A stretch of DNA of 64,000 bases from an uncultured Spirochaetales bacterium. GTDB taxonomy: Bacteria > Myxococcota_A > UBA9160 > UBA6930. The stretch covers positions 28,277 through 92,276 of the forward strand of contig CAZTOU010000016.1 of NCBI GenBank assembly GCA_964615365.1. Direction: 5' to 3'. Positions 1-64,000 of this stretch are shown here, one piece after another (within the stretch, counting starts at the first letter, position 1; every line of letters starts with the position of its first letter). Both the position numbers and the translations under genes were made by a program. The notes beneath the pieces are model-generated. The model ran no database searches. It was not told where the DNA came from and saw only the letters and a list, made by a program, of their open reading frames with translations.

Positions 1-4
1 CCCA

Positions 5-42
5 CCGTCGGTGTCAATGCTTTTTCGGGCATTTACCGACGG
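5..42. terminator. Imperfect stem-loop about 90 nt downstream of the gshB stop; possible terminator
   Basis: Inverted repeat read directly: CCGTCGGT (5-12) pairs with ACCGACGG (35-42), and AATGC (16-20) pairs with GCATT (29-33). There is no clear U-tract on either strand. Confidence 0.25.
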
Positions 43-133
43 AGCTGCGATCCGGGGCGGGTCGGGAGCGCAGGCCGGGGAGCGTCCGGCGACCGCAGCG
101 GGCCCGGGAAGACCCGAGAGGCCCGGTCCGAAG

Positions 134-1108
134 TCAGGGGGCGGCCTCGGATTCCCCCTCGAGAAGAGCCTCCACGCGCTCGAAGAAGGTCTCCTCGTAG
201 CGAACCCCGTCGAGGGCGTTCATCTCCTGGAGCCCGGTCGGGCTGGTGACGTTCACCTCGGTGAGCAGGCGCCCGATCACGTCGATTCCGACGAAGAAGA
301 GGCCGTCCCGCCGGAGTCGGGGCGCGATTCGTTCGATGATCTTGCGGTCGTGCTCGTCGACGACCGCCTTCACCGGCTTCCCCCCGACGTGGAGATTCGA
401 CCGGGTCTCGCCCTCGGCGGGCACCCGGAGCACCGCGCCGAGCGGCTCTCCATCGACGAGGAGGATCCTCTTGTCGCCCTCGCGAACCGCCGGGATGTAG
501 CGCTGGGCCATGGTCCAGCGGGCCTCGAAATCGGTCGACTGCTCGAGAATCGAGAAGAGATTCCGGTCGTCCTGGCGAACGTAGAAGATCCCCTCCCCTC
601 CCTTGCCGTCGAGGGGCTTGACGATCATCTCGCCGCCCATCTTCCCCATGAAACCGATCAGCTCCTCGATCTCCCGGGTCACGCAGGTCTCCGGTATCAG
701 GTCGGGAAAGTGCAGGGCGTAGAGCTTCTCGTTGGCCGCCAGGATCCCCTCCGGCCGGTTCAGCACCCGCGCCCGGCGGCACAGCGAGAGGATCTGGGTG
801 ACGGTGACGTAGTCCGCGTCCACCGGGGGGTCCTTGCGCTGGAAGACCAGATCGAGTTCGTCGTCGACGACCACCCGTCGAGCCGGCTCCAGATCCACGT
901 GCCGGCCGGCCTCCCGACGGAGCCTGGCCGGCTGGATACGCGCCATCACCCGGGCCCCGTCGATGCCCAGATCCGCCGGATCCGCGTAGAAGACCCGGTG
1001 GCCCCGGCGCTGGGCTTCGAGCATCAGGGCGAAGCTGGTGTCCGCCTCGATGTCCACCTTCTCGATGGGATCCATTACGAAGGCCATGGCGGCTTCGCGT
1101 TTCGTCAT
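134..1108 (-). CDS. gshB: Glutathione synthetase (prokaryotic ATP-grasp type)
   Basis: 324-aa ORF. Blocks 'AFVMDPIE', 'RVLNRPEG', 'MIVKPLDGKGGEGIF' and 'DKRILLVDGEP...NLHVGG' match my memory of GshB. GGAG lies about 9 nt upstream of ATG 1108. Confidence 0.9.
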   Translation of the reverse strand: MTKREAAMAFVMDPIEKVDIEADTSFALMLEAQRRGHRVFYADPADLGIDGARVMARIQPARLRREAGRHVDLEPARRVVVDDELDLVFQRKDPPVDADYVTVTQILSLCRRARVLNRPEGILAANEKLYALHFPDLIPETCVTREIEELIGFMGKMGGEMIVKPLDGKGGEGIFYVRQDDRNLFSILEQSTDFEARWTMAQRYIPAVREGDKRILLVDGEPLGAVLRVPAEGETRSNLHVGGKPVKAVVDEHDRKIIERIAPRLRRDGLFFVGIDVIGRLLTEVNVTSPTGLQEMNALDGVRYEETFFERVEALLEGESEAAP

Positions 1109-1188
1109 TTAGCTGATCTCCGCGATTGCCGATTCGTTAGCGCAGTGGGCGGGCCCTCGGCTACGGTGCGCCAAGTATCGGAGATTGA

Positions 1189-3726
1189 ATGGCTCTTCGT
1201 TGGTCCCGAGCGATGCGACTGCTCCTCAGCGGGGTCATTCTGCTGGGCCTGGCGACGGGAGCAGCAGCCGCCGCGGTCTACATGGCGTTTCTCCGCGATC
1301 TCCCCGATTTCCGGACGCTGGAGGACTACCGGCCCGCCCTCACCTCCACGGTGCTGGACCGAAACGGCATCCTGATCGGGGAGTTCTACGAGTATCGCCG
1401 CCGGGTGATCCCTCTCTCGGAGGTGCCCCGGCTGGTCATCCAGGCCTTCCTGGCCGCCGAAGACGACACCTTCTACGAGCACTCCGGCATCGACTACCTC
1501 TCGATCGTGCGGGCCGCCTGGGCCAACCTGCGCGCCGGCGGCGAGACCCGCCAGGGAGCCAGCACCATCACCCAGCAGATGGTCAAGCAGCTGCTGCTCT
1601 CCCCGGAGCGGACCTACCGCCGCAAGATCCGCGAGCTGATCCTGGCCCGTCGGATCGAGGAGCGCTTCTCCAAGGAGGAGATCCTCTTCCTCTATCTGAA
1701 CCAGATCTACTTCGGGAGTGGCGCCTACGGGATCAGCGAGGCGGCCCACACCTACTTCGGCAAGGAGGTCGCCGGCCTCACCGTGACCGAGGCGGCGCTC
1801 CTCGCCGGGCTTCCCAAGGCGCCCAGCCGCTACTCCCCCTTCCTGCATCCCCCGCGCGCCGAGGAGCGGCGGCTCTACGTGCTGGAACGCATGCGCCAGG
1901 AGGGCTTCATCGACGAGGCGAGCTACGCCGCCTCCGTCTCCGAGGTGCCCGTGCTCAGACCTCCCCCGGAGCGGGAGGCCTACCAGGCGGCGGCCTACTT
2001 TGCCGAAGAGGTTCGGAAGGTCCTGTTCGATCGGCTCGGCAGCGACCTGGTGCTCCACGGCGGTCTCACCGTCGAGACCAGCCTCGACCTCGGACTCCAG
2101 CAGGCCGCGGTGGAGGCAATCGAAAAGGGCCTCCAGAACCTCGATCACCGCCAGGGATACCGGGGGCCGGTGCGGCGGGTCGAGCCCGCAGACGTCGAGG
2201 CCGAACGCGTGGCTCTGGCCACGGAGAACGAGCTGGTGCCCGACGAAGCGGGGCTTCCCCCCGAGCTTCCCTTGGATCGACCGCTCCTGGGGGTGGTGCT
2301 CTCCGTCGACCGGGAGAGCGATTCGGCCCGCGTCGCCTTCTCTCCGGAGATCGAGAGCACCGTTCTCCTCGAGGACGTCCAGTGGGCCCGGCCCGCGGAC
2401 CCGACCAGCTACCCCCGGAACGTGAAGTCCATCGAAACCGTGTTTGCCGTGGGAGACGTGGCCCGCTTTCTCGGCGAGCCCGACGACGCCGCCACGGAGG
2501 GAGACGATGCGGCCCCCTCGGTACGGGTCACCCTCTACCAGGAGCCCGAGGTCCAGGGAGCACTGCTCTGCTTCGACGTGAACGACGGGGACGTCCTGGC
2601 TCTGGTGGGCGGCCGTGACTTCGACCAGAGCGAGTTCAACCGGGTGACCCAGGCCCGCCGGCAGCCGGGCTCGGCGTTCAAGCCGATCATCTATGCGGCG
2701 GCCCTCGGCCGCGACCTCACACCCGCCTCGATCATCTACGATCGCCCGGTGGTCTACGAGGATCCCAAGTCGGGCTTCACCTGGCGCCCGGAGAACTACG
2801 GACGCCGCTTCCTGGGTCGCCTCACCATGGGCGAGGCCCTGGCCCGCTCCGTCAACAACGCCACCATCCATCTGCTGAAGGACGTGGGAATCGACTACGT
2901 GATGGAGTTCGCCCGCCGCATCGGCATCGAGGCCCCCCTGGAGAGGAACCTCGGCCTGGCCCTGGGCTCGAACCCGGTGAGCCTGCTCGAGCTGACCCGC
3001 GCCTATGCCGTGTTTCCCGCCGGCGGGCAGGAGGTGAAGCCGCGCTTCATCCACCGCGTCCTCGACCGGGACGGAGAGGTGCTCCTCGAAGACCTGCTTC
3101 TCGGTCACGTCGACACTCCGGAGGTCGAGGCGAACGGCCTCGGAGAAGAAGGAAATCGAGCCGAAGAGGATGAGCTCCTCGCTGGAGCACCGGCCGACGA
3201 CGCCGAATCGCACGAGCCCGACCCCGACGCACTGCCCCCGGGACAGCTGATCTCGGAGACCCACGCGTACCTGGCCGCCGATCTCTTGCGCGGGGTGGTC
3301 AACCACCCTCGCGGAACCGGCCGCCGGGCGCGCTCGCTGGGGAAGCCGGTGGCCGGCAAGACCGGGACCACCAACGACCAGGGGGACGCGTGGTTCGTCG
3401 GCTTCTCTCCCGACGTCGCCACCGGGGTGTGGGTCGGCTACGACGAGAAGCGGGTCCTCGGCCGAGGGGAAACCGGGGGGCGCGCCGCCCTTCCGATCTG
3501 GATCGACTACATGGGCGAGGCGCTGCGAGATCGTCCGGCACGCGACTTCGAGGTCCCCGACGGCATCGTCTTCGCGCGCGTGGATACGCGGACCGGGCTG
3601 CTGGCCTCGTCGGAGACCGAGACGAGCCTCTTCCAGGCCTTTCTGGAGGGGACCGAGCCCCGCGAGCAGAGCGCCGCGACTGCCTCCGGAAGCGAAGATC
3701 AGCGGCGCCTGCGCCTCGACTTCTGA
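1189..3726 (+). CDS. mrcA: Class A penicillin-binding protein 1A (transglycosylase/transpeptidase)
   Basis: 845-aa ORF with an N-terminal TM helix. Transglycosylase motifs 'EDDTFYEHSGID', 'GASTITQQ' and 'RKIRE'. Transpeptidase motifs 'SAFKP' (SxxK), 'SVN' (SxN) and 'KTGTT'. GGAG upstream of ATG 1189. Confidence 0.95.
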   Translation: MALRWSRAMRLLLSGVILLGLATGAAAAAVYMAFLRDLPDFRTLEDYRPALTSTVLDRNGILIGEFYEYRRRVIPLSEVPRLVIQAFLAAEDDTFYEHSGIDYLSIVRAAWANLRAGGETRQGASTITQQMVKQLLLSPERTYRRKIRELILARRIEERFSKEEILFLYLNQIYFGSGAYGISEAAHTYFGKEVAGLTVTEAALLAGLPKAPSRYSPFLHPPRAEERRLYVLERMRQEGFIDEASYAASVSEVPVLRPPPEREAYQAAAYFAEEVRKVLFDRLGSDLVLHGGLTVETSLDLGLQQAAVEAIEKGLQNLDHRQGYRGPVRRVEPADVEAERVALATENELVPDEAGLPPELPLDRPLLGVVLSVDRESDSARVAFSPEIESTVLLEDVQWARPADPTSYPRNVKSIETVFAVGDVARFLGEPDDAATEGDDAAPSVRVTLYQEPEVQGALLCFDVNDGDVLALVGGRDFDQSEFNRVTQARRQPGSAFKPIIYAAALGRDLTPASIIYDRPVVYEDPKSGFTWRPENYGRRFLGRLTMGEALARSVNNATIHLLKDVGIDYVMEFARRIGIEAPLERNLGLALGSNPVSLLELTRAYAVFPAGGQEVKPRFIHRVLDRDGEVLLEDLLLGHVDTPEVEANGLGEEGNRAEEDELLAGAPADDAESHEPDPDALPPGQLISETHAYLAADLLRGVVNHPRGTGRRARSLGKPVAGKTGTTNDQGDAWFVGFSPDVATGVWVGYDEKRVLGRGETGGRAALPIWIDYMGEALRDRPARDFEVPDGIVFARVDTRTGLLASSETETSLFQAFLEGTEPREQSAATASGSEDQRRLRLDF

Positions 3727-3738
3727 CGCCGCGACAAC

Positions 3739-3803
3739 GGGGACGTTCCTTGCGTTCTTGCGTTTTCGGTACCCGAAAACGCAAGAACGCAAGGAACGTC
3801 CCC
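3739..3803. terminator. Perfect 31-bp stem / 3-nt loop palindrome between convergent genes; presumed bidirectional terminator or repeat element
   Basis: GGGGACGTTCCTTGCGTTCTTGCGTTTTCGG (3739-3769), loop TAC, then the exact reverse complement (3773-3803). It sits between the PBP1A stop (3726) and the HAD stop (3805). No U-tract. Confidence 0.5.
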
Positions 3804-3804
3804 G

Positions 3805-4491
3805 CTAGAGGCCGAAGAGGCGGGTCAGCTCCGGCGGGGAGTGAACGATGTAATCCGCGCCGGCGTGACGAAGCTCGGGGACGCTTCCGATCCCCCAGCT
3901 CACCCCCACCGTCACCAGCCGCATCGCACTGCCCGCCAGGACGTCGAAGTGACGATCCCCCACCATCGCACCGGGGCTAGGGGAGCCGGAGGAGGGGATC
4001 TCGAGTCCCAGGGCCTCCATGGCCCGCTCCAGCGTCTGTGTCTTGCTTTCCTGACGGCCCGAGTCCAGCGGTGGACCGACGATCAGGGCGAAGCAGTCGG
4101 CGATCCCGAGCTTCTCGAGGATCGGCCGGGCAAAGGCATCCGGCTTGGAAGTGACGACGGCGAGGAGGCGGTGCTCCTTGAGCCGCTGCACCGCCTCCTC
4201 GATGCCCGGCATCAGGGTCGTCTCGTCGAGGCAGGTCTCGCGATAGCGCTCGCGGTAGCTCTCGACGCAGGCTTCGGCCAGCCCCGGATCCAACGCCTCC
4301 GACTCGAGGATCTCCCGAAAGGCCTGGAGGAGAGGCGGGCCGATCGAGGAACGCAGGCTCTCTTCGGGCCGGGGCGCCAGCCCCTGTCGTTCCAGGGCGA
4401 AGTTGATCGAACGCGGGATGGCGATGCTGGAATCCACCAGCACGCCGTCGAGATCGAAGAAGACCGTACGGATTTCACCTAGGTCGGACAC
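3805..4491 (-). CDS. HAD-superfamily phosphatase (phosphoglycolate phosphatase-like)
   Basis: 228-aa ORF with HAD motif I 'FFDLDGVLVDS', motif II 'VVTSKP' and a C-terminal 'VGDRHFDV'. Confidence 0.8.
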   Translation of the reverse strand: MSDLGEIRTVFFDLDGVLVDSSIAIPRSINFALERQGLAPRPEESLRSSIGPPLLQAFREILESEALDPGLAEACVESYRERYRETCLDETTLMPGIEEAVQRLKEHRLLAVVTSKPDAFARPILEKLGIADCFALIVGPPLDSGRQESKTQTLERAMEALGLEIPSSGSPSPGAMVGDRHFDVLAGSAMRLVTVGVSWGIGSVPELRHAGADYIVHSPPELTRLFGL

Positions 4492-4547
4492 GGATTTGCC
4501 GGCTTTCGCATTGACACGGCCACCGCGGACACGGTAGCAACCGGAAC

Positions 4548-5732
4548 GTGGAGGAACGGGGCTTCACGACCACGGGACGGCCCGAACTGCGGAGGCGTCC
4601 CGAGAGGCGCAGCCTCCGAGCCGACGAGGACTTCCAGAGCCTCCTCGCCGTCGCCGTGCAACGTCTCGCCGCAGCGACCGGCGCGGACCGCACCGCTGCC
4701 TGGAGCCGCGGTGAAAACGGCGCGCCGGTGGTTCGAGCCGCTCAGATGATCGGCTCTGCGCTGCTTCTCCCCGAAGAGTGGGAGTACGCGGCGGTCGCCT
4801 CCCTCTCCGAGGCGAGCGACCTCGGAAAGATCGGGCTCCACCGGATCGTCGAACGGCACGGGTTCACGGCGGCGGCTCCGGTTGCGGGAGGAGAGGAGGG
4901 CACCGCGGCGGTGCTCCTGCTGGGCGAAGAAGACGCGCTCACGAAACCGGTGAGGCCGCGGATCCTCGCCGAGCTGGGGGCGGCGGCGCGGCGGCTGCGG
5001 GGTCCGGCGACTGCGGCCCTGGCGGCGGGGGGTCTCGCCCGGCTGGATGCAGAGGTCCGCCGGCTGGACCGACTGGCCGCACTCGGCGGCCTGGTCGCGG
5101 AGATCGTCCACGAGATCCGCAACCCCCTGGTCTCGGTGAAGACCTTTCTCCAGCTTCTCCCGGAACGGGAGGCGGATCCGGAGTTCCGCGAGGGCTTCCT
5201 CGAGGTGGCGTCGGAGGAGGTGCGCCGCATCGAGCGGCTCCTGGATGCGGTGCTCCAGCACGGGCGGCCGGCGTCGCCGCGTCGCGTCGAGGCCACCAGC
5301 TCGGCCACCGATGCCTTCGAATCGGTGTCACAGCTGGTCGGCTACCGGGCGACGGAACGCGGCGTGCGCCTCGAGATCGACGCCGAAGGGGACCTTCCCG
5401 AAATCCACCTCGTCGCCGACTCGCTGCGGCAGGTGGTGCTGAACCTCTGCCTCAACGCCATCGACGCGACGCCGCCCGGCGGTTGCGTCCGCCTGCGGGC
5501 GAATCGCTCGGAGGGTCACGTGGTGATCCACGTCGAAGACGAGGGTCCGGGGATCCCGACGGAGCTCGCGACGAGGATCTTCGAGCCCTTCGTCTCGACC
5601 AAGGAGGACCGACCCGGCGGGCTGGGCCTCGCCATCACCCGGCGCATCGTCGAGGAGGCCGAGGGGACGATCGAGGTCGCGGAGCGCCCCTCGGGAGGCT
5701 CCGCCTTCACGCTTCGGCTGCGCGCGGTTTAG
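4548..5732 (+). CDS. Sensor histidine kinase (GAF-like N-terminus, HisKA + HATPase_c); no adjacent response regulator
   Basis: 394-aa ORF with H-box 'VHEIRNPL', N-box 'VVLNLCLNAIDA', G1 'DEGPGI' and G2 'GGLGLAI'. GTG start. A TTGACA hexamer lies at 4511-4516 upstream. Confidence 0.85.
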   Translation: MEERGFTTTGRPELRRRPERRSLRADEDFQSLLAVAVQRLAAATGADRTAAWSRGENGAPVVRAAQMIGSALLLPEEWEYAAVASLSEASDLGKIGLHRIVERHGFTAAAPVAGGEEGTAAVLLLGEEDALTKPVRPRILAELGAAARRLRGPATAALAAGGLARLDAEVRRLDRLAALGGLVAEIVHEIRNPLVSVKTFLQLLPEREADPEFREGFLEVASEEVRRIERLLDAVLQHGRPASPRRVEATSSATDAFESVSQLVGYRATERGVRLEIDAEGDLPEIHLVADSLRQVVLNLCLNAIDATPPGGCVRLRANRSEGHVVIHVEDEGPGIPTELATRIFEPFVSTKEDRPGGLGLAITRRIVEEAEGTIEVAERPSGGSAFTLRLRAV

Positions 5733-6340
5733 CGGAGCCAGTCGGCGGCGATGCGGCTGATGTCGGCCAGACCCGCGCCGAAGAAGTGGTCGGCGATGGG
5801 GATCACCTCCATCTGGACGCCCGGGGCGGCCTCCGCGAGCTCGCGCAGTTCGGCCTCATCGACCAGGGAATCGCACTCGCCGACCAGGACGAGCACCGGT
5901 CTGGCAAGGCGCTGGAAGGCGTCCGGCGGAAGCATGCTGGACGGGGGTGCGACCAGGACCAGGCGCTCGACCCGCTCTTCCGCGACGGCGACCCGCACCG
6001 CGGCCGCCGCACCGAAGGAATAGCCGCAGGCGACGAGGGGACCGGCGACGGTCTCTCCCATGTGGGTGAGAGCCGCGCGGTAGTCCACCTCGGCATCCGC
6101 CCCGTCACCACTCGGCGAGCCAAAGCTGGCACCGACGCCGCGCCAGTTGAAGCGCAGCGAAGCGATTCCGGCCTTGGTGCAGGCGTAGGCGATCTCGCTC
6201 AGGACCGGCGACTCGACGCTGCCCCCGTACAGGGGGTGGGGGGGCGCAATCACGGCGCCGCGATCCGAGCCCGCAGCGCCTGCGATGAAGATCCCCTCGA
6301 GGTCTCCGCCCGCTCCACCCGGCAGGGCGATCGTCACCAT
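5729..6340 (-). CDS. Alpha/beta hydrolase
   Basis: Nucleophile elbow 'GYSFGAA'. The ORF extends to 6394, but ATG 6340 is preceded by GAGGAA and avoids a head-on overlap with nth. The start is uncertain. Confidence 0.7.
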   Translation of the reverse strand: MVTIALPGGAGGDLEGIFIAGAAGSDRGAVIAPPHPLYGGSVESPVLSEIAYACTKAGIASLRFNWRGVGASFGSPSGDGADAEVDYRAALTHMGETVAGPLVACGYSFGAAAAVRVAVAEERVERLVLVAPPSSMLPPDAFQRLARPVLVLVGECDSLVDEAELRELAEAAPGVQMEVIPIADHFFGAGLADISRIAADWLR

Positions 6341-6440
6341 CCGTTCCTCTTGACGCGACCTCATTGGGCCAAGCTCCCATGGGTGGAGGTGCATGATACG
6401 GCTTCGCTCCTCTACAGTCGCGACGGGGAGGTGGCGCGCA

Positions 6441-7106
6441 GTGCCGCGAGAGAGCCGGGCCGAGCGGAAGAAGCGGGCGCAGCGGATCGCCCGCGCGCTT
6501 CGGCGCGCCTATCCCGACGCCGAGTGCGCCCTGGACTTCGAGTCGCCCTTCCAGCTCCTGGTCGCCACGATTCTCTCGGCACAGTGCACCGACGAGATGG
6601 TGAACCAGGTGACCGCGGGGCTCTTCACCGACTACGGGAGCCCACAGGCGCTGGCCGACGCCGACCCCGCCAGAATCGAGAAGCTGGTGCACAGATCCGG
6701 CTTCTATCGCCAGAAGGCCAAGTCGATCCAGTCGGCATCCCGGGACATCGTGGAGAGGTTCGACGGAGAGGTGCCGCAAAGCCTGGAGGAGCTGGTGACC
6801 CTCCGCGGTGTCGCACGAAAGACGGCCAACCTGGTGCTGGGAACTGCCTTCAGGGTCCCCGGCCTCGCCGTCGACACCCACATGAAGCGGGTGAACCAGC
6901 GCCTGCGCATGACCTCCCAGGATGACCCCGACAAGATCGAGCGCGATCTGATGGAGCTGATTCCGCGCAAGGAGTGGACCGACTACACCCACCGCGTGAT
7001 CCAGCACGGGCGCGTCTGTTGCGATGCGCGGCGTCCCCAGTGCGACGCTTGTCCGCTGCGGAGCGACTGCCCCCACCCCGGCGCAGCAAAGAGGCGCGCG
7101 AAATGA
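6441..7106 (+). CDS. nth: Endonuclease III (DNA glycosylase/AP lyase)
   Basis: HhH-GPD region 'LVTLRGVARKTANLVL' and C-terminal 4Fe-4S cluster 'C..RRPQCDACPLRSDC'. GTG 6441 is preceded by GGGGAGGTG; the alternative is ATG 6393. Confidence 0.9.
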   Translation: MPRESRAERKKRAQRIARALRRAYPDAECALDFESPFQLLVATILSAQCTDEMVNQVTAGLFTDYGSPQALADADPARIEKLVHRSGFYRQKAKSIQSASRDIVERFDGEVPQSLEELVTLRGVARKTANLVLGTAFRVPGLAVDTHMKRVNQRLRMTSQDDPDKIERDLMELIPRKEWTDYTHRVIQHGRVCCDARRPQCDACPLRSDCPHPGAAKRRAK

Positions 7107-7621
7107 AGCGGCGGGTCGCCTACCAGGGGCGCTCCATCACGGTCTGCGTCGAGGAGGCGGAGCTGCCCAACGGGCGCCGCGTGGATCTCGACGTGGTGCG
7201 CCACCCCGGAGCGGCCGCGGTGGTGCCCTTCGAGACCGATCGGGTGGTCCTCTTGATCCGCCAGTTCCGGCACGCGGCGGGGGGCACGATCTGGGAGGTC
7301 CCGGCCGGCAAGCTCGACGGCGACCCCCCCGAGGTCTGCGCAGCCAAAGAGCTCGAGGAGGAGGCGGGGCGGCGGGCCGGTCGACTCGAGCGGCTCGGCT
7401 CGATCTATACCACCCCGGGATTCACCGACGAGGTGATCCACCTCTTCGCCGCCTTCGACCTGGAGCCGATCCCACAGCGCCTCGAGGCCGACGAGGTGAT
7501 CGAGGTGGTGCCCACGCCGATCGAGGAGGCGCTCGAGATGATCTGGCGGGGAGAGCTCCGCGACGGCAAGAGCGCCATCGCCCTGATCCATGCGGCTCGG
7601 CGGATCGGGCTTCTCCGTTGA
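7103..7621 (+). CDS. NUDIX hydrolase (ADP-ribose pyrophosphatase-like)
   Basis: Nudix box 'GKLDGDPPEVCAAKELEEEAG'. ATG 7103 overlaps the nth stop as ATGA. Confidence 0.85.
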   Translation: MKRRVAYQGRSITVCVEEAELPNGRRVDLDVVRHPGAAAVVPFETDRVVLLIRQFRHAAGGTIWEVPAGKLDGDPPEVCAAKELEEEAGRRAGRLERLGSIYTTPGFTDEVIHLFAAFDLEPIPQRLEADEVIEVVPTPIEEALEMIWRGELRDGKSAIALIHAARRIGLLR

Positions 7622-8550
7622 GGCTCGCCGTCGCCCTCGGCTGGCACTCGCTGGCCTTCGAGGAGCTGCTCGAGCTGGTGCGCCACGCCGAGTCGGCGGG
7701 ATTCCGGGCGGCTTTCGTGGACGGGGACGTCTCTCAAATCCCGGGCCGCGGGGAGGGCGACGTCCTCGACGGATGGACCGTCACCGCGGCACTGCTGGCC
7801 AGGACGGAACGGATTCAGATCGGCTCGATCCGCCTGGTCCACCACTGGAACGCGGCGCGACTGGCCCAGGCCACCGCCACTCTGGAGCGCATCGCCCCGG
7901 GTCGGTTCCGCTTCCTGATCTCGATTGGCGGGCAGGCGGCGGACCGGTGCTTCGGCCTCCCGTTTCCCTCCGCGCGGGAGCGCATCGCTTGGCTGAACGA
8001 GACTCTCTGGGCGCTTCGTCGGCTCTGGCAGGGCGACGAGGTGACCTTACGAGGGCGCCACGTACGCCTCGGTGGCGCTCGGATCCGGCCCTGCCCCCCG
8101 GCGGGGCGGCTGCCCATCGAGATCGCCGCCGCCCGTCCTCGAATGCTCGAGCTGGTCGCCACCCACGCCGACGTGTGGGACATCAACCTCCCGCCAATCG
8201 CCTCCTGCTGCCGGACCGCCGAAGAGATCCTGGCCGACGCCTGCCGACGCGAAGACCGCGATCCGGGCGAGATCCGCCGCTCCATGTGGATCTTCACCCG
8301 GCCCCATGGGAGTCCTTCGGATGCGGCGATCCGAGACGAGTACCGCAAACTCAACCCGTGGTTCCGGAGCATCCCCGAGGAGCAGCTCGGCGAGGCGATC
8401 GTGGCCGGCTCCCCCGCGGCGTGTCGGAGCCGGATCCGCGAGATCACCGAGAGCTGCCGCCTCGACCTGCCGGTCGCGGATCTCTCCGGCCTCTCTCATG
8501 ACGCAGCGCGGCGCGCAATTGACGCCCTCGTTGACTCCGGTACCCGTTGA
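7618..8550 (+). CDS. LLM-class (luciferase-like) flavin/F420-dependent oxidoreductase
   Basis: TIM-barrel LLM-like sequence ('LGWHSLAFEELLELVRHAESAGFRAAFVDGD', 'RFRFLISIGG'). In-frame TTG 7618 overlaps the NUDIX stop. The N-terminal part of track ORF 7024..8550 overlaps the nth and NUDIX genes out of frame. Confidence 0.7.
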   Translation: MRLAVALGWHSLAFEELLELVRHAESAGFRAAFVDGDVSQIPGRGEGDVLDGWTVTAALLARTERIQIGSIRLVHHWNAARLAQATATLERIAPGRFRFLISIGGQAADRCFGLPFPSARERIAWLNETLWALRRLWQGDEVTLRGRHVRLGGARIRPCPPAGRLPIEIAAARPRMLELVATHADVWDINLPPIASCCRTAEEILADACRREDRDPGEIRRSMWIFTRPHGSPSDAAIRDEYRKLNPWFRSIPEEQLGEAIVAGSPAACRSRIREITESCRLDLPVADLSGLSHDAARRAIDALVDSGTR

Positions 8551-8728
8551 AACTACGCTCTTCGGGTTAGCGGGATCCCGCGCCCGTCCCGCCAACCCAC
8601 ATTGCTGGAGGCGACGCCGAGGACAGTTGTTGGGCACCCGGTGTCGCCCGAGCGAGTCCGGACGATCGACCAGAGACTGATTCGCACTCGGGGTCGTCGT
8701 AACTGGCTCAGCGTGGGAGGAGGCGAGT

Positions 8729-9493
8729 TTGCACGGACGGGGCTACCAGACGGTCAGGTTCGGACCGCCCGTCACTCCCAGCATCATCAAGTACCTGCTG
8801 ATCGCGAATCTCGCGGTCTTCGTGGCCCAAACGCTCTTTCCGACTCTCTGGGTGCTGGGAGCCGCCACCCCCTACCTGTTCTGGCAGCAGGGGTTCCTCT
8901 GGCAGCCTTTCACCTACATGTGGCTTCACGCGCCAGTCAACGGCGGCGGCTTCATGCACATCGGCTTCAACATGCTGGCGTTGTGGATGTTCGGCTCCCC
9001 TATTGCCCTGCTTTGGGGTGAGAAGAAGTTCCTCCGCTTCTACCTGCTCTGCGGCCTGGGCGCCGGCTTCATCATCGTGGCGTGGCCCGCGTTGCTCGCG
9101 CTCTTCGGCGCGACGCCATCCGCCTACCAGATTCCAACGGTGGGCGCCTCGGGAGCCGTCTTCGGAGTGCTGCTCGCCTACTCGCTCACCTGGCCGGACC
9201 GCACCATCATGCTCCTCTTCCCCCCCATTCCCATCAAGGCGATCTACTTCATTCCGTTCATCCTGGTGCTGGGCTGGCTCAGCGGTGGCAACATCAGCCA
9301 CACGGGTCACCTCGGCGGCGTTCTGGCCGGATGGCTGTTGCTGCGCCGGATGGGAACCACGGGGGGACTCACCTTCAAGTCGCTCCAGTACCGCTGGCGG
9401 CGTTACAAGATGCGCAGAAACCTCCGCTCCGTCCGCATGGAGGAGCTCCGCTCGCGGCAACGGCACGACGATGATCAAGGGCCCTACCACTAG
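8729..9493 (+). CDS. Rhomboid-family intramembrane serine protease (GlpG-like)
   Basis: 254-aa polytopic ORF with 'HIGFNMLALWMFG', catalytic 'GASGAVFG' and 'HTGHLGGVLAG'. TTG start with GGGAGGAGG 5 nt upstream. Confidence 0.85.
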   Translation: MHGRGYQTVRFGPPVTPSIIKYLLIANLAVFVAQTLFPTLWVLGAATPYLFWQQGFLWQPFTYMWLHAPVNGGGFMHIGFNMLALWMFGSPIALLWGEKKFLRFYLLCGLGAGFIIVAWPALLALFGATPSAYQIPTVGASGAVFGVLLAYSLTWPDRTIMLLFPPIPIKAIYFIPFILVLGWLSGGNISHTGHLGGVLAGWLLLRRMGTTGGLTFKSLQYRWRRYKMRRNLRSVRMEELRSRQRHDDDQGPYH

Positions 9494-9556
9494 GAGGGCC
9501 TAGAGGAAGTCCATGCAGGAAGGCAGCTGCACACTCGTGACGGGGAAGACGACCTC

Positions 9557-10444
9557 TTGAGGCGCCATTCCGCGGAAAGAGACTGCAACGGTGGTCGCGG
9601 GGGCATCGGAAGATTCCTCGAGACCCTGTTCGCTGGAATCCCCTGGAGCGAGCGCGCCGAGCAGACCGAGACGATTGAGCTTCCCCGCCCTCCCGGGGGG
9701 AACCTCCGCATCGACAACGCCAACGGCCGCACTCGCATCGTCGGCGAAGAACGGAGCGACATCGAGATCCAGCTCAGCAAGGCCGCTCGAGCGGAGTCCG
9801 AGGAGCAGGCGCAGGAGCTGCTCCGCGCGATCCGCGTGGTGTCCACCGAGGACGCCGCCGGAGACATGACTCTCGACGTCGAGATCCCCGGCCGCTGGAA
9901 CCGGCGCGGACGCGTCGACATGGAGCTGCACATCCCCCGCGAGCTCAAGGTCGAGGTGACCGCCGCCAATGGGAAGATCTGCGTGCAAGGTCTCCGGGGC
10001 GGGGTCCGTGCCCGTTCCAGTAACGGTGCGGTGCGCATCGAGGACGTGGTCGGCGACGTGGAGATCCACACCTCCAACGCCAAGGTCGCGACGATCTGCA
10101 CCTGCGGCCACGTGGCGGCCCGCTCCAGCAACGGAAAGATCGAGCTCGAGAATCATCGCGGCTCGGTCGATGCAGCCACCTCGAACGGGACCATCCACTG
10201 CGAGCTCGAGGACCTCGGGAAATCCGGGGTCGTCCTGTCGACCAGCAACGGACGCATCATCCTCGATCTCCCCGAAGACGCCGACGGCGACGTCGACGTC
10301 CGCGTGGACAACGGACTGATCCGCAACGCCAGGGAGCTCGACCCCCCCTCCCGAGAACGCAGCGGACGGATGAAGGGGACGCTCGGGCGCGGAGGCATTC
10401 CGATCCGGCTCCGCGCGTCCAACGGCACCATCTCGATTCGTTGA
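9557..10444 (+). CDS. DUF4097-like beta-strand repeat protein (putative adhesin fold)
   Basis: Repeated 'xxSNGxIxxE' strands ('SSNGAVRIED', 'SSNGKIELEN', 'TSNGTIHCEL', 'TSNGRIILDL', 'ASNGTISIR'). TTG start and no obvious signal peptide. Confidence 0.6.
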   Translation: MRRHSAERDCNGGRGGIGRFLETLFAGIPWSERAEQTETIELPRPPGGNLRIDNANGRTRIVGEERSDIEIQLSKAARAESEEQAQELLRAIRVVSTEDAAGDMTLDVEIPGRWNRRGRVDMELHIPRELKVEVTAANGKICVQGLRGGVRARSSNGAVRIEDVVGDVEIHTSNAKVATICTCGHVAARSSNGKIELENHRGSVDAATSNGTIHCELEDLGKSGVVLSTSNGRIILDLPEDADGDVDVRVDNGLIRNARELDPPSRERSGRMKGTLGRGGIPIRLRASNGTISIR

Positions 10445-10466
10445 GGCGATCGGATCCCGCGCCGCC

Positions 10467-10958
10467 TTACCCGCCGAGTGCGACGATCTCGGAGGAGATT
10501 CCGTCGCTGCCGACCCGCAGCCGACCGACGGATCGCTGTCGGCCCAGACCCGGCGGACCCGAGTAGCCGGGATTGAAGTAGAGTCGGCCGTTTCGTCGGG
10601 TGTTGTCCGCCACGTGGGTGTGTCCGTAGACGAGCACGTGGGGATCCCACTCGCCGATCTCCCGCTCCACCTTGGGGTGTACGCTTCCCCAGTTGTCGTA
10701 CCAGTGGCACAGCAGCAGGCGCGCGCCGGCCACCTCGACCCGCTGCTCCCAGGGGTAGCGACCGGCGAGGTCCGGATCTCCGTTGCCGACCACCGCCACC
10801 ACCGGCGCCACGGCGCGGAGTCGATCGAGGAGCGATTCGCCACCGATGTCGCCGGCGTGCAGGATCAGCTCCGCATCGGAGAGGACCTCGAGGGTTTCAT
10901 CGCAGAGGTGCCCGTGGCTGTCTGCCAGCACGCAGACGCGAAGCTGCGCCCCACTCAC
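10467..10958 (-). CDS. Metallophosphoesterase, YfcE/MJ0936 family
   Basis: Motifs 'LADSHG', 'HAGDIG', 'GNGD' and 'GHTH'. The GTG start overlaps the upstream stop as GTGA. Confidence 0.8.
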   Translation of the reverse strand: MSGAQLRVCVLADSHGHLCDETLEVLSDAELILHAGDIGGESLLDRLRAVAPVVAVVGNGDPDLAGRYPWEQRVEVAGARLLLCHWYDNWGSVHPKVEREIGEWDPHVLVYGHTHVADNTRRNGRLYFNPGYSGPPGLGRQRSVGRLRVGSDGISSEIVALGG

Positions 10959-11722
10959 CGCCCGCCGCCGACCTTGCGATGGAGCTTCTCTCCGCCGTGC
11001 AGGAAGAGGACGCCGGAGGGCTTGATCTCGGCGACCACCAGGGTCCCCACCGCATCGCCCTCGTGGAGCTCGAGCGTTCCCTCGTGACCTTCCACCTCGA
11101 TCCGTGCCACCCGGCGCGCGGGGGTCGGATGCCAGATGGTCTTCTCGACCGTCACCTTCGGCGGGCGAACCGTCGCGACGCGGGCGGGCGCGGGTGCGGG
11201 CGGCGCCGGTGCGGGGCGCGAGGGCTGGACCTCTGGCTCGGCCGCCGGAGGCGGAGACACGGCGGCAGCCGGGAGGGGCTCCGCGATCCGCTCGGAAGGC
11301 GCCGGCGTCTTCGCGAGCCAGCCAGGCGGTGGCGCCGCGACCTCCTCGGGTGGCGGTGAGACCTCGACCCGCTCCACTGGCGGGGTGGGGTGGGCCGCGG
11401 CGATCTGCTCCTCGCTCCTCGGCGCGGGCTGGTGCGCCGGCCGGGAAGAGATCTCGGAGACCGGCTCGGGAGGCGCGGCGACCGCGGGCGGCAGCTGCGC
11501 GGTGGGCTTCGAGACCTCCTCGGAGGGGATCATTCGCCAGATAAAGAACCCGAACAGGAGCACGGCGAGCAGTGAGATGATACCGAGCCGCCAGTAGCCT
11601 CTTCGCTCCCGCACCAGGGGTTCGCCCGGGCGAACCACGCCCTCGCGAAGCCCGCCCATCTCGCCGCCATCGGCGCCCGTCTCTCCCTCGACGCGCTGAA
11701 GCGCCCGGAGAATCGTGCTCAC
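10955..11722 (-). CDS. GspB/ExeB-like type II secretion accessory protein (Pro-rich periplasmic linker)
   Basis: N-terminus 'STILRALQRVE' resembles the GspB 'SYILDALKKSE' start. It has a single TM helix ('LGIISLLAVLLFGFFIW') and a Pro/Ala-rich linker. GTG 11722 overlaps the exeA stop as GTGA. The longer track ORF to 11935 overlaps exeA. Confidence 0.5.
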   Translation of the reverse strand: MSTILRALQRVEGETGADGGEMGGLREGVVRPGEPLVRERRGYWRLGIISLLAVLLFGFFIWRMIPSEEVSKPTAQLPPAVAAPPEPVSEISSRPAHQPAPRSEEQIAAAHPTPPVERVEVSPPPEEVAAPPPGWLAKTPAPSERIAEPLPAAAVSPPPAAEPEVQPSRPAPAPPAPAPARVATVRPPKVTVEKTIWHPTPARRVARIEVEGHEGTLELHEGDAVGTLVVAEIKPSGVLFLHGGEKLHRKVGGGR

Positions 11723-13590
11723 CCGGTCTCCTCGTCGAGTGGCCTGAGTCGCGGAACTCGGTAGTCCCCGAGCCGCTCGTAGAGCCTCATCTTCGTCACC
11801 CGCCCCACCGTGCCGTCCACGCCGACCCGCAGGCTCGCCTGGAAAGCGCGCACCCCTGCGATGGTGGCGGCGTCGAACTCCCCGGTCGGGGCGCCGGTGT
11901 AGAAGCCCAGACGGCCGAGCACCAGCTGGAGCCAAACCACCGGATCGCCATCGAGCGGCGGCCGAAGGATCTCGGGCAGCTCCTCGAAATCTCGCCAGGC
12001 GACCCAGGCCTCGCCACCCCAGTACCGCTCCACCTCGGCGAGCGGGAAGCGCAGCGGCCGGCCGTCGCGGATCCCGGCGAGCAGCGCGTCTCCGCCTTCG
12101 AGCCCTCCGAGCAACACGAAGCGCGGCATTCCGTCGAGCGCAGAGAGCTCGAGGATCACCGGATAGTTGAACTGCTGGAGCGTTGCGATGGACGCTCCGC
12201 TGAGCTGCAGGACCGCCAGCCCTCTGCTCTCCAGGATCTCGAGCGCCTGGCCGAGGGACATGAGCTCGGTCACCGTCGGAGCCTCCTCCCAGGTGGCGAG
12301 CAGTGCGTTCAGCGAGCCGGCGGTGGTGACTGCCGGAGAGCTCCGCGCGAGCAGGGTGGCCAGATCGGCGGGAGGCAGCGCGACGCTCGGGTCCTCCGCC
12401 GGAGGCGGAATCGCCGCGACCTCGATCGGCTCCACTTCCAGCTCGAGAGAGTCCGCGCTCTCTTCTCTCGCCGCCCTCGATGCATCCCGGGGCGGTGCGA
12501 CCTCCTCGGCGAAGGTCTCGTCGGGAGCCCTGGGGCTCCCAAGGGCGGGCAGAACCGGCCCGGCTCCCACGTCCGGCGGCGAGGCGCCGAGCTGCGGGGG
12601 AGGCGCGGAAACCGCAGGGGGCGGCGAGGAGAGTTCGATGCCGCCAGGGCCGCTCAAGCTCTGCCAGAACAGGCCGGCGAGGAGCCCGATCCCGAGCAGG
12701 AAGGCCGCCGGGACCGCCCGCCGAAGCGGCGGCGGAAGAATCCGATCGAAGCGGCTGGACGTCGCGGACGTGGGGAGGCCGCGGGCACCGCCGCGAAGCT
12801 CCTTCTCCGTCTGCGTCACCAGCCCCAGGCCGATGCCCTTCGCACCTGCGGCGTAGCCGGCCAGAAGCGCCCGGTCACAGAGGAGATTGATGATCCGGGG
12901 GATCCCCTGGGAGCGCCGATGGATCTCGCGCAGGGCGAGCTCCGTGAAGAGATCTCGCGGCGCGCCGGCAGCGATGCGGAGTCGATGGCGCACGTACTCC
13001 CGCGTCTCGAGGGTCGAGAGCGGAGCGAGACGCCAGCGCACGCTGATCCGCTGGCACAGCTGCCGCAAGCTCGGCTGCTCGAGGATGGTATCGAGCTCCG
13101 GCTGACCGATCAGGATGATCTGGATCAGCTTCGCCGTGTTGGTCTCCAGGTTGGAGAGCAACCGCACCTGTTCGAGGGCATCCGGAGCGAGGTTCTGCGC
13201 CTCGTCGACGATCAGCAGCACGCGGTGGTCTTCCTGCCGCTTGGCCAGCAGGAAGCGATTCAGATGTTCGGTGAGCTCGCGACGAGTGCGGTCTCCGGTC
13301 TCGAGACCCAGCTCGGCGCTGATCGCCTGGAGAAGCTCGAGTGCGGAGAGCTGGGGGTTGAAGATGAATGCGACCTCGGTCCCGGGCTCGATGCGCTGTA
13401 GCATCGTTCGACACAGAGTCGTCTTTCCGGTCCCGACCTCCCCGGTGATGGCGATGAACCCCTCGCCCTGCTCGATCCCGTAGAGCAGGTGAGCCAGGGC
13501 CTCTCGGTGGGAATCGGCCAGGTACAGGTAGCGAGGGTCGGGACTCAGCGAGAACGGCTTTTCGCGCAGCCCGTAGAACTGGGTATACAT
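11719..13590 (-). CDS. exeA: ExeA/GspA-family AAA ATPase with C-terminal peptidoglycan-binding domain
   Basis: 623-aa ORF with 'FYGLREKPFSLSPDPRYLY', Walker A 'GEVGTGKTT' and Walker B 'LLIVDEAQ'. It has a TM segment and a Pro-rich linker. The C-terminal 'LGFYTGAPTGEFDAATIAGVRAFQ' is PG_binding_1-like. Confidence 0.85.
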   Translation of the reverse strand: MYTQFYGLREKPFSLSPDPRYLYLADSHREALAHLLYGIEQGEGFIAITGEVGTGKTTLCRTMLQRIEPGTEVAFIFNPQLSALELLQAISAELGLETGDRTRRELTEHLNRFLLAKRQEDHRVLLIVDEAQNLAPDALEQVRLLSNLETNTAKLIQIILIGQPELDTILEQPSLRQLCQRISVRWRLAPLSTLETREYVRHRLRIAAGAPRDLFTELALREIHRRSQGIPRIINLLCDRALLAGYAAGAKGIGLGLVTQTEKELRGGARGLPTSATSSRFDRILPPPLRRAVPAAFLLGIGLLAGLFWQSLSGPGGIELSSPPPAVSAPPPQLGASPPDVGAGPVLPALGSPRAPDETFAEEVAPPRDASRAAREESADSLELEVEPIEVAAIPPPAEDPSVALPPADLATLLARSSPAVTTAGSLNALLATWEEAPTVTELMSLGQALEILESRGLAVLQLSGASIATLQQFNYPVILELSALDGMPRFVLLGGLEGGDALLAGIRDGRPLRFPLAEVERYWGGEAWVAWRDFEELPEILRPPLDGDPVVWLQLVLGRLGFYTGAPTGEFDAATIAGVRAFQASLRVGVDGTVGRVTKMRLYERLGDYRVPRLRPLDEETG

Positions 13591-13643
13591 CGGTGGGCAG
13601 GTCCTGGGATGTAGCTAAGCTCCTGAAACGGAAAGAGTATCAA

Positions 13644-14486
13644 TTGGTAGAGCCCTCGAACACAGTGATCGGCGTGGATGCGGGCGCGACGCTGGTGAAG
13701 ATCGCGACGCGATCCCCGGAGGGGACACTCAGCTACGAGCTGGCGCCGGCGATGGCGCTCTCGGAGGTGGTGGAGACGATCGAGGCCGCGGGACCCGAGA
13801 GGGTGGGTCTCACCGGAGGCGGCGCGTCGAAGCTCGAGCAGCAGCTCGGCCTTCCGACGCTACGCGTCAATGAGTTCGCCGCCTGGGGCAACGGCGCCGC
13901 CGAGCTGCTCGAGGGTCTCGCGCTGGGCTTCGCGAGGCGATACCTGCTGGTTTCGCTGGGGACGGGAACCTCGGTGATGCTGGTGGACGGCATGGCGGTG
14001 AATCGGATCGGCGGAACCGCCCTGGGAGGCGGAACGGTGGTGGGACTCGGCGCAGCCTTGCTGGATCGCTCCGACTTCTCCGAGATCGCGGCCCTGGCCG
14101 AGAACGGCGATCGGAGAAGGGTGGATCTGCTGGTCTCGGACATCTACCGACCCGGGGAGATCCCCCTGCTCGGAGATCTGACCGCAGCGAGCTTCGGCAA
14201 GCTGGCGCGACTGGACGGTGAGCGCGAAAAGGCGGCACCCGAGGATCTCGCCCACGCGGTGATGGGACTGGTGGGAGAGAACGTGGCCTTGATCTGCGCG
14301 GGTCTGGGAGCCGCCCACCAGGTCGACCGGGTGGTGTTCGGAGGCTCGACGCTGCGGAAGAACCGCACGCTTCGGGAGGTGCTGAAGCTGATCACCTCCG
14401 CACTGGGTCCCGAGGCGGTCTTCCTCCCGGACGGCGAGTTCGCGGGCGCGCTCGGCGCTCTCCGTCTGGCCTGCGACCGGAGCTAG
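13644..14486 (+). CDS. Type II pantothenate kinase-like (fumble/ASKHA-fold) protein
   Basis: 'VIGVDAGATLVKIA' phosphate-1 motif, 'VSLGTGTS' and 'RIGGTALGGGT'. TTG 13644 is preceded by GGAAAGAG. Track ORF start 13593 would lie 2 nt from the divergent exeA start. Confidence 0.55.
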   Translation: MVEPSNTVIGVDAGATLVKIATRSPEGTLSYELAPAMALSEVVETIEAAGPERVGLTGGGASKLEQQLGLPTLRVNEFAAWGNGAAELLEGLALGFARRYLLVSLGTGTSVMLVDGMAVNRIGGTALGGGTVVGLGAALLDRSDFSEIAALAENGDRRRVDLLVSDIYRPGEIPLLGDLTAASFGKLARLDGEREKAAPEDLAHAVMGLVGENVALICAGLGAAHQVDRVVFGGSTLRKNRTLREVLKLITSALGPEAVFLPDGEFAGALGALRLACDRS

Positions 14487-14496
14487 CCACGGGGGC

Positions 14497-15744
14497 TCAG
14501 GTCTTGGGGACCGGCTCGGTCGGCTCCTCGTTGCTGCGCGAGAGATCACGCAGCACCCGCTGAGTTCGCGCGATGGCGGCGCGCTGCACGCGCAGCTCCT
14601 CGGTCTGGGCCGCCACCTGCCGCGAGAGACGGTCGCTCACATCGACCACCTCCTCCAGGCGTTGCTCCAAGCGGGAGAACCGCTCTTCGGCCTCCGGGCT
14701 CGCGCCGGAACCCGGAGAGGGCTCGACGGCTGGCGGGGCTTCCGGAGCCTCTTCCGGAGCCGTCACCGGCGATTCGCCCTGCGCCTCCTCCGACGGCTCG
14801 GTCGCCTCCTCCGGCTCATCGAAGAGCGAGGCCTCCCCGACGACCTCACCCTCCGCGGCCGCGTCGCCCACCTCCTCCTCATCGGGCTGCGCTGCGGCCT
14901 CGGACTGCTCGTCGACGGAGAAGGGCTCCCCCGCGGCGAAGGGCGTGATCGGCTCCTCCGCCCCCGCAGCGCCTCGGTGGCGCATGATGACGAAGGCGAG
15001 AACGAAGGCGAGGACCAGGGCGAGCACGGCGCCGAGAACGAGCGGCTGGTTGAGCGGAGCGGGCAGCCCGTCCAGAGTGCCCTTCTCCGCCGCCGGAGAC
15101 GGAGGGACGGCGACGCGCGCCGGCGGCCTCGCGCGCTGCGGCGGTGTGGGCGCCGGCGTCCTCACCTCTTCCTCGACGTCCACCACCGCTCCCGGATCCG
15201 GCTCCGGGACAGCGGTGGGGGCGGCTGCTTCCACCCCTCCCGCATCGGTCTCCTCGGCGGCGGGCGCCGCCGGTTCGGGGGTCGCTTCCGCCGCGGGCTC
15301 GGGGCTCGGAGCCGGCGGAGCGGGGGCCTCCGGCGTCGCCGCGGTCTCGGGCGCCGCACGCAGGTCCAGAACCACGCGATCCGGCTCGCGGAGGACGAGC
15401 TTCTTCACCTCCACCGGACCACGTAGGGCGATGTGAATCCGGCTGGAGCCGGCATCGGCGGACTTCACCCGCACCCACCGGAGGTGCGCGCTCCTCGCCG
15501 AAGCGACCATCTTCTCGCCACTTCCGGCGGCGAGGCGAAGAACCAGCTCCTCGCTTCCGGAAGACTCGATCTCGCAGGAAACTGCGGCGTCGCTCTCCAG
15601 GACGACGCGGGTGTACTCGTCGTGCACTCCGATCCGCACGTCGACCAGGTTCGCAGCGCTCCCTGGAAGAGCCGCGAGAAACACGACTGCGGCTCCGAGA
15701 ATGAAGAAAAGCCCTCTCGATTTCTGCACGGTGGACTGGCTCAC
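14497..15744 (-). CDS. AMIN-domain bitopic membrane protein with Pro/Ala/Glu-rich regions and a C-terminal coiled coil
   Basis: GTG 15744 overlaps the upstream stop as GTGA. Signal/anchor 'GLFFILGAAVVFLAALPG'. AMIN-like 'VDVRIGVHDEYTRVVLE...VVLDL'. A central TM helix 'LVLGAVLALVLAFVLAFVIM' is followed by an acidic tail. Confidence 0.6.
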   Translation of the reverse strand: MSQSTVQKSRGLFFILGAAVVFLAALPGSAANLVDVRIGVHDEYTRVVLESDAAVSCEIESSGSEELVLRLAAGSGEKMVASARSAHLRWVRVKSADAGSSRIHIALRGPVEVKKLVLREPDRVVLDLRAAPETAATPEAPAPPAPSPEPAAEATPEPAAPAAEETDAGGVEAAAPTAVPEPDPGAVVDVEEEVRTPAPTPPQRARPPARVAVPPSPAAEKGTLDGLPAPLNQPLVLGAVLALVLAFVLAFVIMRHRGAAGAEEPITPFAAGEPFSVDEQSEAAAQPDEEEVGDAAAEGEVVGEASLFDEPEEATEPSEEAQGESPVTAPEEAPEAPPAVEPSPGSGASPEAEERFSRLEQRLEEVVDVSDRLSRQVAAQTEELRVQRAAIARTQRVLRDLSRSNEEPTEPVPKT

Positions 15745-16538
15745 CGGCGCACCCCCCTGTCCTGCCCGCCAGCGGCCGCTCCCGCGAACAGTCCGCAGAG
15801 AGTTTCGATGGCCTGCAGGATGCGCGGACCGTACCACGACACGAGCGTACCGTCGATCAGATGGATCTCGCCGGTGTGGGCTGCGGGGATGTCGAGCGCG
15901 CCAAGCTCCTGAGCATCCCTCTGTCCGAAGGCATACGGCTCGTCGGGCAGCAGGACGAGCTCCGGCCGGGCTGCTTCGATCTCCGCCTGCGTCACGCGCG
16001 GATAGCGCCGCTGGCTCACACCGGCGAAGACGTTCTCTCCACCGCATAGTGTGAGGAGATCGTGAGCGTAGGTGTCGTCGCCGACGACCATCCACGGATC
16101 CCGCCAGATCGGGCAGGTGACCCGAACCCGTCGCTCGGAACGCTCTCCCTCGGCCCGCTCGAGCGCGGCCGAGGCCGGATCCACCACCGCGCGCCGGCTC
16201 TCCTCGGATGCGCCCAGGTCGGCCAGCGCGCCCAGCAGCGCGACCGCATCGCGAACCGTTCGCGGGTGGGTCACCCACACCGGGATCCCGGCGGACTCCA
16301 GGCGCTCCACGTCGCGACGCCGGTTCTCTTCGCGGTTGGCGATGACCAGATCCGGGCGCAGCGCGATGATGGAGGGGACGTCGGGGTTCTTGGTGCCCCC
16401 GATCTTCGGGAGAGGAGCCACTCCCTCGGCGGGATGCACGCACCACTCCGTCACCCCGACCACCCGCTCGCCCAGTCCCAGCGCAAAGAGCGCCTCGGTC
16501 AAGCTCGGAACCAGCGAGACGATCCGCTGCGGCGTCAC
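15741..16538 (-). CDS. BtuF/TroA-like (Peripla_BP_2 class) binding protein without a signal peptide
   Basis: 'RIVSLVPSLTEALFALGLGERVVGVT' and 'RPDLVIAN' are typical of cobalamin/siderophore-binding proteins. GTG 16538 overlaps the ArsA-like stop as GTGA. The rest of track ORF 15741..18482 is an Arg-rich shadow over the ATPase genes. Confidence 0.75.
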   Translation of the reverse strand: MTPQRIVSLVPSLTEALFALGLGERVVGVTEWCVHPAEGVAPLPKIGGTKNPDVPSIIALRPDLVIANREENRRRDVERLESAGIPVWVTHPRTVRDAVALLGALADLGASEESRRAVVDPASAALERAEGERSERRVRVTCPIWRDPWMVVGDDTYAHDLLTLCGGENVFAGVSQRRYPRVTQAEIEAARPELVLLPDEPYAFGQRDAQELGALDIPAAHTGEIHLIDGTLVSWYGPRILQAIETLCGLFAGAAAGGQDRGVRR

Positions 16539-17692
16539 CCGAAGTCGACCTCCAGCACGCCTTCGCGCAGCCGCGCCCGGCGAATCGGGAGACCCCGGAC
16601 GGAGGCGGGGAGGGCGATCCACCGCGAGGCGTTCCGCACCTGCACGACGAGATCCGAGCCCCGAGTGACCACCTCGATCTCCTCCTTCGAGACGCCGGGG
16701 AGATCGACCTCGAGGCGGGTGCGTCCCGCATGCTTCCGCAGGCGGATCGGCCGGCCGTGCGTGAACACGGCGGCGGGATCGCGATCCCCGAAGACGTCCC
16801 GGGCCAGACGGGAGAGATCCTCGATGCCGCACAGCTCGTGGGGATAGAGGGGCGCCCGGAACTGCGGGATGGGAAAGGAGGCTTCGATCGAATCCAGCTC
16901 GCCGCGTTCGCGCTCGGCCCAGCGCGCCAGAAAGCCGCCGGCGGCCTCCTCCGGGAGCAGCCGGTTGACCACCACTGCATCGGTCGCGACGCCGTAGAGA
17001 CTCAGATAGGCGAAGGAGCGACGCGTCTCCTCCACCACCACGCGGGCCGGATTCACCACCAGCCGCGCCGTGGTCCGATCGCCGTCCAGGAGGATATGAC
17101 GCACGTCCTCCACGTCGGAGTAGAGTCGCTCGATGGCCTCGAAGAACTCGTCCCGGGGAATCACGCCGGTGGCGTGAATCCGCTCCACCAGGGGGCGCAG
17201 CAGTCGAGCACCCCGACGCTCCAGGTCGAAGAAGTTCTCCATGAAGATGCGCAGGGCGTCCGGAAAGCGGAGCATGCGCAGCGTCGCGCCGGTGGGTGCG
17301 CAGTCGACCACGCAGACGTCGAAGTCGCCGGTCTCTTCGACCTCTCGAATCGCCCGCAGGGCCACCAGCTCCTCGAGGCCCGGAAACACCAGGAGCTCCT
17401 CGGCGAGGACCTCGTCGGTCTCGTCCCGCAAGAGCTCCCGGAGCCAGCGCTGGATCTCCGCCCAGGAGCGATCCAGCTCGTCGAGGACGGCCACCTCCCG
17501 GGCCACCACGCCCTCGGTGAGGGACATGGGACGCGCTCCGACCCGCTGCCCCAGCGCGTCGCCCAGGCTGTGCGCGGGATCCGCCGAGAGCAGGAAGACG
17601 CGGTGGCCGTGGGCGGCCGCACCCAGGGCCGTCGCGATGGCGTGGCTGGTCTTGCCGACACCCCCCTTCCCGGTCAGGAGAATGACCCGCAC
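16535..17692 (-). CDS. ArsA/Get3-family ATPase with C-terminal HSP20-like domain (paralog 2)
   Basis: 'RVILLTGKGGVGKTS' deviant Walker A, 'SADPAHSL' and 'VVDCAPTG'. C-terminal beta-sandwich-like 'DLVVQVRN...GVLEVDF'. The GTG start immediately follows the upstream TAG. Confidence 0.85.
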   Translation of the reverse strand: MRVILLTGKGGVGKTSHAIATALGAAAHGHRVFLLSADPAHSLGDALGQRVGARPMSLTEGVVAREVAVLDELDRSWAEIQRWLRELLRDETDEVLAEELLVFPGLEELVALRAIREVEETGDFDVCVVDCAPTGATLRMLRFPDALRIFMENFFDLERRGARLLRPLVERIHATGVIPRDEFFEAIERLYSDVEDVRHILLDGDRTTARLVVNPARVVVEETRRSFAYLSLYGVATDAVVVNRLLPEEAAGGFLARWAERERGELDSIEASFPIPQFRAPLYPHELCGIEDLSRLARDVFGDRDPAAVFTHGRPIRLRKHAGRTRLEVDLPGVSKEEIEVVTRGSDLVVQVRNASRWIALPASVRGLPIRRARLREGVLEVDFG

Positions 17693-18874
<1,182 letters not shown>

Positions 18875-18887
18875 TGCCGAGACTTTA

Positions 18888-19091
18888 TCATGCCGCGGAG
18901 CTCTCCGACGCGAGCAGGACACCGACTGGCGCCATCCAGATCGGGGGGCGCTCGGTCCAGCGGTGATCGCAGCGCGGGCACTCGGCCAGCAGCACCACCC
19001 CTCGATCCACCACCTCGTCCGTCCGGATCTCGGTGAAGCCGCACACCAGGCAGCGCGTCGTGGTTCGAATCGCGGGCCTCATCTCGTCCAT
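18888..19091 (-). CDS. Small zinc-ribbon protein (CxxC...CxxC), first gene of the ArsA-like operon
   Basis: 67 aa: 'MDEMRPAIRTTTRCLVCGF...LLAECPRCDHRW'. GGAGGG lies 6 nt upstream of ATG 19091. It is the 3' part of track ORF 18888..19364. Confidence 0.5.
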   Translation of the reverse strand: MDEMRPAIRTTTRCLVCGFTEIRTDEVVDRGVVLLAECPRCDHRWTERPPIWMAPVGVLLASESSAA

Positions 19092-19151
19092 GTCGTCCCT
19101 CCGATCTCCTGGAGGCGGTGGGCGGGGGGTGACCCACCGCAACACCCATTG

Positions 19152-19181
19152 AAGCCCAGCGATGTGACGAATCCGGTCACG
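19152..19181. repeat. 30-nt motif copy 1 with dyad GTGAC-N7-GTCAC (candidate operator/regulatory site)
   Basis: AAGCCCAGCGATGTGACGAATCCGGTCACG. 26 of 30 positions are identical to 29137-29166. It lies in the divergent intergenic region between 19091(-) and 19270(+). Confidence 0.4.
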
Positions 19182-19269
19182 AGACCGCGCCCAAATCCCC
19201 CTCATCTGGGCGGTAAACCACCCCGGCGGTTCACCCGATAAGACCATCAGCTCTTCACCGGAGGTCTTC

Positions 19270-19781
19270 ATGGCCCACCACACACGATTCCTGCTCGCCA
19301 TCGCCTGTTGTGCGCAGCTCGTGATCCATGCCTTGCCGGTCGGCGCCGACTTCGGTGAACCCATCGCGAGGTCGGGGAGCTGGTCCCTTCACCGTGCACT
19401 TCATGCGGTCACCGACGAGCCGAGCTGTGTGGCGATCTACAAGGATCGCTTCGAGATCCAGCTAGATGAGAACGACCTCTTCATCAACGTTCGCGAACGG
19501 GGAGGCGTGTCTTCCGATTCGACGACAGGCCTGCCAGGGAGGCGCGACCGGCGTCCGAGTCGGAGAGGAGGATGCGTTCCGTCAATCTTCACGGGCCGGA
19601 GTTCGAGGAGCTCCTGTCCTCGAAGCGGCTCAGGTTGCGGATTCGGACGCCCGACGGGGCCATCATCGAGGAGGACCTCGATCTCGACGGTGTAAAGGAA
19701 GTGCAGCGCGAGTTCCTGCGCTCGCCGTGCGGTGAGCCGCCGAAATGCAGCTTCCTCGCCCGGCTGGGGGGTTGGTGCTGA
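19270..19781 (+). pseudogene. Secreted hypothetical protein read in two frames (apparent -1 shift near GGGG run 19499-19502), or two overlapping ORFs
   Basis: Frame 1 gives a signal peptide 'FLLAIACCAQLVIHALP' plus 'EPSCVAIYKDRFEIQLDENDLFINVRERG'. From about 19500, high GC3 and homology to the 28.8-kb copy continue in frame 0 ('RVFRFDD...EFEELLSSKRLRLRIRTPDGAIIEEDLDLDGVKEVQREFLRSPCGEPP'). A frame-0 stop lies at 19467-19469. Confidence 0.45.
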
Positions 19782-19813
19782 TCTCGCCGGAATGGCTCGC
19801 GCGGCCAAGAGAG

Positions 19814-21583
19814 TCACGCTCCCGTGTCGAAGAGCGTATGCCGGTAGAGGTCTGAGAAGAGCCCGCCCGCCTCCCGCAGCGAGGCGAAGGTGCCGCGCTC
19901 GACGAGCCGTCCAGCGTCGAGCACCAGCACCTTGTCCGCGCGCTGGACCGTGGCGAGTCGGTGGGCGATCACCAGCGTGGTACGACCCACCCGCGCCCGC
20001 TCGATCCCGGCGACGACCTGAGCCTCGGTCTCCAGATCGAGCGCCGAGGTAGGCTCGTCGAGGAGGAGGATGCGGGGGTCCCGCACCAGCGCCCTCGCGA
20101 GCGTTACGCGCTGGGCCTCGCCTTGGGAGAGCACGTGACCGCCGCTGCCCAGCTCGGTGGCGAGGCCCTGCGGGAGGCGCTCGGCGAAGCTCGTGACTCC
20201 CGCGATCTCTGCGGCGCGCTGCACTTCCTGGGGGCTCGCCGCGGGACGACCGTAGCGGATGTTGTCGGCCACGCTCAGCGGGAAGAGGAAAGGCGACTGG
20301 GGCACGAAGCCGATCTGGTCCCGCAGACTCTGGAGGCGGATCCGGCGCAGGTTCTTCCCGTCGAGGAGCACGCTTCCCGCGGTCGGATCGTAGAAGCGGG
20401 GGATCAGACTCATCACCGTGCTCTTGCCCGCGCCGGAGGGTCCCACCAGCGCCACCAGCGAGCCCGGCTCCACCTCGAAGTCCACCTCCTCGAGCGCGAG
20501 CCGGTCGGCCTGGGTGGGATAGCGGAACGAGACCCGCTCGAAGCGCAGGCCGCCCGAGACGTCATGGAGATTCCGGGCGCGGCGCGTGTCCCGAACCTCG
20601 GGCTCGCTGTCGAGCACTTCCAACACCCGGCGGGCGCCGGCCGACGACTCCTGCACCACGCCGAGCGCCTTCGAGATCGAGTCGACCGGGGAATAGAGGG
20701 CAGCGAGATAGCTGACGAAGACGAGCAGGTCGCCGACGGTGACCCTCCCGGCCAGCCCGAGCAGACCACCGGCGTAGAGGACCGCGGCGGTTCCGAGCGC
20801 CAGCACGACGCTCACGGCCCCCGCGTAGCCCGTCTGCACCAGGTAGAGCCGGAACGCGGAGGCCAGCGCCCGCGCCGACGCCCGCATCACCTGGGCCCGC
20901 TCGGCGGCCTCCGCCGTGAAGGCCTTGACGATGTGGATCCCATCCAAGTCGCGCTGGGTCTCCTCGAGGAGATGGCTCTCCCGCTCGCTCATCTCGGTGG
21001 CGATCGTCGCGATACGGGCCGAGAGCAGGCGAATCGTCAGGTAGAGGAACGGGGCGACGGCGAAGAAGATCGCCGCGAGCAAGAGGTTCATGCGCAGCAT
21101 CACCACGCTGATGACCACGAGCAGGACGCCGGCACTCAGCAAGGGGAGGAAGCCGTTCAGCGCAAGGGACTGGGCAGCGAAGGTGTCGAAGGTGACGCGA
21201 TAGGCGAGATCCGTCCCGGGCCGGCGGCCGAAGAAGCCGAGTGACTGGCCGTAGAGGTGGGTCAGCATGTCGTTGCGCAGCGCGCTGACCATGCGCTGGC
21301 CGATGCGGACGGTGAGCAGGTTCTGGAGCAGTGCGACGCCGGACAGGGCGACCTGGATCAGGACGACCGCGAGGCAGGCGAGGAGCAGAAGCTGCGGCTT
21401 GCCCACCGAGTCGAGCCAGGAGCTGCCGAGCGACTCGGCTCCGAGCACGCGATCGACGATGATCTTCAGCGGCCACGGCTTCGCGGCCTCGAGAGCCGCG
21501 AGAAGACCGACGAAGACCAGGGCCAGCGCGAACCCGGCGCGATGGGGCTGGAGGTAGCGGAGGATCCTGCGGACGGGGCTCAT
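19814..21583 (-). CDS. ABC exporter, fused permease/ATPase (MsbA-like type I exporter)
   Basis: 589-aa ORF with six N-terminal TM helices, Walker A 'GPSGAGKST', signature 'LSQGEAQR' and Walker B 'LLLDEPTSALD'. Confidence 0.9.
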   Translation of the reverse strand: MSPVRRILRYLQPHRAGFALALVFVGLLAALEAAKPWPLKIIVDRVLGAESLGSSWLDSVGKPQLLLLACLAVVLIQVALSGVALLQNLLTVRIGQRMVSALRNDMLTHLYGQSLGFFGRRPGTDLAYRVTFDTFAAQSLALNGFLPLLSAGVLLVVISVVMLRMNLLLAAIFFAVAPFLYLTIRLLSARIATIATEMSERESHLLEETQRDLDGIHIVKAFTAEAAERAQVMRASARALASAFRLYLVQTGYAGAVSVVLALGTAAVLYAGGLLGLAGRVTVGDLLVFVSYLAALYSPVDSISKALGVVQESSAGARRVLEVLDSEPEVRDTRRARNLHDVSGGLRFERVSFRYPTQADRLALEEVDFEVEPGSLVALVGPSGAGKSTVMSLIPRFYDPTAGSVLLDGKNLRRIRLQSLRDQIGFVPQSPFLFPLSVADNIRYGRPAASPQEVQRAAEIAGVTSFAERLPQGLATELGSGGHVLSQGEAQRVTLARALVRDPRILLLDEPTSALDLETEAQVVAGIERARVGRTTLVIAHRLATVQRADKVLVLDAGRLVERGTFASLREAGGLFSDLYRHTLFDTGA

Positions 21584-24093
21584 GGCGCACTTCGCAGCGG
21601 ATCCAGCGGAAGCGCACGGGCCGCGTTCTCGGTGGCGTGGTGGAGCACGCGCGCGAGCCGGTGTCGCTGCCGGACTCCGACGCCCTCGCTGAACGCGAGC
21701 CCGCCCGCGAGAACGGCCGCGACGCCCCCGAGCCCGCCAAGTGCGGCGAACGCTGCTCCCAGCAGCAGGCCGCCGGCCACCATCCTGGCGAAGCGCGTCC
21801 TCCGCACGCGCACCCCGACGTCGAGCTGACGCCGTCGCTCACCGTGGTCCTGCACCAGCAGCTTCACCTCGGCGCGCGCCCAGACGCCGTGGTTCACCAC
21901 GAAGTCCCAGGGCTGCCAGCCGTCGTCGTGCACGATGGCGTACTGCCGTGGACGCAGGTAGTCGACGAGGGCGCTGATGCAGCGCTCCTTTTCGATGGCG
22001 GTCTCGTTCCAGAAGGAGAGATCGAAGGCCCGGCGGCGCCATCCCAGGGTCGTCGGCATCCCGGCCACCGGAACCGGAATACGCTCGGCCCGACGCAGCC
22101 CCGCCACACGAGTGCGGTAGCGCTCGATCGCGCGGAGCACGGGCCCCAGGTAGGTGAGACCGGCGATCAGGCTCCGCGCCTTCCACGCCGGTGCGGGCAC
22201 GTCCTGGACGTCCGCCGCGAGGGCGCGGCGGGTCGCCCAGGCGACCGACGTGGCGGCGAGCGCCGCCCCGAGCCAGCCTAGCTCGACGAGAGAGCCCCCG
22301 AGCAGGGGCGCACCGGCGGCGGCGAGCAGCAGCAGCAGGGCCAGCGCGCTCCACTCGAGGGTGCCGGGCAGCTGTCGAAGCGCCGAGCCCGGCGTCTCGT
22401 AGAGGGTCTGGAAGAGACCGCTTCCGAAGGGCCCTGCGTAGATCACCGGCCGCGGGGCAAACCCCGCCGCCCCGTCCCCGGCGTAGATGCGCCCGAGCCA
22501 GCGCGAGCTTCCCATGGCATCGAAGCGCCAGGGGTGCTTGAACGAGAGGAGACCCTCGGCGTGGCCGTAGCCGCGCTGCTGCTCCAGATAGGCCGAGACG
22601 GTCCTGGGACGGCGATGCCACACCAGTGCCGCGGCGGCGAAGCCGAGACGATGGCCCTCGTCCTGGAGCCGCCAGCAGATGTCCACGTCGTCTCCCGCTT
22701 CGCGGAAGACGGGATCGAAGAGGCCCACCTCGAGCAGGGCCTCGCGCCAGAAGGCCATGTTGCAGCCCGGCAGATGCTCGGCGTCGCGGTCGGTCAGGAG
22801 CACGTGGCTGGGCGCGCCCGGCGAGCGCGCGACGACCTCGGGAACCCAGTGGTCCTCGCGCGGAGACAGGTTCGGCCCACCCACCGCGGCGAAGTCCTGG
22901 GAGAGGAGGCGTCGAACGAGGAAGGTGAGCCAGTCGGGATCGGCCAGGCAGTCCGCGTCAGTGAAGGCGACGATGTCGCCGGTGGCCTCGCGGATTCCGT
23001 CGTTCCGCGCCTCCGAGAGACCGCGGTTCTCATGGGAGATCAGCCGGAACTCGGTGAAGGCCTCGGCGATGGCGCGGGTGCCATCGGTCGAACCGTCGTC
23101 GACGACCACGACCTCGTAGTTCGGGTAGCGGAGCTTTCGGAGAGACTCGAGACACGGGCGCAGGGTGGCCTCTGCGTTATAGGCGCAAATCACCACCGTG
23201 GCGAGCGGCGCCGGGTCCGGGAGCGGGGGACTCGGCGACCGGAAGATCTCCCGGAGGGCCGTGTAGACCGGCTTGGGCGACCGGACGCGATCGACCAGGC
23301 CGAACCGCCAATCCTCGACCTCGTGGCCCCCAGCGTGCCACTCATCGGTGAGCGCAAAGGCCACCGCCCCGGCGAGGCCCAGCTCCGCCGCCGCTCGGGC
23401 GGTACCCGCTACGATGCGCGCTTGTACCTCGTCGCCCTCCCCCAGCGAGTCGACGCCGAACTCGGAGAGGACCAGCGGCTTGAAGCTGGCGAGATTCTGG
23501 AGCCGCGTCAGGTAGCTGCGGAGCGCCGCGTCGTCGTGCAGGAAGACGTTGAGGGACACGAAGTCCAGGAAGTCGAGCTCCAGGTACTCCGTCATGGGGA
23601 AGCTTGCGTAGGACACCAGAGTCTCGGGCGCGGTCTGGCGAACCTCGTCCGCGAGTCGCGCCAGGAAGTGACAGACGCGAGCCGACCCGTACCAGCGCAA
23701 GATCTGAGGCGAGATCTCGTTGCCGATCAGCATGCCGAGCACGTTTGGCGCGTCGCGAAGGGAGAGCGCCGCACGCCGCACCGAGGCGCGGATCTCGGCG
23801 CGCGTGTGCTCGCCGTCCAGGAAGCGGACGTGCTGCGCCCAGGGTAGCCCCACCAGCAGGCGCAGGCCGGCGGAGGCTGCGAGATCGACGAACCACGAGG
23901 GAGGCGGCTTGTAGACGCGAACGGTGTTGGCCCCGAGCTCGCAGACGAGAGCGAGGTCGCGCTCGACGACCTCCTTCTCCGGGAGGAACTCGCCGGCCCG
24001 GTTGGGTCGGAAGGGCCCATAGGAAACGCCGCGCAGCCAGAACCTGCGGCCGCCCTCGGTGAAGAACATGCCGTCCGGCCGGATCCGTTCCAT
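21580..24093 (-). CDS. Fused glycoside-hydrolase-like TIM-barrel / family-2 glycosyltransferase membrane protein
   Basis: 837-aa ORF. The N-terminal ~290 aa are GH-like ('FWLRGVSYGPF', 'GANTVRVY', 'IGNEI', 'LSEFG'). GT2 core 'VVICAYNAEATL...VVVVDDGSTDGT', 'FTDADC' and 'GCNMAFWREAL'. C-terminal TM helices. Its stop overlaps the ABC exporter start as ATGA. Confidence 0.8.
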   Translation of the reverse strand: MERIRPDGMFFTEGGRRFWLRGVSYGPFRPNRAGEFLPEKEVVERDLALVCELGANTVRVYKPPPSWFVDLAASAGLRLLVGLPWAQHVRFLDGEHTRAEIRASVRRAALSLRDAPNVLGMLIGNEISPQILRWYGSARVCHFLARLADEVRQTAPETLVSYASFPMTEYLELDFLDFVSLNVFLHDDAALRSYLTRLQNLASFKPLVLSEFGVDSLGEGDEVQARIVAGTARAAAELGLAGAVAFALTDEWHAGGHEVEDWRFGLVDRVRSPKPVYTALREIFRSPSPPLPDPAPLATVVICAYNAEATLRPCLESLRKLRYPNYEVVVVDDGSTDGTRAIAEAFTEFRLISHENRGLSEARNDGIREATGDIVAFTDADCLADPDWLTFLVRRLLSQDFAAVGGPNLSPREDHWVPEVVARSPGAPSHVLLTDRDAEHLPGCNMAFWREALLEVGLFDPVFREAGDDVDICWRLQDEGHRLGFAAAALVWHRRPRTVSAYLEQQRGYGHAEGLLSFKHPWRFDAMGSSRWLGRIYAGDGAAGFAPRPVIYAGPFGSGLFQTLYETPGSALRQLPGTLEWSALALLLLLAAAGAPLLGGSLVELGWLGAALAATSVAWATRRALAADVQDVPAPAWKARSLIAGLTYLGPVLRAIERYRTRVAGLRRAERIPVPVAGMPTTLGWRRRAFDLSFWNETAIEKERCISALVDYLRPRQYAIVHDDGWQPWDFVVNHGVWARAEVKLLVQDHGERRRQLDVGVRVRRTRFARMVAGGLLLGAAFAALGGLGGVAAVLAGGLAFSEGVGVRQRHRLARVLHHATENAARALPLDPLRSAP

Positions 24094-24119
24094 GGGTCCT
24101 CGCGGGCCGCCGCGCGGCC

Positions 24120-24962
24120 TCAGTCGCGTCCTTCGCCGAGCTGTTCGTCGACGCGCACCCGCGCGGCCTCGTCCCCGAGGAAATCGTACCCGCGGCGCGC
24201 CTGCTCGAAATGCCCCCGCGCAGCTTCGGGGTCGCCGCGGGAGCGGAAGAGGACGCCGAGTTCTTCGTGGCTACGGGCCAGCCCTTCCGGATCGTCGAGC
24301 GCGCGGAACGCACCCAACGCCTGCTCCAAGGTCTCCTCGGCGAGCACCGGGGAGCCGAAGCGTCGGTACGCACGACCGAGGTGCAGGTGGCCCGCGGCCC
24401 GCGTGCGCGGGTCGACGCCGTCGGCCACCGACCTGAGTAGTGCGATCACCCGCTCCCGGTCCGCGGCGTCCTCCCGGGCGAGAAGGTAGGAGGCGAGATC
24501 GATCTCGAGGGACGAACGCAGGAGATCTGCGCCTCCGGCAAGCGAAAGGGCCCGCTCCGTCTCCTGGATGGCGCGCGCCAACTCTCCCCGCGCCGCGTGG
24601 CAACGAGCCAGCCCGGCGAGATCCCGCGCCTGGGCAGTCGGCCGGTCGCCGAGGCGATCGAGCGCCAGTGCGCGCTCGAAGGCGGCGGCGGCATCGGCGA
24701 GCTCGCCCGCCCGTCGGAGCGCCTCCCCCTGGTTCCGGAGCGCGGTGGCCTCGGCAGGCGGATCGTCGAGAACGCCGTAGAGTTCCGCCGCGCGCGCGAA
24801 GGAACCGGCAGCCGCCTCGTGGTGGCGCCCGGCGAAACGCCGGCTGCCCGTCTCGGCCGCCCTGGCCGCCTCCCCACGCAGCGGACTCGTCGGCGCCGGC
24901 GGCTCGGAGGCGCAGGCCAGAAGGAGCGAGACGCTGCAGACGAGCGCCGTCCCCCGGATCAC
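24120..24962 (-). CDS. TPR-repeat lipoprotein
   Basis: GTG 24962 overlaps the mlaD-like stop as GTGA. Lipobox 'SLLLAC'. Repeated Ala/Leu/Arg-rich TPR-like helices. The upstream part of track ORF 24120..26120 is shadow sequence. Confidence 0.7.
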   Translation of the reverse strand: MIRGTALVCSVSLLLACASEPPAPTSPLRGEAARAAETGSRRFAGRHHEAAAGSFARAAELYGVLDDPPAEATALRNQGEALRRAGELADAAAAFERALALDRLGDRPTAQARDLAGLARCHAARGELARAIQETERALSLAGGADLLRSSLEIDLASYLLAREDAADRERVIALLRSVADGVDPRTRAAGHLHLGRAYRRFGSPVLAEETLEQALGAFRALDDPEGLARSHEELGVLFRSRGDPEAARGHFEQARRGYDFLGDEAARVRVDEQLGEGRD

Positions 24963-25993
24963 GGTGCGACCTCCCCGGGAGGTGCGAGCAGGGGGTCGTC
25001 GATCGTCTCGGAAACGGGTACCGGCGAATCCTCGAAGGTGCCCCGGAGCAGCCAGTGGCGCTTCAGACCCTGCACGAGATCGTCGGTCTCGGTCACCAGG
25101 CTCGAGATTTCGTCGAGGATGTGATCGTTGCCTTCCACCTGCTCGCGAAGGCTGCCCGTCATTGCCGCGACGTTCGCCAGGGTCTCGTTCAGCGCTTCCA
25201 GTTCGGCATTGAGGGTGGCCAGAGTCGTGTCGAGGCCTTCGCGCAGCTCCGGCGTCAGCAGCCACTCGCCGAGCGATCCCTCGGGGTCCGTCAGATGCCC
25301 CGTGATCTCCCGGATGTTCGCGACGACCGGCCGCGCCTCCTCGGCGAGCGCGCCCGCAGTGTCCAGTGTCGCGTCGGCGCTCGTCAGCACCTCCTCCACC
25401 GCGTCCAGGATCTCCGGGAGCCTCGTCTCGAGCGAGCCCAGCAGGGCCTCCGCTCGCTCCGTGAGCGCGGGCTCCTCGAGGGGCTCCAGGAACACGCCCT
25501 TCGGCGAGTCCTCGAGGGCCACCACCTCCCCGGCCACGAGGATCCTCTCGACGCGACCGTCTTGCTCGTAGACCGTCGGCTCTCCCTCGATCCCCTTCGT
25601 GACCTCGAGCAGACGGCCTCCGAGGAGATCGCCGGAGCCGATGCGAACCTTGGAGTCCGTCCAGAGGTACCCGTAGTAGGGGCTGCGCACGTCGAACGCC
25701 ACGAAGACGCTGTAGTAGGAGTTGGGCGGCTGGGCCTCGATCTGGGTGATCTCTCCGACGCTGAACCCCATCAGGAAGATGGGATCGCCCACCTGCAGGC
25801 CGCCTGCGCTCTTCACGAACGTGAAGTAGGGCGCCGTGGGCACGAACCAGCCTCGGCGCTCGGCGGTGTGATAGAGGTAGTAGAGGAACCCCACCAGCAC
25901 CAGCACGCCGGCCACCGCCACGAAGAGGCCGACGAGCCGCTCCATCCGCAAGAGGCGCGTGCGCAGCTGAGGACTGAGGTCTCCGAGCGGCAC
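24959..25993 (-). CDS. mlaD: MlaD/MCE-domain protein
   Basis: 344-aa ORF with an N-terminal TM helix ('LVGLFVAVAGVLVLVGFLYYL'), an MCE beta-barrel-like region ('GLQVGDPIFLMGFSVGEITQI') and a long helical C-terminus. Confidence 0.8.
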   Translation of the reverse strand: MPLGDLSPQLRTRLLRMERLVGLFVAVAGVLVLVGFLYYLYHTAERRGWFVPTAPYFTFVKSAGGLQVGDPIFLMGFSVGEITQIEAQPPNSYYSVFVAFDVRSPYYGYLWTDSKVRIGSGDLLGGRLLEVTKGIEGEPTVYEQDGRVERILVAGEVVALEDSPKGVFLEPLEEPALTERAEALLGSLETRLPEILDAVEEVLTSADATLDTAGALAEEARPVVANIREITGHLTDPEGSLGEWLLTPELREGLDTTLATLNAELEALNETLANVAAMTGSLREQVEGNDHILDEISSLVTETDDLVQGLKRHWLLRGTFEDSPVPVSETIDDPLLAPPGEVAP

Positions 25994-25996
25994 GCG

Positions 25997-26761
25997 TCAG
26001 GCCCCGACACTCGCCGCGGGACCGGTCGCAGCGGCCGCCACGGTTCGCGCCTCGGCCTCCTCGAGAGTCCGGAAGAACCCGTTGCCGAGCACGGCAAAGC
26101 GGTCCGCCCAGCCGAACCACGAGGAGAATTCGTAGCCGCTGGTCACGATGCTCATCCGTCCCTCCGTCACGTCCTCCCGCTCGGACAGGTCACGAAGAAA
26201 CAGGAGCCACCAGTGCCGCTCCTCGGGCCCGAGTCCGACGAGCGGCGCGTCGAGGAAGAGTAGCTCGACCGGCTCCGTGAGCGCGCGCGCAAGGGCCACC
26301 CGCCGCTGCGTGACCGTGGTGAGCCGGGCAGGGGCGGCATCGGCCCAGGCCTCGAGGCCGACCAGCGCCAACAGCTGGAGCGCCCGCTCCCGCGCCGCCT
26401 CGCGATCGCACTCGCGGTGGTACTGAAGGGGCAGCACCAGATTCTCGACGACGCTCATGTGGGTGAAAAGCCGCCCGCCCCCGTCGAAAACCATGCCGAC
26501 CCGGCGGCTCAGCGCGAGCCGATCGGACGCGGTGGCGCCCCAGTAGTCGCGCCCGAAGGCGCGCAGTGTGCCGGCGACGGGAGCGTTCAGGCCGGCACCG
26601 GTGCAGAGCAGCGACGTCTTCCCGCTACCAGGCCCGCCACACACCGCCCACCGTTCGCCGGGGCGCACGACCCAGTCGACCCCATGGACGATGGCAGTCT
26701 GCGGCTCCTCCTCGCAGGGCACCTCGACCCTGGCCAGCTCGATGTTCGGTGACTCACTCAC
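25997..26761 (-). CDS. MlaF-like ABC ATP-binding subunit with degenerate catalytic motifs
   Basis: Walker A 'GGPGSGKTS' is intact. The signature is 'LTTVTQRR', Walker B 'LLFLDAP' and D-loop 'GLGP', and there is no H-loop His ('IVTSGY'). GTG 26761 overlaps the mlaE stop as GTGA. Confidence 0.7.
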   Translation of the reverse strand: MSESPNIELARVEVPCEEEPQTAIVHGVDWVVRPGERWAVCGGPGSGKTSLLCTGAGLNAPVAGTLRAFGRDYWGATASDRLALSRRVGMVFDGGGRLFTHMSVVENLVLPLQYHRECDREAARERALQLLALVGLEAWADAAPARLTTVTQRRVALARALTEPVELLFLDAPLVGLGPEERHWWLLFLRDLSEREDVTEGRMSIVTSGYEFSSWFGWADRFAVLGNGFFRTLEEAEARTVAAAATGPAASVGA

Positions 26762-27600
26762 ACGAAGACGTATCCCACCAGGAAGAAGGCGTCGAGAATG
26801 ACGCAGGCCGTGAGGCTCTGGACGACGGCACGCGCCGTCACCTCCGCGACGTCGTCGAGGTCGAGGGACCGCGCGAGTCCCTGATAGCAGTTTACCACCG
26901 CGATGGCGGTGCCGAAGGTGAGCGTCTTCAGGCCGAGCAGCGCGAAATCCTGCCACAGGAGCGCGTCCCCGATCTGGCTCAGGTAGGTTCCCGGCTTGAG
27001 TGGAACCCCCTGCAGGAAGACGAAGAGGTAGCCGCTCACGAGCGCCGTCAGGATCAGGTAGACGGTGAGGCAGAAGACGGCCACCGCCAGGCCGATCATT
27101 CGGGGCATCACGAGATAGTGGATCGGATCGATTCCGAGCGACTCGAGCGCGCGGATCTCCCCGAGCGCCCGCAGCGTGCCGAGCTCGACGACGCTGGCCG
27201 TCCCGGCGCGTGCCAGCACGAGGATCGCGGTGATGAGTGGGCCGAGCTCTCGAACGACGACCGTGACCATGATCGTGCCCACGTACTGCTGCGCGCCGAG
27301 CCGCGTGAGAAGCGCGGTCGTCTGGGCGATGACGAGCAGGCCCAGCGCCGTGCCGAGGAGGGTAACCATCGGGACGAGGCGAACGCCCGCATTGCGAATC
27401 TGCGCCCGGATCAGCGGTCGCATGACCCGGCGCGGCGCATCCCGCCGGGTGAGCATGACGCTCAGCGAGATCAGGGCGAAAGCGCTGAGCGCGCGGCTCA
27501 GCCGAACGAAGTCCGCGACGCGCCGTCCCATGCGCTCCAGAAGGGAATCCGGGAGCTGTTCGAGCTGAGCGATCGTCACGGGTTTCGATGATACCCGCAC
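26758..27600 (-). CDS. mlaE: MlaE-family ABC permease
   Basis: 280-aa polytopic ORF. 'GPLITAILVLARAGTASVVELGTLRALGEIRALESLGIDP' is typical of MlaE/YrbE permeases. Confidence 0.85.
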   Translation of the reverse strand: MRVSSKPVTIAQLEQLPDSLLERMGRRVADFVRLSRALSAFALISLSVMLTRRDAPRRVMRPLIRAQIRNAGVRLVPMVTLLGTALGLLVIAQTTALLTRLGAQQYVGTIMVTVVVRELGPLITAILVLARAGTASVVELGTLRALGEIRALESLGIDPIHYLVMPRMIGLAVAVFCLTVYLILTALVSGYLFVFLQGVPLKPGTYLSQIGDALLWQDFALLGLKTLTFGTAIAVVNCYQGLARSLDLDDVAEVTARAVVQSLTACVILDAFFLVGYVFV

Positions 27601-27971
27601 GAAGAGGGATCAGCATCAGAGTGGGATGGCGACTGCGGGTAGTGACGTAAGTCCCCGGGATCACGAAGGTTGGCGCATCGTCTGCGTTCATCCCGACGCT
27701 CTTCCGGTGCGCGAAGGAGGTTGTCCGGATGGCCGGGTGCCGACGTTTCTTCCTGCTCTCGCGGTTGCCATCGTGCTGCTGTTGCTGGTGTTCACCAACT
27801 TCGACGGCGGCGTGACCTACTTCTTCCTGTACAACGATTTGTATCGTTGGCCTTTCCTATCATGACGAAGTACGGTGCTGTGACCGGAGGATACTCGCCA
27901 GCTCCGGGCTGAGGCTTTGCCTCGAAAAGAGCTTCTTGGTCGTAGCGGTTCGATAATGAGGTGACAATCAC

Positions 27972-28703
27972 ATGAGCAATGCCACTGCGACCATCATCGG
28001 TGCCCTCATCCTGGGTCTCGCCATCGCGGCGGGCGGCTACCTGGTCTCTAGCTCGCTCGACAGGACCAGCGCGCGGTTGGGCGATATTCATTCCGCAATG
28101 ACCGAGATGGCCGAGAATGCGAAGGCCTCGGCGAGGGCCCCCGCCCCCACGCCGGCTCGCCGGCGTGGCCCCGACCCCAACCGCAAGTACGACGTCACGG
28201 TCGGGCGAGCACCGGTCCGCGGTCCCGAGAACGCCAAGGTCACGATCGTCGAGTTCTCGGACTTCCAGTGTCCCTTCTGCGCCAAGGTCGGCCCGACCTT
28301 GAAGCGGATCGAGGAGGAGTACGGCGACCAGGTCCGCATCGCCTTCAAGCATCTCCCGCTGAACTTCCACCCGCATGCGGTCCCCGCCTCCAAGGCGGCG
28401 TTGGCGGCGGCCAAGCAGGGCAAGTTCTGGGAGATGCACGACCTGATCTTTGCGAACCAGAAAGCCCTGGGGCCCGACCGGTACCTGGCCTGGGCCGGCG
28501 AGCTGAACCTGGACGTCGACCAGTTCGAGAAGGACATGACATCGGAAGACGTCGAGAGGTGGATCGACTCGGACAAGCGCGAGGCGGCCAGGCTCGGCGT
28601 CACTGGCACCCCCGGCTTCTTCGTGAACGGCTACTTCCTCTCCGGGGCCAAGCCCTTCGAGGCTTTCAAGGCCGCGATCGACAAGCAGCTGGGCGCCGGC
28701 TAG
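27972..28703 (+). CDS. DsbA-family thiol:disulfide oxidoreductase (membrane-anchored)
   Basis: 243-aa ORF with an N-terminal TM helix and thioredoxin motif 'FSDFQCPFCAK'. 'GTPGFFVNG' (cis-Pro region). GAGGTG upstream of the ATG. Confidence 0.85.
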   Translation: MSNATATIIGALILGLAIAAGGYLVSSSLDRTSARLGDIHSAMTEMAENAKASARAPAPTPARRRGPDPNRKYDVTVGRAPVRGPENAKVTIVEFSDFQCPFCAKVGPTLKRIEEEYGDQVRIAFKHLPLNFHPHAVPASKAALAAAKQGKFWEMHDLIFANQKALGPDRYLAWAGELNLDVDQFEKDMTSEDVERWIDSDKREAARLGVTGTPGFFVNGYFLSGAKPFEAFKAAIDKQLGAG

Positions 28704-28722
28704 CGAGCCGACCAAAGAGCAG

Positions 28723-29089
28723 CGCCAACTTCGGTAAGCCAATCGCAAGATCAGGGAACTGGTCCGTGCGCCGTACACTTCATACGATCACCGACGAGCC
28801 GAGCTGTGTGGCGATCTACAAGAATCGCTTCGAGATCCGGAGTTCGAGGAGTTCATCTCCTCAAGGCGGCTGAGAGCGCGGATTCGGATGACCTCCGGGA
28901 CCCTCATCGAGGAAGACCTCGATCTCGACGGTGCGAAGGAAGTGCGCGGCGAGTTCCTGCGTTCGCCGTGCGGTGAGCCGCCGAGAGGCGGGCACGTTGG
29001 GCATGGGCTGCGGGCTGGGGTTCGAGCTCGGCGCGATCCTCCCGGTGCTGCTCTGGCTCCATCAGCGGCGGAGGCGTCTCGCCGTGTGA
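28723..29089 (+). pseudogene. Decayed paralog of the 19270-19781 gene (no start or signal peptide, 138-nt internal deletion, frame breaks) ending in a GCGL...RRRR tail
   Basis: It aligns at the DNA level with 19346-19459 and 19598-19745. It begins 20 nt after the dsbA-like stop. The last 33 codons (28991-29089) read 'GTLGMGCGLGFELGAILPVLLWLHQRRRRLAV*'. Confidence 0.5.
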
Positions 29090-29136
29090 GCCGGAGACGG
29101 CCCTCGCCCCTGTCGCCAGAAGGGCTTGAGATCATC

Positions 29137-29166
29137 AAGCCGAGCGACGTGACGAATTCGATCACG
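29137..29166. repeat. 30-nt motif copy 2 (GTGACGAATTCGATCAC near-palindrome)
   Basis: AAGCCGAGCGACGTGACGAATTCGATCACG. 26 of 30 positions are identical to 19152-19181. It lies 36 nt upstream of ATG 29202. Confidence 0.4.
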
Positions 29167-29201
29167 GGGAGTCGACCCCCGGCTTGGTTAGAATGCGGGC
29201 C

Positions 29202-30230
29202 ATGCAGAAGGGACTGATCCTGACCACCGGCATGGCTCGAGGCGACGTGGATCTGGCGGTGCGCGCCGAGGCGGCGGGCTTCGATTCCGTCTTCACCATC
29301 GAGTTCTTCAATCGGCACGGCTACGTACCCCTGGGCGCCATCGCACAGGCGACCCGGCGCATCCGCTTCGGGACGGGGATCGCCAATGCCTTTACCCGCA
29401 GCCCTCTCCTCCACGCCAGCGCGGCGATGGATCTCGACGAGCTCTCCGGGGGGCGGATGATTCTCGGGCTGGGAAGCGCCACGAGGCGCATGAACCAGAA
29501 CTGGTTCGGCGTCCCCTTCTCGGAGCCGGCCGCCCGCATGCGGGAGCTGGTCACGCTGCTTCGCCAGGCAATCGCCGCGCAGAGCGGCCTCGGCTTTCGC
29601 TTCGAGGGCCGCTTCTGGAACTTGAGCGTCCCGATCTACTCGCGGCCCGGTGCCGCGCGAACCGAAATTCCGATCTGGGTCGCCGCCGTCAACCGGGGCA
29701 TGATCGCCGCGGCGGGCGCCGTCGCCGACGCCCTGGTCGGCCACCCGATCGCGACCCGGCGCTGGCATCGCGAGGTCACCCTCCCCGGCCTGCGAAGCGC
29801 GGAGGAGAAAGCGGGCCGGGAATCCGGCGCCTGCAAGCTCGCGCCCTACGTTCTGACCTCCATCTCCGACGATCGCGATCAGGCCGTGCGCGACGCGAAG
29901 GGGCAGATCGGCTTCTACCTCACCACCGAGCTCTACCACTCGATACTCGACCTCCACGGGTTGCGCGAGGTCGGCCAGGCCTGCCGAGCGGCGCTTAGAA
30001 GCTTCGACCTCGCCGCCATGGCCGACGCCATCCCGGACCCGCTCGTCGAGGAGATCGCCATCGCCTGCACCCCGGACGAAGCGCGCGACCGCCTCGCCCA
30101 ATGGAACGATCTCACCGAGGAGCCCCTCTTCTACGCTCCCACCGTCGGGGTCGAGCCGGAACGGGTGGCCGCGAACCTCGACGCGATCCTGGATCTATTC
30201 GGCAGCCGCTCGGACGCGCCTTCGCCATAG
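29202..30230 (+). CDS. LLM-class F420/flavin-dependent oxidoreductase
   Basis: 'AEAAGFDSVFTIEFF', 'RIRFGTGIANAFTRSP' and 'RMILGLGSA' are typical of luciferase-like monooxygenases. In-frame ATGs at 29193 and 29202. A TAGAAT hexamer at 29189-29194. Confidence 0.8.
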   Translation: MQKGLILTTGMARGDVDLAVRAEAAGFDSVFTIEFFNRHGYVPLGAIAQATRRIRFGTGIANAFTRSPLLHASAAMDLDELSGGRMILGLGSATRRMNQNWFGVPFSEPAARMRELVTLLRQAIAAQSGLGFRFEGRFWNLSVPIYSRPGAARTEIPIWVAAVNRGMIAAAGAVADALVGHPIATRRWHREVTLPGLRSAEEKAGRESGACKLAPYVLTSISDDRDQAVRDAKGQIGFYLTTELYHSILDLHGLREVGQACRAALRSFDLAAMADAIPDPLVEEIAIACTPDEARDRLAQWNDLTEEPLFYAPTVGVEPERVAANLDAILDLFGSRSDAPSP

Positions 30231-30968
30231 CCACATCAGCGGCGGCAGGACGAACAGCAGCTCGGAGCTCAGGCCGCAGCCGTAGAAAGCCCCCTCCTGG
30301 TTCTTCCAGGGCTGTCCGACGCACTGCGGGTCCGGGTTCGCCACGCCGTCTCCGTCGGGATCGCTGACGTTGGCGGGGCAACCTCCGGGCTCGCCCGTGC
30401 AGATTCCCCAGATCGACTGTCCGCCGTCGAAGTCGATCAGCCCCGGATCCGGATCCGATCCCGGATCGTTGTTGATCCCGTCCTGGCACTCGGGCGCCTC
30501 GAGGGGCGCAAGGTGGTCGCCGCATCCGGGATCGTCCGGGTAGTCGACCCAGCCGTCGGAGTCGTTGTCGAGGCGGTCGTCGCACGGGTACGCCGGGTAC
30601 TCCGGCCCGAACTGGAGGATTTGCAGGCCGGCGGATCCCCGGGCGACGTAGGCGAGCTCCCCGACCACCTCGACACCCCTGCCCCAGTCCGCGGGGATGA
30701 ACCCGATCTCGACCGGAGCTGCGGGGTTCGAGAGGTCGATGATCCGAACGCCACTGGGGTTTGTGTGGACGACGTAGGCGAGCCCGCCGGCGATCTCGAC
30801 GTCCAAGACGAAGCCCGGCGTGTCGAGGGCTCCGACGTTGATCAGCGCTGCGGCGCGCTCACCTGCGACGAGCCAGAAGACGATCGCCAGGGCAACGAGG
30901 AGGATTCCCGCGGTCTGAACCCTGTTCACCAGGAGTGTGTCAAGGTGTCGCGAACCGAGCGGAGTCAT
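30195..30968 (-). CDS. Secreted LVIVD-repeat / TSP3-like Asp-rich protein with a C-terminal GCGL-TM-RRR tail
   Basis: 257-aa ORF with a signal anchor. LVIVD-like 'GGLAYVVHTNPSGVRIIDLSNPAAP' and 'GELAYVARGSAGLQILQF'. Ca-binding-like 'DNDSDGWVDYPDD' and 'DPDGDGVANPD'. The tail is 'YGCGLSSELLFVLPPLMWLWRRRVRAAAE*'. GGAGGTG upstream of the ATG. Confidence 0.7.
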   Translation of the reverse strand: MTPLGSRHLDTLLVNRVQTAGILLVALAIVFWLVAGERAAALINVGALDTPGFVLDVEIAGGLAYVVHTNPSGVRIIDLSNPAAPVEIGFIPADWGRGVEVVGELAYVARGSAGLQILQFGPEYPAYPCDDRLDNDSDGWVDYPDDPGCGDHLAPLEAPECQDGINNDPGSDPDPGLIDFDGGQSIWGICTGEPGGCPANVSDPDGDGVANPDPQCVGQPWKNQEGAFYGCGLSSELLFVLPPLMWLWRRRVRAAAE

Positions 30969-31000
30969 AGTGGCACCTCCGGGGAGTCACTTCGCCATCC

Positions 31001-31029
31001 ATCCTACGCGCGCTGTGAAATCGGGTCAA
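31001..31029 (-). promoter_or_regulatory. Candidate sigma70-type promoter for the LVIVD-repeat gene
   Basis: On the minus strand: TTGACC (31029-31024), a 17-nt spacer, then TAGGAT (31006-31001), about 33 nt upstream of ATG 30968. Confidence 0.3.
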
Positions 31030-31204
31030 TCAATCCTTACTGAGTGAGTACCCATAGCGGTTGCGATGGTGAACCGACCCCCTGAGAAGCCAAGAGGTGT
31101 GGCAGCATCTCAAACATGCAACACAGATCTCAGTAGCTGCTCCCTAGGCAGAGTCAGGGGACCGCGTTCCACCCCGGAGTAACTGACGCGAGCGCTCCTC
31201 GGCG

Positions 31205-31753
31205 TTAGAGGGGCAGATCGGCCCGGGTGAAGATCGCCTCCAGCTCGAGCCCGCGCTCGGCGAAGGCCTCCCGCGCCCCCTCGCCGCGATCGACCAGACA
31301 CAGCACCCGCGCCACCTTGCCGCCCGCCGCCTCCACCGCGTCGACCGCGTCGAGCGTGGAGCCGCCGGTGGTGGTGGTGTCCTCGACCAGCGCGACGCTC
31401 TGGCCGGCCTCGAAGCCCCCCTCGATCTGTCGGCCGAGACCGTGCTTCTTCGCCTCCTTGCGGACGAAGAAACCGAGGAGCGTCGTGTCCGGATCCCGCT
31501 CGGCGGCGGCGAGCAGGATCGCCGAGACGAAGGGGACCGCGCCGACGGCCATGCCGCCGACCGCATCCACGGGCGGCCCTCCGAGGAGCTTGTCGAGGGC
31601 GAGCTGCCCCGCCAGTTGCGCGCCGCGCGGGCGCATCAGCGTCTGGCGGAGGTCGAGATAGAAGTCACTCTCCCTGCCACTCCGGAGCGTCACGCGGCGC
31701 TTCTCGAAGGAGACCTCCAGGATCAGTTTCAGCAGCTCGTCCCTCGCGCTCAT
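31205..31753 (-). CDS. pyrE: Orotate phosphoribosyltransferase
   Basis: 182 aa from ATG 31753, which is preceded by GGAGGGG. PRPP-binding loop 'VALVEDTTTTGGS' and 'RESDFYLDLR'. Confidence 0.9.
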   Translation of the reverse strand: MSARDELLKLILEVSFEKRRVTLRSGRESDFYLDLRQTLMRPRGAQLAGQLALDKLLGGPPVDAVGGMAVGAVPFVSAILLAAAERDPDTTLLGFFVRKEAKKHGLGRQIEGGFEAGQSVALVEDTTTTGGSTLDAVDAVEAAGGKVARVLCLVDRGEGAREAFAERGLELEAIFTRADLPL

Positions 31754-31772
31754 CTCGCTCCCCTCCGGTCCC

Positions 31773-32948
31773 TCATTGCTTGCGGATCCCCAGCATGAAC
31801 TCCGCGATGATCTTGTTGTGCAGCTCGCTGGTGCCCTCTCCGAACTCCAGCGCCTTGGCCTCCAGCAGCAGGCGCCCGACCTCGTACTCCTCGGAGAGAC
31901 CATAGCCACCGTGGATCTGGATCGCGTCGAGGGCGTTCTGCACGGCGGCCTGGCTGGCCATCAGCTTCGCCATCGACGCCTCCATCGAGGCACGGGGCAC
32001 GCCGCCATCCTTCATCCGCCCGAGCTGGTAGACCAGAGAGCGGGCGGCCTGGGTGCGGCAGGCCATGTCGGCGATCTTCTTCTGAATCATCTGGAACTCG
32101 GCGATCTTCTGTCCGAAGGCCTCCCGGTCCAGCGAGTAGGGCACGGCCAGGTCGATGCAGCGCTGGGCCTGACCGACGCAGCGCGCCGCCACCGAGAAGC
32201 GGCCGGTGTCGAGAGCGGACCCCAGCACGGGGAACCCCTTGCCGGGCTCGCCGAGCAGGGCCTCGTCGGGAACGAATGCGTCCTCGAAGTGGACCTCTGC
32301 CAGGTTGTCGCGCCGGAGGGTGCGCATCGGAAAGTCGCCGATGCGAATCCCGTCGCCGTGCGGGTCCACGAGAAAGGCGGTGACGCCCCGGTGCTTGCTC
32401 TCGCGATCGACGGTCGCCACCACCAGGAAGAGCCCCGCGTGGGCGGCGTGGGAGATGAAGACCTTCGTCCCGTTGAGACGCCAGCCGCCACCCACCTTCA
32501 CCGCGAGGGTGCGCATGTTGGCGAGGTCGGTTCCCCCGTCGGGCTCGGTCAGGCACGCCGAGGTGAGACAGCTTCCGTCGGCCATGGCCGGGAGCCAGCG
32601 CCGCTTCTGATCTTCGGAGCCGTAGCGGAGGATCGATCCGGCCAGGAGAGAGTTGGTGACGGAGACGACCGAGGCGACCACCCAGTCGACCCTCGCCAGC
32701 TCCTCGCAGATGATCCCGTAGCTCATCACGTCGATGAAGGAGCCTCCGTACTCCTCGGGGATCATCGGCGCGATGTAGCCGAGCGGAACGAGCTTCTGGA
32801 TCAGATCGAGCGGATAGCGGGCCTCCCGCTCGTACTGCTCGACGAAGGGCTGGATCTCCTTCTCGGCGAATCCGCGCACCGCGGCGCGGATCTGGCGCTG
32901 CTCGGGCGTCAGGTCGAAGTCCATCATCCGGTCGAGAGGGGTCTCCAT
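31773..32948 (-). CDS. Acyl-CoA dehydrogenase
   Basis: 391 aa from ATG 32948. 'LTPEQRQIRAAVRGFAEKEI', 'CLTEPDGGTDL' and C-terminal 'FGEGTSELHNKIIA'. Confidence 0.9.
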   Translation of the reverse strand: METPLDRMMDFDLTPEQRQIRAAVRGFAEKEIQPFVEQYEREARYPLDLIQKLVPLGYIAPMIPEEYGGSFIDVMSYGIICEELARVDWVVASVVSVTNSLLAGSILRYGSEDQKRRWLPAMADGSCLTSACLTEPDGGTDLANMRTLAVKVGGGWRLNGTKVFISHAAHAGLFLVVATVDRESKHRGVTAFLVDPHGDGIRIGDFPMRTLRRDNLAEVHFEDAFVPDEALLGEPGKGFPVLGSALDTGRFSVAARCVGQAQRCIDLAVPYSLDREAFGQKIAEFQMIQKKIADMACRTQAARSLVYQLGRMKDGGVPRASMEASMAKLMASQAAVQNALDAIQIHGGYGLSEEYEVGRLLLEAKALEFGEGTSELHNKIIAEFMLGIRKQ

Positions 32949-33042
32949 CGGCGCTCCCAGGCTGCAAATCCGGCCCAAGGGTAGACGCAACCGCCCCTCT
33001 CGCCTACTTTCCGCCGGCCCCAAGAACGCTCCGGAGGAGCCG

Positions 33043-33171
33043 ATGAGGAAGTCGACCAAGCTCCCCCACAGGAACCGCTCCAAGACCGCTCGCCATCGCG
33101 CCAGGCTGAAGGCGAAGCACCGCAGGACACGCCTGCGCCGAAGCCGCGGCGGGCGCAAGAGCTACCGCTGA
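33043..33171 (+). CDS. Small, extremely basic protein (42 aa), not in the ORF track
   Basis: 'MRKSTKLPHRNRSKTARHRARLKAKHRRTRLRRSRGGRKSYR'. GGAGGAG lies 4 nt upstream. By my count 38 of 42 codons end in G or C. It sits in a 292-nt gap between two minus-strand genes. Confidence 0.4.
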   Translation: MRKSTKLPHRNRSKTARHRARLKAKHRRTRLRRSRGGRKSYR

Positions 33172-33240
33172 ACTTCGCTCGGCAGGCCTCTTCGACTCCG
33201 CTCGCCCCCGGCTCGCTGCGCGCACCTTCGGTGCTTGCGG

Positions 33241-34203
33241 CTAGCCGACCGCGTCCCCCAGCTCGCCGATCGCCCGATCCAGCGCCCCGTCCACGGCGCG
33301 CTCCCAGATCTTGACGCCGTCCGTGTCGGATCCCGGGGGGAACAGGATCCCGCGGGAGGAGTTGACGACGCCGCCCTCCAGGCGGCCAGAGGGCCCGGCC
33401 ACGAAGCCGGACACCGCGTCCCGGGCTCCGCCGCCCTGGGCACCGTACCCGGGCACCAGAAAGAGGGCCCGGGGCAGGAGCTCCCGGATCCTCTGATGCA
33501 CCCCCGGGTAGGTTGCCCCGACCACCACGCCGAGGGACGACCAGCCCGTCTCGGGGCCCTTCATGCGCTCTGCGAGTCCGGTGAGGGATTCCGCGACCCG
33601 CTCGTAGAGGGGCTCCCCATCGAGACTGCGATCCTGGAGATCGCCGGAGCCCGGGTTGCTGGTCTTCACCAGGACGAAGACGCCCGCGCCCGTCTCCCCC
33701 GCCGCCTTCTCCAGGGGCTCCAGCGTGTCGAGGCCCAGGTAGGGGTTCGCGGTGATGGCATCCACCGGGAGCGCCGCCTGGCTGCCGAGGTAGGCCTCCG
33801 CGTAGCCGCGGGCGGTCGATCCGATGTCACCCCGCTTGGCGTCGAGGAGAACCAGGAGGCCCCGCTCCCGTGCCACGGCGACCACCGCGTCGAGCGCCTG
33901 CATGCCCCGCCAGCCGAGGCGCTCGAAGAAGGCGATCTGGGGCTTCACGATCGCGACCCTTCCCGCCAGCCGATCCAGCATCGCCAGGCAGAACGACTCG
34001 ACCGCCGCGACGGTCTCGGGGGCCGCGGGAGCCATTCCGCCACGGCAGAAGAGAGGCGGGAAGCGATCCAGATGGGGGTCCAGACCGACGCAGAGAGGGT
34101 GGCCGAGCCGGCGTGTGGCCGCGATGAGGCGATCGGCGAACGCTGTCCGGATGATCTCGCTCCCGGGAAGATCCCGCCGGGAGTATATCCGAACGGCTAG
34201 CAT
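33241..34203 (-). CDS. pyrF: Orotidine-5'-phosphate decarboxylase (long, type 2 form)
   Basis: 320-aa ORF with 'PLCVGLDPH', 'IVKPQIAFFE', 'LLDAKRGDIGST' and 'VLVKTSNPG'. Confidence 0.85.
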   Translation of the reverse strand: MLAVRIYSRRDLPGSEIIRTAFADRLIAATRRLGHPLCVGLDPHLDRFPPLFCRGGMAPAAPETVAAVESFCLAMLDRLAGRVAIVKPQIAFFERLGWRGMQALDAVVAVARERGLLVLLDAKRGDIGSTARGYAEAYLGSQAALPVDAITANPYLGLDTLEPLEKAAGETGAGVFVLVKTSNPGSGDLQDRSLDGEPLYERVAESLTGLAERMKGPETGWSSLGVVVGATYPGVHQRIRELLPRALFLVPGYGAQGGGARDAVSGFVAGPSGRLEGGVVNSSRGILFPPGSDTDGVKIWERAVDGALDRAIGELGDAVG

Positions 34204-34211
34204 TCTCGGGC

Positions 34212-35324
34212 ATGGGCCAGCCGTTCCGGTACATCCTCGAGCAGACCAGCGGCCGGGCCCGCGCCGGCGTGTTCACCACGCCCCACGGTGAGATCCACAC
34301 CCCCGCCTTCATGGTGGTCGGCACCCAGGGCGCGGTGCGCGCCATGACGCCCGAGCAGCTTCGGGGCACCGGGACGGAGGTGCTGCTCGCCAACACCTAT
34401 CACCTCGCCCTGCGCCCCGGCGAGAAGCTGGTGGCCAAGCTCGGCGGGCTGCACCAGTTCATGCGCTGGGAGGGCCCGCTGCTGACCGACAGCGGCGGCT
34501 TCCAGGTCTTCTCGCTGCCCAAGAAGGAGATCAGCGACCAGGGGGTGCGCTTCAAGAACGAGGTGAACGGATCGACCATGGAGCTCACCCCGGAGCGCTC
34601 CGTGGAGATCCAGAACCAGCTCGGCGCCGACATCATCATGGCCTTCGACGAATGCACGCCCTATCCGGCAGACCAGAAGCTCGCCGGGGCGGGGGTGCGG
34701 CGAACCCTCTCGTGGATGGAGCGCTGTCTCCGGGCCCACCGGCACGGCAACCGGCAGGCCCTGTTCGGGATCGTCCAGGGCAGCGTCTACGAGCATCTGC
34801 GCGCGGCCTGTGCGAGCTCTCTGGTGGCGCTCGACCTGCCCGGCTACGCCATCGGCGGAGTCTCGGTCGGCGAGGGACACGAGCTGCTCTGCAAGATCAC
34901 CGCCCTGACCGCGCCCCTGCTCCCCGATTCCAAGCCCCGCTATCTGATGGGCGTGGGGCTGCCCGAGGATCTCCTCGCCGCGATCGGCGAGGGGATCGAT
35001 CTCTTCGACTGCGTGATCCCTACCCGCTACGCGCGCTCAGCGAGCGTCTTCACCTCGCGCGGGCGCATCCGTCTCAGCCATCGCCGCTACCGCCGCGACG
35101 CCTATCCGATCGACACCTCCTGCGACTGCGCCGCCTGCGCGGGCGGCTTCTCGCGCGCCTACCTGCACCATCTCTTCGCATCCAACGAAGTGCTCTCCGC
35201 CATCCTGGCCTCGATCCACAACACCCACTTCTACCAGCAGCTGATGCGGGGCGCGCGCGAGGCCGTCCTCGCCCGCCGCTACGACGACTTCCATCGCGAG
35301 TTCCTGGAGCTCTACCAAGGCTGA
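34212..35324 (+). CDS. tgt: tRNA-guanine transglycosylase (queuine tRNA-ribosyltransferase)
   Basis: 370-aa ORF with 'TPAFMVVGTQGAV', 'LANTYHL', 'LTDSGGFQVFSL' and the Zn site 'CDCAAC...HHL'. Confidence 0.95.
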   Translation: MGQPFRYILEQTSGRARAGVFTTPHGEIHTPAFMVVGTQGAVRAMTPEQLRGTGTEVLLANTYHLALRPGEKLVAKLGGLHQFMRWEGPLLTDSGGFQVFSLPKKEISDQGVRFKNEVNGSTMELTPERSVEIQNQLGADIIMAFDECTPYPADQKLAGAGVRRTLSWMERCLRAHRHGNRQALFGIVQGSVYEHLRAACASSLVALDLPGYAIGGVSVGEGHELLCKITALTAPLLPDSKPRYLMGVGLPEDLLAAIGEGIDLFDCVIPTRYARSASVFTSRGRIRLSHRRYRRDAYPIDTSCDCAACAGGFSRAYLHHLFASNEVLSAILASIHNTHFYQQLMRGAREAVLARRYDDFHREFLELYQG

Positions 35325-35363
35325 TCCGGAGTACGGCTGTTACTCTCCGGTGGGGAGTCCGAG

Positions 35364-35858
35364 ATGAGCCGTCGATACAGCGGTCCGCCGCTGACCACCG
35401 AGCAGGTGCTGGAGCGATACAGCTCGGGCCCCAAGAGCGGGTTGTTCACCGACGGCTCCTGTGAGGGGAACCCGGGCCCCGGCGGCTGGGGCTTCGTCTG
35501 GGTCGAGAACGACGAGATCGTGCAGGAGCGGTGCGGCAGCGATGCCGACACCACCAACAATCGCATGGAGCTCACCGCCCTGATCGAGGCGCTCCGCGTC
35601 CTTCCCGAGGACGCCGAGATCACCGTCTACTCGGACAGCCAGCTCTGCGTGAAGACGGTGAACGAGTGGGCAGCGGGCTGGGAGAAGCGCGGCTGGAAGC
35701 GCAAGAGCGGACCGATCGCCAACCTGGAGCGGGTGAAGCGGTTCTACGAGCTGGCCCGAGCCCATCCGCGGGTTCGCATCGAGTGGATCAGGGCCCACGA
35801 CGGCTCGCGCTGGAACGAGTACGCGGACGCCCTGGCGTCCCGTCATCTAATCGGGTAG
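35364..35858 (+). CDS. rnhA: Ribonuclease HI
   Basis: 164-aa ORF with 'TDGSCEGNPGPGGWGF', 'TNNRMELTALIEAL', 'VYSDSQ' and 'NEYADALA'. Confidence 0.9.
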   Translation: MSRRYSGPPLTTEQVLERYSSGPKSGLFTDGSCEGNPGPGGWGFVWVENDEIVQERCGSDADTTNNRMELTALIEALRVLPEDAEITVYSDSQLCVKTVNEWAAGWEKRGWKRKSGPIANLERVKRFYELARAHPRVRIEWIRAHDGSRWNEYADALASRHLIG

Positions 35859-36722
35859 CGAGGCCGGCTCCTCCGGGATGGCGCAGCTCACCGGGAGGTC
35901 GGCGAGCGCCGCAGCGAAGAGCTCTCGGTTCTTTTCGCCCAGATCGTCGCGCAGCAGCACCTCGCAAACCTCTCCCGAGGCGATACGCTGCACGTCGACC
36001 GCGACCGCCCAGAGGAAGAGCGCCGCCAGACCGGCGGCGACCCACCGCATCCAGCGCGGAGAGGGGCCCAGGGGAATCGGCCCCGCACCGCGGGAGACGA
36101 GGGCCATCGCGGCCATTCCACCGGCGAAGCCGCCGAAGTGCGCAGACCAGGCGATTTTGAAGGGGAGCACGACAGCCAGGAGTGCATCCCCGACCAGAGC
36201 GATGGGGATGACCCACCTTACCCGGCGCAGCAGGGGCGTCAGGGACCTCTTCTGTCGCAGCACCAGTGTCCCCCAAGCCCCGAGCATTCCGAAGATCGCC
36301 CCGGAGGCTCCCACCACCACAGTTCCTCCCGGCGGCACGGCGACGGTGGCGAGCGAGCCGGCGAGCATCGAGAGAGCGATGACCAGCAGTGTCCTCAGGC
36401 TCCCGACCTGTGCCTCCAGCGCTGCACCCAATCCCAGCAAGCCCGCCAGATTCATCGTGAAGTGGATATCGTCCGCGTGCAGGAGAGGGGCGGTGAAGAT
36501 GCGGAAGACCTCCCCCTCCCGTACCAACTCCGGGTCGAGGCCACCGACCAGGTACGCCGAGTGGCCGGTGCCGTCCTCGGTGAGCGCGTTCGCCCACCAA
36601 AGGGCCGCGAAGACCAGCGAGAGCAGTGCGGCGAAGCTGAGGGTCGTGGTAGCGCCATGGTACTGAACACCGTCGGGGCCCGTCGTCCAGAAGCTCGGGC
36701 GGAGCCGGTCACCTTCGCTCAT
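35847..36722 (-). CDS. Rhomboid-family intramembrane serine protease, translationally coupled to the RHS gene
   Basis: 291 aa from ATG 36722, which overlaps the RHS stop as ATGA. 'RIFTAPLLHADDIHFTMNL', catalytic 'GASGAIFG' and 'HFGGFAGG'. There is an extra C-terminal TM helix and a tail. Confidence 0.8.
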   Translation of the reverse strand: MSEGDRLRPSFWTTGPDGVQYHGATTTLSFAALLSLVFAALWWANALTEDGTGHSAYLVGGLDPELVREGEVFRIFTAPLLHADDIHFTMNLAGLLGLGAALEAQVGSLRTLLVIALSMLAGSLATVAVPPGGTVVVGASGAIFGMLGAWGTLVLRQKRSLTPLLRRVRWVIPIALVGDALLAVVLPFKIAWSAHFGGFAGGMAAMALVSRGAGPIPLGPSPRWMRWVAAGLAALFLWAVAVDVQRIASGEVCEVLLRDDLGEKNRELFAAALADLPVSCAIPEEPASLPD

Positions 36723-39700
36723 CGGTGTCGCCTCCACCGGCGCGCGGCCCATCTGCGGATCAGCAGAGGGGCGAGCAGAAGCTGCGCCGCAATCAAGAAC
36801 CAGTGCAGATGTCCGAGGCCTGGGACCGAGGCGAGCCGCACCGGCGAGCAGCTCCCCGAGCTGGAGGACGTGGGTACGCTGGGGATGGATGCGAGGGCGG
36901 TTGAGCTGTCCGAGGTGAGTGCGCGACCCAGCGTCAAGGAGAAGCCGAGACCTGTCACCCCGAAGGCTGCCGCTGCCACCGCGGCGGCCAACGCCGTGGT
37001 GACGAAGAAGAGAGCGATGGCCGCCAAGATCAGGCCGAGGGCGGCGGCGCCCACCGCCACGACGGCCTCGGCATTTCGCCCATCCGGATCCGCGAACCAC
37101 ACAGGATTGCCCAGCGCATAGGCGTACTGGTTGACGTACTGGAGCACCGGATCCGGGGACAGGAAGCGGCCCACGGCGGGATCGTAGACCCTCGCGCCCA
37201 GAACCATCAACTCGCCGATCTGGGTGCGGCCCGCGAAGCGCACGAAGTCGTCGTCGGTGCCGATCACCTGGCGCAGCCCGTAGGCATCGTACTCGTAGTG
37301 GCTGTGGACCTCGCCGTCCTGGTCGCTCACGAACTTGACGTTGCCGCGGAAGTCCAGGTGGCGGTAGCGACGCTCGCCCGTGGCGAACTCCACGCGAACC
37401 TCTCCGAGATCGATCGCGCTGGGAATGCCCGCCGGGTCCGCCTGCACCCGCCCGCCGAAGAGCCAGCGGCTCTCCACCTCCATCACCACGGAGCGCACCC
37501 TGCGGTCCAGCGCGTCCCACTCGAAGAGGACGTCGCTCCCATAGGAGGCCAGCCGACCGGATGCGGTCCAGGTGAGGGGGACCCCCCGGCGCGAGGTGGC
37601 GAATCCCGCCTCGTCGTAGCTGTAGTCGATGGTTCCCGCCGCGAGAGTCGTCGCCGAGAGCAGGCGATTGCTCTCCGCGTTGTAGGTGAAGCTCTCGCCG
37701 AGGGCGGTCGACCCCAGGCCGTTGCTGAGCGCGTCGTACTCGTATGCACTGTGCAGGGTCTCACCGATCCAGAAGTAGACGCGCTGGCCGGCCACCGGCT
37801 CCTGGCCCGGCGTCCCGAATCCGGGTCCCAGCATGTACTCCTCGCTGGTGGTGGCGGCGACAGCTCCGAAGGTCGTGGTGAGGGCGGTGGCATGTAGCCC
37901 CGGCGCGAACGCCATCGGCCCCTCCCATGTGATCTCGGTCTCCTCCACCACCCCACCGGGACCCTCGGTCGTGGAGCCTTCCAGCTGGCCGTTCGACGGG
38001 TCGTAGCGGTAGAGCCGCACCAGACCGTTTCCATGGCTCGTCAGGGCGAGCTTCCCGTCCTGGTAGACGTGCTGGACCAGGAGGTGACCGTTGTCCGAGA
38101 GGCTCACCCGCCGATCGGCGAGATCGTATCCGTGATCGAACCAGCGGAGGAGCAAGTCGCTCGCCAGGACCTCGCGGGTCGTTCGGGAGCGCAGGTCGTG
38201 GGTCAGCAGCAGGATCTCTCCGTCCGGATACTCGACCTGTACGACTCGGTCCGCAGTGTCGTACGAGTAGAGCTCGACCCCACCGCGTACCGAGTCTTCG
38301 AGGCTTCGAAGCCGTCCCTCTGCGTAGCCCATGACCGCCGCGGACTCGATTGCGCCGTCGCGGAGATTGCGGATCGACACGACCCGACCCACCGCGTCGT
38401 AGTCGGCCTCCCGCCGCATCCCGTTGGCCAGCTCGGTCGCGGTGACACGCCCGGCGGCGTCGTACTCGAGGGTCGTCGAAGCCCAGGCGCCGTCCACCCT
38501 CTCGCGGATCCGTGCCAGGCGGCCCAGGGAGTCGTAGTCGAACTCGTCATCGCCTCCACCGGGACGCGCGATCCGCGTGCGCAGGCCGTCGCTGCGGTGT
38601 TCGATCTCGATGTACTGATCGGGATGCCGCGGGATGCCCCCGTAGGCCGCATCCGCCACCCGGATGCGACGGAGATTGCGGTCCTCGTCGTATTCGCGGG
38701 AGACGACCCCACCGAGCTCGGGAGTCACGCCGTGGATGCCCCGGAGCAGGTTGCCCACCAGATCGTACTCGTTCTCGATCTCGAGTTCGTCGGTGGTCAG
38801 CAGGGTCGGGTGACCGTGGGCGCCGTGGCCGTCGTACTCGACCACTCCGTTCGCGGTGGTGAAGGAGGCGACGGTCTGGTCGGACGCGTAGCTGTAGCTC
38901 GCCACGACCTCTCCCTCACCGTTCTCCACCGCCACCAGTCGGCCGGATCCGTCGTAGCTGCGCCGCTCTCGCAGGCCGATGCTGTCGACGATCTCGAGCG
39001 GGGCTCGCTCCAGGAGGGCCTCGCGATTCACCGCGGCGGCGGCATAGCTGAAGCTGACCACGTTGCCGGATGGCTGGATCTCGATGGCGACGTCGTCGTC
39101 TTGATGGCTCCAGCGGGTCGTCGCGCCACTCGGCTGGGTCTCCTCGCCGACCCGGAGTCCGTCCCAGGAGAGGTACAGCGCCTCCTCCACGTCCGTCGAT
39201 TCCCGCTCGCGGAGACGGCGCTCCCCGTCGTAGCGAAACCAGGTCACGTGGCCGAGCGGATCGATGTGCCGGGTCGCGAAGAGCCCGGCCTCGTTCTTGA
39301 CGTAGTAGTCGAACCGGTGGACCGGATGCTCCTCTCCGATCGCCCGTACCTCTCGTACGCGACGACCCCCGTAGAGGTACTCGACGCGCTCTCCCTCCGA
39401 GCTGACGATCGCACTGAGGTCGATCCCCGAGTACTCGTATCGGGTGCCCGGCCATCCGCGTGCGGTGTCGAGCCCGTCGCGAATCCCCGTCAGGCGATCG
39501 GCCGAGTAGAGGATCTCCGCGACTCGGCCGGCGCGATCGCTGATCGAGGCGACCTGCCCGTCCGGTCCATAGGAAATCTCGAAGACCGGCTCGCAGTCCC
39601 CGGAACCCATGCACTGATCGATCGCGACGGTTCGCGGCGCTCCCGCCACGATCCCTTGCAGGTAGGAGAGGCGCGGATAATCCGCGCTCGCGTAATGGAC

Positions 39701-40165
39701 GGCGCTGAGTCGGGAATCCGGGGCGAAATCGTAGGCGAGCCCTCCCTTGGTCTTTACGGTGTCGGCGTCGACGACCACCCAGACGGTTCCGGGAATCGCG
39801 TCTCCGTGCGCGAGGGCCCTGGTGTCATGGGAGGCGCCGGTCGGATCGACGAAGAGGGCCCCGTCGTAGCGGACGTCGAAGCTCCAGAGCCACCCCCGGG
39901 AGGCGGAGTTGTAGGCGGCACCGATCTCGCGGGTTCCGAGATGCGTGTCGATGCTGAGAACCGAACGTCGGACCAGCAGGTTTCCACCCAGGGGATTGAC
40001 GACTGCACCGGGAACCTCCAGCACGGCGCGCTCCTGGTACTGGGGCAAGCCGGCCGCCGGCGCCAGCTTCTTGGCCCTCGGCGGACAGCCCAGCGCCGCG
40101 ATCAAGGCGATCGACAGCACGGCGATCGCGCGATTCATCGGACTTGCGGAGTGCGGATTCCTCAT
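36719..40165 (-). CDS. RHS/YD-repeat protein with signal/lipobox-like N-terminus and an atypical hydrophobic, Cys-containing C-terminal tip
   Basis: 1148-aa ORF. N-terminus 'AIAVLSIALIAALGC'. Many YD repeats ('YDAAGRVTATE', 'YDAVGRVVSI', 'YDSLGRLARI'). The RHS core ends 'GRFLSPDP...GNPVWFADPDGR'. The 118-aa tip contains TM segments, an 'SSSSGSCSP' stretch and 'WFLIAAQLLLAPLLIRRWAARRWRRHR*'. GGAGAGGG upstream of ATG 40165. Confidence 0.9.
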   Translation of the reverse strand: MRNPHSASPMNRAIAVLSIALIAALGCPPRAKKLAPAAGLPQYQERAVLEVPGAVVNPLGGNLLVRRSVLSIDTHLGTREIGAAYNSASRGWLWSFDVRYDGALFVDPTGASHDTRALAHGDAIPGTVWVVVDADTVKTKGGLAYDFAPDSRLSAVHYASADYPRLSYLQGIVAGAPRTVAIDQCMGSGDCEPVFEISYGPDGQVASISDRAGRVAEILYSADRLTGIRDGLDTARGWPGTRYEYSGIDLSAIVSSEGERVEYLYGGRRVREVRAIGEEHPVHRFDYYVKNEAGLFATRHIDPLGHVTWFRYDGERRLRERESTDVEEALYLSWDGLRVGEETQPSGATTRWSHQDDDVAIEIQPSGNVVSFSYAAAAVNREALLERAPLEIVDSIGLRERRSYDGSGRLVAVENGEGEVVASYSYASDQTVASFTTANGVVEYDGHGAHGHPTLLTTDELEIENEYDLVGNLLRGIHGVTPELGGVVSREYDEDRNLRRIRVADAAYGGIPRHPDQYIEIEHRSDGLRTRIARPGGGDDEFDYDSLGRLARIRERVDGAWASTTLEYDAAGRVTATELANGMRREADYDAVGRVVSIRNLRDGAIESAAVMGYAEGRLRSLEDSVRGGVELYSYDTADRVVQVEYPDGEILLLTHDLRSRTTREVLASDLLLRWFDHGYDLADRRVSLSDNGHLLVQHVYQDGKLALTSHGNGLVRLYRYDPSNGQLEGSTTEGPGGVVEETEITWEGPMAFAPGLHATALTTTFGAVAATTSEEYMLGPGFGTPGQEPVAGQRVYFWIGETLHSAYEYDALSNGLGSTALGESFTYNAESNRLLSATTLAAGTIDYSYDEAGFATSRRGVPLTWTASGRLASYGSDVLFEWDALDRRVRSVVMEVESRWLFGGRVQADPAGIPSAIDLGEVRVEFATGERRYRHLDFRGNVKFVSDQDGEVHSHYEYDAYGLRQVIGTDDDFVRFAGRTQIGELMVLGARVYDPAVGRFLSPDPVLQYVNQYAYALGNPVWFADPDGRNAEAVVAVGAAALGLILAAIALFFVTTALAAAVAAAAFGVTGLGFSLTLGRALTSDSSTALASIPSVPTSSSSGSCSPVRLASVPGLGHLHWFLIAAQLLLAPLLIRRWAARRWRRHR

Positions 40166-40237
40166 TGGCCCTCTCCTGATTGTCGAAGGATCGGGGTGAG
40201 AAAGCGGGGACCGTCACATCGCGAGCGGGAGTGCAGA

Positions 40238-40855
40238 TCACCCATGCAGCGCACCCCCCGCGGATTCCCAGACCGAACGGAGATTCAGCCCCGCGTGCAG
40301 TCCGATGCACGCGGCTACCGTCCGGGAGACGCGGCGAAGGAGCGCCAGCAGCATTCCGACCAGGAAGCTCCCGAGCATCGGCCACGGTGTGAGATGGGTG
40401 ATCGCGAACAGCGCGCTGGTGAGAAGCGCCGCACCGCCCGTTCCCACCGGTGTCGCCGCGATGGCGTCGAAGAGGCGCTCGCGATAGAGCAGCTCCTCGA
40501 AGACCGGCGCGGCCAACACCACCGCGAACAGAAGGGAAAGGCCGGGAGCGGGCGAAGGGGCCAGCAGGCTCGGATCGAGCCCCAGCGCGAGGCCGGCCAG
40601 AGCGATCGCGCCGCAGAGGGAGGGATGGGCGGCGAATCCGAGCGCGCCCGCCAAGCCGAAGAGGACCGCGTGGCGCAGCCGAGGCCGCACCCGGAACGGA
40701 CGGCGCGTCGCGATCAGAAAGGCCGCGGCGAGGCTCATGACCACGAGCACCGCGGGCTCTTCGCCGACCCGCGAAGAGAGCCGGGATCCGCTCACCAGGA
40801 TCGTCCAGACCGCCAGCATCGCCAGAAGCGCGCGGAGCAACGGATCGTTCCTCAT
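40238..40855 (-). CDS. CPBP-family (CAAX/Abi-type) intramembrane glutamic endopeptidase
   Basis: Motifs 'EELLYR' (EExxxR), 'FAITH' (FxxxH) and 'HAGLN' (HxxxN) in a polytopic ORF. ATG 40855 overlaps the upstream stop as ATGA; the track ORF starts at 40870. Confidence 0.8.
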   Translation of the reverse strand: MRNDPLLRALLAMLAVWTILVSGSRLSSRVGEEPAVLVVMSLAAAFLIATRRPFRVRPRLRHAVLFGLAGALGFAAHPSLCGAIALAGLALGLDPSLLAPSPAPGLSLLFAVVLAAPVFEELLYRERLFDAIAATPVGTGGAALLTSALFAITHLTPWPMLGSFLVGMLLALLRRVSRTVAACIGLHAGLNLRSVWESAGGALHG

Positions 40856-41571
40856 CGCAAACCGACCCATGAGCGGGGGCGGGGGGGCCTAGATGCGGCC
40901 GCGGCCATCGCGGATCCGATCGCGACCCAGCCCATCCCCAGCACCTCCGGCGCGATCAGGGGTTCGCCAAGGGGAGACGGCGCGCGGAATGGCTCGATCG
41001 CCAGACGCATCGCCCCGAAACCATAGAGTGTCGCCGATCCGACCCATGCCCGCGGAAGGCGCCGCGTCCACGCGGCGAGGCCCAGGAGCCCCGCGATCTC
41101 GTAGAGCCGGGTCGGATGGTCTCCAAACCAACCCGCAGCCCCGTGACAGCATCCGGAGGCGATGCAGCCGAGTCGCGCCACCGCGAAGGCGTGGGGCAGG
41201 CTCCCCAGCGCCGCTCCGAGGTACCGCTCCCGCGCGACCCGCCCCCGCGGCAAGAGGGCGATGACCCCCAGAGGCGCGAACAGCACGCTGTGGCCGGCCG
41301 CGGGACGCAGCAGCGCCCGCGGATCCGCCGCCACGTCGTCGAGATGAAGTAGCGCCCAGCCGAGGTGCGCCGCCGCTGCCGCCAGGACCAGGCCGGCGAC
41401 GAAGCGAACCCCGCTCTCCGCCGGCCCTCCCCGGTGGAGGTAGTCGAAGACCGCCATCCAGAACGCGCCGCCGAGTGCGACCATGCGCCCGACCTCGGCC
41501 AGGGGTGGGTGCAGGTGGGCCGCGAACGCTGCGCTCGACGCCAGGGCCCAAAGCACGGTGCGGGCGCCCAT
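40852..41571 (-). CDS. Prolipoprotein diacylglyceryl transferase (Lgt) family protein, Cys-rich loop variant
   Basis: 239-aa polytopic ORF. 'ARLGCIASGCCHG' aligns with Lgt 'GRLGNFINGELWG', 'HPTRLYE' with 'HPSQLYE', and 'YGFGAMRLAIEPFR' with 'YGAFRIIVEFFR'. Confidence 0.7.
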   Translation of the reverse strand: MGARTVLWALASSAAFAAHLHPPLAEVGRMVALGGAFWMAVFDYLHRGGPAESGVRFVAGLVLAAAAAHLGWALLHLDDVAADPRALLRPAAGHSVLFAPLGVIALLPRGRVARERYLGAALGSLPHAFAVARLGCIASGCCHGAAGWFGDHPTRLYEIAGLLGLAAWTRRLPRAWVGSATLYGFGAMRLAIEPFRAPSPLGEPLIAPEVLGMGWVAIGSAMAAAASRPPRPRSWVGLR

Positions 41572-41710
41572 TGTTCCTTCCAGCGCGGGACCGGCGGATC
41601 GACTTCGGCCACTATATGCCGAGACGGGTCCTTGGGAAGACGGTTTGGCCGGCCGACTCCGGACGCCACCGCACGTCGCCGGACGACCGCGTAGGCATTA
41701 GACTGGCTCC

Positions 41711-42556
41711 ATGCAGCGGCGGATCGGACGAGCGAAGCTGGGTGACGTCGAGATCGAATGGGAGCGACTCGGATCGGGCGACCGCCCCTTCGTCCTGGTG
41801 CACGGATTCACGGGATCGCGGGACGACTGGGCCGACGTGCTCCCCGCCCTGGCAGAGCTGGGGCCAACGGTCGTCCTCGATCAGCGAGGTCACGGCGGAT
41901 CGACCAACCCGGGGACCCCGGAGGCCTACTCGCTCCCGCAGCTGGTCCTGGACCTCACCCGCTTCCTCGACGCCATGGGGATCGCGCGCTGCGACCTCCT
42001 CGGCCACTCGATGGGCGGGATGGTCTGTCTCCGCCTGACGCTCGCACACCCGGAGCGCGTCGCCTCCCTGGTGCTGATGGACACGGCGCCGGGACCGATT
42101 GGCGGCACATCCCGGAAGCTCGTGGAGGTCGGAGCCAAGATCGCGCGCGAGCAGGGGATGGTGAAGCTCTACACGGCGAAGCGGGCGCAGACGAGCCAGG
42201 ATCCCGAGCGGTCCGCCGCCTCCCGGCGCGCCGAGGAGAGGATGGGACCCGAGCGCTACTGGGAGCGGATCCGCGCCAAGTTCGAGGCGATGGATCCGGA
42301 GGCATTCATCACGCTGGGGAATCAGCTGATCGACCACGAGAGCGTGGAAGATCGACTCGGCGAGATCCGCTGTCCGACCACGGTCCTGGTCGGATCCGAG
42401 GACGCCGACTTCCTCGCGCCCTCACGCCGGCTCGAGGCGGGAATCCAGGGTGCGACGCGCATCGAGGTTCCCGGCGCCGAGCACAGCCCGCAGATCGAGA
42501 ATCCGGAGCTCTGGCTGGCGGCGATCCGTGACCACCTGGCTCGGGCCCGCGGGTGA
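41711..42556 (+). CDS. Alpha/beta hydrolase
   Basis: 281-aa ORF with 'FVLVHGFTGSRDDW', nucleophile elbow 'GHSMGG' and a C-terminal 'AEHSP'. Confidence 0.8.
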   Translation: MQRRIGRAKLGDVEIEWERLGSGDRPFVLVHGFTGSRDDWADVLPALAELGPTVVLDQRGHGGSTNPGTPEAYSLPQLVLDLTRFLDAMGIARCDLLGHSMGGMVCLRLTLAHPERVASLVLMDTAPGPIGGTSRKLVEVGAKIAREQGMVKLYTAKRAQTSQDPERSAASRRAEERMGPERYWERIRAKFEAMDPEAFITLGNQLIDHESVEDRLGEIRCPTTVLVGSEDADFLAPSRRLEAGIQGATRIEVPGAEHSPQIENPELWLAAIRDHLARARG

Positions 42557-43467
42557 GCCCACATCTCATGGCAGAATTGGTGGATCTCGAGCTCGGTCGG
42601 GTCACGGTGCTGTTCGGCGAAAAGCAGGGCAAGTATCCGCACGGGAATACCGTGGTGGTGCGGGGAACCGAGGAATCCCTGGTGATCGACCCCTGTCTCG
42701 GACTGATGCCCCGCCGGGATCGACTTCCGGCTGCCGACCGCGTCGTCAACAGCCACTGCCACGAGGATCACATCGCGGGAAACCACCTCTACCCCGAGGT
42801 CCCCTGGCACATGCACCAGGCCGACGCACCGGGCATGAGATCCCTCGACGACTTCATGGCGATCTACGGCTTCGACGACGAGGCGGTCGATCGCGCCTTT
42901 CGCCCGATGGTGTTGGAGCAGTTCCACTTCGCTCCGCGTGCGAACATGGCGACCTTCAGCGGCGGCGACGTCTTCGAGCTGGGCCGATGCCGCGTCCGCG
43001 TGATCCACACCCCCGGCCATACTCGGGGCCACTGCTCCTTCCACATCGAGCCGGACGATGTCCTCTGCCTCGGGGACATCGACCTCTCGAGCTTCGGCCC
43101 CTACTACGGAGACGCCTGGGCGGACCTGGAAGCCTTCGAGGAGTCGCTGGCAAAGGTGCGAGAGATCGACGCCCGTCACTACGTGACCTTTCACCACGTC
43201 GGCGTTCTCGACGATCCGCGGGCCTTCCGCGAGCGCCTCGACCGCTTCGCCGCCGTGATCCAGGAGCGAGAAAGGCGTCTGCTCGCCTTTCTCCGCGATC
43301 CCCACTCCCTGGAGGAGATCGCCGAGCACCGCTTCGTCTACCGCCCGGGAGACCCGGTCCCGTTTCTGGCGTGCGTGGAACGCCGCAGCATGGTGCAGCA
43401 CCTAGAAAGGTTGGTTGGACGTGGCGGGGTGCGGGAGACGGAGCCCGGGCGCTTCGTCGCCGTGTAG
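42553..43467 (+). CDS. MBL-fold metallo-hydrolase
   Basis: 'NSHCHEDHIAGN' (HxHxDH) and 'HTPGHTRGH'. The GTG start overlaps the upstream stop as GTGA; the alternative is ATG 42568. Confidence 0.8.
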   Translation: MSPHLMAELVDLELGRVTVLFGEKQGKYPHGNTVVVRGTEESLVIDPCLGLMPRRDRLPAADRVVNSHCHEDHIAGNHLYPEVPWHMHQADAPGMRSLDDFMAIYGFDDEAVDRAFRPMVLEQFHFAPRANMATFSGGDVFELGRCRVRVIHTPGHTRGHCSFHIEPDDVLCLGDIDLSSFGPYYGDAWADLEAFEESLAKVREIDARHYVTFHHVGVLDDPRAFRERLDRFAAVIQERERRLLAFLRDPHSLEEIAEHRFVYRPGDPVPFLACVERRSMVQHLERLVGRGGVRETEPGRFVAV

Positions 43468-43481
43468 GCGGGTCAGGAGCC

Positions 43482-43895
43482 CTATTCCGGCTCGAAGTCC
43501 AGGGAGGCCGAGTTCAAGCAGTAACGCCGCCCGGTGGGATCCGGACCGTCCGGGAACACGTGGCCGAGGTGGCTGTCGCAGATGGCGCACACCACTTCGG
43601 TCCGGATCGTGCCGTGGCTGGTGTCGGGGATCTCCGAAACGCTCTGGGAATCGATCGGGGCCCAGAAGCTCGGCCACCCGGTTCCCGAGTCGTACTTGGT
43701 CCCCGAGTGGAAGAGCGGCTCCCCGCAGCAGACACAGCGGTAGGTACCCGCGTCCTTGCGGTCGTAGTGCTCACCGCGAAAGGCCGGCTCGGTCCCCTTC
43801 CGTCGGCACACCGCGTAGCGCTCGGGGCCGAGCTGCTCGAGCCAAGCCGAGTCGGTCTTCTCCACCCTTCGACCCATCTCGCCTCCCCCGATCAC
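43482..43895 (-). CDS. msrB: Peptide-methionine (R)-S-oxide reductase
   Basis: 137-aa ORF with 'CVCCGEPLF', 'GTGWPSF', 'CAICDSHLGHVF' and 'RYCLNSASL'. Confidence 0.9.
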   Translation of the reverse strand: MIGGGEMGRRVEKTDSAWLEQLGPERYAVCRRKGTEPAFRGEHYDRKDAGTYRCVCCGEPLFHSGTKYDSGTGWPSFWAPIDSQSVSEIPDTSHGTIRTEVVCAICDSHLGHVFPDGPDPTGRRYCLNSASLDFEPE

Positions 43896-44146
43896 TCGAC
43901 ACAGGTGCGCAGCGCCGATACGACGGCCGTCAGCACGGCCATCGCCACCCAGATCGCCATCTTGGGCCCCCTGGCGATCGGCTCACCCTCTTCCACCGGG
44001 CGATCCGGATCGAACTCCTCGCCCGCCGACGCCGCCAGGCTCCCCTTCAGGAGGGGCGCCCCGCAGTGCACGCAGTAGCGGGTCTCCGGGGCGAATGAGG
44101 TCTGGCAGGCGCCGCAGTGCGCCTCGTAGACGATTTCCTTGCTCAC
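43892..44146 (-). CDS. Small zinc-ribbon protein with a C-terminal TM helix
   Basis: 84 aa: 'CGACQTSF...YCVHCGAP' followed by 'MAIWVAMAVLTAVVSAL'. Its stop overlaps the msrB start. Confidence 0.5.
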   Translation of the reverse strand: MSKEIVYEAHCGACQTSFAPETRYCVHCGAPLLKGSLAASAGEEFDPDRPVEEGEPIARGPKMAIWVAMAVLTAVVSALRTCVE

Positions 44147-44212
44147 GAGTGAAAGGATACGCGCTCACCGCTGGGGCACAATCGGGGACCCTCGCGCGGG
44201 CTGCCTCGCCTC

Positions 44213-44836
44213 ATGCCGGTCGCAGAAAGAGCCGATAAGGCGAACCAGATGCTGGTCAAGGTGATCGCCGCGCTCCTGCTCCTCGCCGGGGCCTATCAGT
44301 GCTGGGACAACCGCGAGGTGTCCCAGCCGGCGGGGGTCCTGGCTCCCCGTCCGCCCATCCAGACGGCGATCGCGAAGCCCGAGCCCTTCGAATTCAAGGG
44401 CTACCGGATCACCCCCCTGGCCTCGTTCGAGATCGAAGCGCGGGTGCTGAGTCGCGAGCGATACCGCCTTGGCCGGGAGGCGGATCTCTCTCCCGTCGAC
44501 CTCGCCCTCGGGTGGGGTCCGATGTCCGCCCAAAATGTGATCGACGACCTCAAGATCTCCCAGAGCAACCGATACTACCGCTGGCGCACCGATCGCCTCC
44601 CGATTCCGGCCAACGCGATCTCCCGCCACAGCGCGAACATGCACATCGTTCCCGCGGCCGATGCCATCGAGGATGAGCTGATGAAGATCCGCAAGGGCCA
44701 CGTCGTTCGTCTGGGGGGCTACCTGATCCAGGCGAAGGCTCCGGACGGCTGGAAATGGCGAAGCTCCCTCACCCGCACCGACACCGGCGGCGGCGCCTGC
44801 GAAATCGTCCTCGTGAACCGCATCGCCGTTCTCTGA
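44213..44836 (+). CDS. Membrane-anchored hypothetical protein
   Basis: 207-aa ORF with high GC3 and an N-terminal TM helix 'VKVIAALLLLAGAY'. I recognise no family. Confidence 0.5.
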   Translation: MPVAERADKANQMLVKVIAALLLLAGAYQCWDNREVSQPAGVLAPRPPIQTAIAKPEPFEFKGYRITPLASFEIEARVLSRERYRLGREADLSPVDLALGWGPMSAQNVIDDLKISQSNRYYRWRTDRLPIPANAISRHSANMHIVPAADAIEDELMKIRKGHVVRLGGYLIQAKAPDGWKWRSSLTRTDTGGGACEIVLVNRIAVL

Positions 44837-44906
44837 GCCGGCCGGCGTCCCCATCTTCTCTCCGCTTCGGGCGATCCGGGCTACCATCGTGCGGTGAGAC
44901 CACGAC

Positions 44907-45509
44907 GTGTCGCGCAGAGGAGATCCCATGTCCGGCAACGAAGAGTCCCGCTCCGCGGGCGATCTGTTCCAATCGAAGCTCGCCGAGCGTCTTCTCGACG
45001 CCCGCAACATCCTGATCGTCGGTGAGATCACCTCGAAGCTCGCCCAGCAGATCACCGCCCAGCTCCTCGCCATGGCCTCGGTTTCCGACGACGACATCAC
45101 CGTCTTCATCCACACCGAGGGCGGCCACGTGGAGGCCGGCGATACCCTCCACGACATGCTCCGCTTCGTGAAGCCGCGGGTGAAGATGGTGGGCACCGGC
45201 TGGGTGGCGAGCGCCGGCACGCACATCTACCTCGCCGTTCCCCGGGAGGATCGCTTCTGTCTGCCCAACACCCGCTTCCTCATCCACCAGCCCCGGGGAG
45301 GCATGGGCGGACAGGCGGCGGACATCCGCATCGAGGCCGAGGAGATGCTGAAGACGCGCGAGCGCCTCAACCAGCTCATCGCCGATGCCACCGGTCAGCC
45401 CCTCGAGAAGGTCCAGGCGGAAACCGAGCGGAACCATTGGATGTCGTCCGAGGAGGCCCACGAGTACGGAATCGTGGGGACCATCATCGAGAGCGCCGAG
45501 GAGCTCTGA
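44907..45509 (+). CDS. clpP: ClpP-family protease subunit with an apparent Ser-His-Asn triad
   Basis: 'GWVASAGTHI' (Ser), 'FLIHQP' (His), and 'ETERNHWMS' where canonical ClpP has 'DTDRD'. No clpX or clpA is adjacent. The alternative start is ATG 44928. Confidence 0.8.
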   Translation: MSRRGDPMSGNEESRSAGDLFQSKLAERLLDARNILIVGEITSKLAQQITAQLLAMASVSDDDITVFIHTEGGHVEAGDTLHDMLRFVKPRVKMVGTGWVASAGTHIYLAVPREDRFCLPNTRFLIHQPRGGMGGQAADIRIEAEEMLKTRERLNQLIADATGQPLEKVQAETERNHWMSSEEAHEYGIVGTIIESAEEL

Positions 45510-45513
45510 TGCG

Positions 45514-46617
45514 CTAGCGGGCGGCGAGCCCTTCCCCGAGCTTCGCGAGCTGCAGGGTGCCGGACCCGAGGCGGATTCCGATCTGCCGGGCCCACAGGTA
45601 GTAGCGGTGAAGGGAGTAGTCGAGGTCCACGCCGATGCCGCCGTGGAGATGCTGCGCGGCGTAGGTGACCCTGGCGCCGCCCTCACAGGCGAAGTACTTG
45701 GCGATTGCCAGTATCTCGGAGGCCGCCTCCCCCTGCACCAGCACGTGCAGGGCCCTCTGCAGGGTGAGCCGCATCGCCGTCACGTCGATGAAGGCGTCGG
45801 CGGCCCGCGCGTGTACCGCCTGGAAGCTTCCCACCGGCCGGCCGAACTGCTTCCGCTCGGCCGTGTAGCGGGCGGTGATGTGAAGGGCGCGCTCGGCCAC
45901 GCCGAGCTGCATGGCGCACTGAGCCAGGAACGCGCGGTCGAGAGTCCAGCGGAGCATCTCCTCCCCGCGATCCGGAGCGCCCAGCAGGTCGTTCTCGGGG
46001 ACGCGCACGCTGGCGAGCTCCATCTCGCACTGCAGCTCCCGGTTCGTCGTCACCTGTGTTTCGAGAGCCACCCCCTCGGTGCGCGGATCCACCAGGAAGA
46101 GGCCCAGCTCACCGCCCTCGAGCCGGGCCGGTACCAGCACGCGATTGGCGATTCCGGCCATCGGAACGAAGGGGCGGATGCCCTCCAGTCGCCATCCGGT
46201 GCCGTCGTGCCTCGCCGACGTCTCCGAGTACTCCGTCTCCACCAGAGAGGCGCTCAGGATGATGTCCCCGGTGGCGACGCCGGGAAGCAACCGCTGCTTC
46301 TGCTCCTCGGAGCCGAACTCGGCGATCGGGAGGGCGCCGAGCACCAGGGTGGCGTAGACCGGCACCGGGGCCACCGCGCGTCCGATCTCCTCGAGGAGGA
46401 TGGCGAGCCCCGGAAGACCCAGCTCGCTCCCCCCGTACGCTTCCGGGATGGCGACACCCAGCAGGTTCGCCTGGGCGAGCGCGCTCCAGGCCTTGCGGTC
46501 GATGCGGTCCTGGCTCGCCTCGACCTCTCGGAGCCGCTCCTGAGTGATGTGATCGTCGAGGATCTTGCGGGCGAGCTCGCGCAATGCCTGCTCGTCCTCG
46601 CTGTAGGAGAAGTCCAC
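45514..46617 (-). CDS. Acyl-CoA dehydrogenase family protein (second of an adjacent pair)
   Basis: GTG 46617 lies 10 nt after the upstream TAG, with GGAG in between. 'FSYSEDEQALRELARKILDD' is an ACAD N-terminal helix, and the ACAD fold is recognisable throughout. Confidence 0.8.
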   Translation of the reverse strand: MDFSYSEDEQALRELARKILDDHITQERLREVEASQDRIDRKAWSALAQANLLGVAIPEAYGGSELGLPGLAILLEEIGRAVAPVPVYATLVLGALPIAEFGSEEQKQRLLPGVATGDIILSASLVETEYSETSARHDGTGWRLEGIRPFVPMAGIANRVLVPARLEGGELGLFLVDPRTEGVALETQVTTNRELQCEMELASVRVPENDLLGAPDRGEEMLRWTLDRAFLAQCAMQLGVAERALHITARYTAERKQFGRPVGSFQAVHARAADAFIDVTAMRLTLQRALHVLVQGEAASEILAIAKYFACEGGARVTYAAQHLHGGIGVDLDYSLHRYYLWARQIGIRLGSGTLQLAKLGEGLAAR

Positions 46618-46627
46618 TCTCCGGCTC

Positions 46628-47803
46628 CTAGTCCTTGTAGTGGGGCATCTCGAGGCCCGCCACGGCGATGATGTCACGCTGGACCTCGTTGGTTCCGCCT
46701 CCGAAGGTAAGGATGAGCGAGGCCCGGTACATGAGCTCCAGGAATCCGCTCATCACCGCTCGCGGGGATCCCTCCTTCACGCAGCCGGCCTCGCCGACCA
46801 CCTCCATCAGGAGCTTGTAGCCCTCGACGTTGAACTCGCTGCCGTAGACCTTCACCGCGGAGGCTTCGGCCGGGTGCAGCTCTCCCCGGGTCAGGGCCCA
46901 GGCCTGCTTCCAGTTCATCAGCCGGAGTACCTCGAGATGGGCCCGGAACTTCGCCAGGTTGAGCTGGACCCAGGGCTGGTCGATCACCCTCCGGCCGTCC
47001 ACGAGCTTCGTCTCCCGTGCCCACTCACAGACCTCCTCAAAGATCCGCTGGATCGGGCCCGCGTTGAAGAGGGAGACGCGCTCGTGGTTGAGCTGGCTCA
47101 CGATCAGCGTCCATCCCTGGTTCTCCGGACCGATCCGGTTGGCGACCGGCACGCGAACGTCTTCGTAGTAGGTCGCCGTGGTGCGCACGCCGGACACCGT
47201 GTGGATGGGCGTCCACTTGAAGCCGGGAGCGTCCGTCGGAACCACCAGGATCGAGATCCCCCGATGCTTGGGAGCCTCGGGATCGGTGCGCGCCGCCACC
47301 CAGATGTAGTCCGCGAAGTCCGCCAGGCTGGTGAACACCTTGGTTCCGTTGACGACGTACTCGTCGCCATCGCGAACCGCGGTGGTGGTGAGCGCCGCCA
47401 GATCGGTGCCGGCTTCGGGCTCCGAGTAGCCGATCGCGAACTGCGACTCTCCGCGCAGGATGGGGGGGAGAAATCGCTCCTTCTGCTCGTCGGTGCCGAA
47501 CTGCATGATGGTCGGTCCGACGGTGCTCAGGCTGAGGAAGGGAAGCGGAAAGCCGGCGCGCTGGATCTCCTCGGAGAAGATGTACTGCTCGATGGGGGAG
47601 CGGCCCTGACCGCCGTACTCCTCGGGCCAGCTGATGCCGAGCCAGCCGTCCTCGCCGAGCTGCTTGAGGATCCTCGTGTACTCCGGGCCTCCTCCCTCCG
47701 AGTCGCGCAGCTCCTCGCGCAACGCGTCGGTGATCAGCTCGCCGAAGTACGCGCGCAGCTCGGCGCGAAGCGCCTTCTGCTCGCTGGTGAGATCCACGTA
47801 CAT
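46628..47803 (-). CDS. Acyl-CoA dehydrogenase family protein (first of an adjacent pair)
   Basis: 391-aa ORF with 'LTSEQKALRAELRAYF', 'GYSEPEAGTDL' and a C-terminal 'FGGGTNEVQRDIIA'. Confidence 0.85.
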   Translation of the reverse strand: MYVDLTSEQKALRAELRAYFGELITDALREELRDSEGGGPEYTRILKQLGEDGWLGISWPEEYGGQGRSPIEQYIFSEEIQRAGFPLPFLSLSTVGPTIMQFGTDEQKERFLPPILRGESQFAIGYSEPEAGTDLAALTTTAVRDGDEYVVNGTKVFTSLADFADYIWVAARTDPEAPKHRGISILVVPTDAPGFKWTPIHTVSGVRTTATYYEDVRVPVANRIGPENQGWTLIVSQLNHERVSLFNAGPIQRIFEEVCEWARETKLVDGRRVIDQPWVQLNLAKFRAHLEVLRLMNWKQAWALTRGELHPAEASAVKVYGSEFNVEGYKLLMEVVGEAGCVKEGSPRAVMSGFLELMYRASLILTFGGGTNEVQRDIIAVAGLEMPHYKD

Positions 47804-47837
47804 GGGGGCCTCCGGACGGGTGCGCGGGAGCCCGCGT

Positions 47838-49457
47838 TCAGCCGAGCGCCTCGGTAGCCGCGCGCCGGGCCCAGGGATAGTCGGGCTTGCCGCTCGGCTG
47901 CCGCTGGATCCGCTCCACCAGGTGGAGAGCCCGCGGCACCTTGTAGCGCGCCAGCTGTGTGCGGCAGTGGTCGGTCAGCGCCTCGAGGGCTGGAGTCCTG
48001 CCGGAACGGGGCTGGACCACGGCCGTGACCTTCTCGCCCCAGCGCTCGTCGGGAATGCCCACGACGAGGGCGTCGAAGACGTCCTCGTGGGACTTGAGGG
48101 CGGCCTCCACCTCCTCGGGATAGATCTTCTCACCCCCCGAGTTGATGCAGACGTCGCCTCGACCGAGGAGGATGATCGAGCCGTCCGCCTCCACCTTGGC
48201 CAGGTCCCCAGGCATCGAGTAACGCTTTCCCTGCACTTCGATGAAGGTAGCGGCGGTCTTGGCGGGATCCTTGTAGTAGCCACGGGGAATGTTGCCGCCG
48301 CGGGCCACCTTGCCGATCACGTCGGAGCCGGGCTCCACCGGCTGCAGGTGCTCGTCGAGGACGATGGTGTCGCGACCGGGATTGATGCGGACGCCCGCCC
48401 CCTCGCGCCGGGTCTTGTCATCGGCATCGTACATCGCGGTGCCGTTGTATCCGGTCTCGGAGGAGCCCAGCGAGTCGGTGATGATCAGGTTGGGGAGCTT
48501 CTCCTTGAGCTGGGCCTTCACCGAGGGAGAGAAGATCGCCGCGGTGCTGGCCAGGGCCACCACCGAGGAGATGTCGTACTCGCCGGAGGCCTGGGCGAGC
48601 CGATCGGCCAGTGGACGCGCCATCGCGTCACCGGTGATGTAGAGGACGTTGGCTCGCTCGCGCTCGACGGTCCGCCAGACCTGGTCCGCGTCGAAGTGGG
48701 GCTGCGCGTAGAGGACGGTCTTCTGGCCGATGAAGAGGCCGATCAGGATCGCCCACTGCGCCGCGCCGTGCATCAGCGGTGGCATCACCATCATGGTGAG
48801 CGACGGGTTGGCGGTCTTGGCGGTCATGTCCTCGGGACGCTCGGCGGGCACCCCGGTCACGTGATCGATGCCGCCGCCGAGAGCGAAGATCACGTCCTCC
48901 TGACGCCAGATCACGCCCTTGGGCATACCGGTGGTCCCACCGGTGTAGAGGACGTAGAGATCGTCGGGTGAGCGCGGCTCGAAGCCCCGGTCCGGGCTGG
49001 CGGCGGCCAGCGCCTCCTCCCAGGGAACGGAGCCGATCGCGGCGAGGTCTTCACCACTCTGATCGTCGATGGCGACGAAGTGCTGGAGCTTCGGGAGCCG
49101 ATCCCGCACCGAGGCGATCCGCGGGGTGAACTGGCGCTGGTGGACTGCGGCGACCAGGTCGGCGTTGTCGAAGAGATACTGGAGCTCCTGCTCGACGTAG
49201 CGGTAGTTGACGTTGATGGGAACCGCGCGGAGCTTGTAGCAGGCGAGCATGGCCTCGACGTACTCGGCGCAGTTGTAGGCGTAGACGCCGACGTGGTCCC
49301 CGGCCCGGACGCCGTTCTCGGCCAGATGATGCGCGGCGCGGTTGGCGCGCTGGTCGAGCGAAGCGAAGGTGTGGCGCACCTCTCCGGCCACCAGCGCTTC
49401 CCGCTCCGGAACCGCATCGACGGCGGCTTCCACCAAGTCGGCGACGTTGAACTCCAT
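47838..49457 (-). CDS. Acyl-CoA synthetase (AMP-forming, FadD-like)
   Basis: 539-aa ORF with 'YTGGTTGMPKGV' and 'GDLAKVEADGSIILLGRGDVCINSGGEKI'. Confidence 0.9.
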   Translation of the reverse strand: MEFNVADLVEAAVDAVPEREALVAGEVRHTFASLDQRANRAAHHLAENGVRAGDHVGVYAYNCAEYVEAMLACYKLRAVPINVNYRYVEQELQYLFDNADLVAAVHQRQFTPRIASVRDRLPKLQHFVAIDDQSGEDLAAIGSVPWEEALAAASPDRGFEPRSPDDLYVLYTGGTTGMPKGVIWRQEDVIFALGGGIDHVTGVPAERPEDMTAKTANPSLTMMVMPPLMHGAAQWAILIGLFIGQKTVLYAQPHFDADQVWRTVERERANVLYITGDAMARPLADRLAQASGEYDISSVVALASTAAIFSPSVKAQLKEKLPNLIITDSLGSSETGYNGTAMYDADDKTRREGAGVRINPGRDTIVLDEHLQPVEPGSDVIGKVARGGNIPRGYYKDPAKTAATFIEVQGKRYSMPGDLAKVEADGSIILLGRGDVCINSGGEKIYPEEVEAALKSHEDVFDALVVGIPDERWGEKVTAVVQPRSGRTPALEALTDHCRTQLARYKVPRALHLVERIQRQPSGKPDYPWARRAATEALG

Positions 49458-49483
49458 TTGGGAGCCCTCCGTTTGCAGTGCGG

Positions 49484-49501
49484 ATTGAAACGTGTTCTAA
49501 T
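49484..49501. promoter_or_regulatory. Operator-like palindrome related to the tetR operator, in the divergent fadD-like/ACAD promoter region
   Basis: ATTGAAAC-GT-GTTCTAAT, compared with ATTGAAAC-AG-GTTTCAAT at 60429-60446. It lies 27 nt from ATG 49457(-) and 30 nt from ATG 49531(+). Confidence 0.35.
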
Positions 49502-49530
49502 TATGAACCAACCGACTGCAAAGGCCAATC

Positions 49531-50718
49531 ATGGATCTTAGGGACTCCCCCAAGGAAGCGGAATTCCGCGCCGAGGCGCGCGCCTTCCTCGACGCCCACG
49601 CCCCCGAGGAGCCCATCGACTTCTTCGACGAAGAAGCCGACGAGGAGGATCTCCTCGAGCGGTCGCTCCGCTGGCAGAGAATCCTCTTCGATCACGGCTG
49701 GGCGGCGGCGACCTGGCCCCGGGAGTACGGAGGGCGCGGGCTGGGTCCGATCGAGCAGATCATCTGGAACCAGGAGCTTTCTCGCGCCGGCTTCGGCGAG
49801 ACTCTCTTCGTGGTCGGGATCGGAATGGCAGGCCCCACCATCATCGCGCACGGAACCGAGGAGCAGAAGGAGCGCTTCCTCGCGCCGATGCTGCGCGGCG
49901 ACGAGATCTGGTGCCAGCTCTTCAGCGAGCCCGGAGCCGGCTCCGATCTGGCCGGCGTGGCGTGTCGCGCGGAGCGGGAAGGCGACGAATGGGTGATGAC
50001 CGGCCAGAAGACCTGGTGCTCGGGGGCACACTACGCGCACTTCGGAATCCTGCTGGCCCGCACCGATCCGAAGGTCCCCAAGAACCAGGGCATCACCTAT
50101 TTCCTGTTGGACATGCGCTCGCCGGGAATCGAGGTGTGTCCGTTGCGCCAGATGACGGGCGGCTCCCACTTCAGCGAGGTCTTTCTAAGCGAGGTGCGCG
50201 TTCCCGACGCCAGCCGCCTCGGTGCCGAGGGTGAGGGCTGGGCGGCCGCCCGGACCACGCTGATGAACGAGCGCATGGCGATCGGCGGCATGGAGCGGAT
50301 GTTCTCCTTCGACGAGCTCCGCGATCTTCTCCGGGCGAGACCCGACGGCATCGACGACGTGATGCGGGACGAGGCGGCGCGAATCCACACCTGGGCGCGG
50401 ACCCTCGATCTCTTGAACAAGCGCATCATCACCAAGCTCGGCAAGGGAATGATCCCCACCGCCGAGGCGTCGGTGATGAAGCTCGCCATGGCGCGCCTGA
50501 TCAGCCGGGGATCAGATCTGGCGCTGCGCGCCCTGGGAGCCGGCGCCCTGCTGCGGCCCGGTAGCTGGCAGAACCAGTTCCTCTACGCGCCGGCCTTCCA
50601 CATCGGCGGCGGCACCGACGAGATCCAGAAGAACATCGCGGCGGAGCGGGTGCTCGGTCTCCCTCGGGAGCCGGCCACCGATCGCGAGGTCCCCTTCGAC
50701 GAGCTCCCGCGGAGCTGA
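49531..50718 (+). CDS. Acyl-CoA dehydrogenase
   Basis: 395-aa ORF with 'EAEFRAEARAFLDAH', 'FSEPGAGSDL' and 'GGGTDEIQKNIAAERVLGLP'. Confidence 0.9.
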   Translation: MDLRDSPKEAEFRAEARAFLDAHAPEEPIDFFDEEADEEDLLERSLRWQRILFDHGWAAATWPREYGGRGLGPIEQIIWNQELSRAGFGETLFVVGIGMAGPTIIAHGTEEQKERFLAPMLRGDEIWCQLFSEPGAGSDLAGVACRAEREGDEWVMTGQKTWCSGAHYAHFGILLARTDPKVPKNQGITYFLLDMRSPGIEVCPLRQMTGGSHFSEVFLSEVRVPDASRLGAEGEGWAAARTTLMNERMAIGGMERMFSFDELRDLLRARPDGIDDVMRDEAARIHTWARTLDLLNKRIITKLGKGMIPTAEASVMKLAMARLISRGSDLALRALGAGALLRPGSWQNQFLYAPAFHIGGGTDEIQKNIAAERVLGLPREPATDREVPFDELPRS

Positions 50719-50791
50719 ACCTGGCTAGACGTGGTGGAAACGCCACATCTCTAGGGTCAATTCCGGAGTAGTACCTACCGATAGGATCGCA

Positions 50792-51436
50792 ATGGACTCT
50801 CCGGCGAACCCTCGCGTCACGGTTGCGATCCACGCGTCGGCCCGGGCCTTCGCGGCCGGCACCGAGACGGCGCTGGGCCGCCTCGGCTACCACCTGCTCC
50901 GGGCGGAGATCGCCGAGAACGGCGAAGACCGGTCCCGGTTCTCCATCCGCATCGTCGATGACCGGCAGCTCGAGAAGGTCCCCGTCGAAGGCAACGGTCA
51001 CGCGATTCCGATCGTCCTGCTGACGGGAGCCCGCGGGCCCCTCGCCAGCGACACCCGAACCGTCGGCACGGTGCGCCGCCGCGCCGGCCTGAAAGAGATC
51101 TTCGCGCTCTTGCAGCACACTCTGGAGGCGACTCCTCGCTCCGTGCCTCGCGTCCCCACCTCACTCCCCGCCCGCTGCATTCGCGGCAACCACGGCTGGG
51201 CCGGCGCGATCCGCTCCATCTCCGAGAAGGGCTGTCTCCTCCACAGCACCGAGCGTCTGGAGCCCGACCGAAGGGTCGATCTCCACTTCGCGCTGCCGAG
51301 CGAAGGACTCCTGCAGATCCCCGCCCAGCCCTCCTACGTGGACGGCAAGCGCGCGGGCCTGGTCTTCCGCAACCCCTCGGATCAGACCCGCTCGGCGATC
51401 GCAGGCTACGTGACCGCCCTTCTCACCGGAAAGTAG
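50792..51436 (+). CDS. PilZ-domain protein with a receiver-like N-terminal half
   Basis: The C-terminal half carries 'PRSVPRVP' (RxxxR-like) and 'SISEKGCLL' (xxSxxG-like). The N-terminus resembles a degenerate receiver fold. Confidence 0.5.
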   Translation: MDSPANPRVTVAIHASARAFAAGTETALGRLGYHLLRAEIAENGEDRSRFSIRIVDDRQLEKVPVEGNGHAIPIVLLTGARGPLASDTRTVGTVRRRAGLKEIFALLQHTLEATPRSVPRVPTSLPARCIRGNHGWAGAIRSISEKGCLLHSTERLEPDRRVDLHFALPSEGLLQIPAQPSYVDGKRAGLVFRNPSDQTRSAIAGYVTALLTGK

Positions 51437-51466
51437 CGCCGAGGGATCCCCGTCTTCATCGGTGGT

Positions 51467-51877
51467 ATGCTCGGCAGCCCGATGAACCTCTTCCTGCTCT
51501 TCGCCGCCGCAGTGCTTTTCTGCATCGGCATCCTGCACACAGTGGTCGCCGAGTGGAAAGGAGACAGGCGCCTGGTCTCGCGCATCACCCGCCTGACGCT
51601 CTTCGACTCGGACGATGACAAGGATGCTCTGGCCAAGAGGATCGTGCGTCTGGCCTGGCACGCCACCTCTCTCGTCTGGTGCGGCTGTGCAGTCGTGCTG
51701 GCCTACCTCGCCTTCGTCGAAGCATCCGGACCCGTCATCGCAGTCGTGCGAATCCTGTCCGTACTCTTCCTGCTCCACTCGGTGCTTTCCCTCGCCATCG
51801 CGCGGGGGAAACACCCTTCCTGGCTCGGCTTCCTGGTCGTCGCGGTCCTCTCGTTCCTGGGAACGATCCGCTTCTGA
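51467..51877 (+). CDS. Small four-TM membrane protein, hypothetical
   Basis: 136-aa ORF with four hydrophobic segments and good GC3. I recognise no family. Confidence 0.45.
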   Translation: MLGSPMNLFLLFAAAVLFCIGILHTVVAEWKGDRRLVSRITRLTLFDSDDDKDALAKRIVRLAWHATSLVWCGCAVVLAYLAFVEASGPVIAVVRILSVLFLLHSVLSLAIARGKHPSWLGFLVVAVLSFLGTIRF

Positions 51878-51887
51878 CCTATGGCTC

Positions 51888-53114
51888 TCACGGCTCCGCG
51901 AACGCGGTGGCGGCCCGACTGAAGAGGTCGTCCCACTGGTGCCAGGTGAGGTCACCGTAGCCCGAGCTGTTCTTCACCATGATGAGCTTCGATCGCGGCG
52001 AGACGTAGACGAGCTGTCCGAGATTCCCCTCCGCGGCGAAGTCGCAGTCGCGTTCACCGCGACAGATGCCCCACCACATGTACCCGTAGCGGAGACTCGC
52101 CGAGGGGAGATCGAACTCGGTCGGGTAGTAGGATCCGCGATCCGAGCGGGGCTCCATTCGCGTCGATTCGGCGACCCAGGCGGCGGGAACGATCTGGCGC
52201 CCTTCCCAGGCGCCGCCCTGCAGGTAGAGCCATCCGAAGCGGGCGAAGTCGATGGCGCGGGCGTTGATCCCGCTCTCCATCTTGGGAAAGCGCGTGGCGG
52301 TGCTGTCCAGGCTCCACGAGCCCGGGTACTCCATTCCGAGCGGCTTCCAGATCTTCTCCTGGAGATACTCCGCAACCGGCACGCCGGTCGCGCGCTCCAG
52401 GATCAGGCCGAGCAGGAGCGGGTGGTAGTTGTTGTAGTGGAACGCGGTGCCGGGTTGCCCGACGATGCGGGTGTGCCGGAGGGCCAGCGTGCGGAGGTCC
52501 GGGTAGTAGTAGGTCTTGGCGTCGTCCCCCGTGAGAAAGGGGAACTCCGCATATCGGATGCCGGACGACATCCGGAGCAGGTCCTCGATGGTGATGAGCG
52601 AGAAACGCGAATCGCGCTCGGAGAGCTCGGGTAGATAGGCAGTGATCGGGTCGCGCACGCCGCCGATCTTCCCCTCGCCGATGGCGATCCCCACCAGGGC
52701 GGAGACGAAGGACTTGGCCACCGAGAAGGACGTCACCACCGAATCACGCGCCGCACCACCGAAGTACTTCTCGTAGAGGATCGCATCGTCCTGAATCACG
52801 AGGAACGCCTGGGTGTCCCGAGCGGCGAGGAACTCGTCCAGCCGATCCACTTCCGGCTGCGCCTCGAAGAGACCCGCCACCCTCGCCTCATCCAGGCTGC
52901 GGCGGAAGCTGAACTCGGCGGGGCGGGTCTCGAGTTCCTGGGCGGGGAAACGCCGGTGGTCGTTCACGTCGGCGAGGTTCCACCAGAGCACCCTGTAGAC
53001 GTAGGTGGGCGGGTAGACCAGGCAGCTCACCAGCAGCGCGAAGCCGATCAGCGCGAGCAGCGCGCCGGTGATCCAGAGGAATCTGGAGCGGGACGCGGGG
53101 CTCGCGCTCGTCAT
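51888..53114 (-). CDS. Serine hydrolase, beta-lactamase/transpeptidase-like (class C-related) family
   Basis: 'SVAKSF' (SxxK). N-terminal TM helix 'LWITGALLALIGFALLVSC'. ATG 53114 is preceded by GGGGGAGG 7 nt upstream; the track ORF extends to 53177. Confidence 0.75.
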   Translation of the reverse strand: MTSASPASRSRFLWITGALLALIGFALLVSCLVYPPTYVYRVLWWNLADVNDHRRFPAQELETRPAEFSFRRSLDEARVAGLFEAQPEVDRLDEFLAARDTQAFLVIQDDAILYEKYFGGAARDSVVTSFSVAKSFVSALVGIAIGEGKIGGVRDPITAYLPELSERDSRFSLITIEDLLRMSSGIRYAEFPFLTGDDAKTYYYPDLRTLALRHTRIVGQPGTAFHYNNYHPLLLGLILERATGVPVAEYLQEKIWKPLGMEYPGSWSLDSTATRFPKMESGINARAIDFARFGWLYLQGGAWEGRQIVPAAWVAESTRMEPRSDRGSYYPTEFDLPSASLRYGYMWWGICRGERDCDFAAEGNLGQLVYVSPRSKLIMVKNSSGYGDLTWHQWDDLFSRAATAFAEP

Positions 53115-53131
53115 CACAAACCTCCCCCGAG

Positions 53132-53749
53132 CTACGGCTGCACTTCTCCGGGCGTTTCGTGATCCGTGCCTTGCCAATGCCCTCGCACCCCCGCGGCGAA
53201 CTCCTCCGGAGTGAGGCTTCCGTCGCCGTCGGTGTCGAGCTCGGCAAAGGGTGGTGCGGTGGCCATGCCTCGCAACATGCGCCCCTCCTTCGCTCGCGCG
53301 GTCACGCGGGCAGCCCGCCCCTCCGCGAACTCCGGCTCGTCGATGGCTCCGTCACCGTTCAAATCGAACTCGGAGAAGACAGGCGGGTCTACTCCTCTAC
53401 CCATGCCCGAACCGCGTCCCATCCCCCGCCCGCGGCCGCCCGCACCATGGACGGCGCCGAGCTCCTCAGAGGTGATCTGGCCATCCCCGTCGCCGTCCAC
53501 GTCACCGAAAGCGTGTCGCCTCCTCGTGGACGGAACGCCCGCCTTCTCCCGCGCCTCGTCGCGGCGGTCGTGCACCTGCTCGAACTCCACCTCGCTGATC
53601 GCGCCACTCCCGTCCAGGTCGAACATCTCGAACGGAATCGGCCCCCGAAGCGGCAAAGCCGCGGTGTCACCCCCCGCCCTGCCAATCCCCACCCCCAACA
53701 TCCCCACCAACACGGCGACACCAAGAACCCCGTAGCTCCGAGTCATCAT
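53132..53749 (-). CDS. Secreted EF-hand calcium-binding protein (four EF loops)
   Basis: 205 aa from ATG 53749, with GGAGG upstream. It has a signal peptide and loops 'DLDGSGAISEVEF', 'DVDGDGDGQITSEEL', 'DLNGDGAIDEPEF' and 'DTDGDGSLTPEEF'. Confidence 0.7.
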   Translation of the reverse strand: MMTRSYGVLGVAVLVGMLGVGIGRAGGDTAALPLRGPIPFEMFDLDGSGAISEVEFEQVHDRRDEAREKAGVPSTRRRHAFGDVDGDGDGQITSEELGAVHGAGGRGRGMGRGSGMGRGVDPPVFSEFDLNGDGAIDEPEFAEGRAARVTARAKEGRMLRGMATAPPFAELDTDGDGSLTPEEFAAGVRGHWQGTDHETPGEVQP

Positions 53750-53832
53750 CGACCTCCCCTTCCGCGATGATAGCCCGATCCCCCAGTTGCGATCCGCGGC
53801 GGGCGGCGCCCAACCTCCCCGGTCGCGCTCGC

Positions 53833-54963
53833 CTACAAGCCGAGCTGGGTCGCCAGACGGGCCCGGTGCGCGGCGGCGTCGCCGAACAGAATCTCCGACC
53901 CCTTGGCGCGCTTCAGATAGAGGTGCGCGTCGTGCTCCCAGGTGAAGCCGATTCCGCCGTGGATCTGGACGTTCTCGCTGGCGGCCAGCAGGAACGCGTC
54001 GGTGCACACGGACTTGGCGAGCGAAGCCGCCTCGGCGAGCTCCCCCGCGCGCTCGTCGGCCACCCACCAGGAGTAGTACCCCGCCGACTTCGCCAGCTCC
54101 ACCTCCAGCAGCACGTCGGCTGCCTTGTGCTTGATGGCCTGGAAGGAGCCGATCGGACGCGCGAACTGCATCCGCACCTTCGCGTACTCCACGGCCATGT
54201 CGAGGCACTTCTGGGAGGCACCGAGCATCTCCGCGGCCAGCATGATCACCGCTTGATCCATCGTCCTCTCGAGCGGGATCCAGCCCGCTCCCTCGGCGCC
54301 CAGGATCTCGCCCCGCGCACCCGAGAACTCGATCCGCGCCTGCTTGCGGATCTCGTCCATGGTCTCGAGCGGCGTCGCGAGAACGCCGGGGTCGTCACCC
54401 CGCACCGTGACGAGGGTGATGCCGTCGGTCCCCGCGCTTCCCTCGAGCCTGGCCGCCACCACCAGGAGGTCCGCGATCTGGCCGTCGATCACGAAGCTCT
54501 TGTGGCCGTCGAGCCGGTAGCCACCGCCGTCGGGCACCGCGACGAGGGTGATCCCGGCCGCGTCGAAGCGGCCCGAGTCCTCGCAGAGGGCGAGGGTCGC
54601 GAGCGTCTCACCGGAGACGATGCCTGGGAGCAGCGCCTGCTGCTGCACCTCGTCTCCCGCGTTCTGGATGCCGTTCGCCGCCAGGCAGACCGTCGAGAAG
54701 AAGGGCGACGGAAACAGCACCCGACCCATCTCCTCCTGAACGATGCCGAGCTCCAGGAAGCCGAAGCCCTGCCCGCCGAGCCGCTCGGGAATCTGGATCC
54801 CCTGGAGCCCCAGCTCCTCGGCCATCTGCTTCCATACGCCCGGGTCGTAGCCTTCGCTCGTCTCCATCAGCCGACGCAGCTCGGCCGAAGCTGACTTCTC
54901 CTCGAAGAAGCGCCGGAGGGTGTCGCGAAACTCATCCTGTTCTTCGCTGAAGGCGAAATCCAT
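53833..54963 (-). CDS. Acyl-CoA dehydrogenase family protein
   Basis: 376-aa ORF with 'FSEEQDEFRDTLRRFFEE' and an ACAD fold throughout. Confidence 0.85.
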   Translation of the reverse strand: MDFAFSEEQDEFRDTLRRFFEEKSASAELRRLMETSEGYDPGVWKQMAEELGLQGIQIPERLGGQGFGFLELGIVQEEMGRVLFPSPFFSTVCLAANGIQNAGDEVQQQALLPGIVSGETLATLALCEDSGRFDAAGITLVAVPDGGGYRLDGHKSFVIDGQIADLLVVAARLEGSAGTDGITLVTVRGDDPGVLATPLETMDEIRKQARIEFSGARGEILGAEGAGWIPLERTMDQAVIMLAAEMLGASQKCLDMAVEYAKVRMQFARPIGSFQAIKHKAADVLLEVELAKSAGYYSWWVADERAGELAEAASLAKSVCTDAFLLAASENVQIHGGIGFTWEHDAHLYLKRAKGSEILFGDAAAHRARLATQLGL

Positions 54964-54993
54964 GCTGCTGGGTCTCCGTCCCGCGGTACCGGC

Positions 54994-56547
54994 TCAGATG
55001 GCCTTTTCGTGGCCTTCCCAGTAGGGATCGCGGAGCTTTCTCTTGTAGAGCTTCCCGTTCGGATCCCGCGGCATCTCCTCGACGTAATCGACGGAGCGCG
55101 GCGTCTTGTACTTGGCGAGCTTGTCGACGCAGAAGCCGAGGATCTCCTGGGTGAGGGCGTCGCTGGTGGCGACGTCGTCGACGGGCTGCACCACCGCCTT
55201 CACCTCCTCGCCCCAGTCCGGGTGGGGAATGCCGAAGACAGCCACGTCGGCGATCTTGGGATGAATGAGGAGCACGTTCTCGATCTCCGCGGGGTAGATG
55301 TTGACGCCACCGGAGATGATCATGTCCGACTTGCGGTCGCATAGGAAAAGGTACCCGTCCTCGTTCAGGTAGCCGATGTCACCGACGGTGAAGTACTCAC
55401 CGCGCCGGCTCTTCCGGGTCTTCTCCTTGTCCTTGTGGTACTCGAAGTCCCCCTGACTCTGCTTCATGTAGACGGTGCCGTGCTCGCCGGCCGGGAGCTC
55501 GTTTCCGTCGTCGTCGTAGATCTTGATGTCCGAGGTCGGCCAGGGGCGCCCCACGGTGCCCGGATAGCGGCGCCACTCCTCCGGCGTCACCAGGGTACCC
55601 CCGCCCTCGGTGGCGGCGTAGTACTCGTAGATGCTGTCGCCCCACCAGTCGAGCATCGCGAGCTTCATCTCGATGGGACAAGGAGCCGCAGCGTGCACCA
55701 TGTTGCTCGTGGAGGAGCAGTCGTACTTCGCGCGCACCTCTTCGGGAAGGTGCAGCATGCGGTGGAACTGGGTGGGCACCATGTGGCTGGTGGTGGCCCG
55801 GTACTTCTCGATCAGCGCCAGGAAGTCCTCCGGCTTCCACTTGTCCATCACCACGGTGGGGTGACCCATGTGCATCGAGCACCCTGCGAACACCAGCACC
55901 GCGGTGTGGTAGAGCGGGGATCCCACCAGGTGGACGTTTCCGCTCTCGGCCTGGATGCCGAACATGGCCAGGAAGCCGGTGAAGAGAGCCGCCACCGTGT
56001 CCGGATCGAGGGGGGGAAGGGGCCGCCGCACGCCCTTGGGCCGGCCCGTGGTGCCGGAGGTGTAGTTCATCACCGCCCCGGCTGCCCGGTCTTCGGGCAG
56101 TGTCTCCGGCTGGCCCGCCAGAAGCTCCGCATAGGAGCGGAAGCCCTCGATCTCTCCGACGGCGAAGCGCGCCTCTTTCGGGAAGTCGAGTTCGTCCATC
56201 GCTACCGCACAGGAGGGGCCGAATCGCTCGCCACCCACGAACGCCTTCGCCTCCGAATCCCCGACGATGTAGGCGATCTCCGGCGCGGTCAGGTGATGGT
56301 TGATCGGGCTCAGGTACCAGCCCGCCTGGCAGGTGGCCAGGTAGAGCTCGACCATGGCGCGGCCGTTGGGGATCACGGCGGCGACACAGTCGCCCTTCTC
56401 GAGCCCGAGGCTCCGAAGCCCGTGAACCAGCCGGTTGCAGGACGCGAGGAGCTCGCCCCGCGAGACCTCCGCGCCCTCCTCCGGGCACACCAGGGCGAGC
56501 TTCGAGGGATCCTTCTGCGCGAAGTTCCAGAATCCCAGATCCGACAT
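54994..56547 (-). CDS. Acyl-CoA synthetase (AMP-forming)
   Basis: 517-aa ORF with 'YTSGTTGRPKGV' and 'GDIGYLNEDGYLFLCDRKSDMIISGGVNIYP'. Confidence 0.9.
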   Translation of the reverse strand: MSDLGFWNFAQKDPSKLALVCPEEGAEVSRGELLASCNRLVHGLRSLGLEKGDCVAAVIPNGRAMVELYLATCQAGWYLSPINHHLTAPEIAYIVGDSEAKAFVGGERFGPSCAVAMDELDFPKEARFAVGEIEGFRSYAELLAGQPETLPEDRAAGAVMNYTSGTTGRPKGVRRPLPPLDPDTVAALFTGFLAMFGIQAESGNVHLVGSPLYHTAVLVFAGCSMHMGHPTVVMDKWKPEDFLALIEKYRATTSHMVPTQFHRMLHLPEEVRAKYDCSSTSNMVHAAAPCPIEMKLAMLDWWGDSIYEYYAATEGGGTLVTPEEWRRYPGTVGRPWPTSDIKIYDDDGNELPAGEHGTVYMKQSQGDFEYHKDKEKTRKSRRGEYFTVGDIGYLNEDGYLFLCDRKSDMIISGGVNIYPAEIENVLLIHPKIADVAVFGIPHPDWGEEVKAVVQPVDDVATSDALTQEILGFCVDKLAKYKTPRSVDYVEEMPRDPNGKLYKRKLRDPYWEGHEKAI

Positions 56548-56566
56548 GGCCTCTCCCTATCTCCGT

Positions 56567-57724
56567 TCAGGGCTTCTCGCTGCCGACGATCCACATGGCG
56601 AAGTACTGGGAGCCTCCCCCGTAGGCGTGTCCCAGCGCCTTGCGAACTCCGTCCACCTGGTGCTCTCCCGCCTGCCCCCGTACCTGCATGGCGGACTCCG
56701 CGTAGCGAATCATCCCCGATGCGCCGATCGGGTTGGAGGAGAGCACTCCTCCCGAGCAGTTGATGGGCATGTCCCCGTCGAGGGCCGTGGCCCCCTCCTG
56801 GGTCATCCTCCAGCCGCTCCCCTCCTCGGCGAAGCCGAGGTTCTCCATCCACATCGGCTCGAACCAGCTGAAGGGCACGTAGATCTCGGCCATGTCCAGC
56901 TCCTTGCGCGGGTTGGTGATCCCCGCCTTCTTGTAGAGGCTGGCGGCGCAGTCCCGTCCCGCTCGGGGGTTGACCTGGTCGCGGCCCGAGAACATGGTGG
57001 GCTCGCTGCGCATTTCGGTGGCGTGGATCCAGGCGGGAGGTCTCGGCGACTTCTTCGCCGCCGCCTCGCTGGCGAGCACCATGGCGGCCGCTCCGTCGGA
57101 GGTGGGACAGGTCTCGAGGTAGCGGATCGGGTCCCAGAGCATCGGCGACCTCGCGATGGTCTCGAAGTCGATGTCGGGGAGCTGGATGTGTGTGTAGGGA
57201 TTCTTGAGCGCGTTCAGGCGATCTTTGAGCGCCACCCGGATGCCGGTGTCTTCGGGTGCTCCCGAGCGCCGGATGTAGGCGCGGATCAGTGGGGCGAAGT
57301 AGCCACCGGCTCCGGCCACCACGGTCACGCTGAAGGGCCGTACGATGGTGAGCGTCCACATCACGTCGCCTTCGGAGTGCTTCTCGTAGGCCAGCGTCAG
57401 CACCCGCTGGTGCACTCCGGAGTGGATCAGGCTGGCCGCCACCAGCGCCGTCGACCCCCCGACGCTGCCGGCGGTGTGGACCCGAAGGATCGGCTTCCCC
57501 ACCGCGCCGAGCGCGTCGGCGAGGGAGAGCTCCGGCATCACCACGCCTTCGAACATGTCTGGCGCCTTGCCGATCACAATGGCGTCGATGTCCTTCCAGG
57601 TGCAGCCCGCGTCCTCGAGGGCGCGGTCCGCCGCCTCCCGCACCAGCCCGGCCGTGGAGACGTCGATGCGCTTCTGGTCCTGCTCGGTCTGACCGATTCC
57701 GATGACTCCGCAGAGCTCCGCCAT
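56567..57724 (-). CDS. SCP-x/Ltp-type thiolase-fold protein (possible aldolase-type, canonical Cys/His apparently replaced)
   Basis: 385 aa from ATG 57724, which overlaps the upstream stop as ATGA. It has a thiolase fold ('DIDAIVIGKAPD', 'NCSGGVLSSNPIGASG'). 'SNP' replaces 'GHP', and 'AYGGG' sits where thiolases have 'CxGGG'. Confidence 0.75.
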   Translation of the reverse strand: MAELCGVIGIGQTEQDQKRIDVSTAGLVREAADRALEDAGCTWKDIDAIVIGKAPDMFEGVVMPELSLADALGAVGKPILRVHTAGSVGGSTALVAASLIHSGVHQRVLTLAYEKHSEGDVMWTLTIVRPFSVTVVAGAGGYFAPLIRAYIRRSGAPEDTGIRVALKDRLNALKNPYTHIQLPDIDFETIARSPMLWDPIRYLETCPTSDGAAAMVLASEAAAKKSPRPPAWIHATEMRSEPTMFSGRDQVNPRAGRDCAASLYKKAGITNPRKELDMAEIYVPFSWFEPMWMENLGFAEEGSGWRMTQEGATALDGDMPINCSGGVLSSNPIGASGMIRYAESAMQVRGQAGEHQVDGVRKALGHAYGGGSQYFAMWIVGSEKP

Positions 57725-58779
57725 CAGCTTCCCTCCAGCACGCAGACCAGATTCTGCTGCAGACAGGGGCCCGAGGTGGCGTGAGCCACCGCTCGGCTCG
57801 CGGAGCCGTCCTGGATCCGCGCCGCGGCCTCCCCGATCCGGATCAGGCCCGCCGCCATCACCGCGTTGGCGCAGAGGGCACCGCCCGATGGATTCACCTT
57901 CACCTCCTCGCCGAGCCCCATCGCCTCGCACAGGATCAGCTCCTGGTGGCTGAAGGGGGCGTAGAGCTCCGCCACCTCGACGGGGGCTCGCCCCAGGCCC
58001 GCCTTCTCCGCAGCCAGCGCCGTAGACGAAGATCTGGCGAGATCGCGAACGCCCAGATCGTGCGCCTCGATGCGGTGATCGATCCCGGTGATCCAGGCCG
58101 GGCGCTCGCAGACACTGCGGGCCAGGTCGCCGGCAGCCAGCACCACGGCGGCCGCTCCGTCGGAGATGGGAGCGCAGTCGTGCTTGCAGAGCGGTGAAGC
58201 GATCTTCGGCTCCGCCAGCAGCTCCTCCACCGTGACGTCTCCGGCGAGCTGGGCGTTGGGATTATCCTTGGCATTGCGCCGGCTGCGCACCACCACCTCG
58301 GCCAGATCGCGCTCGCTCACCCGACCCTCCTCCAGCAGCAGCCGGGCCTGGAGTGCGCCGAGGCTCATCTGGTCGGGCCAGAGCGGCGCCATGTAGTAGG
58401 GATCGAGCTGCAGGCACAGCACCTCGGAGATGTTGCACATCGACGACTTTCCGAAGCAGTAGACCAGTGCCGCGTCCTGCTCGCCGACCTGGAGCTTCAC
58501 CCAGGCCTCGTAGAGGGCCCAGGCGCCGTCCATCTCCACGTGGGACTCGCAGACCGGGGGCCAGCACCCCGCCGCATCGAGGCTCATCACGAAGGAGAAG
58601 GGGACCCCGGCCACGACGTCGCTGCTGCCCGAGCAGATGAAGCCGATCTCCTTCTTCTCGACCCCCGAGCGCTCGACGGCTTCCTGCACCACCGGCATCA
58701 GGATCTCGACCTCGTTGCGCTCCAGCTCCTGCCGCTTGTTCGGGGCCTGCGCGAAGGAAACCACCGCGACGTCCCGCAT
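57724..58779 (-). CDS. Thiolase-fold protein (partner subunit)
   Basis: 351 aa from ATG 58779, which overlaps the upstream stop as ATGA. 'CAPISDGAAAVVL' and 'NPSGGALCANAVMAAG' are thiolase-like. Confidence 0.75.
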   Translation of the reverse strand: MRDVAVVSFAQAPNKRQELERNEVEILMPVVQEAVERSGVEKKEIGFICSGSSDVVAGVPFSFVMSLDAAGCWPPVCESHVEMDGAWALYEAWVKLQVGEQDAALVYCFGKSSMCNISEVLCLQLDPYYMAPLWPDQMSLGALQARLLLEEGRVSERDLAEVVVRSRRNAKDNPNAQLAGDVTVEELLAEPKIASPLCKHDCAPISDGAAAVVLAAGDLARSVCERPAWITGIDHRIEAHDLGVRDLARSSSTALAAEKAGLGRAPVEVAELYAPFSHQELILCEAMGLGEEVKVNPSGGALCANAVMAAGLIRIGEAAARIQDGSASRAVAHATSGPCLQQNLVCVLEGS

Positions 58780-59267
58780 CAGAGGTGCTCCTTGTAGGAA
58801 TCGAAGTCCGCGTCGGGCTCGTCGATCGGCTTGAAGTACTTGATGCTCTTGAGCGTGGGGCCGATCTCCTCGTCCGGCACCCAGACGGCCTGGACGCGCA
58901 TGCCCATCCGCACCTCCTCCACGGGGCAATCGGACACCACGTGGAACATCGCGATGTCGGCACCGTCGAGCAGCACGCTGGCGGCGACGAAGGGCGGCTG
59001 GACGCTCAGATTCTCGGCGGGGATGCGGACGATGCAGAAGGTGGTGATCGTCCCCTTGTCGGAGACCTCCACCGGCTCGGTGGTGGGAACGCCGTGCGTG
59101 GGAGACGCTCCCGCAGAGGGGACGTAGACCTTCCCGGTGATCGGGCAGCGCTGTCCGATCAGCTTCTTCTGGGCGACCCCGCGCAAGAAGCGCGTGGTGG
59201 CCTCCCCTGCCGCATAGGTGTAGTCGAGGCGAATCGGAGCGCTGATGCTCTTGACCGGCTTGCTCAC
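58779..59267 (-). CDS. DUF35 (Zn-ribbon + OB-fold) acyl-CoA-associated protein
   Basis: 162 aa from GTG 59267 (GTGA overlap). 'LIGQRCPITGKVYVP' is a rubredoxin-like knuckle, followed by an OB-fold region 'GTITTFCIV...VLLDGADIAMFHVV'. Confidence 0.7.
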   Translation of the reverse strand: MSKPVKSISAPIRLDYTYAAGEATTRFLRGVAQKKLIGQRCPITGKVYVPSAGASPTHGVPTTEPVEVSDKGTITTFCIVRIPAENLSVQPPFVAASVLLDGADIAMFHVVSDCPVEEVRMGMRVQAVWVPDEEIGPTLKSIKYFKPIDEPDADFDSYKEHL

Positions 59268-59725
59268 TTCTCCCCCTCCGGCTCGAAGCAGCTGATGTCG
59301 AGAATCTCGCCGACGGTCTCGTCCCGCCAGCGCACCCGGACCCGCATTCCGGTCCGCATCTTCGACTCCTCGCCGGCGTCGACGGCGTGGAGCATGGCGG
59401 TATCGGCGCCGTCGAGCTGAATCAGTGCCCATGCAAAGGGGCGACCCAAGGGATGCTTCTGCTTGGGGCTGCTCACCCAGGACCAGGTCGTGACCACCCC
59501 GGACTGGCCGACCTCGACGAACTCGTCGAGAGCCTCGCTGGTCTCCGGATCGTATTCCTTGGGCGGGACCATCACGCGACCGTCGCGGGTGCGGATTCCC
59601 TCGATCCGGCGGTCGCGCAGCCCGGTGAGGAAGCGGCTCATCACCGGTCCCAGGGAACGCCTGAATGTGTGCTCCACGACATAGGGTGCGGCGAAGATCT
59701 CGCCACCTCTCGCGCCGGTACTCAT
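59264..59725 (-). CDS. DUF35 (OB-fold) acyl-CoA-associated protein
   Basis: 153 aa from ATG 59725, with GAGGAG upstream. 'GVVTTWSWV...ALIQLDGADTAMLHAV...GMRVRVRWR'. Confidence 0.7.
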   Translation of the reverse strand: MSTGARGGEIFAAPYVVEHTFRRSLGPVMSRFLTGLRDRRIEGIRTRDGRVMVPPKEYDPETSEALDEFVEVGQSGVVTTWSWVSSPKQKHPLGRPFAWALIQLDGADTAMLHAVDAGEESKMRTGMRVRVRWRDETVGEILDISCFEPEGEK

Positions 59726-59735
59726 TCGCCTCTCC

Positions 59736-60422
59736 TCACCGCTCCGGGCTTCTCGAAGACCCTCCCAGGAGGTATTCCGCCGCGGTCCGCATCTGATCCG
59801 TGACCGTCTTGACGGGGTGGAGCCCACCCCCCCAGCCCACCAGCGCGGAGAACCAGACGTGCTCGAGAATCCTCACGATCGCCTGCTCCTGCTCGCTCCC
59901 CTCCGTCTCGGTGATGGACTTGGAGATGTCGGGGCTCTCGTCGCGGATCGCGGCGACGATCATCCGCGCCATGCGCAGGTGGAAGCCGGCCACCTTCTCG
60001 GCGGTCTTGTGGTCGCCGGAGGCGACGGCGCGGATCACCGCCCTCGCGTAGTTGGGCCGGCGTGTGAACCCGCGGGTCGCCCGCGCGAAGAACTCCGTGG
60101 TCCGCTCCTGTGCCGAGCCGCCGCTCGGGGGGCGCGCCGCGATCACGCTCTCGAGCCGCTCCGCGTCCTCGTTCACGGCGGAGAGCAGGATGTCCTCTTT
60201 GCTGCGGAAGTACTTGTAGAGGGTGCCGAGCGCCACCCCGGAGGCCTCCGCCACGTCGCGGAGGCGGACGCCGTCGAAGCCGCCCTTCTCGGCGAGCGCC
60301 ACCGCGGCGTCGACGATGTGGCGAACCCGCCTGAGCTGGCTGGCCGCCAGCCGTGCCATGCCCTCGCCGTCAGGAGCTCCCGATGCTCCGTCGGCGGCCG
60401 GGGGACGTGCGTTGCCGGTCAT
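59736..60422 (-). CDS. TetR-family transcriptional regulator
   Basis: 228-aa ORF with the HTH 'VRLRDVAEASGVALGTLYKYFRSKEDIL'. It lies 10 nt upstream of the DUF35/thiolase operon. Confidence 0.9.
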   Translation of the reverse strand: MTGNARPPAADGASGAPDGEGMARLAASQLRRVRHIVDAAVALAEKGGFDGVRLRDVAEASGVALGTLYKYFRSKEDILLSAVNEDAERLESVIAARPPSGGSAQERTTEFFARATRGFTRRPNYARAVIRAVASGDHKTAEKVAGFHLRMARMIVAAIRDESPDISKSITETEGSEQEQAIVRILEHVWFSALVGWGGGLHPVKTVTDQMRTAAEYLLGGSSRSPER

Positions 60423-60428
60423 GCCGTT

Positions 60429-60457
60429 ATTGAAACAGGTTTCAATTCGATTGTCTA
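60429..60457 (-). promoter_or_regulatory. Putative tetR promoter (TAGACA-17-TTCAAT) with an embedded perfect 8+8 palindromic operator; the transcript would be leaderless or nearly so
   Basis: The palindrome ATTGAAAC-AG-GTTTCAAT spans 60429-60446. On the minus strand, TAGACA (60457-60452), a 17-nt spacer, TTCAAT (60434-60429), then 6 nt to ATG 60422. Confidence 0.5.
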
Positions 60458-60530
60458 CGCATCAGCAGAGCGAACCGGCGCCGGAGGGGGAGGGATCCCC
60501 CTCCACCTCCGGCCTCCCGGGAGGAAAGGG

Positions 60531-61739
60531 CTACCGCCGCTCTTGGGGGATTCGGTGGGACATCACGATGCGGGCGGCCAGAGCCAGCAGGCTGCGGGGG
60601 AGGAGGCGGAGAGCGGCGTTGCCGCGCAGCCAGTTGAACACGCCGGGGATCAGCGAGGGCTTCCTGCCCAGAGCATCCAGCGACCTGGCCACCACCACCT
60701 CGGCGGACTCGCCGGCGTGGGGCAGCTCTCCCGACACCGCCTGGAACTCGGTCTCCGTGGTGCCGGGCAGCACGGCCAGGCAGTCCACCCCGCTGCCCTG
60801 GAGTTCGGCCCAGAGCGCCTCGCCGAGAAGATTGGCGAAGGCCTTGGTGCCGCTGTAGAGCGCGTGGAGGGGCAGGGGCTGGGATCCCGCGATCGAGCCG
60901 ACGATGATCACGGCGCCGCGCCCCCGGGCCTGCATCCCCGGGAGCAGGATGCTCGTGAGCACGGTGGGCGCCGTGCAGTTCACCTCGACCATCGCGCGCA
61001 TCCCCTCTCGGTCCTGCGTCCCGAAGCGTCCGGCGGAGCCGAAGCCCGCGTTGTTGACGAGGATGGCGATCTCGAGGTCGCTCACCGCCTCGGCCAGGCG
61101 TTCGGCCCCCGGACGGGCGGCGAGATCCACCGCCACCACCCGCGTCGCCACCTGATGGCTCTTCTCGAGCTCGTCCGCCAGGGAGCGAAGCCGATCCTCG
61201 CGGCGCGCCGTCAGCACGCAGGAGACACCGTCCCGGGCGAGGGCCCGCGCGAAGGCGGCCCCGATTCCCGACGATGCCCCGGTCACCAGGGCCCACTCGC
61301 CGTAGCGTTGGCGCAGGGATTCCGGGGGCACCCGGAAGCGCTCGCGGGCCCGCCACAGCGCCACGGCGGGAATCGCGAACACCAGGCCGGCCACGATCCC
61401 GATGATCCAGCCGACCGGCCCACCCCGCTCGAGGATCGGCCACACGGCCATCCCCAGGGCCACCTGGGCCACGTAGATCGACGCCCAGGGCCACATCCAG
61501 GACCGCATCCCCCAGAAGCCGATCATCCCGGCCGCGTAGATCCCCCAGTGGGGGAAGGCGAGAATCTTCGCGGCCCAGCCGGTGAAGGAGAAGCCGAACC
61601 ACACCTCCACGTCGCGCTCGACGGGCTTGATGAAGATGTCCCACGGCAGGTAGATCAGGGCCATGTACGCGCAGAAGACGAGCAGCGCGTTCATCCAGAT
61701 CGGCCTTCTGCTCATGTGGTTGCGAAGCCATTCGCCCAT
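60531..61739 (-). CDS. SDR-family oxidoreductase fused to an N-terminal ~130-aa membrane domain
   Basis: 402-aa ORF with four N-terminal TM segments rich in Trp, then 'ALVTGASSGIG', 'NNAG' and 'YSGTK'. Confidence 0.8.
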   Translation of the reverse strand: MGEWLRNHMSRRPIWMNALLVFCAYMALIYLPWDIFIKPVERDVEVWFGFSFTGWAAKILAFPHWGIYAAGMIGFWGMRSWMWPWASIYVAQVALGMAVWPILERGGPVGWIIGIVAGLVFAIPAVALWRARERFRVPPESLRQRYGEWALVTGASSGIGAAFARALARDGVSCVLTARREDRLRSLADELEKSHQVATRVVAVDLAARPGAERLAEAVSDLEIAILVNNAGFGSAGRFGTQDREGMRAMVEVNCTAPTVLTSILLPGMQARGRGAVIIVGSIAGSQPLPLHALYSGTKAFANLLGEALWAELQGSGVDCLAVLPGTTETEFQAVSGELPHAGESAEVVVARSLDALGRKPSLIPGVFNWLRGNAALRLLPRSLLALAARIVMSHRIPQERR

Positions 61740-61852
61740 CTCAATCCCTCGTGCTCGTACCTACCCCGCCGGAGATCCGTGCCGGCCTCCGCGCCTCCAT
61801 TTTGCGGCCCGGCGGCCGAAAAGACCAGGATCAGGCTGTGGGAGGAGAGTGT

Positions 61853-62326
61853 ATGGGATTGCGACTCGCCGGACTCGTCGGCGTCTGCTGCCTGACGATG
61901 GCACTCGCCTGCGGAGGCGATCCGCAGGCGCCCGAGGAACAGGTTCGGGCCGTGATCGAGGAGATCGAGCGCGCCGCCGAGGCAGGAGACGTCTCCGCGT
62001 TCAAGGCAGTCATCTCCGAGAGGTACCAGGACGAGCGCGGCTTCGACAAGAGGGACCTGGTCGCCTACGTCACCTTCCACGTCATGCGCCACACCCAAAG
62101 GCGCTTCTTCGCGCGGGTTCGATCCATCCAGATTCGTGACAACGGGCGCGCCGAGGTCGTGGTCATAGCGGCGATCAGCGGGAGGGACGTGAGCGGTCTC
62201 GAAGAGCTGGCCACCTTGAACGCCGACGTCTACCAGCTCGACGTCGACCTCGACGACGAGGGCAACGGAGACTGGCAGGTGGTCTGGGCGCAGTGGTGGA
62301 GGACGGCGCCGACCGACCTTCTCTAG
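61853..62326 (+). CDS. Small lipoprotein (NTF2/SnoaL-like fold suspected)
   Basis: ATG 61853 is preceded by GGAGGAG. Lipobox 'LTMALAC'. 157 aa. The track ORF begins upstream at 61751. Confidence 0.55.
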   Translation: MGLRLAGLVGVCCLTMALACGGDPQAPEEQVRAVIEEIERAAEAGDVSAFKAVISERYQDERGFDKRDLVAYVTFHVMRHTQRRFFARVRSIQIRDNGRAEVVVIAAISGRDVSGLEELATLNADVYQLDVDLDDEGNGDWQVVWAQWWRTAPTDLL

Positions 62327-63096
62327 GATGGGTCGCGCTTTGCCGGGGTGAACGGTCGCACCACTCCCATCTCTCGCAGCTCCGCGATCGACAGCACCTT
62401 TCCGGTGTAGTCGATGGGTTGCTCGGCAAACCACAGCGCCGCGTCGGTCATGATGATGGCGTCCTCGAAGGGAACCGCCGCATCCTCCGGAAGCGTTTCC
62501 GCGAACCCCTCGGTCCACACCGGAACCTCGAGCCGGATGCAGTTCACGGCCACCTTGCCCGAGAGATCGAAGGCGAGGGAGCGGGTCATCGCCTCCAGGG
62601 CGGCCTTGGTGGTCATGTAGCTGGCGCGCCCGAACTCGGGCATCTGGGAGACACCGGAAGAGATGTTCAGCACCCGGCCCTGGCCCGTTTCGACCATGCG
62701 CGGGGCGAAGTAGTAGATCATGTAGAAGGGACCGTTCACGTTGACGTCGACCCCCAGGCGCCAGCGCTTGGTCGAATCCTCCAGGGCCGGCTTGGGAGGG
62801 GCCAGGGCCGCGTTGTTGATGAGCAGGTCGCAGCGGCCCCACTCGGCGTAGACCCGGTCGGCGAGCTCGGTCACCGCACCTTCATCGCGAACGTCGAGTG
62901 CCACGGGGAGGGCGCGGCGACCCTCCTCGGCCACCAGGCGGGCCGTCTCTTCGATGGTGCCGGGAAGCCTTCCGGGACTATCCGCAGAGGAGCGAGCGGT
63001 ACAGACGACGTCGTAGCCAGTTCGGGCGAGGTCGACGCAGAGGCGCTTGCCGATGCCGCGGCTGGCGCCAGTGACGAGAGCAACGGGCTGGGTCAT
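62323..63096 (-). CDS. SDR-family oxidoreductase
   Basis: 257 aa from ATG 63096, with GGAAGGAGG upstream. 'ALVTGASRGIG', 'NNAA' and 'YMTTK'. Confidence 0.85.
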   Translation of the reverse strand: MTQPVALVTGASRGIGKRLCVDLARTGYDVVCTARSSADSPGRLPGTIEETARLVAEEGRRALPVALDVRDEGAVTELADRVYAEWGRCDLLINNAALAPPKPALEDSTKRWRLGVDVNVNGPFYMIYYFAPRMVETGQGRVLNISSGVSQMPEFGRASYMTTKAALEAMTRSLAFDLSGKVAVNCIRLEVPVWTEGFAETLPEDAAVPFEDAIIMTDAALWFAEQPIDYTGKVLSIAELREMGVVRPFTPAKRDPS

Positions 63097-63201
63097 GGAG
63101 TCCTCCTTCCCCGATGGTAGCCGGGGCCGAGCCCGATCCGCGAGGATCGCGAGCCGGCCCGGCTCGATTCTCCGACGCTCGCAACTGCTACTCTGCGCTG
63201 G

Positions 63202-64000
63202 ATGTCGGATCTCCCGCGTGCTCGCCGAGACGCAGCTCGGTCCGCTCTTCGCCGATCTCTGGCGATCTCTCTCCTCGCCATCTCCGCACTCGCCTGCGGT
63301 GATGCGCCTCGGCCCCCGCCCGATCTGGTCCTCGTGACCTGGGATACGGTTCGCGCGGATCACGTCGGGGCCCTCGCCGGCGAGCGCCGGAAGCCGAGCC
63401 ACACGCCGACATTCGATCGCCTGGCCGGAGAAGGAGTGCTCTTTCTCGAGGCGCGGACACCGGTGCCCATCACACTGCCCGCCCACGCCTCGATGCTCAC
63501 CGGCCTCTTCCCCGCGCGGCACGGAGCGCGGAACAACGGCGTGTTTCGGGTTCGCCCGGGACTACCGAGCCTCGCCGTCCAGCTCGAGAAATCCGGTTAT
63601 CGAACCGCGGCGTTCGTATCGTCCGCCGTTCTCGATCAGCGCTACGGGCTCTCGGAGGGCTTCGACGTCTATGACGACGAGATGTCCAGCCCGGGGCCAG
63701 GAGGGGCGATCAACCAGCGCATCGGCGGCGAAACCGTGGACGCCGCCGTGGCCTGGCTCCAAACCGCTCCTATCGAGGAGCCCGTCTTCCTCTGGGTCCA
63801 TCTCTTCGATCCGCATCGCAGCTGGATGGCGCCGGCTCCCTTCGCCGAGAGGTTCGACCCCTACCGAGCGGAGATCGCCTTCTCCGACTTCCAGACCGGG
63901 CGACTGCTGGACGCCCTCGAGGAGCGGGACCGCCTCGATGAGACGCTCGTGGTGATCGCGAGCGATCACGGTGAGGGTCTCGGGGAGCACGGCGAAGGCA
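63202..64000 (+). CDS. Sulfatase-like (alkaline-phosphatase superfamily) lipoprotein, 3'-truncated by the window edge
   Basis: ATG 63202. Lipobox 'AISALAC'. 'LVTWDTVRADH', 'TLPAHASMLTG' at the CxPxR signature position, and 'SDHGEGLGEHGEG'. The ORF is open to the end of the window and absent from the track. Confidence 0.75.
   Translation, partial: MSDLPRARRDAARSALRRSLAISLLAISALACGDAPRPPPDLVLVTWDTVRADHVGALAGERRKPSHTPTFDRLAGEGVLFLEARTPVPITLPAHASMLTGLFPARHGARNNGVFRVRPGLPSLAVQLEKSGYRTAAFVSSAVLDQRYGLSEGFDVYDDEMSSPGPGGAINQRIGGETVDAAVAWLQTAPIEEPVFLWVHLFDPHRSWMAPAPFAERFDPYRAEIAFSDFQTGRLLDALEERDRLDETLVVIASDHGEGLGEHGEG

Follow-up and report, generated by a model that had tools for sequence, protein, structure and literature searches.

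C-terminal sorting tags decide which bacterial enzymes and adhesins are retained at the surface of the cell. Tags of the tripartite kind consist of a short motif, a hydrophobic helix and, at the very C-terminus, a basic cluster, and they are recognized by their restriction to true C-termini, their presence on many unrelated exported proteins and a membrane-embedded sorting enzyme that accompanies the signal from genome to genome. MYXO-CTERM, with which each genome equips many of its secreted enzymes and adhesins, has the motif G-C-G-C followed by a spacer rich in Gly, Ser or Ala. JDVT-CTERM, a signal of Pseudomonadota, has a single invariant Cys, no spacer ahead of the helix, and a conserved acidic residue and Pro within it (D-P, nine residues past the Cys); it is found on one target per genome, in a cassette that joins the enzyme to this single target. 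GlyGly-CTERM, the signal of rhombosortase, is a Gly-containing motif that abuts the TM helix and is followed by an Arg cluster, with no invariant Cys or Glu, and PEP-CTERM, the exosortase signal, which has Pro-Glu-Pro and thus a Glu conserved at the edge of the membrane, is abundant on proteins that environmental diderms secrete.

The four Cys-containing tripartite signals known so far have all been assigned to CPBP proteases, and the substrates of intramembrane proteases are expected to have strongly conserved residues within the helix (10.1101/2023.06.07.544157). Among the myxosortases of MYXO-CTERM (MrtX, MrtC and MrtP), MrtX has been confirmed experimentally, and models of MYXO-CTERM postulate a two-step pathway in which an “Lgt-like acyltransferase” acts together with a CPBP protease (PMC11980579).

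The tail described here ends a 257-aa protein with LVIVD repeats in the window, i.e., the whole stretch of 64,000 nucleotides that was analysed. To judge from its sequence and distribution, it is likely to be a previously uncatalogued tripartite C-terminal protein-sorting domain of diderm bacteria.

Tails in the window

The features concerned are the following.

30195–30968, minus strand: gene of the LVIVD carrier, 257 aa, an open reading frame with 153 homologues
30198–30281, minus strand: tail of the LVIVD protein, GCGLSSELLFVLPPLMWLWRRRVRAAAE, from the translation, with the stop codon at 30195–30197
30285–30611, minus strand: acidic, Cys-rich, Ca-binding-like module (...DNDSDG...CQDGINND...IDFDGGQS...DPDGDGVANPDPQCVGQPWKNQE), from homologue comparison
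29006–29089, plus strand: second tail, GCGLGFELGAILPVLLWLHQRRRRLAV and stop, closing an orphan ORF of 52 aa (28931–29089)
36722–36856, minus strand: tail of an RHS protein, SCSPVRLASVPGLGHLHWFLIAAQLLLAPLLIRRWAARRWRRHR, in which Cys, hydrophobic helix and Arg cluster are present and C-G-L-G-x-E-L is absent

In the LVIVD protein, the signature CGLSSEL, in which a Ser replaces the second, nearly invariant Gly of the motif, is followed by a short hydrophobic helix that is kinked by Pro-Pro and ends in Trp, and then by the Arg cluster; this tail scored 54.6–54.7 bits against the tail profile. It closes a protein that begins with an N-terminal signal/anchor segment (aa 18–36) and continues with the LVIVD repeats (aa ~52–118; PF08309, 30.2 bits) and an acidic, Cys-rich, TSP3-like module (aa ~120–228), with weak matches to the models of an acidic double-disulfide repeat and of choice-of-anchor B. 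The homologues of the carrier have diverse N-terminal domains and align mostly over the C-terminal third only. The acidic module, at 56–88% identity, was found on many different N-terminal domains, and in the homologues NF033662 (acid_disulf_rpt) scored up to 52.5 bits.

The sequence-only reading of this stretch had proposed that three C-terminal ends share one tail, which held for two of them. A six-frame search of the whole window with the pattern GCG-x(2-5)-E-[LIVF] gave two sites only, in the LVIVD protein and the orphan ORF, each 27–28 residues ahead of a stop codon, and all remaining six-frame matches of the window to the tail profile were at or below 5 bits. The tail of the orphan ORF, which was absent from the profile's training alignment, scored 41.2 bits (E=1.3e-11). 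No upstream domain could be recognized for this ORF in any of the frames, and the gene caller had left it uncalled in an identical contig (L009); it is probably the relic of a gene. At the DNA level the two tails share only ~57% identity, and a recent duplication as their common source was therefore rejected. The third end, that of the RHS protein, does have the Cys, the helix and the Arg cluster that had been ascribed to it, and this GLG-containing C-terminal TM tail is conserved among the RHS orthologues; however, it lacks the motif and went undetected by the CGLGxEL profile at E≤10, and it was not retained as a member of the family. Scans of the window for Rfam families and tRNAs gave no matches.

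Anatomy of the tail

The conserved core of the tail is C-G-[LI]-G-x-E-[LV], within the consensus CGLGxELALLLPPLxWLxRRRR, whose helix part (LALLLPPLMWL) has a conserved Pro-Pro kink and Trp. The motif runs straight into the hydrophobic helix with no spacer, the Arg cluster comes next, and the most frequent distance of the Cys from the C-terminus is 25 residues; all three parts of a tripartite sorting domain are thus present in their usual order. Across 83 aligned tails the C, G and E were invariant. In an alignment of 96 tails, counted from the Cys, the conserved residues were L at +2 (90 tails), E at +5 (91), P at +11 (69), L at +13 (88), W at +15 (65) and R at +19 (81), and the motif was present in 99 of the 120 matches to the 257-aa carrier. 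The motif had first been written G-C-G-L-x-x-E-L; its Cys-Gly-Leu...Glu-Leu core was confirmed, whereas the leading Gly, seen in only 28 of the 96 tails, is not conserved and was dropped in favor of the form given above. A stable TM helix would be expected to be longer than the ~11–12 residues of the hydrophobic stretch past the Glu, and this counts against the interpretation as a sorting tail.

Recurrence, position and modularity

A tail-only profile of 33 positions, searched against 1.84e9 (1.84 billion) protein cluster representatives, matched 1,670 protein clusters at E≤1e-3. The distance from match to C-terminus, followed in 351 matches, was at most 5 residues in 300 and at most 15 in 332, and the remaining 19 appear to stem from read-through or from the fusion of tandem genes. 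When ~690 kb of loci were scanned in six frames, each real tail match abutted a stop codon, and no tails were found in the six-frame scan of 25 control loci from unrelated bacteria (distant rhomboids from a metagenome scan with the rhomboid alignment, which also found 3 orthologous loci). A genome scan with an alignment of the C-terminal module, its patterns being drawn from the acidic module and not from the tail, found 5 loci. In an indexed protein search, a lengthened tail alignment matched only fragments of 36–81 aa.

The tail also moves independently of what precedes it. Among the 128 top matches of the tail-only profile, at least four unrelated modules stand upstream of it, and the acidic DPxC module, which is often its neighbor, is missing from 74. 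As many as 34 Pfam families, those of typical secreted hydrolases and adhesins, are spanned by 129 carriers, which include sulfatases, phosphatases, proteases, lipases and adhesins. An N-terminus resembling a signal peptide was seen in 55 of the 107 carriers that start with Met, the others looking truncated, and the expected association with exported proteins was thus observed. In one locus (L044), two adjacent genes have tails identical at 71 of 72 nucleotides and share only ~28% identity upstream, the boundary of homology falling at the Cys; gene conversion bounded so exactly shows that the tail is selected as a unit of its own, as known sorting signals are.

The initial proposal of a recurrent, sorting-signal-like tail on unrelated proteins is borne out by these counts. 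Two findings had been named in advance that would speak against it, namely confinement of the tail to paralogous fragments and its occurrence at internal positions at similar frequency. The first is at odds with the range of Pfam families and the many carriers free of the acidic module, and the second with the enrichment at true C-termini. That the tail is specific to a lineage, as had also been suggested, is plausible: all tail-bearing loci have 65–73% GC, and the labelled genomes with the tail module are MAGs of Myxococcota or Deltaproteobacteria.

Comparison with catalogued signals

The window tails and consensus-like tails were compared with NCBIfam (June 2026) and Pfam at E≤10, and no sorting-domain model of either library reached its cutoff. 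The MYXO-CTERM model (TIGR03901.2) reached at best 8.0 bits (E=3.7; cutoff 20), with one of the consensus-like tails, and the window tails did not match it. Synerg-CTERM (TIGR04564) gave 12.6 bits on one tail (P0012; cutoff 22.5) and GlyGly-CTERM (TIGR03501) 10.2 bits (cutoff 15.5), with only the TM and Arg part aligned. The JDVT-CTERM model did not match the tails, and neither did those of PEP-CTERM (PF07589/TIGR02595 and the NCBIfam models), Pro-Glu-Pro being absent. No mention of the CGLGxEL motif was found in the literature. Since a recurrent, modular C-terminal tail is thus matched by no model at cutoff and by no published description, it is read as a new Cys-type signal whose design is related to those of MYXO-, JDVT-, Synerg- and CGP-CTERM.

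The impression that the tail is closest in spirit to MYXO-CTERM and different in sequence proved apt. Both have the Cys, which is invariant here, both occur on a multitude of secreted enzymes and adhesins, and the labelled genomes and the CPBP gene near the tail gene fit as well; in contrast to MYXO-CTERM, however, the helix of this tail begins immediately after the motif and has its own conserved Glu, Pro-Pro and Trp. The Cys without a spacer, the acidic residue (Glu at +5) and the prolines within the helix (+11 and +12) recall JDVT-CTERM, from which the tail differs in its lineage and in its abundance, being found on hundreds to thousands of proteins. The succession of C-G-L-G, a Cys followed by small or aliphatic residues, is also reminiscent of the substrates of CAAX/Rce1, the eukaryotic and archaeal pathway in which Rce1 cleaves after prenylation, and of Lgt/LspA, which mature bacterial lipoproteins, but the Cys lies ~25 residues from the end here and 4 in CAAX, and the tail is oriented in the membrane the opposite way to a lipoprotein signal peptide.

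A conserved operon of candidate enzymes

Near the tail gene lies a conserved operon of four genes, in which the sequence-only reading had sought the processing enzymes.

35847–36722, minus strand: rhomboid intramembrane serine protease, 291 aa, candidate processing enzyme (PF01694, 100.4 bits)
36719–40165, minus strand: RHS/YD-shell protein, 1148 aa, with RHS core and repeats
40238–40870, minus strand: CPBP (Rce1-like) glutamic intramembrane protease, 210 aa, candidate processing enzyme (PF02517)
40852–41571, minus strand: divergent minimal Lgt homologue, 239 aa (PF01790, hhalign), overlapping the CPBP start by 19 nt

The RHS protein has a lipobox-like N-terminus (IAALGC) and, past the RHS core, a segment rich in TM helices. 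Its stop codon is overlapped by the ATG of the rhomboid gene (ATGA). The rhomboid has the intact motifs of a rhomboid serine protease (GASG, HxxxN as HFTMN, and AHFGG) and belongs to a clade of ~39 clusters at ≥52% identity, below which there is a sharp drop. Its best NCBIfam match is rhombosortase (TIGR03902), at 58.7 bits, under the cutoff of 84, and with nearly the full length of the profile covered, whereas the GlpG model gave only 23 bits. The CPBP protein matched PF02517 at 59.2 bits (gathering score 22.4) and contains the family's EELLYR, FAITH and HAGLN. All of its best NCBIfam scores were below the cutoffs: MrtJ (NF033192) 36.7 bits against 75, MrtS 32.7, and Mrt_core (NF040914) 29.2 against 100, which sets it apart from the myxosortases, with MrtP at 20.2 and MrtC at 19.0. 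That MrtJ comes first is a further likeness to the JDVT system, whose cassette also resembles the CPBP–RHS part of the operon.

The Lgt homologue is more divergent. It scored 23.8 bits with PF01790 (gathering score 24.9), which 3 of its 4 orthologues match; its sole PDB match was E. coli Lgt (5AZB, E=0.21), with which hhalign aligned 159 columns at E=4e-4, and a single-sequence AlphaFold model had a pLDDT of 49. The catalytic residues R143, N146, E151, G154, R239 and E243 (E. coli numbering) were compared. Equivalents of R143, G154, H196, Y201, E202, R239, E243 and R246 are kept; unlike in E. coli Lgt, a Cys occupies the positions of N146 and E151, within a conserved RLGCxxxGCCHG motif, and the periplasmic head domain is missing. 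The overlap of the genes for a protease of the Rce1 family and for an Lgt homologue again brings the CAAX/Rce1 and Lgt/LspA systems to mind. From their residues, the CPBP, rhomboid and Lgt-like proteins of this conserved operon are predicted to be catalytically intact.

The distance to the tail gene, 5 kb for the rhomboid, was rejected as functional evidence, because the whole window block is syntenic in relatives and in two of them (L002 and L039) an AMP-binding enzyme replaces the LVIVD gene. The tail-centred neighbourhoods L004–L008 and L042–L049 (~150 kb of distinct sequence), and also that of the tail gene of L051, contained no homologues of the rhomboid, the CPBP protease or the Lgt-like protein of the window, and no exosortase appeared in the precomputed Pfam lists of the neighbourhoods L042–L049 and L051. 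It is plausible that the enzymes of the operon process the tail, their link to the tail gene being one of conserved synteny alone.

Other explanations of the tail

Several features of the operon bear on whether the tail could be a signal of the rhombosortase type, as a variant of GlyGly-CTERM that the rhomboid would cut within or near G-L-G. The tail has small residues in its two Gly and helix breakers in its prolines, and the Pro-Pro kink would supply the helix instability that rhomboids require; the enzyme, for its part, has intact Ser and His motifs and a clear preference for the rhombosortase model over that of GlpG, it is translationally coupled to a gene for a GLG-containing TM tail, and the tightness of its clade fits a lineage-restricted system. 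Both the signal and the enzyme nevertheless remain under their cutoffs, the GlyGly-CTERM model leaves the motif uncovered, and the invariant Cys is foreign to that class. Moreover, the RHS protein to which the rhomboid is coupled has a different tail, and none of the rhomboid orthologues examined is adjoined by a CGLG-tail gene, and we regard this explanation as unlikely. A divergent PEP-CTERM signal, in which the conserved Glu would take the role of the Glu in P-E-P, is highly improbable. The layout without a spacer is common to both, the Glu at the start of the helix is nearly invariant and the helix is rich in Pro; in addition, one contig with CGLG tails (L046) also encodes a canonical PEP-CTERM protein (...IPEPTTALLLGIGFAGLAAAGRRRSLH), so that an exosortase system is probably present in at least one of the hosts. 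Yet the coexistence of two sharply different motif classes on this contig favors two recognition systems over one, and it adds to the absence of P-E-P, the lack of any match to PF07589 and the NCBIfam PEP-CTERM models even at E≤10, and a Cys-Gly-Leu-Gly that is foreign to PEP-CTERM.

The tail might, on the other hand, be a permanent, uncleaved membrane anchor at the C-terminus, carried along with a mobile extracellular module and spread by descent and domain shuffling. This would agree with the absence of a cognate enzyme from the neighbourhoods examined outside the window, with the joint presence of acidic module and tail in many carriers, and with tail-only relic ORFs (28931–29089 in the window, and others in L051 and L006), which show that the segment was moved or left behind by recombination. 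Plain anchoring, however, has no need for a Cys, two Gly and a Glu at fixed spacing, nor for Pro-Pro and Trp conserved within the helix, and it sits poorly with a tail placed directly after at least four unrelated modules and with a gene conversion in L044 that ends exactly at the Cys; we consider it very improbable.

Possible processing of the tail

If the tail is the new Cys-type sorting signal that we favor, then the carrier, by analogy with MYXO-CTERM and its relatives, would be exported by its N-terminal signal peptide and then stay in the inner membrane through the helix of its tail, while the arginines would remain on the cytoplasmic side. The invariant Cys would then be modified, probably by lipidation, and the helix removed by an intramembrane protease, leaving the enzyme or adhesin attached to the cell surface. 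A CPBP/Rce1-type protease may well perform the cleavage, a possibility that falls short of being probable, with the protein encoded at 40238–40870 as the best concrete candidate, possibly together with the adjacent Lgt homologue; it is equally conceivable that the enzyme is encoded elsewhere in the genome. The rhombosortase-like rhomboid at 35847–36722 is a rather unlikely candidate for this role.

In the most complete version, which is doubtful, the operon with its Lgt/CPBP pair, Cys-tailed RHS protein and rhomboid would constitute an entire two-step machinery for Cys-type signals including CGLGxEL: the Lgt paralogue would lipidate the invariant Cys, and the CPBP protease would subsequently remove the helix. 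Were this so, the “Lgt-like acyltransferase” that has been postulated but not found in the myxosortase field (PMC11980579) would be identified, and the tail would mark a fifth and very large Cys-type sorting system. In any case, a conserved Lgt-homologue/CPBP pair in the genome of a tail with an invariant Cys is a testable candidate for the missing Cys-modifying step of a myxosortase-type pathway.

Use in annotation

With each newly defined sorting tag, the surface proteins of an entire lineage become annotated at once. The present one covers no fewer than 1,670 protein clusters, which belong to uncultured high-GC bacteria and are “hypothetical” in current annotation pipelines, and an HMM built from the tail alignment would lend itself directly to annotation and to phylogenetic profiling. 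In several of the loci the tail genes lie close together, at a density of 2–3 per 15–20 kb.

Tail-bearing genes in the window

The CGLG tail is made up of the motif C-G-[LI]-G-x-E-[LV] (with Ser at the second Gly in the LVIVD protein), a short hydrophobic helix and an arginine cluster. A six-frame regular-expression search for GCG-x(2-5)-E-[LIVF] found exactly two sites in the 64 kb (G+C content 68.5%), both 27–28 residues ahead of a stop codon:

30195–30968, minus strand: LVIVD protein (257 aa), with a hydrophobic segment in its N-terminal part, an LVIVD repeat region (PF08309, 30.2 bits), an acidic Cys-rich, TSP3-like module and the C-terminal tail GCGLSSELLFVLPPLMWLWRRRVRAAAE, then stop
28931–29089, plus strand: orphan ORF (52 aa) with the C-terminal end GCGLGFELGAILPVLLWLHQRRRRLAV, then stop

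The DNA identity between the two tail-coding segments is only ~57%, and a recent duplication as their origin was therefore ruled out. The sequence-only reading had counted the C-terminus of the RHS protein (36722–36856) as a third tail of the same kind. This end does have a cysteine, a helix and an Arg cluster, without C-G-L-G-x-E-L, and the tail profile described below gave no match to it at a limit of E ≤ 10, which leaves two of the three tails in agreement with the observation.

The tail-coding end of the LVIVD gene lies in a 36-nt convergent overlap (30195–30230) with the 3′ end of a gene for an F420/LLM-class oxidoreductase (29184–30230, plus strand), and the orphan copy allows an alternative reading as a peptide of 28 aa that begins with MGCGLG at 29003. 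About 230 nt upstream of the orphan ORF, a DsbA-like thioredoxin-fold protein is encoded (27972–28703, plus strand; best NCBIfam match the Rcas_1661-family thioredoxin-like lipoprotein, 104.8 bits, cutoff 190). It is close to a gene encoding a module rich in disulfide cysteines, which may be coincidence.

Spread across proteins and position at C-termini

The whole LVIVD protein as a query gave 153 matches, most of which cover only its C-terminal 35–50% (at 50–70% identity), their N-terminal regions consisting of many different Pfam domains. The motif is present in 99 of 120 matches, with the cysteine most often 25 residues from the C-terminal end. Counted from this cysteine in 96 tails, the conserved positions are Leu +2 (90) and Glu +5 (91), then within the helix Pro +11 (69), Pro +12 (50), Leu +13 (88) and Trp +15 (65), and finally the Arg cluster at +18 to +20 (69 to 81 each). 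The glycine ahead of the cysteine, initially taken as part of the motif, is not conserved in the aligned tails.

A tail-only profile (A1, 33 positions) was run against 1.84 billion cluster representatives and matched 1,670 clusters at E ≤ 1e-3, 36 of them at E ≤ 1e-10. Among the top matches, 74 of 128 lack the acidic DPxC module upstream, and at least four unrelated sequences precede the tail, i.e., the acidic DPQCVGKPWKN module, a distinct sequence type spanning 33 residues, NPFVGWKLDGG...NNAEH and VTVCVPHDQGQG. A census of 129 carriers found 34 Pfam families, including LVIVD, FG-GAP, FGE-sulfatase, GDSL lipase, CAP, subtilase, trypsin, sulfatase, multicopper oxidase, metallophosphatase, PKD and cadherin-like domains. 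A signal-peptide-like N-terminus was seen in 55 of the 107 carriers with a Met start and at least 180 aa; the remainder look truncated at contig ends.

The profile matched 351 times in 348 proteins, with 300 matches ending no more than 5 residues from the C-terminus and a further 32 no more than 15 residues away. The other 19 are followed by an Arg/Pro/Gly-rich read-through or by an apparent signal peptide of the next gene, the latter looking like fused tandem genes. Every genuine six-frame match in the fetched loci adjoins a stop codon, with a clear gap in score (genuine matches at least 19.6 bits; noise at most 5 bits in the window scan), and no tail was found by six-frame scan in 25 loci of unrelated bacteria fetched via distant rhomboids. 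Two readings had been set beforehand against a sorting signal, namely that the tail belongs to a single paralogous fragment, or that it occurs internally at a similar rate. With at least four unrelated upstream sequences and 332 of 351 matches within 15 residues of the C-terminus, both were tested and neither was borne out.

At two of the loci, frameshifts or read-through past the usual stop affect several tails, which follow an alkaline phosphatase, a PhoD phosphatase and a 257-aa protein (L046 7340–7551; L048 2969–3715 and 944–2035); this may be assembly error in near-identical tails or real decay.

Tail genes at other loci

Tail genes are clustered where present, with two each on the long contigs L042, L044 and L046 and three on L048. 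The neighbours on L044 (9113–9843 and 10001–10903) are identical at 71 of 72 nt over the tail and stop codon, their upstream modules differ, and the upstream identity (12/30 and 50/180, the latter ~28%) is at chance level; homology ends at Ser-Cys. This pair shows concerted evolution of the tail alone, and gene conversion with its limit at the Cys codon; the tail behaves as a module of its own. Within a single set of JGI samples, numerous paralogues have the ending ...ALILPGLMWLHRRRRRLH in common. Orphan ORFs like that of the window were also seen in L051 (1947–2168) and L006 (1610–1756); all three comprise little besides the tail, and none of the frames shows a domain upstream of it. They are either what is left of deleted genes, or they indicate movement of the tail by recombination.

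A second, different tail protein (P0012) comes from the same assembly as the window contig (ENA ERZ23498668, where this contig is scaffold_1202). The five MAGs in which a genome scan found the acidic module are labelled Myxococcota, Myxococcales, Deltaproteobacteria or plain "bacterium", and the tail itself is present at four of these five loci. Two further contigs, both short, are labelled Actinobacteria or Gemmatimonadales. All tail-bearing loci have a GC content of 65–73%, and the tail is likely confined to a restricted lineage.

Comparison with catalogued sorting signals

The window tails and consensus-like tails were scanned with NCBIfam release 20 (June 2026) and Pfam at E ≤ 10, and no sorting-domain model reached its cutoff. 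The scores were 12.6 for Synerg-CTERM (cutoff 22.5), 10.2 for GlyGly-CTERM (15.5) and 8.0 for MYXO-CTERM (20), and PEP-CTERM and JDVT-CTERM gave no match. Tail carriers match Haft's "choice-of-anchor" B and Q domains and the acidic double-disulfide repeat, families that are typical of proteins with interchangeable sorting tails. Full-text searches turned up no paper in which the motif is mentioned.

By its design the tail falls into one group with MYXO-, JDVT-, Synerg- and CGP-CTERM. These four tripartite signals contain a cysteine, and each has been assigned to CPBP/Rce1-type "Mrt" proteases (10.1101/2023.06.07.544157), with experimental confirmation for MrtX (PMC11980579). As in JDVT-CTERM, an acidic residue and a proline are conserved within the helix, and conservation of this kind has been taken to indicate that an intramembrane protease recognises the signal (10.1101/2023.06.07.544157). 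The tail is best explained, and quite probably, as a new addition to the tripartite C-terminal sorting signals of the Cys type.

The contig L046, with two CGLG-tail genes, also encodes a canonical PEP-CTERM protein (...NPIPEPTTALLLGIGFAGLAAAGRRRSLH; 8069–8536, minus strand), and an exosortase system therefore probably coexists with the CGLG tail system in that host. The two kinds of tail on this contig are sharply distinct motif classes.

Candidate processing enzymes

By analogy with known signals, the carrier would be exported via Sec and retained for a time in the inner membrane by its tail; the cysteine would then be modified and the helix cleaved off by an intramembrane protease, leaving the carrier on the cell surface. 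Candidates for the enzymes are encoded in a four-gene operon (35847–41571):

41571–40852, minus strand: divergent Lgt homologue (PF01790, 23.8 bits; gathering score 24.9)
40870–40238, minus strand: CPBP protease with all three catalytic motifs, overlapping the Lgt-homologue gene by 19 nt
40165–36719, minus strand: RHS/YD-shell protein with a lipobox-like N-terminus (IAALGC)
36722–35847, minus strand: rhomboid, whose ATG overlaps the RHS stop codon (shared ATGA)

A CPBP protease is the leading candidate, since enzymes of this family serve all four known signals of the Cys type and the local one leans to the Mrt family (best NCBIfam matches MrtJ, MrtS and Mrt_core, each below cutoff). The rhombosortase-like rhomboid is ranked second (best NCBIfam match rhombosortase, 58.7 bits, cutoff 84; GlpG 23), and it is fully possible that the processing enzyme is encoded elsewhere. 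The operon lies 5 kb from the tail gene. Both it and the flanking regions are kept in the additional contigs studied (rhomboid identity to that of the window 58–69%). This can be read in two directions: the lineage retains the cassette stably, but the nearness to the tail gene is synteny and not independent evidence. In L002 and L039 an AMP-binding enzyme takes the place of the LVIVD gene, and no homologues of the rhomboid, the CPBP protease or the Lgt-like protein were found in the tail-centred loci outside the window. It is equally conceivable that the operon serves the RHS protein specifically, in the manner of the single-target cassette of MrtJ.

A machinery of lipidation plus cleavage has long been postulated for MYXO-CTERM (PMC11980579), and it is rather unlikely that the Lgt-homologue/CPBP pair represents it. 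The only PDB match of the Lgt homologue was E. coli Lgt, and a separate hhalign comparison with that protein gave E = 4e-4 over 159 columns. Its RLGCxxxGCCHG aligns to R143-LGN146FINGE151LWG154, with R143 and G154 kept and N146 and E151 replaced by Cys; HPTRLYE aligns to HPSQLYE, the equivalents of R239, E243 and R246 are kept, and the periplasmic head domain is absent. The RLGC-x3-GCCHG motif is kept in all four orthologues, and together with the missing head domain points to a change in substrate or chemistry.

It is unusual to find one RHS gene accompanied by three processing enzymes that are embedded in the membrane. This RHS gene is conserved and apparently single-copy. Past the RHS core (DPDG) its product is TM-rich, with two or three TM helices where a toxin domain would be, and ends in its own conserved Cys-TM-Arg tail (SCSPVRLASVPGLGxLHW...LLLAPLLIR..RRRR); it is apparently not a polymorphic toxin.

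Follow-up and report, generated by a model that had tools for sequence, protein, structure and literature searches.

As judged from comparison with homologous loci, the gene unit described here appears on balance to be a single-client, CAAX-like system for the lipidation and cleavage of the C-terminal tail of an RHS protein. It is located on DNA of an uncultured myxobacterium, in a stretch of 64,000 nucleotides that was analysed as a whole (the window), and encodes a polytopic membrane protein paralogous to, but divergent from, prolipoprotein diacylglyceryl transferase (Lgt), a CPBP protease, the RHS protein and a rhomboid protease. Comparative genomics supports the original prediction that the unit serves the Cys-containing tail of the RHS protein with its transmembrane (TM) helix and Arg cluster, because the enzyme genes are linked to RHS genes among relatives and occur as fusions, the tail is conserved and restricted to RHS proteins, and the enzymes are missing where RHS proteins carry other tails. 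The model for MYXO-CTERM proteins postulates an unidentified 'Lgt-like acyl-transferase' upstream of the CPBP myxosortase step (PMC11980579; 10.1101/2023.06.07.544157), and the Lgt-like gene represents the first dedicated gene candidate for an enzyme of this kind, postulated to lipidate Cys-containing C-terminal sorting signals.

The four genes are arranged in the order Lgt-like protein (40852-41571, 239 amino acids), CPBP protease (40238-40855, 205 amino acids), RHS protein (36719-40165, 1148 amino acids) and rhomboid (35847-36722, 291 amino acids), all on the minus strand and at all coordinates predicted beforehand, and are flanked by a hydrolase gene transcribed divergently and an RNase H gene transcribed convergently. 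Direct reading of the sequence reproduces the junctions described earlier, namely the ATGA overlaps between the Lgt-like stop and the CPBP start (gcgATGAgg, 40855-40852) and between the RHS stop and the rhomboid start (ccgATGAgc, 36722-36719), and a gap of 72 nt between the CPBP and RHS genes (40166-40237, minus strand), which contains the Shine-Dalgarno site GGAGAGGG at 40176-40169, 3 nt 5' of the RHS ATG. A sigma-70-like promoter candidate (TTCCCA-16-TATAGT, 41611-41638, minus strand; a consensus match only) precedes the Lgt-like gene, the first of the unit, by about 40 nt and is the sole promoter-like match between 35300 and 42000, where 0.2 are expected; terminator-like sites showed no excess within the unit. 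As indicated by the two overlaps, the Shine-Dalgarno gap and the single upstream promoter-like site, the four genes form one operon. The neighbourhood consists of housekeeping genes (tgt, RNase H, pyrF, clpP, msrB), and no T6SS, Tc or CdiB genes are listed within 10 kb on either side in the Pfam table for the identical contig, in agreement with the original prediction.

In relatives, the Lgt-like gene adjoins orthologous CPBP and RHS genes in many unrelated contexts, which share no flanking genes and show the gene order shuffled, as in Lgt-CPBP-X-RHS-rhomboid (L008), CPBP-x-RHS-x-Lgt (L010), Lgt-RHS-CPBP (L023/L036) and RHS-CPBP-X-Lgt (L123). Since the same gene set recurs in so many unrelated genomic contexts, the arrangement is far beyond chance. 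The fourth partner X is a His-rich membrane protein, which is present in most relatives and missing from the window. Of 16 loci from species representatives that are anchored on the Lgt-like gene and span 12 kb or more, 11 contain a CPBP gene and 11 an RHS gene; among the CPBP-anchored loci from metagenomes with a length of at least 4 kb (n=31), 18 contain the Lgt-like gene. In addition, at least nine protein clusters represent fusions of an Lgt-like with a CPBP domain in one or the other order, namely CPBP-Lgt (P0070, P0106, P0132, P0152) and Lgt-CPBP (P0080, P0166, P0171, P0188, P0193), with further fusions recognized by motif (P0177, P0190); P0171 and P0132 were each recovered from several contigs, and another in-frame fusion occurs in L035. 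Counting against the proposed system, the CPBP-X-Lgt modules of some genomes lack an RHS gene within 10 kb (L051, L059, L060, L086-88, L101) and four Lgt-like genes are solitary (L027, L029, L031, L033), while L121 contains RHS and rhomboid genes with neither an Lgt-like nor a CPBP gene nearby. Adjacent RHS and rhomboid genes recur in L008, L016-18, L028, L030, L038 and L121, and the rhomboid gene is frequent but optional, being found in 6/16 of the long species loci and absent from about half of the systems. The original view of four genes as one coupled unit, for which a comparison of neighbourhoods had been proposed, is supported by the Lgt-like, CPBP and RHS genes, which co-occur in different flanks and orders; to be corrected are the optional status of the rhomboid and the additional partner X of most relatives. 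In this clade, the Lgt-like and CPBP genes are not housekeeping copies that hold their position in the absence of an RHS gene. Lgt-family, rhomboid or X partners of CPBP sorting proteases were found neither by a term search of the two papers on these proteases (10.1101/2023.06.07.544157; PMC11980579) nor in a wider literature search.

The RHS protein was correctly assigned to its family, as shown by its matches to the RHS_repeat (81.2 bits) and Rhs_assc_core (60.2 bits) profiles, and it starts with the predicted signal peptide containing a lipobox-like ...IAALG-C27 (LGC at residue 25). Among 75 orthologues, C27 is nearly invariant, and D1026, C1106 and P1108 are invariant. Residues ~30-1031 are modelled by AF2 as a closed YD/RHS cocoon (shell pLDDT >90), whose top Foldseek match is the T6SS protein RhsA (7Q97, E=1e-42), with further cocoon-fold matches to 8QJA, 9IFO, teneurins and 4O9X. 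The core keeps both autoprotease aspartates, D995 and D1026 (DPDG at 1026), and the protein lacks a toxin domain. Directly after the DPDG autoproteolysis motif follows a hypervariable hydrophobic segment (residues 1030-1095; 36881-37078, minus strand), which shares 33% identity with the L005 orthologue, compared to 80-90% in the shell and core. Two TM-like helices are predicted there (1032-1052 and 1058-1084 in the AF2 model, at low confidence), and TM-like segments occur in this region of 67 of 69 orthologues. This low-complexity Ala/Gly/Leu region is succeeded by a conserved Cys tail (type 1; residues 1106-1148; 36722-36850, minus strand), which is newly defined here from a logo of 88 orthologues and comprises 41 residues: G-C-[S/A]-P is followed by 13 residues of spacer, a TM helix containing LPLQLLL, and finally an Arg cluster. 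The corresponding parts in the window are C-S-P (CSP at 1106), VRLASVPGLGHLH, WFLIAAQLLLAPLLI and RRWAARRWRRHR, and the AF2 model contains a helix at 1120-1147. The Cys and the Pro at +2 are invariant in all 88 orthologues, and L+5, P+9 and Q+22 are conserved. None of the NCBIfam models matched the tail, and it was found only on RHS proteins in all loci searched. We propose it as the substrate of the Lgt-like, CPBP and rhomboid enzymes; note that its Cys is located ~13 residues from the TM helix, which counts against a CPBP-processed signal, as the known signals of this type abut the helix (10.1101/2023.06.07.544157).

Both proteases of the unit possess intact catalytic motifs, with each of the peptides quoted earlier recovered in the translations. 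The CPBP protein belongs to the Rce1-like glutamic intramembrane protease family (59.3 bits; cut-off 22.4) and contains all catalytic motifs (EELLYR at 120, FAITH at 150, HAGLN at 187), with E120, E121, R125, H154, H187 and N191 invariant among 12 orthologues; among the NCBIfam models it comes closest to MrtJ, MrtS and Mrt_core, but scores below each cut-off. The rhomboid is a member of the intramembrane serine proteases (Rhomboid, 100.4 bits; cut-off 22.6) with the Ser/His/HxxxN motifs present (HFTMN at 87, GASG at 138, AHFGG at 194), and its best NCBIfam match is rhombosortase (TIGR03902), with 58.7 bits at a cut-off of 84.

The lipid transfer, cleavage site, order of steps and rhomboid substrate that we infer for this system would be as follows. 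The RHS protein would be exported by Sec and undergo ordinary N-terminal lipoprotein maturation at C27, while its C-terminal region, consisting in this order of a hydrophobic hairpin, a Ser/Gly-rich periplasmic linker, G-C-S-P, the 13-residue spacer, the TM helix and a cytoplasmic Arg cluster, would hold it in the inner membrane. The thiol of C1106, at a site whose topology would be the mirror of a normal lipobox, may then receive a lipid, most simply diacylglycerol, from the Lgt-like enzyme, which retains the two arginines used by Lgt for phosphatidylglycerol next to its remodelled, Cys-rich signature. Cleavage by the CPBP protease distal to the lipidated Cys would lead to the loss of the spacer, TM helix and Arg tail, and the rhomboid might either clear the freed TM stub or cut another N-out TM helix. 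The expected product would be the RHS cocoon, or its autoproteolytic C-terminal fragment, with a C-terminal lipid anchor.

The affiliation of the first enzyme with the Lgt family is weaker than originally implied: the family profile recovers E. coli Lgt (5AZB) as the only significant PDB match (E=1.6e-4), but the Pfam LGT score of 23.8 bits stays just below the cut-off of 24.9, with only the C-terminal half covered. The protein is all-helical in the AF2 model (pLDDT 92.8), lacks the periplasmic head insertion of Lgt, and contains the motifs RLGCIASGCC (133), HPTRLYE (152) and RLAIEPFR (189), the first of which represents a family motif RLGC-x3-GCC (residues 133-142; carried by 182/209 members) in place of the canonical Lgt signature. 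In the profile alignment, R133, C136, C141, R189 and R196 correspond to R143, N146, E151, R239 and R246 of the E. coli enzyme; all family members share R133, R189, R196 and EP-x-R, while C136 and C141/C142 are near-invariant or invariant. N146 and E151 of E. coli Lgt are reported from mutagenesis as required or important. The claim of retained catalytic motifs thus stands for the two catalytic arginines but not for these two positions, which are Cys, and the active site is remodelled rather than retained. The family is restricted to uncultured Myxococcota and is small: clustering at 90% identity gives 66 clusters among 5.8 billion proteins, and at 50% identity 255 clusters (E<=1e-10). Because of the Cys residues at the N146/E151 positions and the low Pfam score, the chemistry of the Lgt-like protein could differ, or the protein could be non-catalytic. 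In a less probable, though credible, alternative, the unit would still serve the RHS tail, with the invariant Cys triad acting otherwise than in a diacylglyceryl transferase, either in S-acylation via a thioester intermediate (as in Lnt and DHHC enzymes), in transfer of another lipid, or in a non-catalytic partner presenting substrates to the CPBP protease. The loss of the head insertion points in the same direction, and LnsB is an example of a CPBP-fold protein that works with an acyltransferase (PMC7387801). However, the invariance of the three arginines, which are phosphatidylglycerol-binding and catalytic in Lgt, and of EP-x-R would be unexpected in a pure scaffold, and the Cys-tail model expects a thioether-type lipidation followed by CPBP cleavage (PMC11980579).

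It is improbable that the Lgt-like and CPBP proteins act instead on the lipobox at the N-terminus of the RHS protein, as a private lipoprotein maturation pathway similar to Lgt/Lsp or to N-acylation by LnsA/LnsB. Such a lipobox is a known Lgt substrate, its Cys is nearly invariant in the RHS family, and lipoprotein N-acylation in S. aureus involves a CPBP homologue (PMC7387801). However, the RHS proteins with type-2 or type-3 tails (L117-L120) still carry the lipobox, yet genes for Lgt-like, CPBP, X or rhomboid proteins occur within 10 kb in 0/4 of these loci, which are the only four negative loci of this tail-swap comparison. One of them (L120) is even syntenic with the type-1 locus L010, sharing cobW, Exo_endo_phos, GT2 and DEAD/DUF3516 helicase genes, but lacks the two enzyme genes. 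This distribution supports the view that the enzyme genes go with the tail rather than with the N-terminus or shell. Moreover, every other lipoprotein is already served by the housekeeping pathway, and LnsB lacks the catalytic motifs (PMC7387801), all of which are kept in the CPBP protein of the unit.

Even less can be said for a polymorphic-toxin cassette, in which the RHS protein would deliver a C-terminal peptide that is hydrophobic and acts on membranes, and the CPBP protein (Abi-type), perhaps with other membrane proteins, would confer self-immunity. Abi/CPBP proteins are known bacteriocin immunity factors, both autoprotease aspartates are retained, and the drop in identity right after DPxG resembles the hypervariable regions of Rhs/TcC proteins. 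Against this very doubtful reading, a PAAR, VgrG, T6SS, Tc or two-partner secretion context is absent, the RHS gene occurs as a single copy within a conserved neighbourhood of housekeeping genes, and the variable segment is of low complexity and precedes a conserved tail; similar hydrophobic segments are present in RHS orthologues with other tails, which have no CPBP gene, and the Lgt-CPBP fusions are left unexplained. A chance position of housekeeping Lgt-like and CPBP genes beside the RHS gene, as the surrounding housekeeping genes might suggest, has a negligible probability and is contradicted by the recurrence of the set in unrelated contexts, shuffled and also fused, by the very small size of the Lgt-like family, and by the missing genes in the syntenic locus that encodes an RHS protein with a different tail.

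The proposed lipidation and cleavage of the RHS tail resembles several known systems. CPBP sorting proteases (MrtX, MrtC, MrtP, MrtJ, MrtS, MrtA) are known for MYXO-CTERM (myxosortase) and for JDVT-, Synerg- and CGP-CTERM signals (10.1101/2023.06.07.544157; PMC11980579). The RHS tail shares with these signals the tripartite structure of an invariant Cys, TM helix and Arg cluster, a CPBP/Rce1-type glutamic intramembrane protease as partner and the proposed order of Cys lipidation and distal cleavage, and with MrtJ/JDVT-CTERM the single client gene beside its enzyme gene. It differs in representing a new signal type, in which 13 residues separate the Cys from the helix and P+2, L+5, P+9 and Q+22 are conserved, in its RHS cocoon client, and in a CPBP protease that scores below every Mrt family cut-off and has a dedicated Lgt-family protein as a coupled or fused partner, often together with a rhomboid and the His-rich X. 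The Lgt-like protein is homologous to E. coli Lgt (5AZB/5AZC) over most of the TM core, with R143, R239, E243, R246 and HP-x-x-LYE kept, and its proposed substrate is, as in the Lgt-Lsp-Lnt pathway, a Cys thiol at the periplasmic face by a TM helix that is later removed. In contrast to Lgt, it has 239 instead of about 290 residues, GC-x3-GCC in place of GNFxNGE, a narrow taxonomic range and a predicted C-terminal target of inverted topology. As in eukaryotic and archaeal CAAX processing (prenyltransferase, Rce1, ICMT), a Cys near the C-terminus would be lipidated before an Rce1-family cut after the Cys, and the modules of relatives contain X as a further membrane enzyme; however, the lipid would be transferred by an Lgt-like enzyme in place of a soluble prenyltransferase, the removed part would amount to about 41 residues with a TM helix instead of three residues, the reaction would be periplasmic, and a methyltransferase was not identified. 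As in rhombosortase/GlyGly-CTERM systems, a rhomboid gene, for which TIGR03902 is the top-scoring model, adjoins a client with a C-terminal TM helix and Arg tail, but it falls short of the model's cut-off, is optional and accompanied by a CPBP protease, and a GlyGly motif next to the helix is missing from the RHS tail. Finally, the RHS protein resembles T6SS Rhs effectors, the Tc toxin TcB-TcC and teneurin YD shells in its cocoon fold, in both autoprotease aspartates of the RHS core and in the hypervariable segment after DPxG, whereas it has no toxin domain or recognisable immunity gene and instead combines a lipoprotein signal, in place of PAAR or another delivery domain, with a conserved membrane-sorting tail and a single-copy gene in a stable chromosomal context.

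The Lgt-like, CPBP protease, RHS and rhomboid genes of the window are organized as one operon and very probably constitute a single unit directed at the C-terminal tail of the RHS protein. As the original prediction had stated, all four open reading frames lie on the minus strand, with the Lgt-like gene at 40852-41571, the CPBP gene at 40238-40855, the RHS gene at 36719-40165 and the rhomboid gene at 35847-36722. The sequence also contains both of the proposed ATGA stop/start overlaps and the gap of 72 nt between the CPBP and RHS genes with its Shine-Dalgarno site GGAGAGGG, which ends 3 nt ahead of the RHS ATG. The unit is bordered upstream by a divergent alpha/beta-hydrolase gene (41711, plus strand) and downstream by a convergent RNase H gene (35364-35858, plus strand). 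The sole sigma-70-like site of the region precedes the first gene, the one for the Lgt-like protein, by about 40 nt, and terminator-like matches in the region show no excess over the shuffled expectation. The G+C content of the window is 66-71%, sequence identical to it is contained in a 113-kb metagenome contig, and its nearest named relatives are Myxococcota MAGs.

The RHS protein and its orthologues form a family of proteins about 1150-1250 residues long, and 88 of the 120 members listed share a characteristic ending of about 41 residues, referred to here as the type-1 tail. The first element is [G/S]-C-[S/A]-P, whose Cys and P+2 are invariant; next come a spacer in which L+5 and P+9 are conserved, a TM helix with the pattern L-L-P-L-Q-L-L-L-[A/G], and finally an Arg cluster. 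A median of 13 residues lies between the Cys and the uncharged run. C1106-R1148 form this tail in the window, the last ~60 residues of the protein containing SSSSGSCSPVRLAS and ending in RRHR. Across all loci fetched, the type-1 tail is confined to RHS proteins, any other matches to the pattern being off-frame ORFs and two cut-off RHS C-termini. In the proposed mechanism, the RHS protein would first be exported by Sec and matured at C27 in the ordinary way, and its C-terminal helix would then anchor it in the inner membrane, placing the Arg cluster on the cytoplasmic side and G-C-S-P on the periplasmic one. C1106 would then be lipidated by the Lgt-like enzyme, the CPBP protease would, like Rce1, cleave on the distal side of this modified residue, and the rhomboid would either remove the stub or cleave another N-out helix. 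We lean slightly toward this mechanism in its full form, with lipid transfer by the Lgt-like protein included.

Every peptide motif originally quoted for the four proteins was recovered from the protein concerned. The further claim that all three membrane enzymes keep their catalytic motifs holds for the CPBP protease, for the rhomboid and for the arginines of the Lgt-like protein, but fails at the positions of Lgt N146 and E151, which are occupied by cysteines. Both protease active sites are intact. The CPBP protein passes the Pfam model for Rce1-like proteases (PF02517; 59.3 bits, cut-off 22.4) and contains EExxxR, FxxxH and HxxxN/D, with E120, E121, R125, H154, H187 and N191 invariant in the orthologue alignment; the rhomboid passes PF01694 (100.4 bits, cut-off 22.6) and shows HFTMN (HxxxN) at 87, GASG (the GxSG serine) at 138 and AHFGG (the TM6 histidine) at 194. 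With regard to named families of sorting enzymes, represented by the Mrt families and rhombosortase, no member of the trio attains a family cut-off. The CPBP protein and likewise its orthologues stay below the cut-offs of the NCBIfam myxosortase models, the window protein scoring 36.8 versus 75 for MrtJ, 32.8 versus 130 for MrtS, 29.2 versus 100 for Mrt_core, 20.3 versus 250 for MrtP and 19.5 versus 195 for MrtC, and the rhomboid attains 58.7 bits versus 84 for rhombosortase (TIGR03902), with 38-51 bits for its relatives. The window contains no second CPBP or rhomboid gene. Several rhomboids of relatives carry an N-terminal extension of ~150-200 residues that contains a soluble domain in addition to two TM helices (locus L008, 15830-17008; L030, ~15575-16687; L121, 13455-14804), which is missing from the 291-aa rhomboid of the window.

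The Lgt-like protein is the weakest family assignment of the four. Its Pfam LGT score (PF01790) of 23.8 bits lies under the gathering cut-off of 24.9 and covers the C-terminal half alone, no NCBIfam model matches it, and a Foldseek search of the PDB with its AF2 model returned nothing significant, Lgt itself included. Some of its relatives (protein clusters P0060, P0070 and P0080) pass the Pfam cut-off, and the profile of 28 family members has the structure of E. coli Lgt (5AZB) as its single significant PDB match (E=1.6e-4). The score below the cut-off and the profile match to 5AZB together indicate a homologue of Lgt that is not a canonical member. R133, R189, E193 and R196 align with Lgt R143, R239, E243 and R246, and R133 and R189, which are invariant in the 28 sequences, correspond to the catalytic arginines R143 and R239 (E. 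coli numbering); in addition, HPT-x-LYE aligns with HPSQLYE of Lgt. The core around these residues is remodelled, with ARLGCIASGCCHG in place of the canonical signature GRLGNFINGELWG: the pattern G-R-x-G-N-F-x-N-x-E-x-x-G is replaced by RLGC-IAS-GCC-HG, N146 by C136 and E151 by C141, and G154 is retained as G144. Because of these cysteines and the loss of the periplasmic head insertion of Lgt, the protein should be regarded as a specialised paralogue that has diverged from canonical Lgt. Of the 209 family members retrieved, 182 contain the motif R-[LV]-G-C-x3-G-C-C. The family is small: at 90% identity it comprises 66 clusters in a set of 5.8 billion proteins, and at 50% identity 125 clusters (E<=1e-30) or 255 clusters (E<=1e-10) in a set of 1.84 billion representatives. 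When the window ORFs were searched by phmmer with E. coli Lgt, no canonical lgt was revealed, but the test is weak, as it missed the Lgt-like ORF as well. The Cys triad and the missing signature residues suggest another chemistry or a non-catalytic role for the Lgt-like protein, an alternative that we consider rather unlikely in view of its invariant catalytic arginines.

The preferred assignment of the enzymes to the C-terminal tail can be compared with an action on the N-terminus, since the RHS protein indeed possesses the predicted lipobox-like N-terminus, a signal peptide with ...IAALG-C27 whose Cys is nearly invariant in the orthologues. One shell family swaps among at least three tail types, the others being a type-2 ending (C-G-L-x-G-x-E, TM helix, Arg residues) and a type-3 ending (C-x-C … G-G-G-F-G-G-W), which is found in ~17 of the 120 orthologues listed and has neither a TM helix nor an Arg cluster. 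Within 10 kb of the RHS genes of four loci with type-2 or type-3 tails, all on long contigs (L117-L120), Pfam tables and our own profiles (E<=0.01) detected no gene for the Lgt-like protein, CPBP, the rhomboid or X, a His-rich membrane protein discussed below; the lipobox-like Cys is retained in all four. The type-3 neighbourhoods are devoid of Lgt-like, CPBP and rhomboid genes. L120 shares its flanks (cobW, Exo_endo_phos, GT2 and a DEAD/DUF3516 helicase) with the type-1 locus L010 and is missing the two enzyme genes, which amounts to a natural swap experiment. Three type-1 loci chosen via RHS contain RHS-CPBP-X-Lgt (L123), RHS-X-Lgt (L122) and RHS-rhomboid alone (L121). With a negative set of four loci, the absence of the enzyme genes from other-tail loci that keep the lipobox indicates that the enzymes track the type-1 tail and not the shell or the N-terminal signal. 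This contradicts an action on the N-terminal lipobox, and so does the intact active site of the CPBP protein, as that of LnsB, the CPBP-fold partner in lipoprotein N-acylation of S. aureus, is absent (PMC7387801); such an action is therefore improbable.

Further examples of these endings were observed. The RHS proteins of L117 (10001-13534) and L118 (10001-13501; clusters P0346 and P0348) carry type-3 tails in which C-x-C is followed by a run rich in Gly that terminates in GGGFGGW or GGFGGF. A 257-aa LVIVD-repeat protein of the window (30195-30968, minus strand) ends in ...YGCGLSSELLFVLPPLMWLWRRRVRAAAE, a second kind of Cys tail consisting of C-G-L-x-x-x-E, a TM helix and Arg residues without a spacer; this tail type also occurs on the RHS orthologues P0326, P0337, P0353, P0362 and P0389, and neither the full protein nor its last 45 residues matched an NCBIfam sorting-domain model at E<=10. 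A small ORF between DsbA-like and luciferase-like genes (28931-29089, plus strand) ends in a type-2 Cys tail, GMGCGLGFELGAILPVLLWLHQRRRRLAV, and may encode a mini-protein or be what remains of a client gene since lost.

The RHS protein itself contains RHS repeats and an RHS-associated core at residues 959-1029, beyond which neither Pfam nor NCBIfam recognizes a domain. An AF2 model built with 75 orthologues shows a confident cocoon from about residue 30 to 1031 (closed shell, pLDDT >90), and the closest solved folds found by Foldseek are T6SS Rhs effectors (RhsA, 7Q97, E=1e-42), a teneurin-like protein, teneurins and TcB-TcC. Both autoprotease aspartates are present, D995 being nearly invariant and D1026 invariant; the residue after DPxG varies (R in the window, L in 14 of 69 orthologues), so that self-cleavage may occur but cannot be taken for granted. 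The core is followed in 67 of 69 orthologues by a hydrophobic segment rich in Ala, Gly and Leu, which is 70-156 residues long, includes one to three TM-like stretches and is joined to the tail by a Ser/Gly-rich linker. Between the window and L005, this segment proves hypervariable, with 33% identity, compared to 80-90% for shell and core and 75% for the tail. The helices at 1032-1052 and 1058-1084 are modelled with low and the tail helix (1120-1147) with moderate confidence, and segment, linker and tail are not packed into the shell. The protein does not qualify as a polymorphic toxin effector: its C-terminus is made of TM-like helices, linker and tail, and the remaining genes of the window are housekeeping. 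A toxin-immunity cassette is very improbable: a delivery context is absent, the tail shows conservation, similar hydrophobic segments occur in orthologues that have other tails and no CPBP gene, and the Lgt-CPBP fusions would be left unexplained. The system also shows that an RHS cocoon need not be a delivered toxin but can reside in the envelope as a lipoprotein.

The association proposed for the window extends to its relatives, as seen from three independent anchors (Lgt-like, CPBP and RHS): Lgt-like, CPBP and RHS genes occur together in unrelated contexts, beyond chance adjacency, which we estimate at <1% per locus within 10 kb of a 5-10 Mb genome. Anchoring on the Lgt-like protein yielded 21 loci in 185,579 species representatives, nearly all from Myxococcota MAGs. 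Sixteen of these loci are at least 12 kb long and contain an orthologous CPBP gene in 11, an orthologous RHS gene in 11, a rhomboid gene in six and a lone Lgt-like gene in four cases. The CPBP anchor gave 80 metagenome loci, mostly short, and among the 31 of at least 4 kb, Lgt-like genes were counted in 18, RHS genes in nine and X genes in 14; many contigs of the whole comparison are short. Flanking genes vary by lineage and the order within the unit is shuffled, from Lgt-CPBP-RHS-rhomboid in the window clade to Lgt-CPBP-X-RHS-rhomboid (L008), CPBP-x-RHS-x-Lgt (L010) and Lgt-RHS-CPBP (L023, L036). The rhomboid is an optional member, and some genomes contain CPBP-X-Lgt modules without an RHS gene within 10 kb. 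According to Pfam scans, nine of ten long family members combine Lgt-like and CPBP domains in one polypeptide, in either order (CPBP-Lgt in P0070, P0106, P0132 and P0152; Lgt-CPBP in P0080, P0166, P0171, P0188 and P0193), and P0177 and P0190 are further fusions by motif. The P0171 and P0132 fusions were each found on several contigs, and L035 contains an in-frame fusion in a short-read assembly. With the gene set recurring in unrelated contexts, shuffled and also as fusions, a chance or housekeeping adjacency was rejected as practically negligible.

One apparent Lgt-CPBP fusion, in L018, was discarded as a frameshift artefact, the C-terminal helix of the Lgt domain being out of frame; the RHS gene of this long-read MAG is split as well. 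Lone Lgt-like genes around position 10000 of L029, L031 and L033 lie in another conserved neighbourhood, with genes for an ADP-forming acyl-CoA synthetase-like protein, an ACT-domain protein and an acyl-CoA thioesterase. RLGC-x3-GCC is present in L031 and L033 but was not confirmed in L029, in which the pattern matched a different site; the clients of these proteins, if any, are encoded elsewhere.

In most relatives, a gene between those for CPBP and the Lgt-like protein codes for X, a polytopic protein of 260-340 residues (L008, 11360-12217; L051, 10665-11636; L087, 2454-3233; L123, 14279-15304). A local profile detected X in 48 ORFs and none in the 64-kb window, and X has no match in Pfam or NCBIfam. 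Five histidines (H47, H108, H182, H216 and H253) as well as E111, N112 and S250 are invariant, and X is fused to a CPBP domain in cluster P0265; X is probably a metalloenzyme of the same pathway. Small proteins encoded beside RHS likewise match nothing in Pfam or NCBIfam. One of them, combining two TM helices with a soluble domain, is encoded after RHS in L010 (8777-9211) and L119 (13417-13824), and the two copies are homologous (BLASTP E=2e-10) despite the different RHS tail types, indicating that its partner is the shell rather than the tail machinery; BLASTP showed no similarity of the L010 protein to the rhomboid extension of L008. A 272-aa secreted protein encoded between CPBP and RHS in L010 (4422-5240) has a PEP-CTERM-like ending, VRFVPEPRPLLVVAFGASGLVALAWKRIQP.

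Each myxobacterial genome encodes dozens of surface proteins whose C-terminal sorting signals have an invariant Cys. Their protease, myxosortase, was demonstrated experimentally only in 2025, and for the enzyme presumed to lipidate the Cys beforehand, the housekeeping Lgt is no more than a guess (PMC11980579). The window provides a dedicated Lgt-family gene, translationally coupled to that of a CPBP sorting protease and fused to it elsewhere, beside a single trackable client, which makes the lipidation question tractable on a small scale with a single tail peptide, transferase and protease; in relatives, the uncharacterised His-rich family X belongs to the machinery. Tentatively, the RLGC-x3-GCC Lgt-like protein may be the first identified bacterial C-terminal Cys lipid transferase, forming with CPBP (plus X and the rhomboid in relatives) a periplasmic counterpart of CAAX processing. 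If so, an RHS cocoon, or a hydrophobic peptide freed from it by autoproteolysis, would be lipid-anchored at its C-terminus, and the "Lgt-like step" postulated for MYXO-CTERM-type sorting would be confirmed by example. A role as the general MYXO-CTERM lipidating enzyme is unsupported, the motif scan of the 185,579 species representatives having returned 21 loci, all of them in MAGs.

Our literature search found no report of a dedicated Lgt-family partner, an RHS client, a rhomboid or X in Cys-tail sorting, and curated models are lacking for the Lgt-like partner and the tail in NCBIfam and for X in NCBIfam and Pfam. Four type-1 tails gave no match to NCBIfam sorting-domain models at E<=10; very weak matches, also to the tail of the LVIVD-repeat protein, may have been hidden by the HMMER filters. 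Compared to the Rhs toxin effectors delivered by PAAR/VgrG/T6SS, Tc or T5SS systems, the unit is devoid of a toxin domain, a recognisable immunity gene and a delivery system. It differs from rhombosortase/GlyGly-CTERM sorting in a rhomboid below the family cut-off and in the absence of a GlyGly signature at the helix of the type-1 tail. In the Cys-type signature processed by CPBP proteases, the signature abuts the TM helix without a spacer (10.1101/2023.06.07.544157), whereas 13 residues separate the two here, and the CPBP protein falls under the myxosortase family cut-offs. Nevertheless, the unit matches the myxosortase systems in its Cys-containing client with a TM helix and an Arg cluster, and both appear to follow a common working logic.

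Follow-up and report, generated by a model that had tools for sequence, protein, structure and literature searches.

The window, a 64,000-nucleotide stretch of DNA from an uncultured marine myxobacterium, carries four coupled genes on the minus strand at positions 35847-41571. They encode an Lgt-like membrane protein, a CPBP/Rce1-like protease, an Rhs lipoprotein, and a rhomboid. The features of the locus, in the direction of transcription, are as follows.

41611..41638, minus strand: promoter-like site TTCCCA-16-TATAGT upstream of the Lgt-like gene (consensus match only)
40852..41571, minus strand: Lgt-like polytopic membrane protein, 239 aa (Pfam LGT, Foldseek, conserved motifs)
40238..40855, minus strand: CPBP/Rce1-like glutamic intramembrane protease (Pfam Rce1-like, 59 bits)
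40166..40237, minus strand: CPBP-RHS spacer, 72 nt, with Shine-Dalgarno AGGAGAGGG at 40169-40177 (read from the sequence)
36719..40165, minus strand: Rhs/YD-repeat shell protein, 1148 aa (RHS_repeat, 81 bits; Rhs_assc_core)
40085..40165, minus strand: lipoprotein signal peptide of the Rhs protein, lipobox ..LIAALG-C27 (translation)
37079..37291, minus strand: Rhs-associated core ending ..NPVWFADPDG (NCBIfam TIGR03696, 60 bits, residues 959-1029)
36926..37066, minus strand: Gly/Ala-rich hydrophobic stretch, residues 1034-1080 (translation)
36722..36862, minus strand: C-terminal tripartite signal of the Rhs protein, ..GS-C1106-SP, 12-residue spacer, helix, RRWAARRWRRHR (alignment of 15 tails)
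35847..36722, minus strand: rhomboid intramembrane serine protease, 291 aa (Pfam Rhomboid, 100 bits)

The stop codon of the Lgt-like gene and the start codon of the CPBP gene overlap in an ATGA (40855-40852), as do the RHS stop and the rhomboid start (36722-36719). An alternative CPBP start exists at an ATG at 40870; the orthologs begin at the Met equivalent to the ATGA start. In the spacer between CPBP and RHS, AGGAGAGGG ends 3 nt upstream of the RHS ATG, and another ribosome site, GGAAGGA, lies just 5' of the Lgt-like ATG. The promoter-like site, which falls inside a 139-nt divergent intergenic region, was the only sigma-70-like match in the 6.7 kb from 35300 to 42000. A divergent gene (41711-42556, plus strand) and a convergent gene (35364-35858, plus strand) flank the unit, both of them housekeeping genes on the opposite strand. 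Ten neighbors scanned within ~6 kb on each side (not every called gene) were all housekeeping, including TGT, RNase H, OMP decarboxylase, acyl-CoA dehydrogenases, hydrolases, and MsrB, and no T6SS, Tc, CdiB, PAAR, or two-partner context was found among them. Three additional samples of the study yielded contigs that span every gene junction without differences. A first-pass annotation of this DNA had described the four codirectional genes, both ATGA overlaps, the 72-nt gap with its Shine-Dalgarno site, a set of catalytic motifs in the three membrane enzymes, a Sec/lipobox-like RHS N terminus, and a lack of T6SS, Tc-toxin, and CdiB genes nearby. All of these features were recovered, with the motifs present in the translations and the last point holding for the ten neighbors scanned.

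The Rhs gene is single-copy, and orthologs were present in 28 of 41 related genomes. The lipobox Cys is kept in most of these orthologs, including those that have no C-terminal tail. The sequence that ends the Rhs-associated core coincides in position with the self-cleavage motif typical of Rhs proteins, and by analogy with the family the protein may cleave itself there. The Gly/Ala-rich stretch that follows, which could form two helices, lies where Rhs proteins usually carry a cargo or toxin domain; no domain was matched in it by Pfam or NCBIfam, and a comparable hydrophobic stretch is found in all Rhs orthologs, tailed or tail-less. An alignment of fifteen tails, anchored at the Cys, revealed a common pattern: small residue-Cys-[Ser/Ala]-Pro, then ~12 to 14 spacer residues, a helix holding a mid-membrane Gln, Asn, or Glu, and an Arg cluster, with the Cys being invariant. 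In the window protein the helix has a Gln at mid-membrane and is followed by RRWAARRWRRHR. A hidden Markov model of the tail matched the Rhs protein alone in this genome (E 2e-19; the next match was at E 0.1), and no NCBIfam model matched the tail even at E 10. From its sequence pattern, the tail looks like a sorting signal. Two further hydrophobic segments precede the tail Cys, and these could keep the Rhs protein membrane-held even after cleavage.

Profile searches of the kind suggested in the first-pass annotation matched RHS_repeat, Rce1-like, and Rhomboid and left the Lgt-like protein, at 23.8 bits, just under the Pfam LGT cutoff of 24.9, with the C-terminal half only being covered; no NCBIfam model matched this protein. 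An AF2 model (pLDDT 88.8) had E. coli Lgt (5azb) as its only significant PDB match in Foldseek (E 3.2e-5, TM 0.54), and on this predicted structure the protein is a real Lgt-fold protein. Its C-terminal motifs HPxxLYE and GAxRxxxExxR align with E. coli Lgt, and its RLGC..GCC aligns with the canonical Lgt paralogs of the same genome. Among 16 Lgt-like orthologs, ARLGCxxxGCC, R189, P194, and R196 are kept. Counterparts of Lgt R143, R239, E243, and R246 are maintained throughout the family, a point in favor of retained chemistry; the His of HPxxLYE is not conserved. The protein is shortened and has no periplasmic loop of the kind found in canonical Lgt. Three canonical lgt genes are located elsewhere in the genome (LGT 162, 156, and 88 bits), so that the Lgt-like gene is a fourth, divergent paralog, and the concern that it might be the sole housekeeping copy does not apply. 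We propose that it encodes the diacylglyceryl transferase for the Rhs tail Cys.

The best NCBIfam matches of the CPBP protein were MrtJ, MrtS, and Mrt_core, none of which came near its cutoff. Residues E125, E126, R130, H159, H192, and N196 do not vary among 12 orthologs, and five other CPBPs are encoded in the genome. This protease is the proposed tail-cleaving enzyme. The rhomboid contains the GASG and HxGG motifs and is likewise accompanied by five others in the genome. Its clear orthologs (58 to 59% identity) are confined to the same genus; in other genera, the place is either taken by a different rhomboid of ~440 aa or has no rhomboid. The rhomboid is an accessory member that varies between lineages, and it is not a stable part of the coupled unit in which it had been placed earlier.

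The Lgt-like gene (L), CPBP (C), and Rhs (R) are grouped, in at least five gene orders, in metagenome-assembled genomes (MAGs) of related Myxococcota and in metagenome contigs. With rhomboid abbreviated Rh and an extra membrane protein X, these include L-C-R-Rh, L-C-X-R-Rh, L-R-C-X, and R-X-L-C, together with C-UvrA-L-SurA-R and C-x-R-y-L, in which x and y are two uncharacterized open reading frames. Protein X is a conserved fifth member that is present in most relatives and absent from the window. The four genes had previously been taken as the whole module; the linkage of Lgt-like gene, CPBP, and Rhs stands, but the usual module of the relatives adds X. Across the 41 related genomes, Lgt-like gene and CPBP are both present in 16, both absent from 20, and present singly in 5. 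The two enzymes follow the tail: both are present in all 12 genomes whose Rhs ortholog has a tail of the C[S/A]P or CHG type (G000 to G003, G005, G007, G011, G023, G030, G031, G035, and G040) and absent from all seven genomes with a tail-less ortholog. Since the lipobox is retained in the tail-less orthologs, N-terminal lipidation does not depend on the Lgt paralog. On the tree of Rhs shells, tail presence switches only twice (in the g2+g6 clade and in G016), and the tail-enzyme correlation thus rests on two independent contrasts.

Some genomes depart from this pattern. Five (G010, G019, G028, G034, and G039) have Cys tails of another flavor on the Rhs ortholog, and the Lgt-like gene was not found in them; in G019 a CPBP is adjacent. 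A C-X-L group is kept without an adjacent Rhs in G012 and G020. In G020, Rhs lies 400 kb away, and in G012, which is 88% complete, no Rhs ortholog was found. The arrangement also occurs outside the phylum: a Thermoanaerobaculia (Acidobacteriota) MAG has in a row a nonorthologous Rhs whose tail is of the Cys/helix/Arg type, a second Lgt (108 bits; a stronger, 190-bit copy is located elsewhere in that MAG), and a CPBP that resembles the window protein at the motif level only. Forty relatives of this MAG have one Lgt each. Recurrence over genera, families, and one other phylum indicates more than chance co-occurrence, the comparison called for in the first-pass annotation. The idea advanced there, that dedicated membrane enzymes process a Cys-containing transmembrane and Arg tail, gains from comparative genomics on three counts: the linkage persists through several rearrangements, the enzymes are present with the tail and absent without it, and a second phylum has its own, nonorthologous Rhs-Lgt-CPBP row. 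The part given to the rhomboid does not. Together, these sequence comparisons suggest that the Lgt-like protein and CPBP serve the Rhs tail.

We lean toward the view that the locus encodes a dedicated, single-client, myxosortase-like C-terminal sorting system with its own Lgt paralog and an Rhs lipoprotein as client, the four genes probably forming one operon as part of that system. The Rhs precursor would be exported by Sec, and the housekeeping Lgt/Lsp pathway would handle its N-terminal lipobox. The last helix and Arg cluster would hold the C terminus in the inner membrane, placing Cys-Ser-Pro at the periplasmic face ~12 to 14 residues from the helix. The Lgt paralog would then add a diacylglyceryl group to the tail Cys, and the translationally coupled CPBP would cut beside the modified Cys and remove the helix and Arg cluster; Rce1 makes the equivalent cut after a prenyl-Cys, and a like cut has been proposed for myxosortase at MYXO-CTERM. 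The rhomboid might clear the remnant helix or make an alternative releasing cut.

The closest known counterpart is the MrtX/MYXO-CTERM system, which shares a CPBP-family protease and a tripartite tail with invariant Cys, helix, and Arg cluster. The system in the window had been regarded as undescribed, which holds in part: PMC11980579 already proposes a two-step route for MYXO-CTERM, an "Lgt-like acyltransferase, then CPBP myxosortase," with Cys lipidation preceding cleavage, and does not identify the transferase. That paper and bioRxiv 10.1101/2023.06.07.544157 state that the lipidating enzyme for MYXO-CTERM-type signals is unknown and place an "Lgt-like acyl-transferase" in a working model, whereas the window operon encodes a dedicated Lgt paralog. 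The window CPBP, however, fails every Mrt cutoff (Mrt_core, 29 versus 100 bits), and the Rhs tail has no TIGR03901 match. Cys and helix abut in MYXO-CTERM but are separated by the ~12- to 14-residue spacer here, and MYXO-CTERM has dozens of clients rather than one. MrtJ/JDVT-CTERM is similar in its sporadic distribution, its one client per genome, and its enzyme gene beside the client. MrtJ is the best NCBIfam match of both the window CPBP (36.7 bits) and the Acidobacteriota CPBP (58 bits), although both are under the cutoff of 75 bits. The client here differs in being an Rhs shell protein, and the module has additional partners, namely an Lgt paralog and, in some cases, X and a rhomboid.

The Lgt/LspA pathway shares the Lgt fold, the retained Arg and Glu residues, a small residue before the target Cys with Ser or Ala after it, and the logic of lipidating a Cys and then cutting off the adjoining helix. 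In contrast to that pathway, the Rhs target is C-terminal and precedes a helix that runs out-to-in, which inverts the topology; this order of Cys, spacer, and helix, opposite to that of a lipobox, counts against the sorting system that we favor. Position -3 of the Rhs tail is also not occupied by Leu, cleavage would fall to a CPBP instead of the aspartic peptidase LspA, and the Lgt-like protein is shorter than Lgt and under the Pfam and NCBIfam cutoffs. In CAAX processing (prenyltransferase, Rce1, and ICMT), a separate enzyme likewise lipidates a near-C-terminal Cys and an Rce1-family protease trims the remainder, an analogy already drawn in PMC11980579 and bioRxiv 10.1101/2023.06.07.544157. 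An Lgt-type transferase and lipid donor would, however, replace the soluble prenyltransferase; a helix and Arg cluster rather than three residues would be removed; and no methyltransferase was identified, protein X of the relatives having no detectable likeness to ICMT. Rhombosortase/GlyGly-CTERM pairs a rhomboid-family protease gene with a protein bearing a C-terminal helix and basic tail, and rhombosortase is the top NCBIfam match of the window rhomboid. That match is under the cutoff (58.7 versus 84 bits), the Rhs tail has no GlyGly-CTERM match in NCBIfam, and the rhomboid is not kept with the system beyond the genus. With Rhs/YD-repeat polymorphic toxins the protein shares RHS repeats, the Rhs-associated core, the DPxG motif, and a C-terminal extension; it differs in its Sec/lipobox leader, in having no T6SS, Tc, or two-partner genes among the neighbors scanned, and in its lack of a recognizable toxin domain or cassette-like variation, being a conserved single-copy ortholog.

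Other readings of the locus were weighed. CPBP might be the sole sorting enzyme, with the Cys served by a housekeeping Lgt or left unlipidated and the Lgt-like protein acting as an adaptor or scaffold or on lipid. The five genomes with Cys tails and no detected Lgt-like gene, one of them with an adjacent CPBP, fit this idea, as do the shortened, sub-cutoff Lgt-like protein and the processing by MrtX of a MYXO-CTERM tail in E. coli with housekeeping Lgt only, as described in PMC11980579. However, the conserved equivalents of R143, R239, E243, and R246, the presence of the Lgt paralog wherever the tail is of the C[S/A]P or CHG type (12 of 12 genomes), and the different, fully canonical-looking second Lgt of the Acidobacteriota row make it unlikely. 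It is rather unlikely, too, that the enzymes act on the Gly/Ala-rich hairpin, the N-terminal lipobox, or other clients, with the tail correlation a by-product of shared ancestry. That correlation is backed by two independent tail losses only, and the enzymes of G012 and G020 are away from any Rhs gene; yet lipobox and hydrophobic stretch both persist where the enzymes are absent, the tail has classic sorting-signal architecture with one client in the genome, and the linkage outlasts many rearrangements and recurs in another phylum.

The locus might instead be a toxin-immunity module in which the hydrophobic Rhs C-terminal region is a membrane-active toxin from which the producer is shielded by CPBP (Abi-type), the Lgt-like protein, and/or the rhomboid, through degradation or modification of the toxin. 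CPBP/Abi proteins are bacteriocin-immunity factors. Rhs proteins usually carry a C-terminal toxin with the immunity gene directly 3', the position held by CPBP in three genomes (L-R-C) and by the rhomboid in the window. PrsW, a related membrane peptidase family, is linked with polymorphic toxins (PMC3482391). However, the Gly/Ala-rich stretch is kept in tail-less orthologs of genomes without both enzymes, so that the enzymes track the Cys tail and not the putative toxin. The C-terminal region diverges collinearly among orthologs without cassette swapping, no toxin domain is recognizable by Pfam or NCBIfam, and the protein is an order-wide single-copy ortholog with a Sec/lipobox leader and no T6SS/PAAR among the ten neighbors, all of which renders such a module quite improbable. 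It is very improbable that housekeeping membrane enzymes came to lie beside an Rhs gene by chance, although all three enzyme families are common in bacteria. The enzymes are additional to other copies in the genome, the genes are translationally coupled, and the linkage is conserved over genera, families, and a second phylum; the synteny data already contradict this reading.

If the dedicated sorting system that we favor operates as proposed, the Lgt paralog would be a testable candidate for the enzyme that lipidates Cys sorting signals.

The operon consists of four minus-strand genes.

Genes of the operon (window coordinates)
40852-41571, minus strand, Lgt-like protein, 239 aa, Pfam LGT 23.8 bits
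40238-40855 (alternative ATG at 40870), minus strand, CPBP/Rce1-like protease, Pfam Rce1-like 59 bits
36719-40165, minus strand, Rhs protein, 1148 aa, Pfam RHS_repeat 81 bits
35847-36722, minus strand, rhomboid, 291 aa, Pfam Rhomboid 100 bits

A re-reading of the sequence bore out the tight spacing described in the first-pass annotation, with two ATGA overlaps and a 72-nt gap between the CPBP and RHS genes that contains AGGAGAGGG. A divergent alpha/beta-hydrolase gene flanks the operon on one side and a convergent RNase H gene on the other, and the sole sigma-70-like site in 6.7 kb falls in the intergenic region upstream of the operon. Housekeeping functions account for all ten of the neighbors scanned, which lie no more than about 6 kb away in either direction. 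In three additional samples from the same marine study, contigs bridge each gene junction with no differences. The window lies on contig C16 of a MAG (5.5 Mb, 95% complete) that encodes three canonical LGT matches elsewhere (162, 156, and 88 bits), along with five CPBPs and five rhomboids besides those of the operon. None of the operon enzymes is therefore the sole housekeeping copy of its kind, and the dedicated unit proposed in the first pass withstood that objection.

The Lgt-like protein missed the Pfam PF01790 cutoff (23.8 versus 24.9 bits), aligning only with profile positions 110 to 237 (the C-terminal half), and the NCBIfam Lgt model (TIGR00544 family) gave no match to it at an E value of 0.01. 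Its fold is that of Lgt: with an AlphaFold (AF2) model built on 16 orthologs (pLDDT 88.8), the sole Foldseek match in the PDB with an E value of ≤0.001 was Escherichia coli Lgt (5azb; E value 3.2e-5, probability 1.00, TM score 0.54), the next PDB match having an E value of 0.2. An alignment of 16 sequences showed that the family retains ARLGCxxxGCC, R189, P194, and R196; R189 is invariant, P194 and R196 are nearly so, and R133 is Arg in 14/16 sequences and Lys in 2/16. The C-terminal motif aligns with that of 5azb and the RxGC..GCC motif with the canonical Lgt paralogs of the same genome, an alignment from which the periplasmic loop of canonical Lgt is missing in the Lgt-like protein. We take the conserved residues to be the counterparts of E. 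coli Lgt R143, R239, E243, and R246 (the catalytic Arg pair and the Glu and Arg of the C-terminal motif).

The Lgt-like clade is small, with only 66 proteins at an E value of ≤1e-5 among 5.8 billion clusters, all of them from metagenomes or MAG records and mostly unnamed or annotated as "hypothetical." RLGCxxxGCC was considered as a signature of this clade and rejected, since it is also present in two canonical Lgt paralogs of the same genome; it matched more than 599 stretches from many phyla. A single open frame in the related genome G001 joins the Lgt-like and CPBP proteins; among 5.8 billion protein clusters, no other long form of this kind occurs. The G001 and G003 MAGs also carry frameshifted RHS or CPBP genes, and this fusion was treated as a probable indel artifact and not as a Rosetta stone. 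The frame breaks, which split RHS in G001 (loci L033/L047) and CPBP in G003 (L031), are probably assembly indels, as is the displacement of the tail into another frame in G007 (L145). A predicted complex of the Lgt-like and CPBP proteins scored 0.00, which carries no weight either way.

The CPBP protein has the motifs EExxxR, FxxxH, and HxxxN, and E125, E126, R130, F155, H159, H192, and N196 are invariant among 12 orthologs. NCBIfam ranked MrtJ, MrtS, and Mrt_core first, all far under their cutoffs (36.7 versus 75, 32.7 versus 130, and 29.2 versus 100 bits, respectively), and the MrtP (20.2 versus 250) and MrtC (19 versus 195) cutoffs were missed as well; a search of the genome with Mrt_core gave no match above cutoff. 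The protein resembles the myxosortases in its catalytic motifs and in having a partner with a Cys-containing tripartite signal but lies below the cutoff of every Mrt model.

The Rhs protein was recognized by RHS_repeat (81 bits), YD_repeat_2x (54 bits), and Rhs_assc_core (60 bits) in Pfam and NCBIfam. Its N terminus is a lipoprotein signal (..LIAALG-C27) that is kept in most orthologs, and its C-terminal part is arranged as follows.

C-terminal features of the Rhs protein (residue numbers)
959-1029, Rhs_assc_core (NCBIfam), with the core ending in ..NPVWFADPDG
1034-1080, Gly/Ala-rich hydrophobic stretch after the core, followed by a Ser-rich linker
From C1106, tail: ..GS-C1106-SP, a 12-residue spacer, a helix with a central Gln, and then RRWAARRWRRHR

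An alignment of 15 tails, taken from relatives, from metagenome contigs, and from a single Acidobacteriota MAG, reveals one plan. The Cys is mostly preceded by a small residue and followed by [S/A]-P, and the spacer between Cys and helix, often with a Pro, is about 12 to 14 residues long in most tails (range, 9 to 17). The helix, which bears a mid-membrane Gln, Asn, or Glu in the tails of Myxococcota and metagenome origin, is succeeded by an Arg-rich end. An HMM of the tail, searched against the whole genome, matched the Rhs protein only. None of the NCBIfam sorting-domain models matched the last 54 or 119 Rhs residues, even at an E value of 10; this includes the MYXO-CTERM model (TIGR03901), in which the Cys directly abuts the helix, whereas about 12 to 14 residues separate the two in most of the aligned Rhs tails. 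A TIGR03901 search of the genome gave one weak match only, on a contig other than that of the window. Elsewhere in the window, a 257-aa LVIVD-repeat protein (30195-30968, minus strand) ends in ..GCGLSSE, a hydrophobic helix, and RRRVR, a MYXO-CTERM-like tail with the Cys beside the helix.

Gene orders in relatives were determined by tblastn and phmmer on fetched loci; the search for related loci used an 8-sequence alignment as the query. Writing L, C, R, and Rh for the Lgt-like, CPBP, RHS, and rhomboid genes and X for an additional membrane protein of the relatives, the order L-C-R-Rh recurs in the three other genomes of the genus, and L-C-X-R-Rh is found in G031 (from another family), G023, and the L049 MAG. 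G007 has C-X-R-Rh on one contig and L at the end of another. The order is L-R-C-X in G011 and G005, L-R-C in G035, and R-X-L-C in a Spirochaetales-labeled MAG, while G040 has R-X-L with the CPBP gene on another contig. Two metagenome contigs read C-UvrA-L-SurA-R and C-x-R-y-L (x and y, two uncharacterized open reading frames). Linkage that outlasts rearrangement, even with unrelated genes in between, argues for a shared function, and the neighborhood comparison called for in the first-pass annotation thus found the Lgt-like, CPBP, and RHS genes linked across differing orders. In G012 and G020, C-X-L is present away from any Rhs gene. One metagenome module encodes, between CPBP and RHS, a 272-aa secreted protein (L128:3215-4033, plus strand) whose end (..VPEP, helix, KR) resembles PEP-CTERM. 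The module is present in two uncultured Spirochaetales-labeled MAGs (L053 and L054); on the Rhs shell tree, the L053 protein is the sister of that of G030 (Myxococcota), with short branches, a placement that suggests either a mislabeled bin or a recent transfer.

Among 41 related genomes, both the Lgt-like protein and the clade CPBP were found in 16, neither in 20, and only one of them in 5. Of the 41, 28 have the Rhs ortholog, as a single copy. Both enzymes accompany every C[S/A]P or CHG tail (12/12 genomes), and neither enzyme was found in the seven genomes with a tail-less Rhs, ending with no Cys/helix/Arg tail (7/7; four of genus g2, two of genus g6, and G016), but tail state changes only twice on the Rhs shell tree, so that these counts represent two independent contrasts and allow no valid test. 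An independent-pairs test of tail versus Lgt-like gene on the same tree had too few pairs. No hidden tail was present in alternative frames of the seven, and these orthologs retain both the hydrophobic stretch and the lipobox at the N terminus. Five genomes (G010, G019, G028, G034, and G039) have Cys tails of other flavors and no detectable Lgt-like gene; in G019, a CPBP gene adjoins Rhs.

A Thermoanaerobaculia (Acidobacteriota) MAG encodes Rhs, Lgt, and CPBP in a row (L061:5481-11214; G041:C5). Its Rhs protein, of 1412 aa, ends in a Cys motif, a spacer, a helix, and RRR. The Lgt scores 108 bits, with a stronger Lgt (190 bits) elsewhere in that genome, and 40 relatives of this MAG have a single Lgt each. 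The CPBP protein scores 61 bits, has MrtJ as its best NCBIfam match (58 versus 75 bits), and shows only motif-level likeness to the CPBP of the window. The recurrence of the same triad from nonorthologous parts is the strongest single argument that an Rhs Cys tail, an Lgt, and a CPBP protease belong together. A further YD-repeat open reading frame lies downstream of this row. CPBPs found by regular expression beside distant Lgt-like genes were mostly false positives from high-GC six-frame open reading frames; the only credible loci from that scan were L061 and L088, where the genes are adjacent, and L079, with a CPBP-like open reading frame about 4.5 kb away. At an Omnitrophota locus (L068), an Lgt beside a YD-repeat gene was judged uninformative, as the setting is a housekeeping one (UvrB, BirA, CoaX). 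L088 (8229-11550), from a Nitrospiraceae MAG, has another pairing of Lgt with peptidases, a CPBP gene followed by one for a 791-aa fusion of LGT (119 bits) and a gingipain/PorU-type Peptidase_C25 domain (122 bits).

The rhomboid has the Ser/His dyad (GASGAIFG and AHFGGFAGG; Pfam Rhomboid 100 bits). Its best NCBIfam match was rhombosortase (TIGR03902), though below the cutoff (58.7 versus 84 bits), and GlyGly-CTERM models did not match the Rhs tail. By curated thresholds, the operon thus lies outside every defined Mrt, MYXO-CTERM, or rhombosortase family. Orthologs of the rhomboid, at 58 to 59% identity, occur in the same genus only. In G031, G023, G007, and the L049 MAG, the gene just downstream of RHS encodes a rhomboid of a different type, which is about 440 aa long, carries an extra domain at its N terminus, and is 31 to 36% identical to that of the window, no closer than a housekeeping paralog.

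Other-genus rhomboids just downstream of RHS (locus coordinates)
L049:15548-16939
L055:5281-6612
L145:4813-6153
L038:3741-5180

The extra domain, absent from the rhomboid of the window, consists of two helices and a cytoplasmic module. A rhomboid match also follows the RHS fragment of G037, and the L-R-C genomes have no adjacent rhomboid. The recurrence of the position makes a link to the module plausible, and the rhomboid is an accessory member of it. A second rhomboid-family gene in the window (8729-9493, plus strand; Pfam Rhomboid 96 bits) has a position unrelated to the operon.

Protein X is a polytopic membrane protein of 230 to 330 aa encoded beside the Lgt-like or CPBP gene in 13 relatives.

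Examples of protein X (nine further loci in addition)
L055:993-1784, plus strand
L049:11294-12151, plus strand
L038:8103-9113, minus strand
L041:9010-9708, plus strand

X has invariant His-rich motifs (GYGH, WHxxEN, YH, H, and YLFWSxLHVxQT) and matches no family in Pfam or NCBIfam. Its model (pLDDT 89.6) had no Foldseek match in the PDB, and VIA-align returned only generic 7-helix bundles (Z score up to 6.1). In the Atlas, the model weakly resembles a Brp/Blh dioxygenase cluster (TM score 0.54 by the shorter side), which is a lead only. X was not found in this genome, its genus, G035, the two metagenome contigs, or the Acidobacteriota locus.

The best-supported reading of the operon is that of a dedicated single-client sorting system, myxosortase-like and with its own Lgt paralog. 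The alternative that the genes form a toxin-immunity system would liken the protein to Rhs/YD polymorphic toxins, which combine a variable toxin domain with an immunity gene and a delivery system. That combination was not seen for the operon Rhs: no domain follows the core in Pfam or NCBIfam, the C terminus is collinear among orthologs, and the ten neighbors scanned are of housekeeping type. We disfavor this alternative because the occurrence of the enzymes follows that of the tail, not that of the hydrophobic "cargo," and because the C terminus has no cassette-type variation. The first-pass observation is confirmed, and its interpretation, in which the membrane enzymes may cleave and/or lipidate the Rhs Cys tail, is supported in part: the association of Rhs, Lgt-like, and CPBP proteins is well supported by the linkage, the tail pattern, and the Acidobacteriota row; the part of the rhomboid, with its genus-only orthologs, and the chemistry are unproven. 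A bolder idea, more apt to prove wrong than right, is that Lgt paralogs supply the lipid transferase still lacking for Cys-type C-terminal signals and that the operon represents a bacterial version of CAAX processing. On this idea, a dedicated Lgt would add a diacylglyceryl group to the C-terminal Cys, the CPBP protease would trim the anchor after lipidation, and X, in most relatives, would finish the newly made end. The outcome would be an Rhs shell carrying lipid at its N and C termini or, if the Rhs core cleaves itself, a product that includes a hydrophobic cargo peptide of ~75 residues (1031 to 1106) ending in a lipidated Cys. To our knowledge, neither a doubly lipidated Rhs shell nor a Cys-lipidated cargo peptide has been described.

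A 2025 experimental study (PMC11980579) names "an Lgt-like acyl-transferase" only as a guess for Cys lipidation, and the enzyme presumed to lipidate the Cys first is still missing. A supernumerary Lgt paralog in one operon with such a protease and a single client is a candidate for that step, and the operon is of high interest since it makes the missing lipidation directly testable in a compact form, for which a single tail peptide and three or four genes would suffice. If the reading is correct, this would be the first sorting signal of its kind on an Rhs shell protein and would point to a form of Rhs that depends on lipid chemistry for its anchoring or release, not on T6SS or Tc systems for its delivery.
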